This document shows positions 1-64,000 of a DNA stretch of 64,000 bases, piece after piece. Source of the DNA: Amphiscolops sp. MND2022 (lineage: Eukaryota); contig OZ076409.1 in assembly GCA_964187785.1 (NCBI GenBank), positions 63,242,001-63,306,000 on the forward strand. Direction: 5' to 3'. The notes beneath the pieces were generated by a model. It searched no databases and had not been told where the DNA came from. It saw only the letters and a list, made by a program, of their open reading frames with translations. Both the position numbers and the translations under genes were made by a program. How positions within the stretch are numbered: position 1 is the stretch's first letter; every line of letters begins with the position of its first letter.

Positions 1-135
1 TAAAATTTTGAAGAATTTTTGGTAGAACTATTTTGGTCACTTCAGGTGTATGACAGAAGAGTTTGAAAAAAATAAAAAAAAACACTCACTGAAAGCCATG
101 ACTGTAGTCTACTTTTTCCTCTAGAGCAGCTGACA
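1..135 (-). mobile_element. Partial HINE-like (non-autonomous Helentron) repeat, truncated by the window edge
   Basis: Similar to 3630-3748 (ttttggtcacttca..gtgtat..aaagccatgact.tagtc). Confidence 0.6.
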
Positions 136-362
136 ATATCATACCAAAATGGAACAAACTATTCCTCGAAAATCAATGTAAAAATGGCGCCGGGGCCCAT
201 CAAAATTCCGATCAAACCTCGGAAAAAGTTTTGTTTTAGACCCTGACTCCGAAAACTGTCTGACTCCGAAAACCTTGAAATTCACATCAAAAACTTAAAT
301 TGCTGATTTTTTTTTCAATTCTAGACTCGAGAAATTAACAAAATCAAGTCTGATAGGCTTAC

Positions 363-498
363 CAAGGAACAAGTGCAGTGCACAGACCATGAGAAAGACA
401 ACTAAGACCAAAGAAAGTAGCATAAGTTTGGAGCAGCTTTGAGATCCATCATCCACCATTCTCGACCATTTTCTACCGGAAAGCGTCCTTATTGCTTC
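363..498 (-). CDS. Probable host coding exon with a hydrophobic membrane anchor/signal (EAIRTLSGRKWSRMVDDGSQSCSKLMLLSLVLVVFLMVCALHLFL); gene would continue left of the window
   Basis: CAG acceptor (499-501), GTAAGC donor (357-362), 136 nt open from phase 0, ~20-aa hydrophobic run. Confidence 0.5.
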
Positions 499-2681
499 CT
501 GGGTAATTAAGGTCTCATTTACGGGATTTTGAGCATAATTTTTCTTAAAAAGTTTCGATATTTACTACTGACGTCAGACTTAGTAATCAAATATAATCAA
601 CTATTATAGGTTTTACTGGAACGGTGTGCTGATCAGCCGTGAAAATAAGTAAAACAATAATGCAGAGCTTTGCTAGTCTACTTAACTCATTCTTTCACAA
701 GGCACGGTCTCGTTGTTGCCTCTTGGAGAAAATTACGCCTTTTTTCGGGGGTTGTCTTATATCAGAGCGAGCCGTAAGAAATTAAGGTCTCCTTCGTTAG
801 GAGTATGTCTTAATATTAGAGAATTGAGGCAAGATTAGCAATTCAATAATCAAATCCTAAATTCCAAATCAATGCACTTACCCAGCTGAAATTTCAGACG
901 CATTTTGCAAGAAAATAGCAGATATTTGACAATATTCTTCCAGGTGACCCTCAAAATCTTTGTGATTTTCATCTAATCTCATGTTGGTAATTTCAGATGA
1001 TTTTAAAAGATCTCGATAATTTTTGACTGGTCTAGCTAGATCTTGGCATTAAAATCTCTGATAACATTGAAATCTCTGATATTTCAACAGTAAAAAAACT
1101 GAATTTTGGAGGTGGCAAATATCTCTATGTCTAATAATCAGAGCTTGAGGAACGGAAACGATTACGAAGCTTTCCAATATCATTGTAAATTTTAAATGTT
1201 TTCTTTTAATACAGTTTTCTTTTTGATTTCATTGCTTTTTGTAAAAGTATGATGGGTTACCGATCGGTAATACAACCCTGTAAAATTGAGCGGTGTTTAC
1301 TCAAAATTGTTAGTGTACGCTAAAGTGTCAGTTGATACGCAGCGCTGAGCGAAACAGGATAACCTAAACATTCAGTAGACTAAAAACTATTTAAAAATTA
1401 GATCAATCTGCAAAACTTCTAAATGAATTCGAATTTTTCATTCGCAGTCGTAATCGAACCCATAGTATCTTGTCAAGGAATATGATGGATGGAACAAAGG
1501 GTCGGGTCTCCTAATCAACGAGACTTGACAAATCAATGAGCTTTAAAGTTGAACTGTTTAGCGTTGAATTCATGAGTAATATTTCGACAATGGCTTTGCT
1601 TCTGAATTAACTTTATTTCAAAATTACAATCATGGATGTCTGTCCGTAAAATATTTATCTATCGGTTAAAAATATTTTACCATCGCTGTCCATTCAAAAT
1701 GTTGTTTCTCATTCTCGAATTCGTCCCTTTGACTAATTTTATGCCTGCATCCTCTGAATGAAATTGAAATGATTCAATTTTCTTCGATTTCAACCTTTGC
1801 TCATGATGAAAAAAGCTCGTTTTACAAAATACAACCATGACTTCATTTGTTGACTAAACGGTGACGGCGTGTATAATGTCCAATGTCCTTATAGTAAAAG
1901 AATGCGGTCAAATTGAAACCCATAGATTGAGTTAGCAATTTAATTTAGACTCTAATCTTTTATCTGAAACTTGCCCCTGAATTCGGGCATCACCACATTC
2001 CAATTACAACATTATTGTTTTTGCGTTGATGGGTTTAGTTCGATTTCTGCTGAATAGTCCAGTCCCTTCACTTGTATTGATATTCACATGGAAATACTTC
2101 TTTCCATAATCGTACCCACACATTTAGTTCGAACCAATTTGGGAAAAGTTCGTGCTAAGTGTCCCGAGAGACTTTTTGCTGAACTTTTTGTCTCGGTGTA
2201 TCTCGACTAGCTAGTTCATCAAATTGAGATGAATGCGTGTTTCTCATTCACCTAATGCCTCTCTATAGAATTGCCATGACAAGATACACTTTCACAAATG
2301 GGTCTTTTGAAAGAATTTAGGAATTAATTTTAGTTTGAACCTTTTTTTGGCCGTGTTTGAGTATCTTTTGACAGTTGATCGTAGGAACCGCCAACTAAGA
2401 ACTTGTGTAAGCCGTTCAATCAACTTGAACATTTATTCAACGACAACGAACCCCTCCTGTTCATATGTATGGTGTCCGTAGTCGAGTTCAGAGAAAAGAT
2501 TTACCGTGGAGCACGATTTTAAAATCTAATTACCTGACATTTTGTGGTGAAAAACCACTTTTTTGTTCGAATCACTATTACTTACGCACCGGGTATTCTA
2601 AAATTTGGGTAGCAAATTTGAAAATTTGATATTGGTGATTGAATTGCGTGCTTCAGTAATTGTATTTGACAATGATATCTC

Positions 2682-3112
2682 GGACCATGTGTTCAATTCA
2701 TTCCCCCAACACGAAAGCACATTTCGTTCTTGAATAAAAATATTTCACTAATTAGAGAATATTATAGGAATGTAAATACTTAGAGGATTGTCTCTACAAC
2801 TGGTTTGATACTTCAGGCAAAAATAACCCTAATTTTTTGATATTATTGTCCAAAATAGCAAAAATCCACGCTTGGAACAAGAAAAAATAGTATAAGATGG
2901 CCCCTACTTTAAGGCAAATTTTTTCCGTGATAAAATCTAATCAGCAATTTTCAACTGACAGTCATTGTCATGGATAGGACTATGGCGACATCAATCATTT
3001 TATTGGACCACAATTTCAACGCAAACGATGTCGACACAATGGTATTTGAACCTTATGTCTTACTTCCCCCCTGTCGCCGCTTGGGGGGGGGGGTTAATTG
3101 AACACATGGACC
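2682..3112. mobile_element. MITE with GG...CC termini and 8-bp TSD (Merlin-like)
   Basis: TIRs GGACCATGTGTTCAATT / AATTGAACACATGGACC; exact TSD GATATCTC at 2674-2681 and 3113-3120. Confidence 0.85.
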
Positions 3113-3211
3113 GATATCTCTTGTATAATGAAGAATGAACAGGCAACAGCTCAAGTCAGCGCACCGCTCAAAGCTTGAAGTATGTAGTGTGAAACTTTGA
3201 ATTTCAATTAC

Positions 3212-3748
3212 AAACAAGGCTGGACCGGCACCAAGTCGGCACCATATCTAAGGCTCAGAAATAGCAAAAGGACTTCAAAGTGTCAAAGTATTCTCTTCTG
3301 CAGCACCTGAAAAACCCAAATTTTGGACTGAATTGGCGTGCCAGGGGGACGCTTTGATATTTTTCATCCATTCTGTCGCACATCGTCAAAAAAATCGAAG
3401 AGGGACCCAAGGTGAAAACAAAATGAAAAAGGTCTCAAAATGCCAAAAAAATCTGAAAGGGGGACCCTTTGGGATTTTTCAACATCTAAACACAATTAAA
3501 AGGACCTTTTGAGAAATTTTTTTTCGAAAAAAAGTCTGACAATGCCTTTAGTCTCGCCCTGTATTGTATTATGTTACGCGGAAAAGAAGAAAAACCTTTT
3601 TGGTTCAGTGTCCTGAGCCAACAGCTACAATTTAAAGTTTTTGAAGAACTTTTGGTAAAACTTTTGGTCACTTCAAGTGTATCGAAAAGAACACAGATGA
3701 AAAGCCATGACTATAGTCGACTCTTTTCTTAAGAAAAGAGACGACTAG
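3212..3748 (-). mobile_element. HINE-like dispersed repeat, full-length copy
   Basis: One end has a 14-bp-stem hairpin (AGTCGACTCTTTTC..GAAAAGAGACGACT), the other end AAACAAG..AAGTCGGCACC; internal AAAGGGGGACCC motifs shared with other copies. Confidence 0.7.
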
Positions 3749-3758
3749 AATTTCGAAA

Positions 3759-4103
3759 TTAGTCAGAACTTTGGCATAAGAAACTGAAATATAAAAGTTC
3801 CTTTTTTTCCGCGTAACATACAATAAATATGGTGCGAGACGAAAGGGTTCCCCCTCTCAGTTATTTTCGGCATTATGAAACTTTTTTCGAGAAACAAATT
3901 TCCCCAAATGGTCCCTTCAATTCTTTTGATGTTTTGCGACAGGAATGTTGAAAAACCCCAAAAAAAGTTCTCCCTTTTAGCGCGCCAGTTCGGTCCAATT
4001 TTGGGGGTTTTTCGCGTACTGTAAAATATCTTCACACTTTGAAGTACTTTTACTTTGTCTAAGCATTAGATTAGGCGCCGACTTATACCGTTCCCGGCTT
4101 GTT
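3759..4103 (+). mobile_element. HINE-like dispersed repeat, opposite orientation to the adjacent copy
   Basis: 3' end GGCGCCGACTT-ATA-CCGTTCCCGG-CTTGTT (subTIR, stem-loop, T-rich end); homologous to 25630-26189. Confidence 0.7.
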
Positions 4104-4189
4104 CAAAAATGAAAGTGCACCCCAAAGGCGGTGAAACGCCTAAAGCAGCAACAACATAACATTTTTTCCAATATTCAAGTCATTTTATT

Positions 4190-4759
4190 GGGAAGCAGAA
4201 AGTTTGTCGCCAAGAATTTTGTCGTAGAGATTAGGATTTACAGCGTTCACTCAAAGATACCATTTTAATTCAATTCATCATTTTTTAATTACTAAAATGG
4301 GATCCTAGTTTCATTTTGACTCTAAAATTGAGTCAAAAAGTGATTCTCATTCAATCAACTCATCAAGACGCTTATTGTGCAACGTGATATTTTCAACTTT
4401 GAATTATTTTACCAACCAACTTTCAAATAATGTGAAAACATTGCACAAAAGGTTCGAATATGCGTAGGAGCAATGTGGTGAAAAATCTGTAATATTGGAA
4501 AGTTTTCCACAAAAAATTTTTAAAAAATTCACAACTTTTTCTCTGAAAACCATAATCAAAAGTAGTCAATGATCAACAATTAACGATAAGTATTAAAATG
4601 AGTAAATTCAATCATAATAGTTATTTCCTGATATATTAGGTAAAATACGACGTCAACCGTAATAGAACGTAATTATCAACGACAATATTTCTTACCACGA
4701 AGTTTCCAACGATGAAATTTCTGATTTCGAAATGTCCTACAACGAAAATTCTGGTAATC
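4190..4759 (-). mobile_element. Degenerate foldback MITE, same family as 28081-28799
   Basis: Reverse complement begins GATTACCAGAATTTTCG as at 28081; decayed 15-bp GAAATTTCGTCG repeats; TSD ATTTTATT/TTTTTATT (7/8). Confidence 0.65.
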
Positions 4760-5442
4760 TTTTTATTATCCCTTTTTGTAGGCAATAACATCTAAAAAGT
4801 ACCAAAAATATTCGAATGTTCCTCACTTCAATTTTTGACAATCGCATTTGACTTACAAAGCTCTATTTGTGTTTTTTTTGCAGAATTTTCGGGTTTTTTG
4901 AAAACATTTTTTCCTTAAAAAGATTCTCGCTTCGGTTATCTTGATGTTTTGTGATAGACAAAAGCTTTTTTCAATCCAGAGAGTCCTCTTTTTGATTTCT
5001 TTTAGTACTGTGATTTTTGAGAATTTTCCAAAACGGTTCTTGAACATTGGAAGTTATTTGCGCTTCTTGTGTCTCGCTCAATGGATCATTCTGTTGTTTT
5101 CTTTCAGTTGAAACTGGAAGGTGTACGATTTTTCCAGTAAGGAGTCTTGTAGGAGACAAAAAAACGCGTAGTGGCACCGCGTATCGAGTTGCACAAAAAC
5201 TTCAAATTCCGGGAAATTTTCTCTAATTTCATCTTCAATCAGGTATCAAATTTTCAAAGACATTTGAAGACCACTGTCTATGAAACATTTTAATTTTTTT
5301 TCAAGGCGGCTTTTGTGTTTAGCTTACATTGTGTTTTGGAGAAAAATTCAATCATTGTGGGTGTCATAAGGTCTAAAATAATTGAGAATTTGAAATGCTA
5401 GAAATGTCTAGCTGCAAAAGTTTTTGACGGTTTTAAGATATA

Positions 5443-6028
5443 ATACTCCCATTAAAGACTTGCCAATTGCAAGCCAAAAATTTGGTGTCCGGAAATTACG
5501 CCCAAGGAAATTGCGCCCATAGAAATTACGCCCAAACGGAAATTACACCCAAACGGAAGTTATGCCCAAGGAAATTACGATAATGTAATCAGCTATGCTC
5601 ACATACCCTTAGTGCCCTAAATGCAGGAGCGAAGCGAAGCGGAGCGACGTGCCATATGGCCATGCCTCAATGTTGCTACCTGACGAAGGGAGCGAAGCGA
5701 CCGAGCCATACAACAAATATGCTAACCTCTTAAAAAATAACCTGAAAATAATCGCTGCTATTCGCTTTGAATACCTCAATTTCATTGGGCGTAATTTCTG
5801 TTAGCGCGTAATTTCCTTGGGCGTAATTTCCTTGGGCGAAATTTCCTTGGGCGTACTTTCCTAGAACCAAAAATTTGATTATGAGAACTGTTTCTTCTGT
5901 AAAGAGAGTGAAAATTAATTATCAGTTAATATATCAACTGATGATTAATTTTCACTCTGATAACAGAACGAAGCAGTTCTCCTAATCAAATTTTCGACTT
6001 ACAATTGGCAAGTCTTCAATGAGCGTGT
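5443..6028. mobile_element. Fully palindromic hairpin element (~190 bp) interrupted by the 5484-5868 MITE
   Basis: Removing the insert and one TSD restores ~90-bp inverted arms (CATTAAAGACTTGCCAATTG... / ...CAATTGGCAAGTCTTCAATG) centred near 5932. Confidence 0.75.
5484..5868 (+). mobile_element. Foldback-type MITE with GGAAATTACGCCCAA subterminal arrays and 8-bp TSD
   Basis: Ends GGTGTCC...TAGAACC; TSD AAAAATTT at 5476-5483 and 5869-5876; sister copy at 60803-61152. Confidence 0.9.
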
Positions 6029-6501
6029 TTGTTAATCCTTTCTTTTAAAAAATTCTGGAACTGTAGTATTTCAACCATTCGGAAGAAACGTGCTCAGTGC
6101 AATGGAAATCCTGAATATTGAACAAGTTTTGAAAAACCGTTTTTCATAACTTGATACGATAGTTTTATGTTGGATTTTTTAGTTGATACTAGTTTACACA
6201 TTCATCTGATATGCTGCTCTTTCTAAAAATGTCCCAGAGGAACATAGTTCCATGTATTTCTTTAACACAGCAGAATTTTGTAAAGAAACAGCATTAACAA
6301 AATTGAATTTGGATCACCAAAGCTTTAAAGGACAGTTGCTTTGCTGTCAAAAGTTGCCGAAATGTCATAGCTCTTGGGATATGTCTGTCTGAATTTGATT
6401 GGTCAATTTTGAGTAATTTGAAATTTATCATGGGCGCAAAATGGACGCGCTCCAAATTGAAACCATTAAAAGTTTTCCCTGGGGCCGGTAAATCCACTCA
6501 C

Positions 6502-6515
6502 CATTAATGGTTTAG
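6502..6515 (-). CDS. Candidate ATG-bearing mini-exon for the gene containing exon 363-498
   Basis: ttatcag|CTAAACCATTAATG|GTGAGT; phase 0 matches the phase-0 acceptor at 498; a further CAG|GTAAAT donor lies at 6899. Confidence 0.3.
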
Positions 6516-7962
6516 CTGATAATACCGATAATAAAAACAAGAACCAATGCATTTTTTCTGTCAAACCAGTTGACATATGATAAAGTGAAAAACTGTAGAA
6601 AACTGTGATTCTTGGGGGACAAGGAATTTCCATAAAAATGTGATTTTCAGCAGCTATCCGTTCAACTTAAAGCTCTTACCGCCCCGTAATATACTTCAAA
6701 GATAAACAGCTGAACAAAAAGTGGTAAGGCAAAAAGTCGCTTCTTTTCAACATCAGAGAAACTAATTTTCTTTTTTCTCTTCTTATCAACCTTCGTTTCA
6801 TTTTCTAATTCAAATAAAACGACCACGACGCTTTCTTTTTCCTCTCTATTTTTCTCCTTTACCGACTAAAGCACTAAAAACCGGCTCCTAATATTTACCT
6901 GAGTCGGGGTCTTTGTTGATAGGTTACACTTGAGCAAATTTGGTGCTAAATCCGTCACAAGATTATCCTCTCTTACTTTTGTCTTGTTGTTTTATACGTG
7001 GAAGAATACGGTTATACGTGGAAAATAATGGAGAGATTAGAGGTTATGTTACGTTCTTGTGTCCGTTTAACAGTTTTTACCTGTTCTAGTTTAGACGCGC
7101 GCCTTCCCCCCTACCTTTTGGTGGTATATCGATTTGATAACAGTTGAAAGAGGCAATAAAACGCGAGCTTTACTTTTTTGTTTTGTTACCAGCGTCTACA
7201 GAAACCAGTAGTCATAAAAGTATGTACTCAAATCCATTTTTGTTCTTCACTTTGTTTTATTCTGTTCATTCATTGCTCACACACACAAATGAAATATTTT
7301 ATGAGGGCTGCAGCTAAACGTTTATCCTAATATGGTAATACATCGCATCATCTTTCAGGCTCCAAAACCATTCAGAAGCGCCTCAATAAAAGTCGTCTTC
7401 TACAATGCACTCTCACTTCTAAAAATATACGTTCCTACTTTGATCCTTCATAAAAAACATAAAAAACCGTTTTCATGATTTCAACGTTTTCAGATGTATA
7501 ATGGTGACAAAAAATGTTCAAGTTAACGAAAAGATTTTGACAGGTTTTGACTCTTTTTATTTATAAGATAATAGTTTTGAAAATAAGCTACTACAAGTTA
7601 ACTTTTTCGAATCGTAATTGTTTTTGTTTTCAGATGATCTCAGTGTTAATTTACTTTATTATGTATATTTGTTGTGAATTTGATCTTTTCAACCAATTTT
7701 CATAATCATCCAAAAACGAACGGCATGGCATTAGAAAATCTGTTTCCGAGTACAACTAAATGATGTATATGAATTTATACACTTTTAAACATTCTTAAAA
7801 ACTAGTTTTTTGTGGGAAAATGCACAAGTACAATATATTCATTCCTAGACCTGCACCTATCTATAGTCTCTGTCATCTAAAGAAAACATCGTCAGTCCGT
7901 ACCAAAAACTTAATTTAGAAGTGTTTTATTTTCTTAATGTACTTTATAAACACCTTCACTAA

Positions 7963-8464
7963 CCCTAAATGGACCAGGAAAATTCCGGATTCATGCAAAA
8001 ATCTGGTGCCTAAACTTTAAACCGCAATATCTCCTAAACTATTCAAGTGCGACAAAAGAAAACAACCAGTTCTATTAATTTGATTTTTGAACTGCTGGGC
8101 TGGCTTCGCCGCACTGGCTCTAGACTTTGCGCCAAAACTTTGCATGCCTCGTGTTTCTGACTTCATTTCAGCATGTTTCAAAACATGCTATGGCCACATT
8201 GACCTTATTTTGAAACCAGTGCGATGAAGCGGTCATAAACGAAAACTGAAAAAACGGAAAATCTGCGCAGATTTTTTGATTTTTTGGTCCTGTTTTCTTG
8301 ATTTCTGAGACATCATGTCAATATTCCGTGAAAAAGCGTGCAATGCTATGTAACATCGTCTGAAATTCTTATTCAAGACTTTTCTTTACCATACTGTCAG
8401 CTGGTTCGTTCAGAAGTTTGCAGAACCTATCTGGGACGAATACGTCCCAATGGTCCATTTAGGG
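7963..8464 (+). mobile_element. piggyBac-type MITE
   Basis: Perfect 14-bp TIR CCCTAAATGGACCA / TGGTCCATTTAGGG; flanks CTAA / TTAA; inverted sister copy at 44721-45229. Confidence 0.85.
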
Positions 8465-8820
8465 TTAATAGTTCGCATTCAGCAAAACCAACTGTATACA
8501 AAATTAAAAAAAAAACATTTTCGAGAAAACATAAAGTGGATGATGTGTTATTTGAAAATTACTGATACTTCAAAACACTATATTTCGTGATAGTCGTCGT
8601 TTTTCAAAAACAATGAGTAAAATTCTCTTTTAGTTTGCAGGGTCCTTGTCACTTGGATCGGAAAAAATAGTGTTTATGTAAAACATCCCTAGTGTGACAT
8701 TCATAGCACAATCACACCTATCGTACCATGACCGTAGTACGATTGTATCAACTATAGAACTCAGGCAACTGCATGGATCGACGCTCCGCTCAAGGCTCAA
8801 AAAGAACAAAGGTACTTCAA

Positions 8821-9314
8821 AGCGACAGCTCATATCAGGCGACAACTCATATCCAATTGAAAAATCGACAAATCATATGAAGCGATAACTCATATCAATC
8901 AAAACTCATATCAAAAAATTAAAATCTATTAGGAAAATTTATCTCAATTCAATAGATTATTAGAGAAAATTAACTGATTAATAAGTAAATATTCAATTAT
9001 AACAAGTAGTATAAAGGTAATTATCAGTGTAATGAATACCTTTTCATCCATAAGCGTTGCAGAGAAAATGATTGTTAGTGGACTCCATAAAATGCGAAAT
9101 AATTCCAAATAAATGTTGGAATTTCTAATTGCAGGTAATTATAAATTGCTCTTGAGGTTGAATTTAAGTACTTGTAACTTATTGGCAAACCTGATGAGTT
9201 GTCCCTTTCTCCTAATTGATGAGTTATCGTTTGATATGAATTGTCGCTTTTTCAAACTGATAAGTGTTGCCGACTGATATGAAAGGCCGCTTGGTATGAG
9301 TTGTCGCTGTGCCC
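8821..9314. mobile_element. Foldback MITE with GCGACAACTCATATCA subterminal repeats
   Basis: Direct repeats at 8821-8915 and their reverse complements (TGATATGAGTTGTCGC-like) at 9190-9310 around an AT-rich spacer; left end abuts a HINE fragment. Confidence 0.7.
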
Positions 9315-10039
9315 TTAAAACGTCAAGGATTAAATACTCAAAAGGCGACTTTTTTGTTTTTTTTTCTGCCCAGAAATATCAATTACTTCGGACATAAGGT
9401 CAAATGAAGTCAGAAATAGTGTTCTTTTTATTCGATTTTGTAAGGAAACGAAACATCAAAACAGATAAGATCGAACCTTCTCCTCCTCCTGGACTAAAAC
9501 GCAAATTAATTTGGATATAACGTTGAAAAAATAGGGCATAGCGTGCTTTGTTTGACTTTGGAAGGAAACTGATCATCGAAACGGATAAGATTGATCCTCT
9601 GCCTCCTCCCAGATCGAATATATTTGATCGAAAATAGCTCAGATTCGTCTTTGAAATTGATCCTTCACGAGAAACTAAATCAGTTTGTAGAAAAAGATAA
9701 CTATACTTGTTGGCTGTTTCAAGTTAACAAACAGGTCGATTGTACTGAAGTTTAAACGCGGGTGCGCATAATTCCGATCTCAATTGTTTCAGAACTTGGC
9801 AACGAATTAATTTTAAACTTGACAAAATAGTTTAAACTAAATTCAACCTGTTTCGATTAATTTATGACAATTAGGCGACCTCATTGCTATCATGGAGGGA
9901 TCAAATGCACTTTTGCTGATTCAGTTCATTTTTTAAGTTTTTGAGGGCTTGAATTTTTACGCTTTTGGTCTCGTTTGACTTCAATTTCTTGCTTTCGTTT
10001 TCGGCTGTTTTATGCGTGGAAAAACACGGTTAAATATTT

Positions 10040-10751
10040 TGTAACGTCAAGCTAACAGCTACATTCCAGAACCGGGACAATGCCCAGGTTGCCTTAACAA
10101 GAGACCAGTGTCTTACAACAACCTAAACATTAGTTTTTGGTCCCAAATGGTCTCTGTAGGGACTTTTCCAAGACGCCGAGGAGACTCCTCATATTAGAGC
10201 TCCGTGGCGACGTGCCGGCACACTCAAAGTCCGGACACGTCCCACAAGCACGTAAAAACGGTCCTAAAGGCTTCCTGCGATCCTACATACCTCCGAGGTC
10301 TGAAAACAGGGGTTTAGTCAGAGCACATCTCAATTAAGTGAATAACGTCTAAAATCAACACCTTCCAGGTTTACCATTAACAAACACCTGAAAATCTGCC
10401 AAAATACTACAAAATAGCACTGGGGAGGCATTCTGAACAGTTCTCAGCGAGTTTTGAGCTTTGGGTTCAACTCACGCAAAAATCGCACCTTCTTCTTCAT
10501 CTCTTTTCCGGCTCATTCTTGCGATTTTCCGGTTTTGATGGCACAACACTGGGGTATTGGCTAGTTTCTGCTTCTGAATATCTTCTTTCGCTGCTTTTCG
10601 GTCTTCTCTGTGGTCTGGGGGGTCTTTTTTTGCATTGTGTGTGCTTCCTTTTCGATTTCAACGACCTGCTAGGTCGGCCATTTTGATTCGCACACTTTTT
10701 GGGTATTCTTCGAATTTTTGAAATTTTTGACCTTGACTGGTGGACGTTACA
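10040..10751 (-). repeat. 3' LTR (712 bp)
   Basis: TGTAACGTC...GACGTTACA; matches 24718-25429 except T10415 vs C25093 by eye. Confidence 0.97.
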
Positions 10752-10759
10752 TCCTCCCC
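10752..10759 (-). promoter_or_regulatory. Polypurine tract (GGGGAGGA)
   Basis: Purine run on the minus strand directly abutting the 3' LTR. Confidence 0.8.
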
Positions 10760-11258
10760 GGGCCGTAGTTTGTCGTCCTCGGCAAACGAGAGAGAATGAT
10801 ACATACCCAGCGGGTCTTTTAGCAACATTATTTCAGTTTTTTTTTACTGCTCCAAATTTCTGCATCATTTTTACAGCACTTTTTTTGACATTAGCACTTT
10901 TTCATCTTTTGAATTTAGCACTTTTTCAACATTCTAGAGGATAAAAACATTTTCTCTAAAAGAAAACTCTTTCCACTCGTTTCAATCTAGTTAAAACTTC
11001 TTTTAAGGGTGGTAATGTACGCGGCATTCCAAGAATTGCAAGAAAGCATAGTTGCAGGAATTTCAATTGCAAATTTTTTTTTTGTTTTTGGGCAGGGAGG
11101 CACCAAGTTAGGACCCACCTACCAGGTAGGGTATTACAGAATGCACAAGAGCACTTGAATCGGGTGCGATGCCAAATAAATAGCTCCAATATAGAAACAC
11201 AACATGTAACACGCCAAAGAAAATCACCACGTGAGAGTCCATTCAGTCCATTGTGTTC

Positions 11259-11791
11259 TCATGTTTGTTTGGGATCCATTTCAGGCACTGTGCTCAACTT
11301 GAGTTCCAAGAGTTCACTCATCGTCCACTCAAGTGTATGAAGTGCAGAACAAGCATTTCTGAAGTCAACTATTTGGCTGGAACGGATACGTCTATTTAGA
11401 CGACCAATAAGTGATTGCCGCTGGAACCTGTTCCGTATGGGTTGCTTCGCACAAATCACAGGCTGAGTCAAATGTTCGGAGGCTGGTGGTTTGAAATTGA
11501 CCACATATTCGTCTCTTATCATGTACGGTCTCACCATTCCATAGTTGATAACAGCAGTTGGTCGACGGTGATCTAAGGACTATTATGTTGATTTCTTGTC
11601 GCTGTCAGTTGAATCCACAGTGCTCGGACCGCTCTCTCATCCAAGTGAAAGATTAATGCACTGTGTACAAACAAGAAATGATAGCATACTGCGTTGGTGT
11701 GTAGCACCTGGGGTATAATCTGAGGAAGTTGCGGGGATGTAACTGGGATTTATGATCTGATACCGTGCAGGTTCAGCGAAATAGGACACAA
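11259..11791 (-). pseudogene. Possible spliced accessory gene in the env position (exons 11764-11791, 11535-11660, 11259-11427), with one in-frame TAG
   Basis: GT-AG introns of 103 and 107 nt join the three segments in phase; TAG at 11573-11575; the last acceptor is weak. Confidence 0.3.
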
Positions 11792-11985
11792 CTGTAAAAC
11801 AAGCAGCAGTTGTAGATTAAAACCTTTTTTGAATTGGAGCGAGATACAATATGATCAGACACAGACGAGACAGATAGTAAAACAATCCGTATTAAGAACC
11901 AGTTCGCCAATTAGTTAAAACGACACATAAGCTTAAAAGAAGGCGAGTGGCCTTTCGAATGGCTATTTCTGAGTGCCACAGGCTT

Positions 11986-14900
11986 TCAATCAAGCTTGTG
12001 CTTTACGTGGCTAGGGTGTGCTTTGATTGATGCAATCGACACATACACCCTGTCATGGAGAACTATGTCAACGTCTGAGTCAATGAAGTGATCTCTCAAC
12101 ATAGAATACCAAGCTGGTAGTATGTTGATTGACCTTTCAGGATCATAGATAGGAAGGTGAACTCGGGTAATTTGAGCTTGGGCGAGCTTCTGCACCAGAT
12201 CTGTCAGGCACAGATGTAGCACATCATGCAACGTGGGATGTTTGTTGGAGGCTCTTGTGAATAGTAGAAACATGTCGTTATTCCATGGCGCATCTGGTGA
12301 TTTGGCGAGGTGTATGGCTTTTCCTACGGCTGGTCGTAGTTTGAAAATCTCTTCTTGGCCATATTCCCTGATGACGTAACGCGCCATTGCTGAGTATGAC
12401 AGAAGATCAGCCGGACAGCATATCACCACAGTACCACGTGCTTGCAGTATATCGGTTTCATCGTAGGATATCCATGGTAGATAGTTCGGCTTGACTTTCG
12501 GGTGCGTTGTCAACAGTTTTCCCGTGACGGTGCTTTGATTGTCTTGACTTGGTTTGAGATGATCTAGAATGGCTTTACGGTCTTGCCACACTGTTCTGCG
12601 CAAAGGCCTGTCTCCCAAATTCGTGCAAGACCAATCATGAACTACGGAGAGTGCTTCTAGCACGGTCACTGGGTTCTCAAACGTATACGTGTGTTTGTCC
12701 AGCAGGCGTATTTTGGCTTGGCGACAGAAAGTGATAGCTAGTAGCTGTAACCAATGTTGACTAAGGAATTTCCCGCGATAGATATCTGCTAGATGAAAAC
12801 AAAGTGTGTCCTCGAACTCTACAAGTGTACGCAAGTTCTCTAGACAAATCAATAGCGTTCCTGGGTTCACTGGTGATGTTTCGTCCAAGGAGGTGACTAA
12901 TAGCCACCAACCAGCCGTTGGGTGATACACATCTCCAGGGGGGGAGGTCACACCGTATTGTTGCCATAGCTTTTGCGCGGTGATACAGAGTACCATTGCT
13001 ACTTTCGTGTCTTCTGGCTCTATTTTTCCAAACACCATCGATGGTGGGAGCGGGGGAATGATAGCGGCCAACGTAAACTCTAATCCGCTCTTGTCGTGCC
13101 ACGTCCACTCTTTGAACCGATAGGTGGGACAGTCTGAGGGCGGTGTTCCTTGCATGGCCTTTAGCGTGGTTTCCAATGGTGGGACCACACCTGGTCCAAT
13201 GCTCGAGTACGTCTTTTCTATTGAAATTACAACATGATGTACTTGTGGAACATCCTGGTCCTTTGCGTGTATGGACCTGATCGTATGTTGTATATGGTCT
13301 TCGAATATTTCGGTGTCGGCTAAGTCAAGAGCAGGAGCGTCCACTCCCCGGGCCAATCGCTTGTCCGGTGTTCTCACTTCAACTAGGTTGACGCAACTAC
13401 AGTTGCGGGAACCACAGGTTCCACACCTGTATCGTGGTGCTCTGTTACGTCGTAGCTGATAAGGTGGGGCTTGTGAAGGGGTTGGTTGCTCCGCTTCTCG
13501 TTGCTCTGGCGATATGCTTTCCGCTATGTTGGGTAATGTCATTGCACGTTCCAAAGTTTGAGACTGAGCTCTGGCTCTTACTCGGCCTCTCGCTCGCGTG
13601 TATGGTCTGTGCGCTCTTGTAAGTGTTCTGCTTGATGGAGTGGTACTTCCTCTTCTACGACCTGGAGGTCTGCCTCTTGGTCTGCCTCTTCTAGTTGCAG
13701 TTCTCCCTGATGAGGGTAACGTTTCCATGCTTTGACCGGGTTCTTGAATTTCTCTGTCAGTTCCTTCTTGGGGTTCGGCTTCCTCGGCAAGTTCTAGTCT
13801 TACCGAGCTACCAGCTCGAGAACTGAACAGTGGAAAATTACTCAATGTATCAGTTAAAGCTGGGTTCGAGAGCAATAGTGCGGACGTTCCTGACGGTGAA
13901 GGTACCAGGCTTGGTGCTGGTTCAGGTAAGACTTCCTCTTGATCGGAATACAGTGGTTCTAGGTCATCAATATCGGGAAAAACCACTGGTTGCTGTACTT
14001 CTTCAATAGGTTGACCCATTGGTTCTCGGTCAGATTCCGACTCAGACGGATATCCAAAGTGACTGAACCGTCGACGTGGGATTCCTCGTTCCAAAGCAGA
14101 CTGGGCACGTGTCTGAATGGTGCGCGGTGGGACAGGCGCGGTTGGTTCCATTTCGAACGATGCCTCCGGCAGTTGTTCTGGAAGAAATGAGTCTCGTGAT
14201 ATATCTGACGTTATCTCCTCATTGCTTTCTTCCACGTATGGATCTGCGACGATGGCCACATTCTGGTCTAACCCGAAGGGTTGATGTGCTGCCCAATCCC
14301 ATGGCGCTGGCACATGCTTCTTCAGACGCTCAAAATGAACCTTTTGACCTGTATCCAAAACGTACAATCTTCCATCTTGTAACACATCCGTGACCTTGTG
14401 AGGTCCACGCCAGGCACGAAGAAGTTTGCGGGTACCGCCCTTGGGGATTATGTGGCAAAAAACCCAAACGGCATCACCCACGGCGTGAGCTTTTGCCTTC
14501 AAATGCCTGTCAAACTTCTGTTTTTGTCGTATTTGCGCCTGATGAGTGTTTCGGCGAACAAGCTCGTGGATTTCTTGTTGTCTGGCAAGTAGGTGCTCTA
14601 CAAATTCTTCTTTTGATTCGAACTCTCGCGCTGCGAATTCTGGGTATATAAACGAGAGCGGAATGGATTTTTCTGCGCCATGTTGGAGCATATACGGGGA
14701 AAATCCGGTTGTTGCATGTCTAGTCGAATTGTAGGCACCCAAGACTCCGTCTATGTGCTCATCCCAGTCAAGCATTCTGCGAGACGTGTAGACTCGGAGC
14801 AAGGTCAGTAACGTTCGGTTCTGGCGTTCCACTAAACCGTTGCCTCTCGGATGAGCTAGAGTAGATGTCACCTTGGTTACTTGCGAGGCTTTCATCAATT

Positions 14901-17900
14901 CTTGAGCAATTTCGGCAGTGAAATTGGTGGCGTTGTCAGACTGCATTCTGGCAGGAGTGCCATGTCTTGCGAACCATTTGTTTAGGATAATCCTTGCAGT
15001 CGTCTGTGCGTCATATTCATCGTGTGCACATGAGATTGCCTCTGCAAACTTGGTAAAATGGTCGATGATGACTAGCAATCCATTATTTCCTGACGTTGTC
15101 TTGCACAGTTTCAAATGGTCAAATTGCACTAGGTCATTAAAATTGCTGCTGTTAATACTCTGTAGGGGGTAACAGGGATTCCCAGCGGGATGTTTTGTCT
15201 GTTGGCACGTTAAGCAGTGCTTAATATGATTGACGACATCACGTTTGATGCCTGGCCAAGTGTGGCGCTCCTGGATTCTCGCCAACACTTTACCAACGCC
15301 TTGGTGTCCTGATTCATCGTGTGCTCTGTACAAAATCTCGTGCTGGTACAGCTGGGGCATGACGATCATACACGGTCGTACGTGCATCGCGCGTTGCTGC
15401 GGAATGTAGTTGACACACAAAATGTCATTTTGGTTCAGGAACAGCAAATCTTTCTTCTGATGGAAGTACCGTTTGGCAAAGTCTTGCACATCCTCGGGGA
15501 ACAAAGCGTCATCCAATGGCTCGTTCTTCATGAGCTTCTTCAGCGCTAGAAGGTGAACATCCCTGTTTTGAGCTAGATGTAGATCCTTTAATCCACGCAT
15601 TGTCGACTGATGCTCGTGAAGCTCAGTCCCAACTAGCCTAAGGACATCAGCTTGTTCTTGACACTGCATTGGCAATCTACGCAACGCTGGGTCGCATTTG
15701 GTGGTGTCAAGACGTGCCGCTGGCACTTTGGTTGTTACACTAAGGATACAATTTGGTCTGTCGTTTTCGGTTGATGTCGGAGTGGTTTCCCATTGCACCT
15801 GTGGATACCACGGTATGGAGCTCAAAGACTGATCTGAGGTTAGATCCTCCTTTGGTGACTTTTTCAAAATGTACAGCACAGGGAGTTGTGCCCGAGCTTC
15901 GGGTGGAAGCTCTGGATGGTTTGGGATGAATTTTCCATGTTTGTCGATATATGGCACAGTGGGGAGTTCTTCGTAGTCTTTCTGGGACATGAAGCTGAAT
16001 CCCTTGCTCACTTCTGGTAGAGCTTCCACAATCTTCTCCCGATGCACGTAGTCATTGGTCCTTTTGCTAAGACCGTCTGCATTTCTGTGTTGCGTGCGTG
16101 GACTGTGGATCGTCTTGAAGTGATATTGGTCGAGGCGCGCAATCCAGCGCCCAATCATGGCCTGATCCATTGAATATGTCTTCAGCCACGAGAGAGCCTG
16201 GTTGTCCACGCGCAGCGTGAATTCCCGACCTGCAAGGTAGGAATGAAACTTCTCGATAAAATAGAATACTGCATACATTTCCAGCTTCGGGGCGCCATAA
16301 TTCATTTGTGTTCGAGTCAGTGACTTGCTGCCATAAACGATGGGACGAAGAATGGTTTTCCCATTGTATTGTTGTTCTTGGTGCAGTATGCCGGCTATAG
16401 CAACTGCACTGGCATCTGTGTCCAAAACAAAACGTCCTTCTTCGTTTGGCGCTGCCAAAGCTGTGGCGTCGGCTAATGCCTGTTTCACTGAATCAAACGC
16501 TTCTTGATGTTTTTCTTTCCAGTAGAAGTGTTGGTTCTTCCTTAACAACTCCTGCATAGGTTGCACCTTAGCAGCGTGAAAAGGAATGAAGTCCCGGTAG
16601 TAGTTCGCAAATCCGAGGAAGCTTTGAAGTTCTTCTTTATTTCTCGGGGGCATCCATTCTTTGATTTTGCTAACAGCAGCCGGGTCTGGTTTTATGCCTT
16701 CGGCTGAGACTACTCTTCCGAGGTATTTGGTTTCGGTGCGCATAAAATCACACTTCTCGGCTCGCATCTTGAAACCTGCCTCTCTGAGACATTCGAACAC
16801 TTCTCTGATCCTCTCCAAGTGATCTTCAATAGTTTCGGTGGCAATTACTATGTCGTCAATGTATGCCATGACAACACTTCCATGGCGTTGTTGAATCTTC
16901 TGAAGAGCTCTGGTGATCGATCGCTGAAATGTGGCCGATGCATTGCAAAGCCCAAAGGGCATTCGTCGCCATTCGAACAGTCCAAGCTCGCACGCGAACG
17001 CGGTCTTTCTGCGGTCACGTTTCTTCAGTGGAATCTGCCAAAAGGCCCACGCTAAGTCGATGCTCCTGAAGATTTTTGCATTCGCGATCCTTGAGAGACT
17101 TTCATCAATCCTGGGCAGTGGGAACGCGTCTTTCACTGTTACATCGTTCAGCGGGCGGAAGTCACAGCAAAAGCGAAGCTCTCCTGATTTCTTTTTCACC
17201 ATGACAATCCCACTAGCCCACGGCGAGTAAGAGGGTTGAATCAAACCTAGAGCTAACAAATTCTGCACTTCTTGGTTTGCTTTGGCTGCTTTGTCGGGAG
17301 ACATGCGCCTTGCCCCTTCTCTGTGTGGTATAGCCTCCGGCTCTAGCTCTATGCGATGTTTTGCAATTCTGCATCGTCCTATGTCGGATTTATTTTTCAT
17401 GAACAGGTCATCGTATTCACTCAAAACGCTCGCTAATTTGTCTCTCGCCTCTTCCCCCCATGAAGAAAGGACGGAAGAGAGATCAGGGCCTGGGATTGGC
17501 TTCAGCAATTGTGGATCTGTCCTTCTGCGTTTTTCATTTTCCGATAGTCCAATCTCTGACGGCTCAGTTGAAGACAAGAAGTTCTGTGCAAAGGAACTAA
17601 ACTCTGAACTCGTGTCCAAATCTAAGTCTCTGTGCACTTGATTCACAAATTCCGCTGAAAGCTTCGAAGCTTCACGACTGTCTTGAATGGGTACGGAGTT
17701 GAACACAAAGGTGGTGAGCACCGCTTTCCCAATTACGGTTTGTTCCTTGATTCTTACCCCTTCTTTAGCAGTTTGGTTTTTTAGGGCTAAGAAATCTACA
17801 CCGTCTTCTCCCACGGAGGTTAGTGTATCTTCAGAAACAAATACTGCATTGGACTTAACATTACACGGGTTCACCATTACATTTCGGAAATGAAACACGT

Positions 17901-20900
17901 TAGGTTGCTGCGTTATGATCTTCGCGCGCACAACTTTTCGTTCGAAAGGCCCTAAAGTAACCTCCTCGGCAGAAACAACGAATGATGGCTCTTGGTCACT
18001 GACCTCGTGAACTGCTTTGAAGATCCTAGGCGTTTCCGGGTCACGAATGGTTACTTTCATGGCTGCCAGGTCCACCAACACGTTGTATGTGCGCAAGAAG
18101 TTTCGGCCCAAGAGAAAGTCCTCTGAACCAATGTGGTCGGCTATGACTACGAAATTGGTCTTCAGCGTATGTCCGCCGAGCTGAAAGCTTACATCCTCGG
18201 CTATGCCAACGGTGGTGATGCTTTTGCCATTGGCAGCGAAAAGTTCAATGTCACATGGTGATAGACTCAGCTCATGCTTGGAAGCGATTTTCTTGTACGC
18301 GCTCAATGAGAGGATGGAGACCCCCGAACCGGTGTCTATCATGCCGAAGAGTGGTATCGGCTTTTGCAAAGGAGTTCCGAATGCTACCATTAGTGAGGCT
18401 CGCTCATCAATCTGGGCCTCTCCATGTGCATCCTGCATTCCGATGTTATAACAGCGCAGTTCTTGCGTGCCCAAATACAGGCCTTGTGGAAAGTGTCCTT
18501 CCAGGACAACAATTGCATCGAATTTCATGTCAACCCCATCAACCGTGATCGCTATGGGGACTGGTGCGATTGTCTTGACCTTCTGTATTGGGGCTAGCTT
18601 AGTCTCGTCACTTCTGGTGAAATGTGGTAAGGGTCTTGAAGCTATGGTAAGATTGGTGTTGCGACAAAGTTCTTCTTTCAATTGAGCCAATGTAAGGTTG
18701 GGACGTGCTTTTTGTTCTGCTGATAATAACAGGTGAATGGATATTAGCGTCTCAGTACAATTAGGTGCTGGGGCTTCAAGCGTCGTCAGGATTTGTTTTT
18801 CACCGCAAGTTACGACCACAGGACGTGAGGGGCCTCCTTCTTCAGAAGTCGAGATCACCCGTATTTGATCATCAGTATCAACAAAGTCCGCGGAATTCGT
18901 GACTGGGGCGTACCACGCCGCTTTCACTTGTTCTTCTGTTGCTGCACTTTCAGGCACCATGCATTCGGACGCAGTGTTGCCCGTACAATCAAAATTGACG
19001 CGTAATGTGGGCGGTCCTTGTGCTGATGGTGCCGCATGCACAACGTTGTTATTCATGCCATGAGGGTTAGAAGGACTAGTCCATTCACAAGCTGGGTTCG
19101 TTCGACATGAAGTAACTAGTTGTTGCACTGATTTGCGTGCGCGATCTTTCAAAGGGCAATCGGCAATGAAATGTGACGGGTCGCCACAATTGAAACACGC
19201 TCTAGATGGCTTCGGTGGTTGCTGTCGAACAGCCACTGGCTGTGGAGGTAGCTGCCAATTAGGCGCTTGAGGAGCCGCTGCCAGTATCGGGTTTTGTTGT
19301 CTTGCAAGTAAAGACTGTTGCTGTTGCTGAGGCGCTGGATAGTTCTCCGAGCGGATAGGGCCGCGCATGTGCAAGTATTGTTGTACCGTGAACCGTAGTG
19401 CTTCCACTGTTGGAGGAGTATCCACGTACTGTTCTTGTGCGTACATGAGTGCGAGATTTCGCTTCAACTCAAAGCTGCGTACCCCTTCGATGAACCTCTG
19501 CATGATTTCGTAGCGCCTTACAGTAACTTCTTCGTTAGGAAAACCTTGGCTGCGCAAACCTTCAAGAGCGTCAAGATACTGCATGTGGTCTTCGTCGTCG
19601 GACTGATTGCGTGTACGGAACTGCTGTTGTATTTGGAACTTGCTAGATCCCGTTCCAAATCGACGCGCTAGTAGCGCAATGACTTTTTCATCCGTGTCGC
19701 GCTCAGCCTCGGACTTGTTCGTAATATAGTCTCGTGCCTCATTCTCTAGGAATTCAACGATGGTCCATGCTCTGTCCAGTTGAGTATCCTTTGCGTGTGC
19801 TTTCTCCAAATAACGTTTCATGAGCATTAGCCAACCATCTATTATCCCGTCGCGCGCACCGCGGTATTTCGTTGGTATATTTTTGGCTTCTTTTGCTGCT
19901 AGCAATGGTTCCAAACTTTTGGACATCGCGCTTGTTATTGCTTCGGCTAACGCTTGTCCATGTATGGTGTTCGGTGTATTGCCTTTTGCAGCCTCTTCTA
20001 CTGTTTCTGGATTCAAATTTCTTTGATCGCACTTCGTCCCACTCTGGCACTGAACTACTTCTCTATTGGTGGGTTGCTGAATTGAAGATTCATTAGTGGA
20101 TGGTACGTTCGCAGGGTTTAGTGCCACCGGCACAGGTGAAGGACGACTTGGTACCGTCGCCATTACAGCTTTTACACCTAGGGTTAAATCTTGAACTGTA
20201 GTCATGAGGTCCACCATGCGCTTGTCGACATCTATTTCTCTGCGATGCATCGTTTCGGACATGAGCGTCAGTCTTTCATCGGCTTGTTGATCTCTTTGCG
20301 CCATTATCGCCGTCATTTCCGATATGCGCTGTTCAGTTAGACCCTTGACTGATGCCATTGTCGTTTCCATTTTGTCCTGATTGATGCGCCCTTCCGTCTT
20401 CATTTCAAGCACTCCTCTTCTCAGTTCCTCCACTTCTTTCATTAAAACTTCAGCTCGCTGAGCATGGTCACTATTCTCTTGGGATAGTTCTGCCTGGACT
20501 TGTTTCAACTGTGCCATGCTCCGTCCCAAGTCTTCGTTTATGGCTTCAGTTTCCTTGATGCCTCTAGTAATGGTAGAACTTGAAGATGCAACGCTACCTG
20601 AGCCTGAATCTTGGGGAGTTGCCGTGCATTCTAGTCGGAAGGTGCTAAGATCTAGCAGAGGTGGTGTGGTAAAGGTATAGTTCTGGTTCACCTCTTTTGC
20701 AGTCTCCCGCTTTCCCAGCTGGTTTCCTGAAGGAGTACTTGCGGTGTCAGCAACAGCGTTTCTACTAGCAGCAAACACTGGAACTCCGGAACCCAGCGGG
20801 TCCACACCCAAACTCACTTGTGGTGTAATCTCTCCTAAGGCCATGCCTGCATTCTTGTCCTCTACACTTTTGCTGATGTTCGAGCTGGTAGCTTGTTCTC

Positions 20901-21330
20901 CATTCGAGTTTGGCCATTCTCCCCAAGCAATCGCAGAGTTATTCATGGGAGGCCAGACGCTACCACAGTTCATGGCAGTGCCATTTACAAAATTAGCGCT
21001 ATCCGAAGATGTTCGAGAGGAGTTTAGTTGGCTGAAATATGCCATTTGCGAGTTTTGCTCGGCATTTGACATGTTATCTGACATGACGTCGTATAAAAAC
21101 ATGTTCGCAATTATGTCATCCGCTGCTATCTCAGCACGTGCACTAAGCCCAGACAACTCCTCTACCTCGCTTGCAAATGGATTCGTAACATGGAAGCTAC
21201 TAGACTGCCTATTCGATTCATTCAAAGACTTCAGATGCTCAATCTCGCCTGAGTTCATGCTCGATGGACTGCTCGGACTACTGTTTCCTCTGGTAACCCA
21301 GCTTTTGAACAGGGCTTTGGCTTTTCTCAT
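11986..21330 (-). CDS. gag-pol: Gag-Pol polyprotein (3114 aa): coiled coil, capsid-like region, CCHC knuckle, protease, RT, RNase H, integrase, long C-terminal tail
   Basis: CFNCGDPSHFIADC (19156-19197); IDTGSG (DTG at 18328-18336); PFGLCNA and YIDD (16852-16863); LDTDAS..KLEM..VDN..NADGLS RNase H; HDESGH..CLTC zinc finger; QFDH / SDNA / VERQNR DDE triad; WRGPH (GPY/F). Confidence 0.97.
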   Translation of the reverse strand: MRKAKALFKSWVTRGNSSPSSPSSMNSGEIEHLKSLNESNRQSSSFHVTNPFASEVEELSGLSARAEIAADDIIANMFLYDVMSDNMSNAEQNSQMAYFSQLNSSRTSSDSANFVNGTAMNCGSVWPPMNNSAIAWGEWPNSNGEQATSSNISKSVEDKNAGMALGEITPQVSLGVDPLGSGVPVFAASRNAVADTASTPSGNQLGKRETAKEVNQNYTFTTPPLLDLSTFRLECTATPQDSGSGSVASSSSTITRGIKETEAINEDLGRSMAQLKQVQAELSQENSDHAQRAEVLMKEVEELRRGVLEMKTEGRINQDKMETTMASVKGLTEQRISEMTAIMAQRDQQADERLTLMSETMHRREIDVDKRMVDLMTTVQDLTLGVKAVMATVPSRPSPVPVALNPANVPSTNESSIQQPTNREVVQCQSGTKCDQRNLNPETVEEAAKGNTPNTIHGQALAEAITSAMSKSLEPLLAAKEAKNIPTKYRGARDGIIDGWLMLMKRYLEKAHAKDTQLDRAWTIVEFLENEARDYITNKSEAERDTDEKVIALLARRFGTGSSKFQIQQQFRTRNQSDDEDHMQYLDALEGLRSQGFPNEEVTVRRYEIMQRFIEGVRSFELKRNLALMYAQEQYVDTPPTVEALRFTVQQYLHMRGPIRSENYPAPQQQQQSLLARQQNPILAAAPQAPNWQLPPQPVAVRQQPPKPSRACFNCGDPSHFIADCPLKDRARKSVQQLVTSCRTNPACEWTSPSNPHGMNNNVVHAAPSAQGPPTLRVNFDCTGNTASECMVPESAATEEQVKAAWYAPVTNSADFVDTDDQIRVISTSEEGGPSRPVVVTCGEKQILTTLEAPAPNCTETLISIHLLLSAEQKARPNLTLAQLKEELCRNTNLTIASRPLPHFTRSDETKLAPIQKVKTIAPVPIAITVDGVDMKFDAIVVLEGHFPQGLYLGTQELRCYNIGMQDAHGEAQIDERASLMVAFGTPLQKPIPLFGMIDTGSGVSILSLSAYKKIASKHELSLSPCDIELFAANGKSITTVGIAEDVSFQLGGHTLKTNFVVIADHIGSEDFLLGRNFLRTYNVLVDLAAMKVTIRDPETPRIFKAVHEVSDQEPSFVVSAEEVTLGPFERKVVRAKIITQQPNVFHFRNVMVNPCNVKSNAVFVSEDTLTSVGEDGVDFLALKNQTAKEGVRIKEQTVIGKAVLTTFVFNSVPIQDSREASKLSAEFVNQVHRDLDLDTSSEFSSFAQNFLSSTEPSEIGLSENEKRRRTDPQLLKPIPGPDLSSVLSSWGEEARDKLASVLSEYDDLFMKNKSDIGRCRIAKHRIELEPEAIPHREGARRMSPDKAAKANQEVQNLLALGLIQPSYSPWASGIVMVKKKSGELRFCCDFRPLNDVTVKDAFPLPRIDESLSRIANAKIFRSIDLAWAFWQIPLKKRDRRKTAFACELGLFEWRRMPFGLCNASATFQRSITRALQKIQQRHGSVVMAYIDDIVIATETIEDHLERIREVFECLREAGFKMRAEKCDFMRTETKYLGRVVSAEGIKPDPAAVSKIKEWMPPRNKEELQSFLGFANYYRDFIPFHAAKVQPMQELLRKNQHFYWKEKHQEAFDSVKQALADATALAAPNEEGRFVLDTDASAVAIAGILHQEQQYNGKTILRPIVYGSKSLTRTQMNYGAPKLEMYAVFYFIEKFHSYLAGREFTLRVDNQALSWLKTYSMDQAMIGRWIARLDQYHFKTIHSPRTQHRNADGLSKRTNDYVHREKIVEALPEVSKGFSFMSQKDYEELPTVPYIDKHGKFIPNHPELPPEARAQLPVLYILKKSPKEDLTSDQSLSSIPWYPQVQWETTPTSTENDRPNCILSVTTKVPAARLDTTKCDPALRRLPMQCQEQADVLRLVGTELHEHQSTMRGLKDLHLAQNRDVHLLALKKLMKNEPLDDALFPEDVQDFAKRYFHQKKDLLFLNQNDILCVNYIPQQRAMHVRPCMIVMPQLYQHEILYRAHDESGHQGVGKVLARIQERHTWPGIKRDVVNHIKHCLTCQQTKHPAGNPCYPLQSINSSNFNDLVQFDHLKLCKTTSGNNGLLVIIDHFTKFAEAISCAHDEYDAQTTARIILNKWFARHGTPARMQSDNATNFTAEIAQELMKASQVTKVTSTLAHPRGNGLVERQNRTLLTLLRVYTSRRMLDWDEHIDGVLGAYNSTRHATTGFSPYMLQHGAEKSIPLSFIYPEFAAREFESKEEFVEHLLARQQEIHELVRRNTHQAQIRQKQKFDRHLKAKAHAVGDAVWVFCHIIPKGGTRKLLRAWRGPHKVTDVLQDGRLYVLDTGQKVHFERLKKHVPAPWDWAAHQPFGLDQNVAIVADPYVEESNEEITSDISRDSFLPEQLPEASFEMEPTAPVPPRTIQTRAQSALERGIPRRRFSHFGYPSESESDREPMGQPIEEVQQPVVFPDIDDLEPLYSDQEEVLPEPAPSLVPSPSGTSALLLSNPALTDTLSNFPLFSSRAGSSVRLELAEEAEPQEGTDREIQEPGQSMETLPSSGRTATRRGRPRGRPPGRRRGSTTPSSRTLTRAHRPYTRARGRVRARAQSQTLERAMTLPNIAESISPEQREAEQPTPSQAPPYQLRRNRAPRYRCGTCGSRNCSCVNLVEVRTPDKRLARGVDAPALDLADTEIFEDHIQHTIRSIHAKDQDVPQVHHVVISIEKTYSSIGPGVVPPLETTLKAMQGTPPSDCPTYRFKEWTWHDKSGLEFTLAAIIPPLPPSMVFGKIEPEDTKVAMVLCITAQKLWQQYGVTSPPGDVYHPTAGWWLLVTSLDETSPVNPGTLLICLENLRTLVEFEDTLCFHLADIYRGKFLSQHWLQLLAITFCRQAKIRLLDKHTYTFENPVTVLEALSVVHDWSCTNLGDRPLRRTVWQDRKAILDHLKPSQDNQSTVTGKLLTTHPKVKPNYLPWISYDETDILQARGTVVICCPADLLSYSAMARYVIREYGQEEIFKLRPAVGKAIHLAKSPDAPWNNDMFLLFTRASNKHPTLHDVLHLCLTDLVQKLAQAQITRVHLPIYDPERSINILPAWYSMLRDHFIDSDVDIVLHDRVYVSIASIKAHPSHVKHKLD

Positions 21331-23496
21331 TACTCACTTCTTGCTTCTTTGTGGAAAGTCAAATACAAGGCAAACAAAATTTGGGAGTTTTGACGTACTC
21401 CTTCACTATTAAGCAAATTAAACTATGGGACCACTACGTTCTGGGGCTTGCAGCTCGCAATTGCCTGCTATGTTCTAAGTCGAATGAAGCTGGCTTACAA
21501 ACTACAGTCTCCAGATTACATGTACTGGTGCTAATCACCACTAATCAGAACAGAAATGTTTGCTACCCCACTAACTGGAGATAGTTATCCTACGAGAAGT
21601 TAAAGATGAGTTTTTTTTAAAATTTTTTTTGAAGTACTTTAGAGGTTACTCACACTAAACTACGCTTTACCCAGCCACAGGCTATGCGGTTGGAATGAAC
21701 AGAAAGGTTTTGGCACGCTAACAGAGCTTTATGGAGATTTATTCAAGAAATCTCCTCACTTTATTCTGTGAGCGCACTCTATGTTACTCGCACTGCCCTT
21801 TATGAGGAGAGCACAAGTAGGGTTACTACAAATAGGGAACTCGGGGATAGACCTTGGGGGTGAGTAGGTGCTAGGAGACTAACAAACAAGAGAGTTTTAC
21901 TAATCTGAAGATTACAAGATCAATGGAGACACGGTTCTTCACACTTTCAGATGCTACTGTACTTAATGTACTTTGGCGAGACGCAGCGCGTCCTAAGTCT
22001 AAGTCTCGTGGGAAACTCCTAAATGCGTTCTGATTCTTACACTATGCTTCGCATTCGAAGTATGCGTGGCTACAACTGTCAGTTCGCACTTAGGTGACTC
22101 TGGTGGCTGTTAACAGAGAAAACACGATTTTGGTGTTTTTCGCTTCTACGTCTCGTTGACAATCTTTCCACGAACCCAAGATCTTAGGGTTGAGCTAGCT
22201 CTATACTGACTGCCTCAACAAGACGTGCTATGGGTGCCTGGTGTAGAACTAGGGTCGTTGGAGCACTCACTTGCGACTATACCTACGAAAAATACGTAAT
22301 TTTTCGCAAAATTTCTCAAAATCAACAACTTTTTCGCCAATATGCACGCCTGGAACAGGTGGAAATCACTTCTAGAGCTAGTAGCGACCTGAAAATTTAA
22401 CACGGTATACTACTGTGGCCAAATCGTGGGAAAATCACCATCGATTGCGCTAAAATTAATTGCACGTGACTTGGGGTCGTTCAACAATGTTATTGCAAAA
22501 TTTTACAATGTTGTGAAATTCACACAAGTCTGTCAAACTCGCCTTCTAGGCTTCCTAGCTACCTGAAATTTTGTATGCGAGCGTGAATTATGCCCACGTA
22601 ACAGAAAAATAAGTTAGCAGGGTGCCCAGGTCAATATTCCGCAATCCGAGTCGACAAAACTATGATGTACCCTGTATGTCACTTTCAGGGGTTAAAATTC
22701 ACAAAATTGTCAATTTCTCTAAGTTGGGCAGTAGCAAGCTGCTCAAAATGCACAAATCGTCGGGATCGAGTGCCGTATGCACGAAAATGCAAGAATTTTA
22801 GTGCTGGGATACCTGCAAGGTATTGCACTATGCTCAACTATAATTCAATTTTTTCGACAATTCCATACGGTTTTTGAGCAAAATTGCGGCTAAGATTTCT
22901 CAATCACTAGTAATGGTAGCGCTACGAAAATTACACCACTAACGTAACTTTTTGCGGTCTACACGATGGTGCAATCCGTTTTGGGCTACTCCTGCTAGGA
23001 GAGATTTCGACCTGTCTTGGGTACACTACTCCAGTGTTCCGAAAATGTCGCAAAAATAACACGTTTTTGGCTATTTCTCGGCAACTACTGGTTGGAATCA
23101 CTCGCGGTTTTCTGCGTTTGCAACGTTATGCTTTATACTAACAGAAAATAGGCAAGCGAAACCTGGCAGGTTCCAAATAATGTCTCTCAAAATAAACTTC
23201 AAGTTACACCTTTGACACTCTGGGAACAATGTGAAAAGTACGTATTTTCCCTAGGAACTTTTTATTTCTTGGTTCCCAGATGTTCGGGATAGTTCTAAAC
23301 GTAACGTAATAAGGTGTAATAACTTTATTCACGGGACTGGGGTTGTTTCAATTATTAGTTTTGATGTTATAACTCTCAGGTCTATGGGGTCCTCTAGTCA
23401 TGTCTATGTATAACAAAAGAAAGTAAAGGGTTAAACTATCAATTTATATTGGGGAAGGGTGAAAAACGTCTTGGCAGTAGTGTTTTGTACCACCAA

Positions 23497-24105
23497 GCTC
23501 GGGAACAATGTTTTTGAGCAGCTCTGAAAGCTTTGGAACAAACGCTCAAGGCTTCGCCCTCACCACATTTGGTCTGTTAGGCCAATTTTGGGTCTTCACA
23601 AACAAAAATCGCTAATTTTTTTGTTTTCAAGTAAATTAGCGGGTTAAAAAATTTTGTTCCTAGCCTGATAGGTCTAGTGGAACGTTTTTATTGTATTGCC
23701 ACTGGCCGTACCCTCTTCTGAAAAATTTTGGCTTTTGTAACTAATGATGACCGATAAATGGCTATTGTATTAAAATGAAAATTGGCTGGTAACTTATTCA
23801 ATATTTCGTTGGAGGGCCTCAAAAAACTGTTTGACGATAACGTTTTCTGATATCTGGCTCGGGAAAAAGAATTTTAGGTGGCTCGCAATGCTCTGAGAAA
23901 AGCGAACAGGGCTTCGCCCTCACCAAATTTTGTCTCAAAGTCCAAATTTGACGATTTCAAACAAAAATCGCCAAATTTTTTGATGTTTTTGGTAATTTAG
24001 CTAAACAAATCGTTCTGTTCCTGACCTGACAGGTCTGATAGAACGTTTTTATCGCATTCCCACTGGCCGTACCCTCTTCTGAAAAATTTTGACTTTTGAA
24101 AGTGA
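23497..24105. repeat. Diverged direct duplication (period 360 bp, ~250 bp alignable) inside the retrotransposon leader
   Basis: Shared blocks GGCTTCGCCCTCACCA, AAACAAAAATCGC and CACTGGCCGTACCCTCTTCTGAAAAATTTTG at a 360-bp offset. Confidence 0.85.
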
Positions 24106-24683
24106 CAATGTCAAGAATCGAGCTATATCAGGTGTTATGGCTAACTCGCTACAATTTTTCAGAAAACGATCGGACTACCCAGTGGGTATTTTTCTCAGTT
24201 CTTACTAATGAGGGTACGCCTGGGAATGGGCTTTTAAGGCCACAAAAACAAAAGGGGACAAAGTAACCTAGCCGATTTGGTGCAATCAAGTGGGTGAGGG
24301 GAGTGGTGTTGAACAGTTCGTCTCCACTTCATCTACGCTGATGGGGTCAGGACTGTTACTCTGCGTGTTCCCCGTCCCAATGCATTGCAAATAGACTGAA
24401 ATAGAGCTACAAAACCCTTTAAGACAAAATCCGGTTAAGCCGGATGGTTAATCTCGGTAAATTGAAACGGTGTTGAAACGGTACTCTGTCCAAAATCGGT
24501 TATTTCACCTTCCAGACCCCGGAAACACGCAGGAAACGCAGGAAAAACACTAACACAAGGCCCACAGGGCTAGAATAAGGCAATAAAAACAATCTAGGAC
24601 TCTCCAACAAGTTTTCCTAGATCCGGACCTAGCAGGGCCGGAAAGCAGGAAAAACTCCAATTATGGCGAAAAGATGGAAAAAA

Positions 24684-24701
24684 GTCCCTTGTGGGGCGCC
24701 A
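24684..24701 (-). promoter_or_regulatory. Primer-binding site, tRNA-Lys(UUU)-like (TGGCGCCCCACAAGGGAC)
   Basis: 15/18 identity to the tRNA-Lys3 PBS TGGCGCCCGAACAGGGAC as I recall it; 16 nt inside the 5' LTR end. Confidence 0.75.
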
Positions 24702-24717
24702 TAAAAACTATCCTAGA

Positions 24718-25429
24718 TGTAACGTCAAGCTAACAGCTACATTCCAGAACCGGGACAATGCCCAGGTTGCCTTAACAAGAGACCAGTGTCTTACAACAAC
24801 CTAAACATTAGTTTTTGGTCCCAAATGGTCTCTGTAGGGACTTTTCCAAGACGCCGAGGAGACTCCTCATATTAGAGCTCCGTGGCGACGTGCCGGCACA
24901 CTCAAAGTCCGGACACGTCCCACAAGCACGTAAAAACGGTCCTAAAGGCTTCCTGCGATCCTACATACCTCCGAGGTCTGAAAACAGGGGTTTAGTCAGA
25001 GCACATCTCAATTAAGTGAATAACGTCTAAAATCAACACCTTCCAGGTTTACCATTAACAAACACCTGAAAATCTGCCAAAATACTACAAAACAGCACTG
25101 GGGAGGCATTCTGAACAGTTCTCAGCGAGTTTTGAGCTTTGGGTTCAACTCACGCAAAAATCGCACCTTCTTCTTCATCTCTTTTCCGGCTCATTCTTGC
25201 GATTTTCCGGTTTTGATGGCACAACACTGGGGTATTGGCTAGTTTCTGCTTCTGAATATCTTCTTTCGCTGCTTTTCGGTCTTCTCTGTGGTCTGGGGGG
25301 TCTTTTTTTGCATTGTGTGTGCTTCCTTTTCGATTTCAACGACCTGCTAGGTCGGCCATTTTGATTCGCACACTTTTTGGGTATTCTTCGAATTTTTGAA
25401 ATTTTTGACCTTGACTGGTGGACGTTACA
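24718..25429 (-). repeat. 5' LTR (712 bp)
   Basis: Direct repeat of 10040-10751. Confidence 0.97.
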
Positions 25430-25629
25430 TTTAAAGCAAAATGCATATTTTTTGTCAATCGTTTCAGGTGGCAAAAGATGCTATTCCTCCACTGTCTGAC
25501 TTTCGTTCATCAAAAGTAATGCCTCCGCTTTTGTATTTTTCTTCGTTTTCTTCTCGTAGGGATTTTTTGTTTCATTAGTTCAATTGTTTTCTTCTTTCCC
25601 AGTATTTTTTTCATTTTGGCCCGTAGTTT

Positions 25630-26189
25630 CAGTCGGTGCTTCATGAAGTGAAAAGCGACTATACTAGTGACTTTTTTCAATTCACACAAACTGGCCAAAA
25701 TAGTTCTATGAAATTTTACGAAACTTTAATGTGCCAATATGGACCATTTGGCTCAAGGAACTGAAATATAAAAGTTATTACTTTTTTCAGCGTAACATAC
25801 AATACCGAGCGAGACAAAAGGGTCCCCCTTTCAATTTTCTCCGGCATTGAGATTTTTTTTCGAAAAAATAATTTTCTCCAAAGGGTCCCCCTTCTCATTT
25901 TCTAAATGTTGAAAATCCTAAAGGGTTCACCATTTCAGTTTTCTTCCGCCTTGTGAGACTTCTAAAGAAATTTTTCTCAAAGCGTCCCCCTTCAATTTGT
26001 TTGATATTTTGCGACACAATGGATGTAGAAAATCCGAAAGGGTCTCCCAGGCGTGCCAATTCGGTCCAACTTTTGGGATTTTGGGTACTGTTAAAAAGTT
26101 TTGGGTTTTTCGAGTCCTTGACACTCTGAAGTCTTTTTGCTATTTTTGAACTTCAGATATGACGCCAACTTATGCCGTTCCCGGCTTGT
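25630..26189 (+). mobile_element. HINE-like dispersed repeat
   Basis: 5' AGTCGGTGC..GCGACT hairpin/subTIR; 3' GACGCCAACTT-AT-GCCGTTCCCGGC-TTGT. Confidence 0.7.
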
Positions 26190-26424
26190 GTAACGGTAAT
26201 TGCGGTCATACAATTAGCTATCAATAGTTTTCCGCTGATATCGTGTCGAAGTTGCATTCTATTTTCATTCAATTTTTTTCTCCAGAAATCTTTTATTGTT
26301 TTGTTTTCTCTGCTTTGTCCAGAAGAAGTCATTTTTAGTAAGTAATACTCGTTGAGCAGCTTGATCAGGTCGTTTATACCAATTATATCCCATTGTATTA
26401 TATCCGTTCTTTTTAGTTCGTATA

Positions 26425-27749
26425 CAGGGTGATCAAAAATTTTCTAAACATTGGAAGGCATTTCCATACAAAGAAAAGAATCTTAACAATTGATTTGTTG
26501 ATGAAAGGAAATGGAAACAATGGACATTTCGTTTTATATGCTTACAATAAACAAAAATGAACCGAAAGTGTATTTTTTACCGCTAAACCTAACGCAACAT
26601 GTTTTTCAACCTGAAAATATTCATTAACAGCCAATTTGCTCCACACATGGTTTTCACTTATTTTGAATTGAAAGTTTTGCCATCAGTAGTTTGTCGGCAG
26701 TTTTCTAAAGACTTTGCGATTAGCGGACGAAAAAAAAATGGGACTACCTTTTGTCATTTTCACGATGTCTGGAAAACGATTCCAACAAAATCTAATAAAA
26801 CTTTCGAAACGTGGTCCCAAAGTGGCCAAAAGGACTCATTCAGTCCCTGAAGTTCAGTCATTCTTTCATGAAAACCCTTCTGTGTCCTTGGCTTCTTCCA
26901 TCCACAAGGTTTCATCTCAAGTATAGCACCCTCCAGCTTATTATAAACAAAGACATTGGTTTGAAGCCGTACAAACCAAGAAAAGTCCAAAAATTGTCCT
27001 TTGAAAATATTCCGAAGAGAGAAACCTTTTGTCATTGGTTCTTTGGACATGGAATGAGAATTGCTGATTCCGTGCTGTTCAGGATGAAAAATGGTTGTAC
27101 TTTAGTCTAGAACCCAGCCCTCAAAATAACCAGACTTGGGCTCTTGAGCGACCCGACACAGTTATACGTTGTAAATTTCAAGGAAAACACAAAGCCATGT
27201 GCTGGGTTGGTATTTTCAAAAAAACTCTTTGAACCCTCTTGGTTTGTGGACTGGAAGAATCGACCAGTTACTGATAACCATGAAGTTTACCAGAAAATGT
27301 TAAAAGATTTCTTAGTTCCAAAGCTGAAAAATTAAAGTTGTTTTGGAAGAATGTGGTTCCGACAAGACGGTAATTAGCCGCAGATCAGGTGTTCCATGGC
27401 CAGCGCAAAGCCCGGATTTAAATCCACTCGACTATTGGTTCCGGGGACATGCTTCTTTTATCGTGTCCAAAAAATCTCCTATTTGTATGGGCCATATAAT
27501 GTGTGCAGTTGAACATATTTGTACGGATATCAATATTCGTCAAATAAAAGAGTCATCGAAAATCTATATTCCAGGTTACTGGCATGCACTACCTCAAAAG
27601 GTGACTATTCCCAGCTGAAACTGAAATAACTCATGGTTATTAGAAATGTCCTCTGTATATCTCTTTGCATACAAAAAATCAATACTGTACTTACAATACC
27701 TTAAAATGTATAGATCTTCAAAGTTTAGAAAAGATTTTTGATCACCCTG
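26425..27749 (+). mobile_element. Tc1/mariner DNA transposon (1325 bp)
   Basis: TIRs CAGGGTGATCAAAAAT-TTTCTAAAC / GTTTAGAAAAGATTTTTGATCACCCTG; TA on both sides. Confidence 0.93.
26598..27629 (+). pseudogene. Frameshifted DDD-type transposase (maT/rosa-like)
   Basis: DEKW, WFRQDG and WPAQSPDLNPLDYW motifs in different frames; apparent deletion after QDG. Confidence 0.8.
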
Positions 27750-28048
27750 TAATGCTTCTGGCCCGATATCCAACTTGAAATTTTTTGAAGCTTTTTTTGG
27801 CCCATCTGGTATATGTCATTTCTGTTCCTTTTGTTACCCAAAAGAGTGTTTTCCATGTTTTACTCTCTCTTTATAACTTGCCGAAATCACTCTAACCATT
27901 GTCTTGGTGTAAATACCGGTTTTTCGTCTGATGCTTAGCTTCTAAATTTGGTACATTCAGTTTTTCTGCCATCTTTGGTTGATTCGTTTGTTCCTGTAGG
28001 TATTAGTAATGGAAAATTATTACTATGGAAAATAATAATCCTTAGTAA

Positions 28049-28066
28049 ATCCGGCTGATTGCGCCA
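28049..28066 (-). promoter_or_regulatory. PBS of the decayed LTR element (TGGCGCAATCAGCCGGAT, tRNA-Ser-like)
   Basis: Directly follows ...ATAACA (LTR end) on the minus strand; resembles TGGCGTAGTCGGCAGGAT. Confidence 0.55.
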
Positions 28067-28080
28067 TGTTATATTCTAAG

Positions 28081-28799
28081 GATTACCAGAAATTTCGTCG
28101 TCGGAAATTTCGTCGTCGGAAATTTCGTCGTCGGAAATTTCGTCGTCAGAAATTTCGTTGCCAGAAATTTCGTCGTCGGAAATTTAGTCGTCGGAAATTT
28201 CGTCGTCAGAAATTTCGTCGTCGGAACTTACGCTCTATAAAACGTTGCATTTTATCTAAGCTATTAGGAATTGTCTAATGGTATTGATGTCTTAAAATTT
28301 ATCGAGTCTTGATAATTATCTAAATAATTATCGGTAATTGTGTAATTATTGCTAATATTGACTTTTAGTAATGGTTTTAACCGAAAAAGTTTCGGACCAT
28401 GTTCCTTATTCCTCCCACCCCAGATAAACAATGTTTCTAAGATTGAAATTGGGTGGCAATATTCATTTATCTGAGACGCATTTGATAATTTAAGTGTGGG
28501 GTGAAATGAATGTGGGGTGAAATGATATGGGGTGAAATGATATGGGGTGAAATGATATGGGGTGGAATGATATGGGGTGAAATGATCGTGGGGTGAAATG
28601 ATACTAAACCGTTAAGATCTCTTATTTTAATAATTAAATAATTGAATAATTCAAATATGCCCTTTTCGCGAACGCTGTTAATTTTTATCAATACGACGAA
28701 ATTTCCGACGACGAAATTTCTGACGACGAAATTTCTGTATTTGCTAATACGACGAAATTTCTGACGACGAAATTTCTGACGACGAAATTTCCGCCTTAC
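28081..28799 (+). mobile_element. Foldback MITE with 15-bp GAAATTTCGTCGTCG arrays and 8-bp TSD
   Basis: About 9 units on the left, inverted units at 28693-28792; TSD ATTCTAAG at 28073-28080 and 28800-28807. Confidence 0.88.
28496..28610. repeat. Seven ~15-bp TGGGGTGAAATGATA units; orphan arm of another foldback family nested in 28081-28799
   Basis: Tandem array ending ATACTAAACC; no matching inverted arm found. Confidence 0.7.
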
Positions 28800-29730
28800 A
28801 TTCTAAGTTATGTACTAAGAAAAGATCTTCTTATACTAAGGATAAGCCTTTTGTTACAACGGTTTTTTCAATACGGTCAAACCGTATAATTGTAAAGAAA
28901 CCCAGGGCTCTTTTAGCTTCCGATTATTTGTTTAAGTTTGAATGACTCAGAAAAAGAACCCTTTTGGAGAAGAACCACTCTTTGAGAAACTCTCACTATT
29001 AAAACCTCAGAGCAGGACCTTCTTTTCTCTTCAAGTTTGGAAAGATGCCTAATTAAATAAACTGACGTAAAAATTCTAAGAAACTCACTGTAAAAAATAT
29101 GCACTATTTTGAATAAAATCTCTGCAAAAGTAGACCTCTCAATATGACGTCTAATACCTTTAGAAAAAACTATTCCTCTTAGAAAACGCCGAAAAAAAAC
29201 AATAGTTTTAATGCTAGGACGTCAAGCTGCACTAAACTTGCTTAGTCCAAAATGAGCTAAGAAACCTAAAAGACCAGCCAGAAGGCAAAGAACAAACGGC
29301 AACTTTTTTTTCTTCCTGATGAAAACTAGGTGTTTGTATATATCATGAACATGACGATCTTTATGGAATTACAATCACAATAGTCATTTTATCACCTTTC
29401 GCCAGTTCTGAAAAAATTGAAAAGGCGAAATTTCATAAAGTGACCTTCATAGTTATCATTCGACTTAATTCGGTTGTGGCAAAATTTGTTTGAAAAAGAA
29501 CACAGATGTTATTTTTCTATCCTTAGCTACTGCCTTTGCCATACAAATTAGTGTCAAGAGGGGGAAAAATATGATGACAAAAGTGATAAATTATGAGTTG
29601 TCGCCAGCTTGTGTTTTTTGTGCTCATGAGAAACTTTAGTGCTTGAATTCTATTGCTTCCGAAACTTTTTTTAAAATTCAAATGATAAAATCAACATTAC
29701 AGTGCACAGGCAAGCTATTTTGCTGTTTTC

Positions 29731-29843
29731 GTGGAATCCGGGACACGAAAATTGAGAAAAGTCGTGGAACCCAGGACAAAATTTCTCTTTGATGTTAAGC
29801 GTGTCTTGGATTCCACGACAGTGCTTGTCCTGGATTCCACGCC
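29731..29843. repeat. Short inverted-repeat element (2x CGTGGAAYCCRGGACA / 2x TGTCYTGGATTCCACG)
   Basis: Directly visible. Confidence 0.6.
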
Positions 29844-29911
29844 AATACTGCTGCTATAATGACACTAGTGCCGCTGCTCTCCGATTGGTCCGCTGATTTT
29901 GAGTAATCATT

Positions 29912-30267
29912 TTAAATTAATTCAATTTTATATCAAAGGAAACTGTTTTGATCGACACGAAAAATCCAAGAAGTACGAATAGGGATACTCGTGACTGGTA
30001 CCAAAAATGAAGCATGTCATTAAAAAATGGGAGATTGTGATGATCTGGCAGTTTGTTCAAAACTGGTACTAAACTGGAAAACACAAATATTTGTGTTATT
30101 TAATATTCATTTCGCATGATCATTATTAGAAAGGCAGAAGAACTTAAATTAATTCAAGTTTATATCAAAGGAAATTGTTTTGATTGACACGAAAAGTCCC
30201 AAAGTACGAATAGAGATACTCATGACTGGTACCAAAATTAAAGCATGTCATCAAATAATGGCAGATT
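29912..30267. repeat. Diverged ~125-bp direct duplication, offset ~232 bp
   Basis: TTAAATTAATTCAA..TATATCAAAGGAAA..GACTGGTACCAAAA..AAGCATGTCAT occurs twice. Confidence 0.8.
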
Positions 30268-30409
30268 CTGTTGAACATCGGGAAGCTTTTTAAAAAAAAA
30301 ATTTGGAACGCTATTTCCATTGATTTTTATTCGTTACAAGCAGTATGTCACTAAAGAATTTTAGATTTTTCTGTTCAACTTTTGACTTATGAATGTTGTC
30401 TACGGCATT

Positions 30410-31660
30410 GAAATCGTTTTGGAAAAATTGCATCATCTTAATTTCGGTGAAAAGGCCATCAAAATGAATAAAAGTTTTTTGACTGAAAGATACCAAATGG
30501 TTAAATTATCCACATGTAGCTCATATTGGATTCAACTAAACCAAGGTGTTCCACAAGGGACAGTTCTCGGACCACTTCTCTTCAACATCTATGTTGATGA
30601 CATGCAACAATCTGTCATGGAAAATTGTAATTTAATCCAATATGCTGATAATACTATGATCTCTAGTTCACATAACGATTTGACGGCAGCTCGCAATAAT
30701 TTAAAGCAAACAATAGAAAGACTTTTTTCGAGAGTCACCAATTAACAATCAATGCGAACAAAATAGAATTTATTTGTTTTTGTAAACCAAACAAAAACCA
30801 TTTCGCCGGAAGTCATACCATTAAGGTTAAAAATCGAATTATCAATACATCAACAACTGTGAAATATTTAGGTGTTTATCTGGATCAGAATTTGGATTTT
30901 CAAGATGAAGTGAAAAACATCCTCCGGAAAATGGCTACCGGCATCAAAACATTATTTGTTATACGCGATATTTCTCCAACTGCAACACGATTACTATTAC
31001 TCAATACCTTAGTTTTAAGTCACCTACATTATTCTGCTATCCTATTAACTGGTATCAGTGAAAACTTGATTACAACTCTCGAAAAACAACTGAATTGGGG
31101 AATTAAAGCTTGTTTCAATAGATCTAAATTTGACCATTGAACAGATCTCAAAATTCGACATAAATTTCTTCCTGTTCGATTTTTTTAGATTACAAATGCC
31201 TTTCATACCTTTGGAAATATAAAAACTGCCTAATTCCAGCTTTTAATAGAAAACTACACTTGCCGACTGCTAAGACAAAAATTCATAAAAGAACACAAAT
31301 TGAATACTCAGATATGACGATAAGGTCTAACTTTCTACGCAAATGTTTCTTCAAAAGAACATTACCCTTGTGGAGCACTCTACCAAGAAAAATGATAGTG
31401 AAAATTTTAAACGAAATAGTGAAAAAAAGAATCAAATCTTTTTTTCAAAGACACGAAAATGAAATGGACCGATCACAATATGGAATAAAATGTTGAAGTG
31501 TTTACCGTTTTACATAATTCGTCCCCATAATCACCCCCTTTTTACCCTTCAATTACGTTTTTTATCAATTATGTTGTATACACTGCCTCTTGAAATTGGA
31601 ATGCATTTTTATACTATTTTAAGTAGGAAATACAGTGTTTTTTTGCATTCATAAATATTG
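30410..31660 (+). mobile_element. 5'-truncated non-LTR retrotransposon relic (CR1/L2/Crack group RT and C-terminus)
   Basis: SFLTERYQMV, GVPQGTVLGPLLFNIY, QYADNT (YADD mutated), KYLGVYLD, LSHLHY; several frameshifts. Confidence 0.88.
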
Positions 31661-34600
31661 TTTTGATAATTCCTCTGATTCAAAGTCCCAGTCGTTTATT
31701 TGGAAAGAAAGGGGCACCACAGAGATTGAGATATCCTGGATAAAAAATTTGAGTTGATATATTATAATCTTGATGACTCTTTCGGTCTTATCAACAAAAA
31801 AGAGCCTTCGCGCCAAATTTGAATAAGGAATTCCCCCTCACTGTTAAGGAAAGGAAAACAAAGAAGAGTCCGTCACTTCGACTGTTTTTCAATCGATTAA
31901 ATTCTATAATCATACAGCACGGAGTTAATCCCAGGTTTTTAATATAATTTGAACAAATAGCTAAAACGGATATCAGTTAATCTGATCAGAATAAAGTTAA
32001 CTGGTCAAAAATATATATTTTTCAAAATTCCATATGACCTATTCTGTCAAAACAATTAACGGCGGACTAATTCATTTTTTTGCCGTTTCTCCTGTTTCCT
32101 GTATTCTAAAAGAAAACAAAACGACAAATTCATAAAACAAACTGTCTTCCTCATTCCAAGAATGCTCGCAGAATTTTCACGCCTCAGGTTATTTTCAATG
32201 CCAAATTTTCAATGTCAAAAACCTTGTTTCACCAATTGCGTTATGGTCGTTTCTTATTTTTCTCATTTTCCATCAAAAATCACTTCCTGTATCAATTGCG
32301 CTCCTGTTTAAGTTTGCATTGAGCATTTATAAGTAACAATTTCTAGATAAACATACATACCTTGTATTTTTTCGCGTTTCCTGAAGGAGATAGCAATTGA
32401 CCACTCTTAACGTTTTACATCTTCTCACCACATTTTCAATTGAAATTGTTTACTCGGCCATTTTTTCAGTGCAAGAAAAAACAGTGGCTGTTCAAATAAG
32501 CGGAGGAAAAACAAATATAGTAATACAGAAAACGTTTCATTGTCTGAAATTTTATCAGTTTCTGCTCATTTTTGTAGAACTGTTGTCTATTTTGAGATAC
32601 CTTATTTTCGTATTTTCACTTAAATAGTGCAATTGCAATATATTTGGTGTCAATGTTGATCGACATAGCGTTCTTTTCTCTGTTTTTTTTGGGGCGTTGC
32701 GAGTTTGTTTCTTTTGAAAGAAAATTCCGTCGTTTAGATAATACCAGGTTCTTTCTTGCAAAAATAATACAAATGACGCCCCAAACTCTTGCATTTTTAT
32801 CTGTTTTTCTAAGAAAAAAAGAGAAAACTAATGAAATTTACTACAGAGGATTTATTTCTAATCGGGCTGCAAAAATAGATAATGGGGATCTTTATCGAGA
32901 AATGAAAACAAATGATTAGGAAAATCATTCTGCCAATCAAGAATTTTATTTACTTTTCTTTTAATAAAAATATCTGAAATGTGATTTGATTTATTTTTTC
33001 ATGAATTCCAAACGAGAAGAAAATACAGCTTTTTGAGTAGGCTCTCAGGCGGGATCAGCGAGAAATCCTTGGCTGTACGACCTTGAATATTCTCTGGAAG
33101 TTTTACAGAACGGATTCAAATTATTTGGTATCTCAATGACGATTCACAAAAAAATTGTCAAATATAACCTTTGCAGTCGGACCTTTTTAGATTTACAAAT
33201 TTCTTGTCAGAGTTTCTACATTCAGTAATACATCGACGCCTCAGCAACGTGAAAAGTAGAATTTTGCATTTGAAGTTACTAATGGCGACTTGGTTGCAAG
33301 ATGGGGGGAGGGCACAAGCGTCAAAATGGAGAAAAAAGAATATAAATGCAGAAAAACACTTAGAAATATATCCTCTTTTCACTTTTCCACTTTGCCATTA
33401 ATCATCCTGCTTTTTGCGCCGATTTTGCTGTTGCAGATACAAGGTGTTTTTTGTACCGCCACCAAAATTGTCAGTACTTTCAATCTAGAGCCTCATTAAT
33501 GCTTACGACTAGAACGTGCCCACTTGCTGCGCGACAATCCAACTGACGTCATTGAGTTGTTACATCATCACTATCTAGTTGTTACGTCATCCCGCCAACA
33601 ATTGTTAACAGCTTACAAATTGTGGTTCACTTTTATTATTTTTTGTCCCATTACTTAACATGACAAAGCATGTCTTACACTGGCGGGGATAATTTTTTGA
33701 CCAATCTGAAGGTTAGTGAAAAAAGAGCAGTAACATGTATAATTCCAAGCAATTGAAAATAGTGAAATTGTTTCAGGATCTAATCGTTATTTCAAAAGCA
33801 CTTCAGCTTTACAAAATGTTCAGAAAGCTATGATTTTTTTCGTAAAACTGCATAATGTAATGTATCAAATTGTTTTCTAATGAACTATGGTATATTTATT
33901 ATACATATATACATAATTATAACGATAACGTATATATGATATTGGCAAATGAAGTGATTTGTATATGTTTCTACAGTTTTTCAGAAGCTCAAAATTCACC
34001 AATTTTTGATTCTATGGACCTTGGTATTGTGGTTAGAACTCGCCATTCTTGGGGCTTGGCCAAGTCCTTCATCACTTGCGTACTGATCATAAGGAAAAAC
34101 GCCGAATTTGGCAGAGAAATGTAAATTTAACAAAATGACAGTGAGCAGACCTTCGTGACCTTGAGCAGGTCTCTTTGAAACTACAGCATTGAGCTCTGAC
34201 CACTGCCTCACCGCTTGGCTGCCAATATGGTACTACAGCGTTCTGTGACGAGATAGTATCTAAAGAAGCACCGACTTGGAAAAGTAGAATCACCTATTCG
34301 GCGTCTATCAAGTGGAATTAGCGAAATTTCTTTATCTTTTATTATGACAAAATAGATTTTTTTCTCATTTCTTGGCCTTTCCGACGTTTTTGAGAACTCA
34401 CTCAAACAACTTAAACGTCGAAAGATTAAAGTTTGAGCGGTGGAAACATTCAAATTTTTTGAATTTTTTAGAAGTTAGAATTTTTAGTTTTTGAGAACAA
34501 TTTCACAGCCACAAATGCATTTTTCCAAGGAAGACGTTATAAGTGAAAAATTACTTGACAGCAATTTGCCACATTATTCCATTATCCTCATGTATTTTTG

Positions 34601-34792
34601 TATAAAAATCTTGATCGCAAAAAATTTTGAAATCCCCTTCTGTAGCACATTTTTTGCACCTGAGACGTCATCAAAATCACCGTCACGTCATTGCAAATCA
34701 GGAAGTGAACTAAAGACTAGCGTCATCTTCAGCGTGATAAACGGGGTGACTACGTCAGATGAGTAGTTGAGAAGCCAAAGCGTGCAAACAAC

Positions 34793-34804
34793 ATGATCGT
34801 GTCG
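34793..34804 (+). CDS. Candidate first coding exon (MIVS) of the 7TM receptor gene
   Basis: caacATGATCGTGTCG|GTAACT, phase 0, matching the acceptor at 38374; in-frame TGA upstream at 34760; CGTCA-rich sequence at 34660-34760. Confidence 0.3.
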
Positions 34805-35201
34805 GTAACTAAGTAGGAAATATTTTCACAATAATTGCCATAGTGGAAACTCCAGTTTAATGTTTCAATATTTGCAACCCGATGCTCCTTAAAATTTCTC
34901 TGAGTTATGAAAAATTACACTGTAACATGTAAAATGTTCCAGTAGTCTCAATTATGTATCAAATACCAATAATCACGATCTCAAAGTTTAGGTTTCTATA
35001 GCAATACCTTTCTAGAGCTATTTGTATAGTTGTATGGTTTGCGGACGAATTGTCGACAAAAAAAACATTTCTGAGTGAAAAATGCAAACTGACAGATAAG
35101 ACCTTTTTAAAACTCACAAAGTTTGAAATAGCCAATTTAATACATAGAAAGTGATTTTTGCAAACTTTCAAGCAACAAAGCTACAATTTCTAATTCATGT
35201 A

Positions 35202-35391
35202 CACTCGGACCTCGATATAACGAACCATCGATACAACGTAACTTACAACCAACATCGTTATAACGCTATTTGATTTATAAACCAGTCAAAACCAAGCCCA
35301 CAAAAAACGTAACAAAAGTATTCGAAACAACGTAAACTCTTTTTAACGTAAATCTTCGCACCAAGAAGTGCGGTAAACCGAGGTCCGACTC
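35202..35391. mobile_element. pogo/Tigger-like MITE
   Basis: TA|CACTCGGACCTCG ... CGAGGTCCGACTC|TA. Confidence 0.7.
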
Positions 35392-35618
35392 TAGTTAATT
35401 TTCGATCAATCAATATTGATTTCGAGGTCGATAGCAACGCTGGTTCAAAGAGCAATTAAAAAATTTATTAGAAATTGAATCACGCAACATAAATGCCACG
35501 TTGTATATTTTGAAAAAAAAATGTCTTCGAAAATCAATGGTTAACAAAAAAACATAAATGTCACGTTTTATATTTTACAGTACAATAAACTCTAAAATAC
35601 AAAGCTTCTAAAAAACTA

Positions 35619-36382
35619 CCCACTGTTCGAAGCCATGGAACACTTGCCATGATCATTGTTTACCTTGCTTAATCATGGTTAACCATGGTACCCTTGTCAA
35701 GATCATGGCAAATCATGATACATGGAACGCTTGTCAAGATCATGGCAAGATCATGGCACGATAACCATGGTAAGACATGTGAGTTGCTTTTTATTGTATA
35801 ATTTAGTCTTTTCGCACAAGTTTTTTGTTGTCTCCAATTTCCACATGAGCTGTTGTGATAACTTTGGACATAACCTTTATTTATCGAAAAAAATTTTTAA
35901 CTGAAAAGTATACAATACTTCTCAATAATTTGCTGCACCTATTGACCGAGTTTTGTTACTTGAGAGCACGGCATCGTTACTACTATCATAGATTATCATA
36001 CAAAGCAAACTCCGAATCAAGTTATTGCAACTTGCGGGTTTGCGATACCGGTGTGAAAACCATCTTTTCTAGCTATGATTTGTTAACCTTGCTAAAACCT
36101 CACCTATTAAGGTAACGTGTTGAAATTACTGAAATTTGAGAATGCAATAGAAACTAGTGCAACAAAAATGAATAGAATTAGAAAATAAGAGTTACCAAAA
36201 AACGGAACTTGCTACCATGGAACCCTTGTCAAGAACATGGTTAATCTTGGCATCCTTGCCAAGATCATGGTTAGCCTTTGCACGATCTTGCATGGCCATG
36301 GTATCCTTGCCAAGATCTTGGCAAGGCTAGCAAGGAACTTGCCATGGATCTTGGCAAGGATGCCATGGCTTCGAACACTGGG
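35619..36382. mobile_element. MITE with CCC...GGG termini and CTTGCCAAGATCATGG subterminal repeats
   Basis: TIRs CCCACTGTTCGAAGCCATGG / CCATGGCTTCGAACACTGGG; flanks TA / CA. Confidence 0.8.
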
Positions 36383-38373
36383 CATATATAGCACAGACGT
36401 AAGCACGGTGTCTGTGAAACAATGTTGCTATGTAATGCGTGATATTTCTGTGAAAGTCAATCTCAAGGGAAGATGATCCACTAAAACCGCAACTTTTCAT
36501 GACGTTTGAAAAAAAACTTGACAAGAATGTTTCATCGTGGTTGCAATCAACAAGTGATCTTGATCTTGTATCATTGTCATCCTTGATTTTGAGTGATTTT
36601 TACAAAATTTTAAATATAGTTTCACAAAGTTATTTTACCAAGACGGAAGCTGCAGTCACCTCAGAGAAGTTTTTTAATTTTCAAAAAGAAAATAAAAACA
36701 ATGAATGAACTTTCAAAATTTTTGACTCTAACTGTGGCAACTCCAGCAAACGCTTTCTCTCTTTTGGTATAATTGTTGCAACTGTTGTTATTCTTACCAT
36801 TTATCTCATGTTCTCCTTTTTCTATCATTTTAGTTAACCAGTTTTAGTTAGTTGTCTCACGTTTTTGACCCGAGTTGAGCAACACAAAATGTCTGCATAG
36901 TTAAGCACTGAGCGACCTTTATAAATCAACACTACACAGACAAGTATTAAATATCAAAAATCGTTATAATGGGATGCATTGTTTCCAGAAGAATTTCATT
37001 TTCCTTCAAAATTTAAAGCGAGGAATCTTGTATGTTTCATTGAAGGTTCCATGCAGTGAAGGAATTCCAGTTGAAAATATTTGCGAACAAATTTAGAGGA
37101 AGTGTTTTTTTCAGAAATTTTTCTGATGTTTTAATATTTTTGACAGGTGTCAAAACAATCTTGTTTCTGCTTTCAATTTATCAGTGGAACAAAAATTACG
37201 ACTGAAAGGAGTATTGCGATCTATTACCTTGTAATGTTTTCTCAACTGTCAATATATTTTTAGTTGATCGTTAATGCTGCCGGTAAACCTTCGTTCGAAA
37301 ATGTGGACGTCCTCCATAATTGCAAATTTTGTTGAAACAGGAAAACAGTGAATTCATTCTAATCCCGGTGAATACATTTTATTTAAACCTAAATGTTCAA
37401 TTTCTTGGTTCTATCACACCATGGTTTGGGTGAACATTAATAACATAACCCTAAGTTTCGCTTTCATCGCAAACGACAGCTTTAACTAGTATTTGTTAAT
37501 ATCTTCAAAGCATGTAAAGTCATCTTGGCTTTGAAGTATGATACTTGGTGCAATTTGAATAAAAACCGAAGCTCTGTCTTCAAAATATCAGCGAACAAAT
37601 CTTGAAATTATCAGTAGACAAATTTTGAAACTGGAGCTTTCTGGTTTGTCTAATGCCCCGCTGCTCGTAATCTTATCCTAGTTTTGAAATTTGCGGCAGT
37701 ACCACAACCTAAATGAGTCTCTTCACTCCAAAGATGTTTTTTCTTCTGATGTTTTACCCCAATTCAAAACCCTGAGAGCTATTCTGAAAAGCCAATACTT
37801 AATATTTTTTAAAATAGACCATAAACTGGCTAATAGAAAAACTAATGGAAAAAAAGTTTTAGAAACGCGTTTTTCGTGACCAATACAAAAAACTATGGAA
37901 TCTTCAAAACCTGAAGAAGACTTCATGTCTCCAAAAATTCTCGAAAACTAAAATTTGCACTTTTTGGACTAGAGAATGCAAACAATAACGTACGAAATGC
38001 GCAGAATTTTTCAAAACTAAACCTAATCAAAAGCGACCACTATCATCAAAATGACTAATTAACGATTCCGTAATGTTGAATGAAAATATTTCATTTGTAG
38101 AGGGTAAAAGTTGAAGATTAAGTCAAACTCTTCTTCAAAATACTTGATGCAATTTCGACTTAATTGCATTAAAGATTCTACAGTTAAACTGTTCACCTAT
38201 TTTACTGTTTTCCTGTTTCAACTCGTTTTCGTTGTCTTTTCAATCGGCTGTCGATCATTTTGATCACTTCTTCTGTTGTTCTAAAAGCCAGTCGCCGTTT
38301 TAGTTCACGCTGCTCTTTTCTCTTTTAGGTCATGCTATCATTACGTAACAAATGACGTCATATGGGTTTTTAG

Positions 38374-41300
38374 GTCAACACGGGCAGGATGAATGGAGTG
38401 GCACCGCCCTCTGTGTTACCCTTCGTGGGGTGCGGCATCGCCTGTATAGCTTACTCCCTACTGGCTGTTACATACGCGGTCGTCAGGTTGGTTTTTACAC
38501 TTTCATAAACTCTGAGAATAAAAAAATTTGCCAACAAAAATTTACAATTCAATGATGAAAAAAACTGAACAATACAGCAAATGCATTGGTCGCTGAGGTC
38601 GTGATAATTGGTTTGGGCATTGAGTATATCAAGTTTTCGCAAGTATTTCAATTGAACTCTTCGGTTATTTGAAAAATTTAAAGTTGTTTTTAAGTATACC
38701 TCAACTTCAAGGTTCTCAAAATAACGAGATATTGCATATGGCAAACGAAATAATAACTTACTACAAAAACACTGAAGTCTTGGATGCTCCATAATTGCAT
38801 CGTATATTGCTATTTTTGAACTCGGATTGAAATTTTTTCTCAATTCGCAGATAGTTTTTTGTGATAATTTGAACATTTCTTGGAACTGAGTAAATAAATT
38901 CCCCTCGTTACAACGCCTACCGCTATTTTTTGTTAATTTTCAGGTCAGAGTACTCCTTTCAAGCAGCGCTGACAGGAAATAGTGTAGTTGGTAGGAGATA
39001 TTTTTTACTTGATTTACTTAGTGTCAAAAAATTCAAAAGACCATTTTTCAAAATAGCGAACAGAAATCCTATCTCACTTTGAACTTCTGTTCAGACTTAC
39101 TGAATTTTCATGCGCTAATCTGGTAATCTTAATTTAAAATCTTAGCCAGTCTGTAATGTTTGTCAGCAACGTGGCTTGTATTATCTGGCACTTTCGCTGG
39201 ATTGCTGAAAGGCCATCATAATCGCAGCCAGTTTATAACTTTTGGTGGTAATGATTAAAAGAAGAAACCAACGGGTTTTAATCAGAGAGACCAGACGGGA
39301 CAACATGATGCATTCGGTTCTTCAAATATTGAAAAAAATTCGAAGAAAAGCCCGATGTTGCAAAATTTGGTGTTAACTATGGAGACATGCCGCTATAAAT
39401 GAAAATTATGAACAAAACCGTGATGAATAGCTGCCCTTTTGCCAGAACAACGACGAAGCTGTACAGTTTTCAAACATGAAATAGAGTCGCCACGCAACAG
39501 TGACGTCACGTAACACTGACGTCATGAAATAATGACGTCATGCGTCATGAAATAATGACGTCATGAAATAATGACGTCATGCAATAGTGAAGTAGTGATG
39601 TGTGTTTTTAGGAGTGCGAGACGACGAGTGGGGCCAGGAGTGATAGTTCACCTGAGTGTGTCGCTGTTACTGCTCAACATATCCATGATGTTCGCCAGTG
39701 TCAAGGACAGGATAGCCAGTGTAGAGGTATGTGGACTGGTATCTGTGGCCATGCACTACCTGATATGCACCTCATTCATGTGGTACACAGTGGAGGCCCT
39801 CTTCCGATACGCAACCCCCTCTCTCGAGGCAACTCCTGCTGTCTTCTACAAGTGCGGCATCACCGCCTGGGGTTAATATTTTATCATTACAGATTCAATA
39901 GATGCTGATCAATCGATTCATTGTCAGTTGTAAATTGTAAGTTTTGGGCACTTTTTAAGAATTTTATAAATTTTGGTTTCGATACATGGCTAGCGGTGGC
40001 TCAGACAGGGTCAGGAATGGAATGAAATTGAGCCCGAGTTTCCCGACCAGGTTAATCATACTCTGATCATATTTGGCACAATACAAATCATGCAATTGGT
40101 TTTCTATGATCTTACCATGATCAATCTGGAATCCAGAAAAGCTTGTGAAGAACCCAGAAAGAATTTAAAATTAATTATCCACTTGTGTGAAGAATCCAGA
40201 AAAGTTTTCAAAAATTCACAAAAGTGTTCAAGAAATGACAAAATGCCGGCTTTTTTTTACTGTACGAGTCGGGCTTTTTTTTACTTCAAGAAGCGCTAAC
40301 TAAACTCATCTTCAAACGTCCCGTTCCAAAAGCGTATCGCTTGGCTTTCATCGTGCATCTTCAAAATTCATTTAAAATTATGCGGGTTCTTACATTCGAG
40401 CTGATTTTTAGATCAGCAAATAGCTGGTAACCATTTACTATCGATAAATGGAACAAAAACCAAAACAATTGTTCCCTTTTTTCTTGAAAACACTCATCTA
40501 CAAAGCGCTGACGCTCTTACACAGATTTTTCCAGCAAATCTCCATTTTTTGACGGTGATCAAAAATTGTCCAACTTTTTTGAGATCTCCATTTCATTCTA
40601 TACCTTTCCACGGAACCCTCAAAACGACCTTTCCGGGAAAATGTCCCAGATACTTTTTCCACAATAATTACATTTTTGTGCGATGAATGAATGTAGGTCC
40701 TGAATTGTTATCGGTTGATACCCAAAAATTGTTCTAAATTCTATTGTTTGAAGTTCCATTCAATCTGTTTTTGTTTGCAGGACTGCCCCTTGTGATCTGT
40801 GGATTATCAGTTCTAATGAAGATGGATCTACATACTGTCTCAGATACTTAGTTAGAAAATATTCACTCTTTAAATAACTCTTTTCGCTATTTTTGTACTT
40901 TCATCGTATCGGAAAATAAAAGGATGTCAAACGCTGCTGACCGCGTGCCTGATTTTCGGAGGATCAATTTCTGTTGCATTGTAATAGCTTAGTAATGTTG
41001 GACAACGCAAAGTTGGTAGAAAGACAATGTTCGGACATGGTCATGTGTTACGCCATACAAAAATGAAAGTTTGAAATTTCATGAGATTTGATAAAAAAAA
41101 AGATCGTATAAACAAAAGTACAGTCATCATTTAATGCCGAAATTTGGATTAAAAATTTCAAGCTTCAAAGAAACTCCGATGCACTTTTTCTATGAAATTT
41201 TCTATTTTTAGGCAACTTACGACATTCTCGTAAAATTCCCTTTTTTGTTAACATTTTAGTCTCACGGTTGCATACTAATAAAGTTATTTTTCATTAAATG

Positions 41301-43680
41301 TTCTTGATGTGGGGTTGGCTTTTTTATTCATTGACCTATGACCTGGTATAACTTGACCTTCATTCTTCACTCTTTCTGACCTTTATTCTCTGTTGACCTT
41401 TTGACCTTTTCAGCTGTCGAGTGACCCCCGAGCTGGAGTTCACGTTCTATGCTTTACTGCTGGTGCCCAGTGCAGTTCTGATGGTGGCTGCCACAGTTCT
41501 GTACCTGCTGCACATCTTCAGGTGTGGCTCCTCCCCCTCCTCAAACTCCGCCTCTTCCGGCCTCATGTCCTCCTCTGTCCCCTCGGCCCCTCGACCCTAC
41601 CACCCACCCTCCACAGTCACAGTGGCCAGCAACGGAGCCAACTCTTCTCTGCTACACCCCGGGTAGGATAACTACCCTTGTTGAAACTTCTTGAACTTTT
41701 TGCATGTACTTTAATGTTGCCAGCAACTTTTATTATGATTTTCTAAAACTCTTACGGAAACTTTAATGAGAAAATATTTACCTGTTGTATTCGACTTTTA
41801 TCAAGCTGCCACCATCATTATAATCCAGCTCTAACAGTAATACCTCTGGAAAAGAATCCATACTTCATTCAACAAACGTTTTTAATTAAAAAAACTCGAG
41901 CATTTTCGAAAACTCTCAGACGCATTTTCGCGCAACATGAAAAAATGGTTTCTACAATGGTTGACACTTCAATAACACTTCCAACTTCAGTGCAAAAAAA
42001 TAAAACTTATTTTATTGTTCAAAATGCAAAAAAAGTTATTTGCCAAAATTTTGCAAAATACTAAATGTAATTGTTGTTTCAATTCGATTTCAGACAAAGT
42101 TTCATTGAAATAATAATCAAAACTTTAGGGTCTTTTGTTATTGGGACTTCGTTTCTATCGTATTTTCGAAGAAATAAAGTCGTTAGTTTTCGCCATGAAT
42201 GTTACTTGTTTTGTGTGTATGTTGGTATACATTGTATATGTTCTTTGGAACCGGGTTCGTTTGTTTTTCAACAGGCAAAGCAGCCAAAAAACAGCGACCT
42301 CACAGACAGTGTTTGTGTTGGGCACCCTTCTGATCTTCGTGTTCAACTGGGTGTTAAACCAGGTGCTGTTTCCCGCCACCGACATCCACATTTTCGATTT
42401 TGTCTTCTGCTTCTGCAACGTCATCCAGAGCACCCTCCTTTTCTCCACCCTGTGTCTGCTGAGCGATGACGCCCGCTTCGCCTGGAACTACTTCTGGTCG
42501 CCCTCGCACCAGCCAGCCATGCATTCCAGGCATGCATGCACATACAAAAGACATGCAAAAACTCATGTCAACATGTGAAGAAGCTACATGTGAAGAAGAA
42601 GATAAAACTAAGTCAAAATAGCTACAATTTCAAAAATTTGCTAGCTTTTGTGGATGCTCAGGAAAACAACTTTTCTCTTAAGCGAAAACAATCAAAAAAT
42701 AAGTTTTTAGAACGATAACTAATAAGTTTTTGTAATGAAAACCTATTTTAGAGTTTTCTGAGAGCTTTGAAAAGTCTCCAGAGACCTAAATAGTTCAAAA
42801 ATATCAAAATTTTAAAATTAATTCTTCTATTTGTTCATTACAGTCCATTTTGTACCCGAGAAAAATTAATTCTGTGGACAATTCTAAAGACAACTTTAAA
42901 TGCTGAGAGGTTTGCCTTACAAACATGTTGATCGCTTAACTTGAAAACTTACTAAATTGACATAGCTTGATCTTAAAACTAGACTTTTTCAAGAGTGAAA
43001 CGTTCCCCAACGCAAAGTTGAACAATTCAGCACTCTTTTCTCGTAGAGCTCCACACGTGCAGCAAAAAATCGAATCTGGGGTCTCTTTGTCCAGTTGGTG
43101 CATGAGTCATTGATATCTAAAAAATTTTTGATAAAGAATTAATTGTGCATTCCTGGTTATTTTCAACAGCAGCAATAAGAACAACACGCTTTCGTCAGTG
43201 TCCAAATACAAATACGACGAGCCGAACTCGCTTCTCGGTGACGAAACCGACAAGATGCCAATCAACTTCGGATCGCCCTGTCACAGTCCCTCAGTCTCCC
43301 CCCACACCCCTTCCCCCTACCGGGAGGAAAAATATTCGAACGGGGCTATTACCAAGAACCCAACGTATACCAACCATGACCTAAACAACGGACACAATAA
43401 GTACAACAATAACTCCTCGCTAAGTGACGTCAGAAACAATACCCTCACAAATGGAGGTGTCATTTTTGGAGACACGAAGGAAATTAAACACGCAATTGCA
43501 TGTCTTAACACCCAAGGATCATTCGGCAGTAGCATATCCTCGGGGTTGAACCGAGACACCAACTCGGAGCGACTTCAACGGGGAGACCCTTATGCTGCTA
43601 GCTACCCCCAAGCGGCCACCATTTTCAGAGAAGAACCCTCTCCTGCGTTTTCTAACCCTGACAGGGAATCTTACGTTTGA
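38374..43680 (+). CDS. Adhesion/secretin-class (family B) 7TM receptor; exons 38374-38486, 39612-39871, 40781-40850, 41414-41662, 42275-42529 (donor uncertain), 43170-43680
   Basis: Exon phases all agree (1458 nt to TGA). TM1 FVGCGIAC, TM2 IVHLSVSLLL, TM3 CGLVSVAMHYLICTSFMWYTVEA, TM4 AWGLPLVI, ECL2 YC, TM5 LLVPS, TM6 FVFNW, TM7 FCFCNVIQSTLLF; C-terminus ESYV is a class I PDZ-binding motif. Confidence 0.88.
39501..39579. repeat. 16-bp-period minisatellite with five perfect TGACGTCA (CRE) palindromes, intronic
   Basis: TGACGTCA at 39501, 39517, 39533, 39556 and 39572. Confidence 0.85.
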
Positions 43681-44720
43681 GTGATTCAAGATTGAGGAAT
43701 CTTAAGCAAGTTATTGCCCCCACAAATGTTGTTATTCAATTTCTTCAGAATCTTTCTCTTGTTTCGTAACCTTTCGGTGCTATGTCAATTGCGCAATCGT
43801 CTCTGCATCAAATTGTTCATTCTGAAACTATTTAATTCAGACTTTTCATAATATATTTTTTTCTCTTGCTCTATTTGATAATTTTGTAAGCATCGGAAAA
43901 ACCTCATCAAAAACTGGGAACCGCCGTCTGATTTGAATGAAAGTGAAAGAAAAAAAACATTGAAAACGAGATTAGACAACCGGCAGAGAAGTTTGCCAAA
44001 TATTAATATATTTTTAGAATGTGACTACAAAAAAAAATCAAAAGCAAAAACAATATGAACTTGAGACAGCGTCTCGCCTTGGGTTTGACTTTAAATCTCA
44101 CGAAAAGGCGAACAGAGCACCCTGGCAGTTGACAAGAAAACTCCAAAAAGAATTGCGTAATATTCAATGAAATCTCTAGACAATTTATGCATTTCGCGAA
44201 TATTGTGCACAGAAGTATCTAAAATACAGCATCAATTTAGAAGAAATAGTGGGATTCGTTTCCGAATAATGTGTATTCAGCTTCATAACAACTTTTGTGA
44301 TGAGAAGTTCAAATCGTCCCAATCACTTCTCAACTGGAATAGGGAAAGTTCAAGTGTAGCAAACACTTTTTGACGTTCTCCTCTCTCCCGAACACTGAAC
44401 TGAAATGAAATTAGTTCGGAAACTGAAGCTAGCAACATGAGAAGACCCTGTTTTCTAGAATACATATCAAGAGCTGAGTTGAATCAGAATAATTGAGTCG
44501 AGTAATCAAGAGCTCATCGATGTATTTTCCACACTCGTAATCTTCAAACGTTTCAGATTAGGTTGTCTTGCCTCAATTGGATTAGGTCCTTCAATTGCCT
44601 GTGCCAGCCCTCCTTGAGTTTTTCCTAATTTTGGCTCTCGCAAATCAATCATGAACGTAGAAATCAATAACAGGAGGAACTAGATTGAGAACGGGACTTT
44701 ATTCTTTTTCTAAAGATTAA

Positions 44721-45229
44721 CCCTAAACGAACGATGGTACGATTTTGTATCAATTATTTTTTGCAAACTCCTGAAGGCACCAGCTGACCGCATAGTGAAG
44801 GAAACTATGATTAAGATTTTCAGACGGTATTACATATCACTGTGCGCCTTTTCACGAATTATTGACTTGATCTCCCTGAAATCAAGAGAACAGGACCAAA
44901 CAATCCGACCAAAGGAAACAGAGTGCAGATTTTCGAATTTTCCTTTTTCCGTTTTTGGCCACTTTATTCCACTGGTATCAAGGTATTGGCAATTGGGCTT
45001 ATTGAAGCAGCCCTAGCATGTTTTGAAGCAAGCTTAAATGCAATCCGAGACAGGAGGCGTTCAAGGTTTTGGCGCAACGTCCGGACCCATCAGTCCAAAA
45101 ATCAATTTGAAAGCCCTGATCGACTTCTTTCGAACGATCTATAAATAGTTTGCAGTATTGCGATGTTGCGGTTTGAACTTAAGCACTATATTTTTGGATG
45201 GCTCCGAAAAGTTCCTCATCCATTGGGGG
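44721..45229 (-). mobile_element. piggyBac-type MITE, diverged inverted copy of 7963-8464
   Basis: TTAA on both sides; CCCTAAA...GGG ends; shared internal blocks (TTGCGCCAAAAC, TTCAAAACATGCTA, TTTGGTCCTGTT). Confidence 0.8.
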
Positions 45230-45829
45230 TTAAACAACTTAGATTATCAACTGACAAAGACAAGAAGAGACAACCGCCTAGAACCAATAAAAAAGAAGTT
45301 TTCCGATGACATTTTCCATCAACATAATTCAAGCTGCTAATTTTTACTCCAATGAAAAAGTTACTCCAGCGCAGAGACTGAGAGTGGCGCAACGTCTCTG
45401 TTGACTTTTCATGCAAGCTAAGTATTAAGTATTACGCTACTATGTAATCTTGTTCAGTTTCTTTGTCACAGCAGCAATTTTTTAGAGTTAGACAATTCAA
45501 TAAGGAATTTCTAAGAAACCTAAGACGGAGATTACGACGTGATTCAAAAAACCCACCTTGAAAATGAATAAAGTTCCCCAATATTAAAGCATTGTCTCGA
45601 CTTTCTTTTGTTTTTTCCTTCCTAGTAACTTAGTAGAAAACAGAAACAGTTTATGAAAAAGAACGAGAAAGAAGGAGCCTTAAAAAAAAGATATTACAAT
45701 AACGAACAAGGAAGTCGCGATAATAATGAGACCCGAATTTTGATACCATAATATCATTCAAAGGAGCCAGAACTGTCACAGAAAACCGAATATTCATTCC
45801 AAAAAACTGCAGAACATCAACGAAACTGG

Positions 45830-47400
45830 ATCTGGAGACAACACTACAACTTCAACATCATCTCACTTAGAACCACAGCACGCACCTGTCAACAGAGTCA
45901 CCATGAAGCTACATTCATTCCACCGGACAAACTCAACTGTTTGATTTCAACGAATGGAATCCCAGTTCGTCTGAGCTGGAGCTACCATAAACACCACCAA
46001 ATGTCATCATATCCTCGCAGCACACCCAGACCACGTCGCAGTCAACCAGCCCATGGAATTTGAAGATTACCGCAGCCTCAAGGACAGCATTGTTCAAGTC
46101 TAGCAGTAGTCCAAAACGGAACTATCTGAAGCAGACTTAGGAAGGGTTTCACTGGATGGACAAAACTCCTCAGTTTGCTTCTTGAACATCCAGCACAAGC
46201 ATTGAAACTGCCATCTGACAATGGACATCGATGTAATCAAACACCGCCTTATACAAGCCATGCCTATCTCAACTCGTTCCTCACTTTCCGCACAATTGAA
46301 CCTTCCACCCGACAAATTCGCCAAACTAGCCGACACCATCTACAGCTACTCGAAGGACACTTTTCAAGAAAACCCGCACGGTTACGCTACACAGCAATCC
46401 TCGTCATCGTCGTAAGCACGACAGCCGCAGCCAAAGCAAAGAAACAGCTCAACTTACAACAGTTTCCAGCCATTCTCACCCAGACAACGACCCAAAATTT
46501 GCCGCTTTCACTTGTCTTTCGCTTACTCCGCCAAATGGTGTAAGCCTTGGTTTAAGTGGCCTGGACCAAAGCCCACAAATATCATTCGAACGGTCATATC
46601 GTGCATCATTACCCGACGCACAGGGAAACGAATAACGCCTTTCGTGTGCGCGGCAACAATTGGGGATCCCACATGCATCCGCTTTGCCTTCAAAATCGAC
46701 ACGCGAAAAACTAGTTTCATTGCCGACACTGGATCTATTGTATCAATCATCAAATCAACTCTAGTCAACACCGATTACGCCACGTCGACAACAACGAATC
46801 TCAAAACAATGAACAGAGATCGTATCAAAATGCACGGAAAAATGACGCTGACAGTAGCCATACTCTGCCTCCGTCAACAATTTCAACTTCTACATCGTCG
46901 ACGGTAACGACAACTTTTTTGTCTGGGTAACTTGTTAAACGAAGACTTAAACATCAACTGCTGCATTTTAACAGTATTCGGCAACGCCACCAAATGCACT
47001 TCAACACGCAACGGTTTACCCGCCCCACCAAACCACAGCCCTGTTTTAACCGTTTCTCTGGACCTGTCTCAAATAAACGAAACAAATCTCAGAAAGATAC
47101 TGGAACAGCATTCATCAATTTTCGGAGAAGCCGACTTCAACACGCCATGTATTCACATTACAACTCATTGCATCGCCGTTTCGAGTCAACCTAATTTTCG
47201 TATGCCTCGGATGTTTTGCTTTAAGAAGCTACCATCATCTTTCGACAAAATGCAACGCTTTTGATTCATCCGACTATCCAAGATTCCATACCCACCACAG
47301 CTACCTAAAAGGTCCCACCACAATGGTGCCGAAAAAGCCGAAAAAAGACCCCAATGACTGGAGACCTTGTAGAGACTACTGTCCACTGAACCAAACCACC
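45830..47400 (+). pseudogene. Decayed Ty3/Gypsy gag-protease-RT start
   Basis: FQRMESQF, TTKCHHILAA, KLADTIY, CRFH..AKWCKPW (Cys/His motif), FIADTGSIVSII; many stops and frameshifts. Confidence 0.75.
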
Positions 47401-47867
47401 GTTGCAATCCTTGCCCACTTCAATTCCTTATCCAAACCACCGTTCCGTCAAAAATAATCCTCGCCCGCTTCACGTAGCCAAATGCCCAACTGATAAAAAC
47501 TACTCTGATAAAAACTCATGATTCATCCTTGAAGATCCATTACGGAAAGATGCGCGTTTTGTTAATCATGGAAGCTTTAAGCAAATCGGTGGTAATTATT
47601 GCATTTCAGCAGAAACCAATCATGAGCCTTCGAATGCACCAAATTTTGTTTACAAGGATGTTTACAAACAATGGGAAAAAACAAAAATAAAACATTAACT
47701 TTCGCAAAGTGCCGTGAAAGCAACTTGTTGAATCAGATTCATCATCCTATACCTTTATAAAACAAAAACTGGTACGACTTCACACATTTTCTATTCAAGT
47801 TTTATTTGAGAGCATCACAAACACCAAAACAAATGAAAATCTGTTGTCATTTGAGGCTTCATGTTTT

Positions 47868-48090
47868 TAGTCGGCGCGTCATGAAGCGAAACGAGACTAT
47901 ACTAGTAACTCGTTTTTCAATCCCCACGAACAGACAAAAAATTATCTGTAAAGTTCAAATTTTAAGGTGCCAAATTGGACCATTTAGCCCAGGGAATCGA
48001 ACTATATAAGTTGTTCCTTTTCTCAGCGTAACATACAATCCCGGGCGAGACTAAATGGTCAACTTTAAATTTATTTTGGCATTGTGAGTT
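47868..48090 (+). mobile_element. HINE-like repeat, 5' part
   Basis: TTAGTCGGCGC..GAGACTATACTAGT 5' hairpin; AGCGTAACATACAAT..GCGAGAC block shared with 25790. Confidence 0.65.
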
Positions 48091-48419
48091 TCATTACATT
48101 GCGTCTTTTTTACGTTGTAATCTACGAAAATTTTCAAAATTAATAAAAACTTCAGAACCTAAAGAATTTTTTTGACTTTTGGGCCATAATGAGGTTTTTT
48201 TGAGTCAAAAAAGTACAAAAACACTTTTTTAGAAAAGCATACTGACTTCAGATTTTTGATCATTTTCGTTGTCCGTTTAGATCTTTGGGGTCATTTTGGA
48301 GTTGCCCAAAAAATCCAAAATTCCCTTCAAATACATATTGCGCAAAGTTAAGTTGATGTCAGTAGTATTCGATGGGTGAGTTTGGCGCATAAATTTGGAA
48401 AATGACAAACTTTGGGAAA

Positions 48420-49006
48420 AATACGTGCAATGAGTGTCCTCCTCAACCTCATCTTTAATCAGGCTTAGGGGGCGGGGGGACTCATCTCTTTGGCTACATC
48501 TGATCTTGCGGTTAAAGGTTTCTTCAGATCTGTATTCCGGTCGCTCAGCCGGGACGTTCTATCCTTTACGAGGCACATGTCTTTGTCCGGACCTAAGGGT
48601 AGCTTGTATCTGAGGCAAAATATACTCGTTAATTGCTTCACGTATAGCCCTCTGGATCTGTGAACTCACACCACTCATTAGATCATTCATCTCTTGAGTG
48701 ATCCTTTGATTCAAATAAATTAACAGTCTATTGATTTCGCTACTAGAATCAGCTTCTCTCGAGTTTTGGCCGTTTCCGTCAGAACTCCTAATTTCATTCT
48801 CTCTAGAATTAGAGTGAGAATTAGAATCATGGTCTGTTGAAGCATTGTAACTTGGGTTTTCTGGATTTCGGACTGAATTGCAAAGTTCGCTTTCCTCTCT
48901 TTCCAAACGTTGCTACCTAGCCTTATATCCATGTTTTCTTTATATGATAAAATATCAGCTTCTATAGATTTTCTAGCTTTACATTTCTGCTTTTTGTTGT
49001 AGCATG
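48420..49006 (-). pseudogene. Frameshifted ORF relic resembling a retrotransposon Gag N-terminus
   Basis: KQKCKARKSIEADILS..MDIRLGSN / EREESE..LNQRITQEMNDLMSGVSSQIQRAIREAINEYILPQIQ (helical); no introns; an LTR-like end lies upstream at 51020. Confidence 0.45.
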
Positions 49007-50237
49007 AAGAATGTCCGAATACGAATCTTTAATTGGTTCTTTCGGAAAAACAAGTTTGGGATGAGTTTGAAAGGTAATAAGGTTCTGCGAAGTTGTGTCA
49101 GCTTCTTGGAGTAAAGGCTATAATAACTCTTGTCAGAATGACACTACCATTTTTGACAAAATGGAATAAGTATCATTAACAACATTTCGAACATATCCTA
49201 CTAAGTATTTTGCGTAATCAACATCAACAATTCTTTGATACAGCGCCAACATCATTCATATCAATTTTTTTTAAGCAATTGTTCAGTTCTAAGCATCATA
49301 TTCGGAAAAGTTTGTCACCTGACTAGCTTCAAGTACTAGCGTCAAATCAACAACTTCAACTGAGTTATTTAAACTATGCGATAACACACTTGGACATGTG
49401 TCTCAGCACGTACCGCAAAAGATCACAGAAAGCATGAGCCATCAAAATTACATGTTTTTACAGCAATGACAATGTAGACTTACAAGGTTATTGTTTGGCT
49501 GCCAAATTAGGTCCAGAGACTGCTACAGATTGCTATTCTTTAGCTAGCAACAAACACTCTAAATGACACTAATGATTCTCATTTATACAACATCTAAGCA
49601 TCTAAACACTACACAAGCATTAAACTAATTACTATTAAAGCATTCATAGCGCTTTGAACACTTGTCATTTTTTTGGCAGGAACCGGCCATTTGCCTAATG
49701 ACTAATATTGTACAGCGTGCATTTAGTCAAGCGGCCGTAACCGGCAAATAATTATACTGCACTCTATGCAAATGGAGAGCTTGGTTAATGAGACACTGGT
49801 AAGTATCGCTGCTGTAAAAGTACGGGAGCTCATTTGAACTCGTTTCCGTACTTCTACGCAGTGTTATACATTTGCTTAGCATTACAAGTTTCTCAGCTAT
49901 TATTGCAATTCATCACATTAAACCATTCAGCAAACAATACTAACATTTCAGTACATAATGGTAACAGACTTATTTTCAGAACAAAAATGTAGCAACAATA
50001 TTAACAATATTAACTTGTATCAGCAAAAGTTTAGTTTCAGTATATAGGGAGTGTACCTGGGACTGGACCTTGTTTGCCGGCGCATGTCGTATCCCTTGTC
50101 CCGACACAGGCGGCAGCCTGTGACAATACGCGACTGAATTAGTTTTTTTCTTTTCCCACATGGAATATGGGCAGAAACTAATAATGGCAATGTTTGTAAC
50201 AATATGTAAACAGTGTAACATTTAATGCAATTAACTT

Positions 50238-50331
50238 CGGAAATTACATTCAAGATGGCTTACATTAGATTGGACAGTGAATTTTTGTTCAGTGTCCATC
50301 CTAATGTAAGCCATCTTGAATGTAGTTTCCG
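50238..50331. repeat. Near-perfect hairpin, ~44-bp stem and 6-nt loop
   Basis: CGGAAATTACATTCAAGATGGCTTACATTAG.. / ..CTAATGTAAGCCATCTTGAATGTAGTTTCCG. Confidence 0.9.
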
Positions 50332-50929
50332 CAACATATGAAACCAGAATAATTACATCTGATCCTACACTAGATAAATTCTAGTCAATCATTGAATGCA
50401 TAAAGGTCTACGCGTGAATGGAAAATGTATCAATTGAATTGACATTGATTGTTTTGATTGTTATTTTTTACTCAACCCTCACCGATTTTTCAACTTTTCA
50501 ACTCACACTTCAGTGATAGCTTTTTCTATTCGGGAACGTCCGGTGAAATGTTCTGAATGAAGCGCGTTTCTCCGTATTTTTCTACGTTTTGGCAGTCAGC
50601 AGCTGAAAGTTCTTTGACAGCCATTTTTAGATGTTGGACGCTAAGTAGATCTTCCGTAAAATTTTTGGTCAGTTCGACCGGAATGAAAAAGTTACGAAAG
50701 CAAGTCGAAGGATCACTACATTAGTCGATTCAATTTCAACACAGAGCCAACAAAAAATGCGGTGTGAAACTTTAGTGGCAGATGAACAATACCAGGCAGA
50801 TTGAAGGGTCACACGGAAATGATGAATTCATGTGTTATGTAGTCATTTCTCTGTGATTTCTGGATGTTTTTCAGTCTCTCTTTGCTTTGGGGCGTTCATT
50901 CTGTGTGTTCCTCGTGAACCATCTTCTTG

Positions 50930-51020
50930 ACTGATTTTTGGTACCTGCCAGGCCGCCGATGTCATAGTTAGATTTTTTCAAAAATTTCTAACAGATGCCA
51001 CCAAACTGGTGGACGTTACA
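50930..51020 (-). mobile_element. Terminus of a diverged LTR related to the 15.4-kb element
   Basis: Identical 16-nt end ACTGGTGGACGTTACA and a related ACCTGCYAGGYCG block; other end not found. Confidence 0.55.
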
Positions 51021-52419
51021 TTTCACTTTTTTATAATGAAGAAAAAAATGTTTAAAACTCGAGAATAAAATGATAACAGTCAGTGTCGAGTGCGAAATGT
51101 CAGACCCTAGTTTAGAATTCGAAGGTTTCCTGAACGAACTCTAGTTTCAAATGGTGTGAGCGATGAGCACCAGCTCCAACGACGCAGTACAGATCAAATA
51201 TGAACTTGAAATTATCATGAAAAGTATCATCATACGCAATTTGGCGTGAACAAACTTTTGTAAAATTGAAAACACACTCACCTTCCATAAACCAAGATGA
51301 TAAATAGGTTCTGTATCAATGTGAACATGATTCTATGAACAGAAACGACCTGATTGTTTTGACTAAAGAAACTATGAGGAATGCACTAAAACAACAATAA
51401 GGACTCATACATAGGCTGATGCTGTCTTTGGGGTTAGAAAATTATTCAAACGCCAGCCTCATTTCCCAGAAACATCTAACTTGTGGAATAAGTGTGTTTT
51501 CTATGCAGTAATTTTCAAGCCTTACTCACATCGATTTTATGACTAGGAAGTACCTTGATCGAATGGTTTCCACGATTACACCAGAAAAATAAGAAGTTAC
51601 ATCAAATTGGGTATAATTTCATGTTTTTAACTATATTTTTTCTACCTTTAAACTACTTAGTTTCGAAAAAATAGCATATTTCTTAGTACTCCGTTTCCAC
51701 GATAGATTTCAACTTCTTGTTCTTCCTTTCTGGAATGCCCTTTCGCCCTTTTTCCCAAACAAACCTATTGAAATCACTTGAATGAAAGTGAGGATTTGAA
51801 CGGAACAAATTGGAATGAGGAACTGTCTTCTGAGTTGGTTTCGACGTTTTCGTGATGTAGGCATCTCAATTTCTCTTTGATGTAGATATCTTAGAACAAT
51901 GACCATGAAACCACAGTGCGTGACAGTCGAATCAGACCAACCTTGTAAAAGGTAGCACTTGTCTGAGTTGGTATTCATATCTTATATTCCGAGAAACCTT
52001 CATGATGAAATGGCAAATTTCAAGTTGGTTGGCGTTCATGAGATTTACGAAAGAGTAATAACCTTCAAATACTAGTTATTCGATGGCTTGTTCATGCATC
52101 GAGAATCAATTTCAGTCGAGACCGCAGTCAGTTAGAAACTTTCTAAACAGACTGAACTAACTTTTCTAAACAGTGCAATAACAACTTGTTGATGCACTGT
52201 TTTGTCTGTTAATGCACTGTTTATATACTAAATCTGTTGATGCATCGTTAAGTTAATCAATTGACTGTACACGCACAAGCGTGGCTTCAATTGAGTCACA
52301 ACTCGTTCGCCCTTTCAACTTGATGTTTCTGATGCTAAAGTTCCGCATGTTGTTCGATTCATTGTTCAGTTTGTTCGGTTTGTATGATATATGCAATAGG
52401 GTATCAAACGTTTACGCAT

Positions 52420-53436
52420 ACAACAGGTTGGCTTAACCGGCTTTTGTTGTAAAGGGTTTTGCAGATTCATTTCAAATAATTGTTAATGTAATGAATCTGT
52501 CAGGACAATTGGTGAAGGCCCCAGTGGTTTCAGACGAGATCGTGAGCAGGGTGGAGACACTACTACTTTTCGAACCTCCTCTGACTGGCCACAATACCCC
52601 CAGAATCGTCTTGGTTACTTTGTTCCTTTTGCGTTTACTGGCCAATAAGGCTTTTCACCAGGCGTACCCGCAATAAGACTAACCGAGAAAATAACCAGCG
52701 GGTATTCTGATCATTTTCTGAAAAATTAGAGCGAGCTAATCACAACAATATATAGCTCGATTTTCGACTTGGTGACTTTAGAAAACCAAAAATTTTCAGA
52801 AGAGGGTACGGTAAAAACGTTCCATTAGACCTATCAGGTCAGTAACAGAAACATTTGCTTCGCTAAAATGCGAAAACACAACTTTAGCGATTTTTGTTGC
52901 AAAAGCACCGAATTTGGCCACTAAGACCAAATTTGGTGAGGGCGAAGCATTGGGTATTTCCTCCAGAGCTTTTTGAGTAGCCCAAAAACCTTTACCCAAG
53001 CTTGGTAGTACAAAAAACTACTGCCAAAACGTTTTCTAGTTTTCCCTCATTATAAATTGAAACTTTATTAGTGCTTTTTTTTGATATACATAGCATTGAG
53101 TAGAGGACGCCATAGACCTGAGGGATATAACATCAAAAATAAAATTTGAATCAGCCCCACTCCCCTGAATAAAGTTGTAACACCTTCTTACACTGCTGTT
53201 AAAACAACCTGAAACGCCTGAGAACAAATAAATAAGACATTCTCAGTGGAAATACGTATTTTCAGTAACATTCCGGGAGTGTAAAAAGTGGAATCTGAAA
53301 TTTTTTTGAAATACCTTAAATGGAACCTGCCAGGTTTTGCTTGCCTAAAATCTGTTAATATAGAGTAAAACGTTGCAAACGCATGAAATCGGGAGTGTTT
53401 CCAATCAGTGGTTGCCGAGAAATAGCCAAAAACGAG
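52420..53436 (+). mobile_element. Leader fragment of a sister Gypsy family (inverted homologue of ~23060-24450)
   Basis: Collinear reverse-complement matches: GGCTTAACCGG, AATTTTCAGAAGAGGGTACGG, TGGTGAGGGCGAAGC, CCATAGACCTGAG, GGAACCTGCCAGGTTT, GTTGCCGAGAAATAGCCAAAAACG. Confidence 0.85.
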
Positions 53437-53951
53437 TTTTCGTTTGTGCTCTTTGAGTTTGTTGCTGTTGAGCACGTATTTGCAACTTTTGGATCTAATT
53501 TTCGAACCTAATTTTACAGTCATTTTTCAAGCCAATGAAATGTTCAAGTTCGGGTACTGTAAAGTTTGGCCATCGTAGAAACACTGTAGATTATCATGTG
53601 TTTTATTCAAAACTGGTTTCACACTGCTATGAGTCACAAACATAGTGCTAGATGTCTTAATCATGACTGACGTCAGTCATTACTCAGGATTCGAATTGAA
53701 TTTTGGCGAAAGTTTTTCACAACTTCCCTAGATAATTTATACTCGTTAATGATTATGAGAAAGTGTTCTGAACACAGCTCAGACAGCTTTTTTTTCACTG
53801 TACTTTTTCTCGAAAATATAAATTCGGGTAGTAATTATATTTGTGCTCAGGATCCGAATATTTAGCACTCGTTAATTGCGACATTAATGCATACAACATT
53901 AATTATTTCTAAATGGCATCACAACTTGAAGCAGCACTATTTAGAGGTCCT

Positions 53952-56900
53952 TCAGGAAGAATTCTCATTTCTGCCGTTCTTGCTGGATTGGGACTCCTGG
54001 AAAACTAATTGCGCCTCTCCGATGAATTCCATTTCCATGGTTGAAACCTTGCTATTCGCACAAATTAGTTCCGTCTTGTAATGACACCCTATAACAAAAA
54101 AGTAAACTTTTTTGCTTATATGGTACTAATTCGACAATAAAATTGATTTTAAAAGATTTGATGCCGGATCCAAAGCTTCTCAATGACCAAAAGCTAGTTT
54201 TTTCACCTCAAAAAAATACCCTAGTGGTGTTGAACGTTTTGAAAACTTTCAGCTGCAACAAAAACTTGAGTATTTGATGAAGAATGGATGATAACTTCAC
54301 AATCATCTAATGGGGTGGGGGTCTGTTTGATGTTGGATCTGTTGGTTTTAGCGTACCTTTGTGACAGGTGTACTCGCAGTCCCTGCATTTGTAGCCTTGC
54401 TTGCCGATGCCCAGACGCTTGGATATGGGCTTTAGACATACCTCGCATGTCTCTGACCGCGTGAAGTGAGTAGCCACAAAAGTGTGGTCGTTGTAAATGT
54501 GCAGCTTCGAACCTAGAGGCAAGTTGCAAAATGTAAAACTATAGTACTGCACTACAGTTCTGTGAAACAGAACAAATGGGGTATAAAGCGAATAGATTTG
54601 AAACAAAAAAACATCAAACTCAAAAACTACGGAAAACAAATTAAAATGAGCCACAAGAGTTTCTTGAAAGTTTACAAACATCTTTGTTCAATATTGCTGT
54701 CACCGCCCATTGCAAAATATCATGAAACTCTTGCCAAGATCTCGTTCACTCCTGAAAGCCTTGATAAGATCTTGTTTATTCTTGCTTTACACCAGCCTCC
54801 GTTTCAGGATTTCGTTTCAGGAATCCTGGTAGGAGCCTTATCAAGAGTCTCAAGGAGAAGAATAACTAGCAAAACAACATTATTGTTTAGAATCACTGTG
54901 CTTCTATCCGCACTACCTGCTACACTAGCATTCTTTGAACTGTTTGTTATAGAACAAAACGAAACATTCCAGTTTAGGATGTGATACACGTACTGGCACT
55001 CCACCGCAAACCACCGGTGACCACCGGTGGAGACAATTGGATAATCAGTTACAGTTTCAACCGGTGGCCACCGGTGTTCCACCAATTGACACCGGTGGAT
55101 TTTTTTTCAAAAAAATGAATTTTGAAATCTGAAAATATATTGAAAACGTACTTTATTGTTATGAATTCGTTATGAAACCCGGAGGTTATTTAAGTTTCCA
55201 AAAACTTACATCTGCAGCAATAAAGAATATTTTGGCACCGCGTATCCGCAAGCCGCGCTGTAGGCAATGCTGCAGAATAAATATAGCTAAGGCAGCAAGG
55301 CAAAACAAACAATAGGTAAGAGCTGATAGCGCAGAGGCAAATGCTGATGGACTGTCAACAAAAGGATTACAGGTTCTCATCACGGTTTTTGCAATATTTT
55401 GTATACAACATAAAATGTTTCCCAAAAAGCAGCGGATGCCACCTCAGTGGTCCACCGGTGGGTCGTCGGTGGATCATCGGTGACCACCGGTGGACTCTGA
55501 TTGGTTTCCAACACGGGTAACTTGATTGGTAGTGTGAACAGTTGCCGCATAATAGGTAAATTGATTAGGCCACTGGAGACCGATTTTGTTCATTTTACTT
55601 TAAATTTTGTAAGTTTTTCCTTTGAAATTTTTCGCACGATGTTGCAAGATCATACATGTTCCAGGGGATCTTGTTAAGAATCCTGCCTGCTAAGATCCTC
55701 ATTGGTTTTCGCAAAAATGCAAGGTTGTTGTCATCCGTTTCATGGATTTTCTAACTGGGATATTCTGAAATCGGGATATCCTTAGGGTCTTCTTGATAAG
55801 AAAGCCCGGAGGCTTTCGTAAAGCAAGAATAAACAAGATCTCATCGAGGCTTTCATGAGTGATCGGGAATATGCAGGCATATTCAAGATCTTGGCAAGAG
55901 TTTCAGTTTGAAGATATTTTACATTGGGATTACACGAATTTTGAAATTTCGTTTTACATGTTATTCAACATGTTTTTAATAAAATTGGAGTTAAAATTGA
56001 AGTCTCAACATTTGACAATTTCAGTGCTTAGACTTGGAGCCATGTTTGTAATATATGTATACCCGACAAGTGCTTATAATCCACTGATCGGAACTAGCTG
56101 AAATTTTAAGTTTTTTATAGAAAACTCTTTTAAGTTGTTTCTTGAGCAATTTGCTCAGAAAGTTGAAGTTTACTAAAATGTTGCTTATGGTCCCTGGTTG
56201 AAATTCCTTGACCGTTTAACATGTTTTTTGTAGGTTACCAAGCTAAATTTTACTTTACCAAGTGCTTATAATCCACTGATCGGAACTAGCTGAAATTTTA
56301 AGTTTTTTATAGATTTTTTATAGGTTACCAAGCTAAATTTTCATGATTTATAAAATTCTCGAGGAAACTTCCATACACTTCACTGATTCGAATTTATTTT
56401 ATCAAGTTGACTATGAGCTACAATCTAAAGTTGGCGGCGATTCCGAGCCGCGACATTTTGCAGGTTTCATTAAAAAGCAGTTCTAATTTTGAAAGTGGCT
56501 GAGACCTCATCAATTTTAGCGCAATTTCAATGCAACAAAACTTCAGTCACATTATAATTTTCACAGTAGCGTCATATCTGGCGTGCTATTTGACTAACAG
56601 TGATTACATAAGTGGTTACTTGGAGAATTTTAGGCGTAAATGCGAAATGATGGTGACGGTGAAGAAGTGGAAATGTTTTCAGTTTTGATTGAAATAATGG
56701 AAGCTGCATTGTAAACCTGCAAATAATTTTCTATGTTCTGCTTAAAAAATATTTTTGACAGAACTGTAAATATAGATGAGAAAGAAGTCAACAAATTGGG
56801 TTTACTCAACACCGATTGAGTAAACAAATTTAAAATGTCTTCAAAGACAAAAACTAATTTTGTGGAACAAGAGTCGATTTTCAAGCGTCGAAATTTAGTA

Positions 56901-57835
56901 CACTATAGTTCGAAAAGAAAACTTACGTAACTTTCTTCATCAACAAGTGTGGACGATGTCTGGTTCGAAAGACAGTTTTAAAAATTGAGATTGCAAAATC
57001 TTTCATATATTTCAAATAGTTTGTATCAAGTATTAAAAAATGCAAGTAATGCATGTACCCTTGAGGCCATGTTTGCCACTCTTGGCCAGCTCCTTGGCGA
57101 TGAGGAAGTACTTGTCTCCTCCAGGGGCCTCGATCACCAGAGTGGACTGGTCATAGTTCACGAAGGAGTTGCGAGAGTTGATGCTGCTCGTCTCGCTGTA
57201 GTTACTACAACAAAACAATGCTTATCTGTCTCTCACTGGCAAAAACCTCGTTTTTTTTTAAAAAAAAACAAAATCTCGAGTTCCAAAAATTGCATTTAAT
57301 GTTGTTGAACTAATTTTTTTTGACGAAACAAAGTCGATGCTTTTAGAATTTTAAATGAAAACTGAAACTACTTAGTTTGGTACGTATTCGCTGAGTCGTC
57401 CAAATTAGCATATGGAATTCAAAATTTCAATTTCAAAAGCAAGTTTTTTTCTCCGTCGTGTAGGGCCAGGCCTCAGCAAATACCTTTAACAATGATAATG
57501 TTTCATTTTAAACATTCAGCATAAACAAACATTGAGTTGTCAAAAATGCGGGCGGCGTCAAGCGGTGAAAAACCAGTTGAAACTTTACTAACAGGGTTCC
57601 CATGGAACTAGGCTGTGGGTTGTTCTGTTGAGAATTGGGGCTGTGTCCAGAAGGTGCCACAGTGGAGCCTTGTTGTTGCTGCTGGTTCAGTTGGTCCTTG
57701 CTCCTCAGCCGGACTATGAGGGGCTGTTGCAACGGGTGCAGGTGTGATGACGAAGAGGAGGACTGTATCTGATCAGACGCCCCTCCTGCCCCACTCAGAG
57801 ACGTAGACGCCACATCAACGGATCTGTCTCTGCGA
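53952..57835 (-). CDS. 3' exons of a C1 (DAG/phorbol-type) zinc-finger protein, tentatively invertebrate C2CD2/TMEM24-like; exons 57593-57835, 57059-57204, 54357-54512, 53952-54088
   Basis: GT-AG exons in consistent phase give ..STLVIE..KYFLI..GLKGSKLHIYNDHTFVATHFTRSETCEVCLKPISKRLGIGKQGYKCRDCEYTCHKGCHYKTELIC..ENSS*, a complete C1 His/Cys pattern. The family name rests on my recollection of the KLHIYNDHTF motif. Confidence 0.85.
54987..55517. mobile_element. Intronic MITE with palindromic CCACCGGTGG repeats at both ends
   Basis: TA|CACGTACTGG ... CCAACACGGG|TA; repeat clusters at 55011-55098 and 55451-55492. Confidence 0.65.
56064..56341. repeat. Local recent duplication with internal deletion
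   Basis: CAAGTGCTTATAATCCACTGATCGGAACTAGCTGAAATTTTAAGTTTTTTATAGA twice; TAGGTTACCAAGCTAAATTTT twice. Confidence 0.8.
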
Positions 57836-58139
57836 CTGAAACATCACATTATAATCGTGAGTGCAAACGGAAACTCCGATAAAAGACAACTGGGAACTTT
57901 TTGTACATGTAATTATTGGATTTTCCAAAGAGCAACGTTCAAGAACCCATATATCCGGCGAGAACAAGAGTGCGGTGCACCGGTCCTAACTTTAGTCGCT
58001 AAAACTTTAATTGGAAGCTCAATGAAAGAAAACACTTTTTCCCTCTTTTACGCTTAACTTCGTTCTCACATTATTTGGGCCAGATGTTGTTCAAACTCCG
58101 CATTGACTTGAAAAATATTTCACGTTTGCAAAGTAGACG

Positions 58140-58442
58140 AGGCCAAAGGGTCCCATTTTTGGGAGTTTCCCGCATTTTGCAACTTTGTTGGAGGATTTTT
58201 CGTTTCACCCGAAGGTCCGCTGTTGGGATATTTCGATGTTTTGAGATCGAGAGAACATTTTCTGCACAAAATTAGGTTTTATATTTGGTTTTTATAGATG
58301 TTTTGAGGGAAAGCGTTTTTAAAGTCTCAAGGGTGCTCCATCGAATATTTTTCAGCACTATGAGATTGATGTCTTGTACCTGATTCAAAAGACCTCTTGA
58401 GCTCCGAACGCGGCGCTCATTTGGACCGTTCCCGATTTGTTT
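58140..58442 (+). mobile_element. HINE-like repeat, 3' part
   Basis: AAAGGGTCCC motif and end GGCGCTCATTTGGACCGTTCCCGATTTGTTT. Confidence 0.55.
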
Positions 58443-59333
58443 AAGATAACTTCAATTTTAAAAGGACATCATAAAGCCTCATTATCAAAATGTAATAATC
58501 ACTTAATCTAAAAATAATGCCGTTAAGGTCCTTCATTACAACTTTCAGGAAATATCATAACCAGAAATAGAGGAAAAGAGAGATTTAGAGGGACATGAAA
58601 TAACGAATAAGAAATGAAGGGCTTGATAAAAAGAATGGTGATGAAGACAGATAGCATATAGAGCAATGTAAATAGAGATACAAATTATAGTGATATCACA
58701 AATAAAGAGATATACTATAACAAGACGGGAAGGCCTAAAATCATCGGCCCCCGCTTAAGGCTTGAAACGCACAGTCTTTCAAATATGTCAAAATTCTGTT
58801 TTTATGAAGTTTGACAAATAAACCAGTTCTTGAAAAACTTCAAAAGGGCAACTTTTCCAAAACAATCTTACACTTGTGAAAAACCCAAAAATGAAAACTT
58901 TTCACATGTCAAGGTTTTTGTTAAATTGTGGACTATTTGTATATATTCTGTGCTCTTAGGAAAGCAATAATAAGAAAACTAGTAACTGCAATAGTCAGGC
59001 ACATTTCTTCAAAATGCAGTCACTTCGAAGCTTTTCAAGTATCGTCATTCTTTTCCTACTTGCAACTTGAGTATGTTCAATATTTAAGAAAATGAAGTGC
59101 AAAAACAAAGTGATCGAGACACAGAAAAAGTGGAAATATGAAAGCAGCATGAAAAACTTTCTAACAGATGCAACTAGCGAAAGCAAGAAGAACTGAGACA
59201 GGTAGACGAGGTAGTGAGAATGAAACAGAGATGGTTGTCGCAGTATCCAGGTTTTGTTCCAAATTACCTTCCTAAGTCTCCCCTAAGGGTCCACTCTCGT
59301 CAACTTGTCCTATTTGTCATTAAAAAGTTCTAT

Positions 59334-59515
59334 TGTGGCACCATTTGATTCAATGTGTTAACTTTTGGTGCTAAAGTCAAAGTTATGTCTCTAAAATTGT
59401 TAATCGTTTTGTCATACATTATATTTTGTGGCACCATTTGATTCCATGTGTTAACTTTCGGTGCTAAAGTTAAAGTTATCTCTCTAAAATTGTAAATCGT
59501 TTTGACATAACATAA
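59334..59515. repeat. ~92-bp tandem duplication
   Basis: TGTGGCACCATTTGATTC..GGTGCTAAAGT..AATCGTTTTG twice. Confidence 0.85.
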
Positions 59516-59542
59516 GTTAATTTTTTTGATCTAATCATGGCA

Positions 59543-60128
<586 letters not shown>

Positions 60129-60229
60129 GCCAAATTTCAAATTGCAAAAATAAATCACGGCGTCTTCCCTTTCAATTTTAAACAAATTTATTTGAATTGA
60201 AAAGCAAGATGTGATTTTTCAGCACTGAG

Positions 60230-60534
60230 CGACATTTTTTGAATTTTCGAAACTTCACAAACGGGTCTCTCAAGCTTTTTGTCATTTTCAATTTGGAAAA
60301 ATTTCAGTCCCAACGAGTATTTTTCGACACTGATATTTCTCAGTCAGCCAAACAGCATTTTAGCTAATTTGAAAGTTAGGAAAAAGTCTTTTTCAAACCC
60401 AAAGAGTCCCCCTTACTGGTTTTTGCGGCACTGTGAGATCAAGATTTTTTTCAAAAACAATTCCCTAACGTTTTGAAGTACTTGTGCTTGTTAGTTTTAA
60501 GCGGGCGGGTACACCTTGTGTCGTTCCCGGCTTG
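60230..60534 (+). mobile_element. HINE-like repeat, 3' part
   Basis: AAGAGTCCCCCTT, TTTGAAGTAC and end GTCGTTCCCGGCTTG. Confidence 0.55.
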
Positions 60535-60802
60535 ATTTTCGCTTTGATAGTATAGCTTCCATTGAACTCAGCACCCATGCAAACACATCAAGACATTAAA
60601 TCATGACAATGAGACGCCAAGATGCGGCATCGGAGTTGAAAAACCTATTCGGACTGAAAGCTACGATAATGGGGTATAAGAAATGATATTGAGAGTTGAT
60701 TCATGATACGAGCACACAAAAACAAAAATAACTGTTGACACTTGCTATTACAAATTTTGTTTTAGTGTGCTTATGTCCAGATATGGTAGTTTTTGTTGAG
60801 AC

Positions 60803-61152
60803 GGTGTCCGGACATTACGCCCAAGGACATTACGCCCAAGGACATTACGCCCAAAGCGGACATTACGCCCAAACGTAAATTACGCCCAAGGAAATTACGA
60901 TAATGTAATCAGCTATGCTCACATACTTCTAGTGCCCTAAATGCAGGAGCGAAGCGAAGCGGAGCGACGTGCCATATGGCCATGCCTCAATGTTGCTACT
61001 TGGCGAAGGGAGCGAAGCGACCGAGCCATACAACAAATATTTAAACCTCTTCGAATAGCTTAATTTCATTGGGCGTAATTTCCGTTTGGGCGTAATTTTC
61101 TTGGGCGTAATGTCCTTGGGCCTAATGTCTTTGGGCGTATTGTCCTAGAACC
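60803..61152 (+). mobile_element. Foldback-type MITE, sister of 5484-5868
   Basis: Ends GGTGTCC...TAGAACC; exact TSD GTTGAGAC at 60795-60802 and 61153-61160; near-identical core. Confidence 0.92.
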
Positions 61153-62146
61153 GTTGAGACATAAGGGACTAGGAGATTTTGTCTAAGCAGTGTTACATCA
61201 TAATGACTATTTATCACAATTTTATGTCTTGATGTGATCGCAAAGCTACTAAACTGAAATAGTAATAATTTTGTGATTGAGGCAAAAAAGTTCGTCTAAC
61301 TCAAGTCCCGAATGTTTGTCAAGGAAGGCATATTGACAGAATATCATCCATGATCATCGATTTTCAAAACAGGTCTCTCAATTGGAGTCTGGACCTTTTA
61401 TCGTCGTATAGAGGGCTCAACAATTGTTAGAATTGCATTGAGAAAGAAAAACAATGCATTGAAATTCAGTTTTTCTCGTCAACTTTCGAAAACGAAGCCA
61501 AGCTGCACCGCCGTCGACAAAAAAAAAGACATTTAGTCACCGAGTTGTGAAGCTTTGAAATAAGTTTCATCTATAGGGAACAAAACAAAAAGGATGATTT
61601 GTGAATTTCAAATTGAAAAAGAGGAACTTTCTCAATGCAAGTTTGTCTGAGATAGTTGAATGTATCATATGAAAAATAGGAGAATTTTCAACTGAAAAAA
61701 AAACAAAAAATTGTGAGGAAAAAATTCCAAAAGACATTTCAGCTGAGACAGTTCTGTTTGAGGTTTCATCTGCCACGCTTGGAACATGTATTCTTGTAAA
61801 TATAGACACAAAAAATTACTTTGCTGCTGAAACACCACTTACACACCAGAACATTTCACAGCTGCCTGCGACAATATTAGCAAAGTGTTCAAAAGATTTC
61901 TATACTTTTTTGTACGAAAGTTACTGTTCAGATTCTGCAAACGTTTATATGTGTTTCTGAGAAAAGTTTGGAACTTTGATTTAATCAATTTTTACTCAAA
62001 AAACGTCAGTCAACGTTAAGTTTTACTTGCTTGATTAATATCAAGTCTGCTAAGATCTGAGCAGGTCAATATGAAATTTGGTATTTTCAGGATCGAGTCT
62101 TGCAATCAGGTGTGTAAAATATTCTATTTTCAAAGAAATGTATTTT

Positions 62147-62719
62147 TAGTGGGCGCATTTTCCTTTAAGGAAAAAAGCCCGACTATTACAGTGGCTAGTT
62201 TTTTTTTCTTTTTTTTTCGTCAGACACCAGAGCTCATCGCGTATGTACCACTTTTTACAGAAACTGATAAGTTCATTCAGGCCAAGTTCGACCAATGCAA
62301 ACTTACTGCAAAGGGTCCCCCCTTTCGTTTTTTACCTTTTTTACGTAACCTACAAAACCGCAAGACTCCAAAGGGTCCCCCCTTTCAATTTTTTTTCGGC
62401 AAAATTTTTCAAAAGAGTCCCCCCTTCGGATTTTTTGATATTTTGCAACAAAAAGTATGTTAATGAATCCCAAAGGGTCCCCCCTTTTCATTTTTCGGCA
62501 CTATGCTACGTTTTCGAAGTTTTTTTCAAAAAAAAAACTTTTCAAAAAAAATTTTCAAAAAAATTTTCAATCCAGTCATATCGAGCATGAAGGGCACACT
62601 TTGGGTGTCTCGAAAGTGTTTTCAAAGCTTTTCATGAATACATCCTGGGCATATTTAGAAAACTCTGAGCTTTTTGAGCCTTAGATATAGCGGCGACTTT
62701 AGACGTTCCCGTCTTGTTT
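62147..62719 (+). mobile_element. HINE-like repeat, full-length copy
   Basis: 5' TAGTGGGCGC..CCCGACTA hairpin; internal AAAGGGTCCCCCCTTT repeats; 3' GCGGCGACTTT-AGACGTTCCCGTCT-TGTTT; T-runs on both sides. Confidence 0.72.
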
Positions 62720-63662
62720 ACACCAATTGCGTCTTTCTTCACTTATTAGTTAATAGATTGAAGCGCAAATATTGTTGGAACGTTTCATTGTCCAGCATAG
62801 CATTGATTTGCAAATACGTAAATGCCAGAAACAATCATTTGAATGGCAGGGATCACGCAGGCTAATCGTGATTGCAATATACTCATGCAATCTACTCATG
62901 AAATAGCATTTCCCGTTCGAGCACACGATGTATAATAGGTCAATTTCAAGATGTTTTGGCCCTAGTAACAGCTTCCACAGAGTCTGTTTCGGGTAGGCCA
63001 AAGAAGCTTTTCAGAGACAGACAAGAAGGGAAGCCATGCAACACCTATTGAGCAACGAAATTATTGACAACGGTGTAAAAAACATAGGCGCAACTGCCAT
63101 TGCGCGATGGCTCCGAACAGACGAACTCTCCGAGGCTTCAAATTATTCAGCAAGCAAAATTAGATTCCAACTCGTGTCCAGGGATCATATGATCTTTCAT
63201 TGTATTATGTCAAAGAGCGTTGGCTAGGTCATTTGTATGAGACGATGTGAATTACAGAAATCTCTGCGGCAGTAGACGCTAGATAAAGCATTTAACATGA
63301 ACCGAAATTTTGCAGCTACACAAGTGAACTGTCAAGCCCAAATAAACATAGGTGCTATTGACAAGACGATTACCATTTGGAAGTAGGAAAAACAACAAAC
63401 TTAACTAGTTGGATATATATAACAATCAAAGGTATTTTGAGATGGGTTCGATATGGTTCAAGTGGTATAATTACGCAAACTTGGAAAAAAACCTTTAAAA
63501 TTTTGCAAAAATTGTGTTTTCGAAGCTAATAAAATCGCCCAGGCGGAAAGTTTTCGGAACTTTCTTACATGACCAGAAAGAGCATTCAGTTGCGGTTCTA
63601 ATTCTAAAATTATGAATTGTCTCGGAGAAATAGGCTTGGAGGAAAATAGCCGAAACATTCAC

Positions 63663-63726
63663 TTATGCAGAGGGATGTCACGTTTTGGAAAGAGCTCACT
63701 ATGGAAAGAGCTCGTCGTGTCATGAC
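63663..63726 (-). CDS. Possible upstream exon of the C1-domain gene (HDTTSSFHSELFPKRDIPLH)
   Basis: CAG acceptor, GTGAAT donor; ends in phase 2, matching the exon that starts at 57835. Confidence 0.35.
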
Positions 63727-64000
63727 CTGCTCGAAATATTGACGAAAAGAGTTACTGAACGAGATCAAAAGGGAGCAAGGCAACAAAAAGAAACAATATT
63801 ACCAATTATTGCGATTGTTTTCAACGTCCTAAAGCATCAAACAAATGATAGTTGCCGCTAAGTTGCAGTTATATCACCGTCTTCTATGGTTTAGAAAGTT
63901 GGGGATTGTTTTGAGCGGACAGGAAGAACTCAACTTGAGAAACAAACATTCTAAATCGAAAGGGAAAGTATTGTGTCTGACACTCTCACTTGTTTGAAGC

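Follow-up and report, generated by a model that had tools for sequence, protein, structure and literature searches.

Integrase accessory domains decide where retroelements land, and few kinds of them are known. The vestigial chromodomain of Ty3, which packs directly on the integrase C-terminal domain (CTD), tethers the element to TFIIIB in a non-canonical way (passages of 10.1101/2021.07.27.453949), and the integrase tails of Ty5 and MoMLV, which bind chromatin proteins, are tethering precedents that also lie C-terminal to the integrase (passages of PMC4176367). The same source describes LEDGF/p75 as an NLS and two AT-hooks combined with folded domains. Macrodomain capture by LTR retroelements is already known as well: fish epsilon-like endogenous retroviruses carry macro-domain ORFs (cited in passages of PMC4977317). 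In human TARG1 (OARD1, C6orf130), a member with DarG and Poa1p of the ALC1-type clade, D20 and P118/Y150 serve adenine and the GxG loop serves pyrophosphate, while K84 is the catalytic nucleophile and D125 acts in release; TARG1-like hydrolases share the pattern TKx(30,35)Px[IL]GxGxD (passages of PMC6397177). Finally, the SUD Mac2/Mac3 domains of nsp3 are tandem macro folds that have lost ADP-ribose binding (passages of PMC2674928 and PMC10221186).

The window, meaning the whole 64,000-nucleotide stretch of DNA that was analysed, contains a Ty3/Gypsy element (Table 1), assigned by the presence of LTRs, the order PR-RT-RH-IN and a GPY/F-type motif. The LTRs align over 713 bp at 99.86% in a self-BLAST, with one difference in 713, so the insertion is recent and the element young. 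Its gag-pol ORF holds zf-CCHC, aspartic protease, RT, RNase H and integrase domains (Pfam; Integrase_H2C2 E 3e-16, rve E 2.5e-6), followed by the tail that concerns us here. A first-pass annotation of this DNA had counted about 750 aa after the GPY/F motif. The ORF and all the peptides that it quoted are present, but the motif, which reads GPH (14398-14406, residue 2310), lies about 800 aa before the stop. Past residue 2205 no Pfam family matches the ORF, leaving aside one chance match at E 0.34, and Chromo has no match anywhere in the ORF at E<=1, although vestigial chromodomains can escape profile detection (passages of 10.1101/2021.07.27.453949). The annotation had also likened the position of the tail to that of a chromodomain. 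The likeness is a loose one: the tail is C-terminal to the integrase, but about 415 aa, with a long low-complexity linker among them, separate unit A from the CTD.

Table 1. Features of the element, with positions in the window; the folds named are those of predicted models.
Feature	Position	Strand	Remarks
3' LTR	10040..10751	-	self-BLAST
gag-pol ORF, single	11986..21333	-	3115 aa stop to stop, uninterrupted
Macro unit B, full TARG1-class fold	12046..12486	-	retains the adenine Asp; Arg at the Lys84 site, D-x-E in place of GxG, Ser/Pro at the Asp125 site
Segment between the units, with a strand, two helices, a flexible loop and a strand	12487..12693	-	AlphaFold model
Macro unit A, shortened TARG1-class fold	12694..13053	-	lacks the loop 1 region, the adenine Asp and the catalytic residues
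Folded scaffold preceding unit A, with three strands and one helix	13054..13251	-	pLDDT 81-92
C-x2-C-x4-C-x-C motif, conserved	13393..13425	-	67-75% identity to distant lineage; pLDDT low
Low-complexity linker, ~260 aa	13474..14256	-	28-34% identity to distant lineage
Two RGRP cores, taken to be AT-hook-like, in basic segment	13666..13689	-	no Pfam match
Integrase: H2C2, core, GPY/F-type motif, CTD	14299..15357	-	CTD end by inspection
Reverse transcriptase core (RVT_1)	16717..17199	-	Pfam E 3.7e-35
5' LTR	24718..25429	-	712 bp, ends TGTAAC...GTTACA; self-BLAST

Both units of the tail find their top fold match in TARG1 (PDB 4J5S, 4J5R, 2LGR). The AlphaFold model of the tail, built from a 108-row alignment, has a mean pLDDT of 79 and mostly exceeds 85 over the two units. 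TARG1 chains take ranks 1-8 in a Foldseek search with this model, through unit B (best E 4.6e-8, TM 0.83 by target), and VIA aligns 138 residues of unit B (model 329-474) to TARG1 at Z 16.2 and rmsd 2.6, ahead of DarG (Z 15.0) and Poa1p (Z 12.2). TARG1 is also the top PDB match of sequence profiles of the tail: against 177,635 PDB sequences, the family alignments A1, A2 and A3 retrieved TARG1 (five sequences) alone at E<=10, with E 0.11, 0.009 and 2.5e-4, and alignment A4 did so more weakly (E 0.49), together with one unrelated match at 1.3. Every TARG1 match runs through unit B, including that of A3, whose rows span both units. Identity to TARG1 is 13-15%. The ESM Atlas returned look-alikes of unit B at 0.90-0.92; in one set, 14% of the members carry PF01661 (Macro), which provides a lead.

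Because unit B filled the match list of the whole tail, unit A was folded with its flanks and without B (pLDDT 88.5, pTM 0.84). TARG1 came first in VIA (Z 12.2, rmsd 3.3, 118 residues aligned), followed by Q8A8B0 (11.6), DarG (11.2) and Poa1p (10.1), with the top three within about 1 Z; 114-118 residues aligned to TARG1, DarG and Poa1p, and the first non-macro entry stood at Z 7.9. The best Foldseek E against TARG1 was 5e-5. Unit A had no sequence-level PDB match and no usable match in the ESM Atlas, and Pfam gave no match for the tail or either unit and no macro family in six relatives. The first-pass proposal of tandem, degenerate macro units closest to TARG1, DarG and Poa1p is thus backed by the predicted models and the family profiles. 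Its extent for unit A needs trimming, however: the unit starts near 13053 and not at 13110, and the strand before it belongs to the flanking scaffold.

The residue assignments in unit B rest on a HMMER alignment to TARG1, so that its cleft positions derive from aligned sequence and not from model coordinates. In this alignment the adenine-binding D20 is kept as D340 in 77 of 84 rows, T83 and P118 (as P440) are kept too, and H472 sits at Y150. The remaining sites differ from TARG1. The K84 site is Arg in 73 of 76 rows (Lys in two, Gly in one), the GxG phosphate loop reads D-x-E in 59/70 rows, the D125 site is Ser or Pro in the ten commonest loop variants, and the loop-1 glycines are replaced by Tyr, Asn, Gln or His and by Ala. 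The first-pass annotation was right that the Gly-rich loops and the catalytic Lys and Asp are gone, but the Lys site of unit B is a conserved Arg and was not simply lost. These replacements rank among the most conserved positions of the unit (weighted frequencies of 0.97 for D443, 0.94 for R406, 0.92 for R446 and 0.81 for E445, with H438 also within 0.81-0.97), and the cleft therefore looks rebuilt, or remodelled, rather than eroded by decay. Its polar residues D340, D355, S360, R406, H438, D443, E445, R446 and H472-D473-R474 align with cleft-lining positions of TARG1. The net charge of unit B is -4, against a family median of -1.

Unit A departs further from TARG1. The global alignment of the two units shows a gap of about 23 residues in A that takes in the surroundings of loop 1 and of the second helix, and A has no counterpart of D20; its K84 site is mostly Ser or Ala (TS in 46 and TA in 17 of 76 rows), its GxG loop reads D-x-Y/F in 72/84 rows and its D125 site is Gly. 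Its net charge is -2, which is also the family median. A profile alignment of A against B, run on trimmed columns (A3 and A4 rows span both units), scored 31.1 (E 1.5e-4, with a probability of just 52%), compared with 14.9 +/- 2.6 (maximum 23.5) for 40 block-shuffles and 18.5 for the reversed profile. The units therefore resemble each other weakly, yet beyond the controls. The alignment pairs D229-x-x-R232 with D443-x-x-R446, and from this shared loop we infer that disarming of the phosphate loop probably preceded duplication of the units.

None of the 417 proteins that we collected matches the TARG1-like hydrolase pattern. The tail units, as modelled and aligned here, have the TARG1-class fold but fall outside the TARG1 hydrolases by the published definition, and they occur as two copies inside a retrotransposon polyprotein. 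Acidic side chains in the phosphate-binding loop make canonical ADP-ribose binding unlikely, and canonical hydrolysis is unlikely too. Like SUD, the tail is a tandem of macro folds in a polyprotein, with ADP-ribose binding lost in SUD and predicted to be lost here. SUD differs in that its fold match is much weaker (Z 7.2-7.7), it binds G-quadruplexes via lysines whereas the tail units are not basic by net charge, and it follows an active Mac1, while this element has no active copy. Unlike the single macro-domain ORFs of the fish endogenous retroviruses, the domains described here are tandem, disarmed and invisible to Pfam. What appears to be new is the tandem, disarmed pair of predicted TARG1-class macrodomains on an integrase tail. 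Among titles and abstracts, with most subscription journals and Repbase outside the coverage, we found no description of tandem or disarmed macrodomains in LTR retrotransposons; the word 'macro' has no match in PMC13524379, occurs only as 'macrophage' in PMC6338049 and, in 12 of 17 passages of 10.1101/2021.11.30.470311, is confined to those on macroH2A.

The tail is widespread in its family. With its last 414 aa as the query, 20 longer and 132 similar-length proteins were found (of 2480 and 2086 candidates, respectively). At E<=0.001 there were 262 tail representatives, 150 of them listed, whose identities range between 99% and about 29%. Of 2746 candidates, a profile of the 494-aa tail identified 62 long proteins, each of which has integrase Pfam domains; 55 of them cover at least 97% of the tail in frame with the integrase, and seven cover 27-66%. 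The matches listed for the longer, the similar-length and these 62 proteins are ENA records. In a quick tree of the 32 near-complete tails among the 108 rows, several lineages are deep and well supported, and each of them has the two units. Judged by these alignments, the pair is retained even where tail identity drops to ~30%. Against the distant lineage P0411, identity is 82% in RT, 70% in RNase H, 67% in the integrase and 75% in the Cys motif, and falls to 34% in the linker, 42% in unit A, 36% in the inter-unit segment and 42% in unit B. Over the comparisons with the distant lineage, the tail units are at 41-45% (38-42% for B), the linker at 28-34% and the integrase zinc finger and core at 65-67%. 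In each pair with scores for both, conservation was higher in unit A than in the linker. On such comparisons the tail is retained in sister lineages and looks constrained at the protein level, in contrast to the absence that would have spoken against the first-pass proposal. No loci of the window tail were found in metagenome or viral contigs. In a short contig (L001), the last ~260 bases (793-1056) give a 264-base match to the terminal part of the tail in a relative. The remainder of this contig has a high AT content and does not resemble the element, and the contig is possibly chimeric.

Among 53 young copies, shared polymorphic sites number 20/147 in unit B, 3/120 in unit A, 3/353 in the integrase, 24/261 in the linker and 0/24 in the Cys motif. 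Unit B is 86-100% identical to the window copy while the integrase is 98-99% identical. Fisher tests, which are descriptive here as sites are not independent, give p 0.002 for B against A and p 0.19 for B against the linker. In unit B (12046-12486), and also in the spacer before unit A (13054-13390), two haplotypes occur in mosaic combinations among the young copies, with the integrase and unit A nearly invariant.

Between the integrase and the macro units lie several further segments, which the first-pass annotation had passed over. The basic segment (residues 2541-2650) has a net charge of +20, and its two RGRP cores are what we take to be AT-hook-like; of the 122 proteins that span the region, a redundant set counted without a chance control, 121 have GRP no more than 130 aa before the Cys motif. 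The four-cysteine motif is a probable zinc site. No Pfam family matches the basic segment or the Cys motif. Unit A appears to be wrapped by a folded scaffold made up of 13054-13251 and part of 12487-12693. For 13054-13251, which was folded jointly with unit A and lies outside the ranges aligned with macro structures, no fold match was seen, and the idea that the flanking scaffold is itself repeated was rejected (profile E 0.52). Within the linker, which otherwise aligns poorly, a short conserved island reading GTSA-x-LL-x-NP-x-LT (~13830-13890, minus strand) is kept also in the distant relatives P0021 and P0411 and is a candidate linear motif or protease site.

The explanation that we tentatively favour, at somewhat short of even confidence, is that the macro units and the basic, AT-hook-like/Cys4 segment act as a tether between the integration complex and either chromatin or a protein of the host. 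An ancestor would have captured a TARG1-like hydrolase, whose phosphate loop was remodelled to D-x-x-R before the domain was duplicated. The tail would stay joined to the integrase after protease processing, with the basic segment supplying nuclear import and DNA contact, and the neutral-to-acidic macro units would bind a protein partner through unit B, in its remodelled cleft, and so bias where the element inserts. With its sequence of integrase, flexible linker, basic segment and reader-derived folded domains, the protein resembles a built-in tether. Ty3 and the chromoviruses likewise possess a captured reader fold after the integrase, though the fold differs, the Ty3 domain packs on the CTD where ~415 aa intervene here, and the tethering role here is proposed. 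In favour of a tether, 55 of the 62 long relatives keep the tail in the integrase frame, the macro units are better conserved than the linker across the distant lineage, and the +20 of the basic segment stands beside neutral-to-acidic macro units; a targeting module, as suggested at first pass, is plausible and is strengthened by the upstream AT-hook-like and Cys4 motifs. Against it, the element's protease could cut the long linker and separate the tail from the integrase, the AT-hook label has no Pfam match, a pure protein tether need not retain the adenine Asp kept in unit B (77/84), and the excess of polymorphism in B over A among young copies fits host conflict at least as well. A fuller version, which we hold more loosely still, is that a captured ADP-ribose eraser evolved into a duplicated pseudo-enzyme whose new acidic cleft is conserved and which, with the AT-hook-like and putative zinc motifs, forms a self-contained LEDGF-like integration tether. 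It would then join the chromodomain as another, new class of targeting module on integrase, and would close a series whose first members are active TARG1-like domains in other retroelements.

The adenine half-pocket of unit B keeps a nucleotide or RNA reader in play. Unit B might read an adenine-containing ligand non-canonically (poly(A) or other RNA, an adenosine nucleotide, or the adenine end of ADP-ribose or PAR) in RNA packaging, translation or the sensing of PARP-marked chromatin, with unit A as its structural partner. The adenine side of B is kept or conservatively changed (D340 for D20, P440 for P118, H472 at Y150), poly(A) binding is described for GDAP2-like macrodomains (passages of PMC6397177), and the SUD of SARS is a model for a tandem macrodomain that gave up ADP-ribose (passages of PMC2674928 and PMC10221186). 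Yet the D-x-E loop (59/70) and the replaced loop-1 glycines should repel and block phosphates, and both units are neutral to acidic while SUD binding depends on surface lysines (passages of PMC2674928), so we consider this reading rather unlikely. Unlikely, too, is that the tail serves as a counter-defence protein, possibly cut free, which would act as a pseudo-enzyme decoy, binding and neutralising a factor with which the host silences elements or ADP-ribosylates targets. The reshuffling of two B haplotypes against near-identical integrases (20/147 sites, p 0.002 versus A) speaks for it, as does the part that ADP-ribosylation takes in L1 silencing (passages of PMC4695847), but polymorphism in B is not significantly above that of the linker (24/261, p 0.19), recombination by itself yields mosaics, and soaking up ADP-ribose would require of a decoy the very pocket that is remodelled here. 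The decoy against ADP-ribose defence put forward at first pass is weakened in particular, because the pyrophosphate-loop glycines of B are both replaced by conserved acidic residues, and neither loop 1 nor the adenine Asp is left in A.

It is improbable that the tandem fold is purely structural, multimerising the integrase or helping to pack Pol into the particle, even though the scaffold, unit A and the helices that follow fold as one rigid unit (pTM 0.84), unit A is nearly invariant among young copies and the SUD core is a homodimer (passages of PMC2674928). The conserved cleft residues of B would be left unexplained. Moreover, ordinary Gypsy integrases work without such a tail. A new chemistry in unit B, with Arg in place of Lys84, Asp/Glu from the remodelled loop and His438, would account for the retention of R406, H438, D443, E445 and R446 even in the ~30% relatives P0197 and P0211 (with Lys at 406 in P0211); we regard it as very improbable, given that the TARG1 mechanism requires a Lys nucleophile and Asp125 (passages of PMC6397177), that no glycine-rich loop is available for holding a substrate and that the loop-1 cysteines are not kept in P0197 and P0211. 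That the tail is a neutral, functionless relic is scarcely credible: seven of the 62 long relatives do cover just 27-66% of it, but the frame is open, blocks of fixed residues extend across lineages down to ~30% identity, and unit A exceeds the linker in conservation in every scored pair.

A tandem pseudo-macrodomain across a deep family adds a candidate kind of integrase accessory domain. It would also be a natural example of how an enzyme fold becomes a binding module, one that parallels coronavirus Mac2/Mac3 but is of the TARG1 class. With many intact, near-identical family copies, selection and insertion preference can be tested from the host genome, and the two ~140-aa domains are open to direct assay. 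Identifying a partner would reveal either a new integration tether or a defence of the host against which retrotransposons act.

Some minor features of the element should also be recorded. Between the ORF stop and the 3' LTR (10752-11985, 1.2 kb) the largest ORF is at most 126 aa, with no env-like gene. Although the LTRs are near-identical, there is no clean 4-6 bp target-site duplication at 10030-10039 and 25430-25440, where only TTT matches in AT-rich flanks. A primer-binding-site-like motif, TGGCGCCCC, presumably tRNA-Lys-like, lies at 24684-24717 on the minus strand and begins 16 bases inside the 5' LTR end without adjoining it. The leader (21334-24717) is very long, at 3.4 kb, and holds an internal duplication of ~245 bp at 75% identity (23497-23740 and 23857-24101). 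It also matches 52604-53438 on the opposite strand at 74-76%, so that perhaps a second repeat is nested in the leader or related to it. Elsewhere in the window, a 15-nt tandem array (28068-28262) and a long (GA)n tract (59540-60130) are ordinary repeats.
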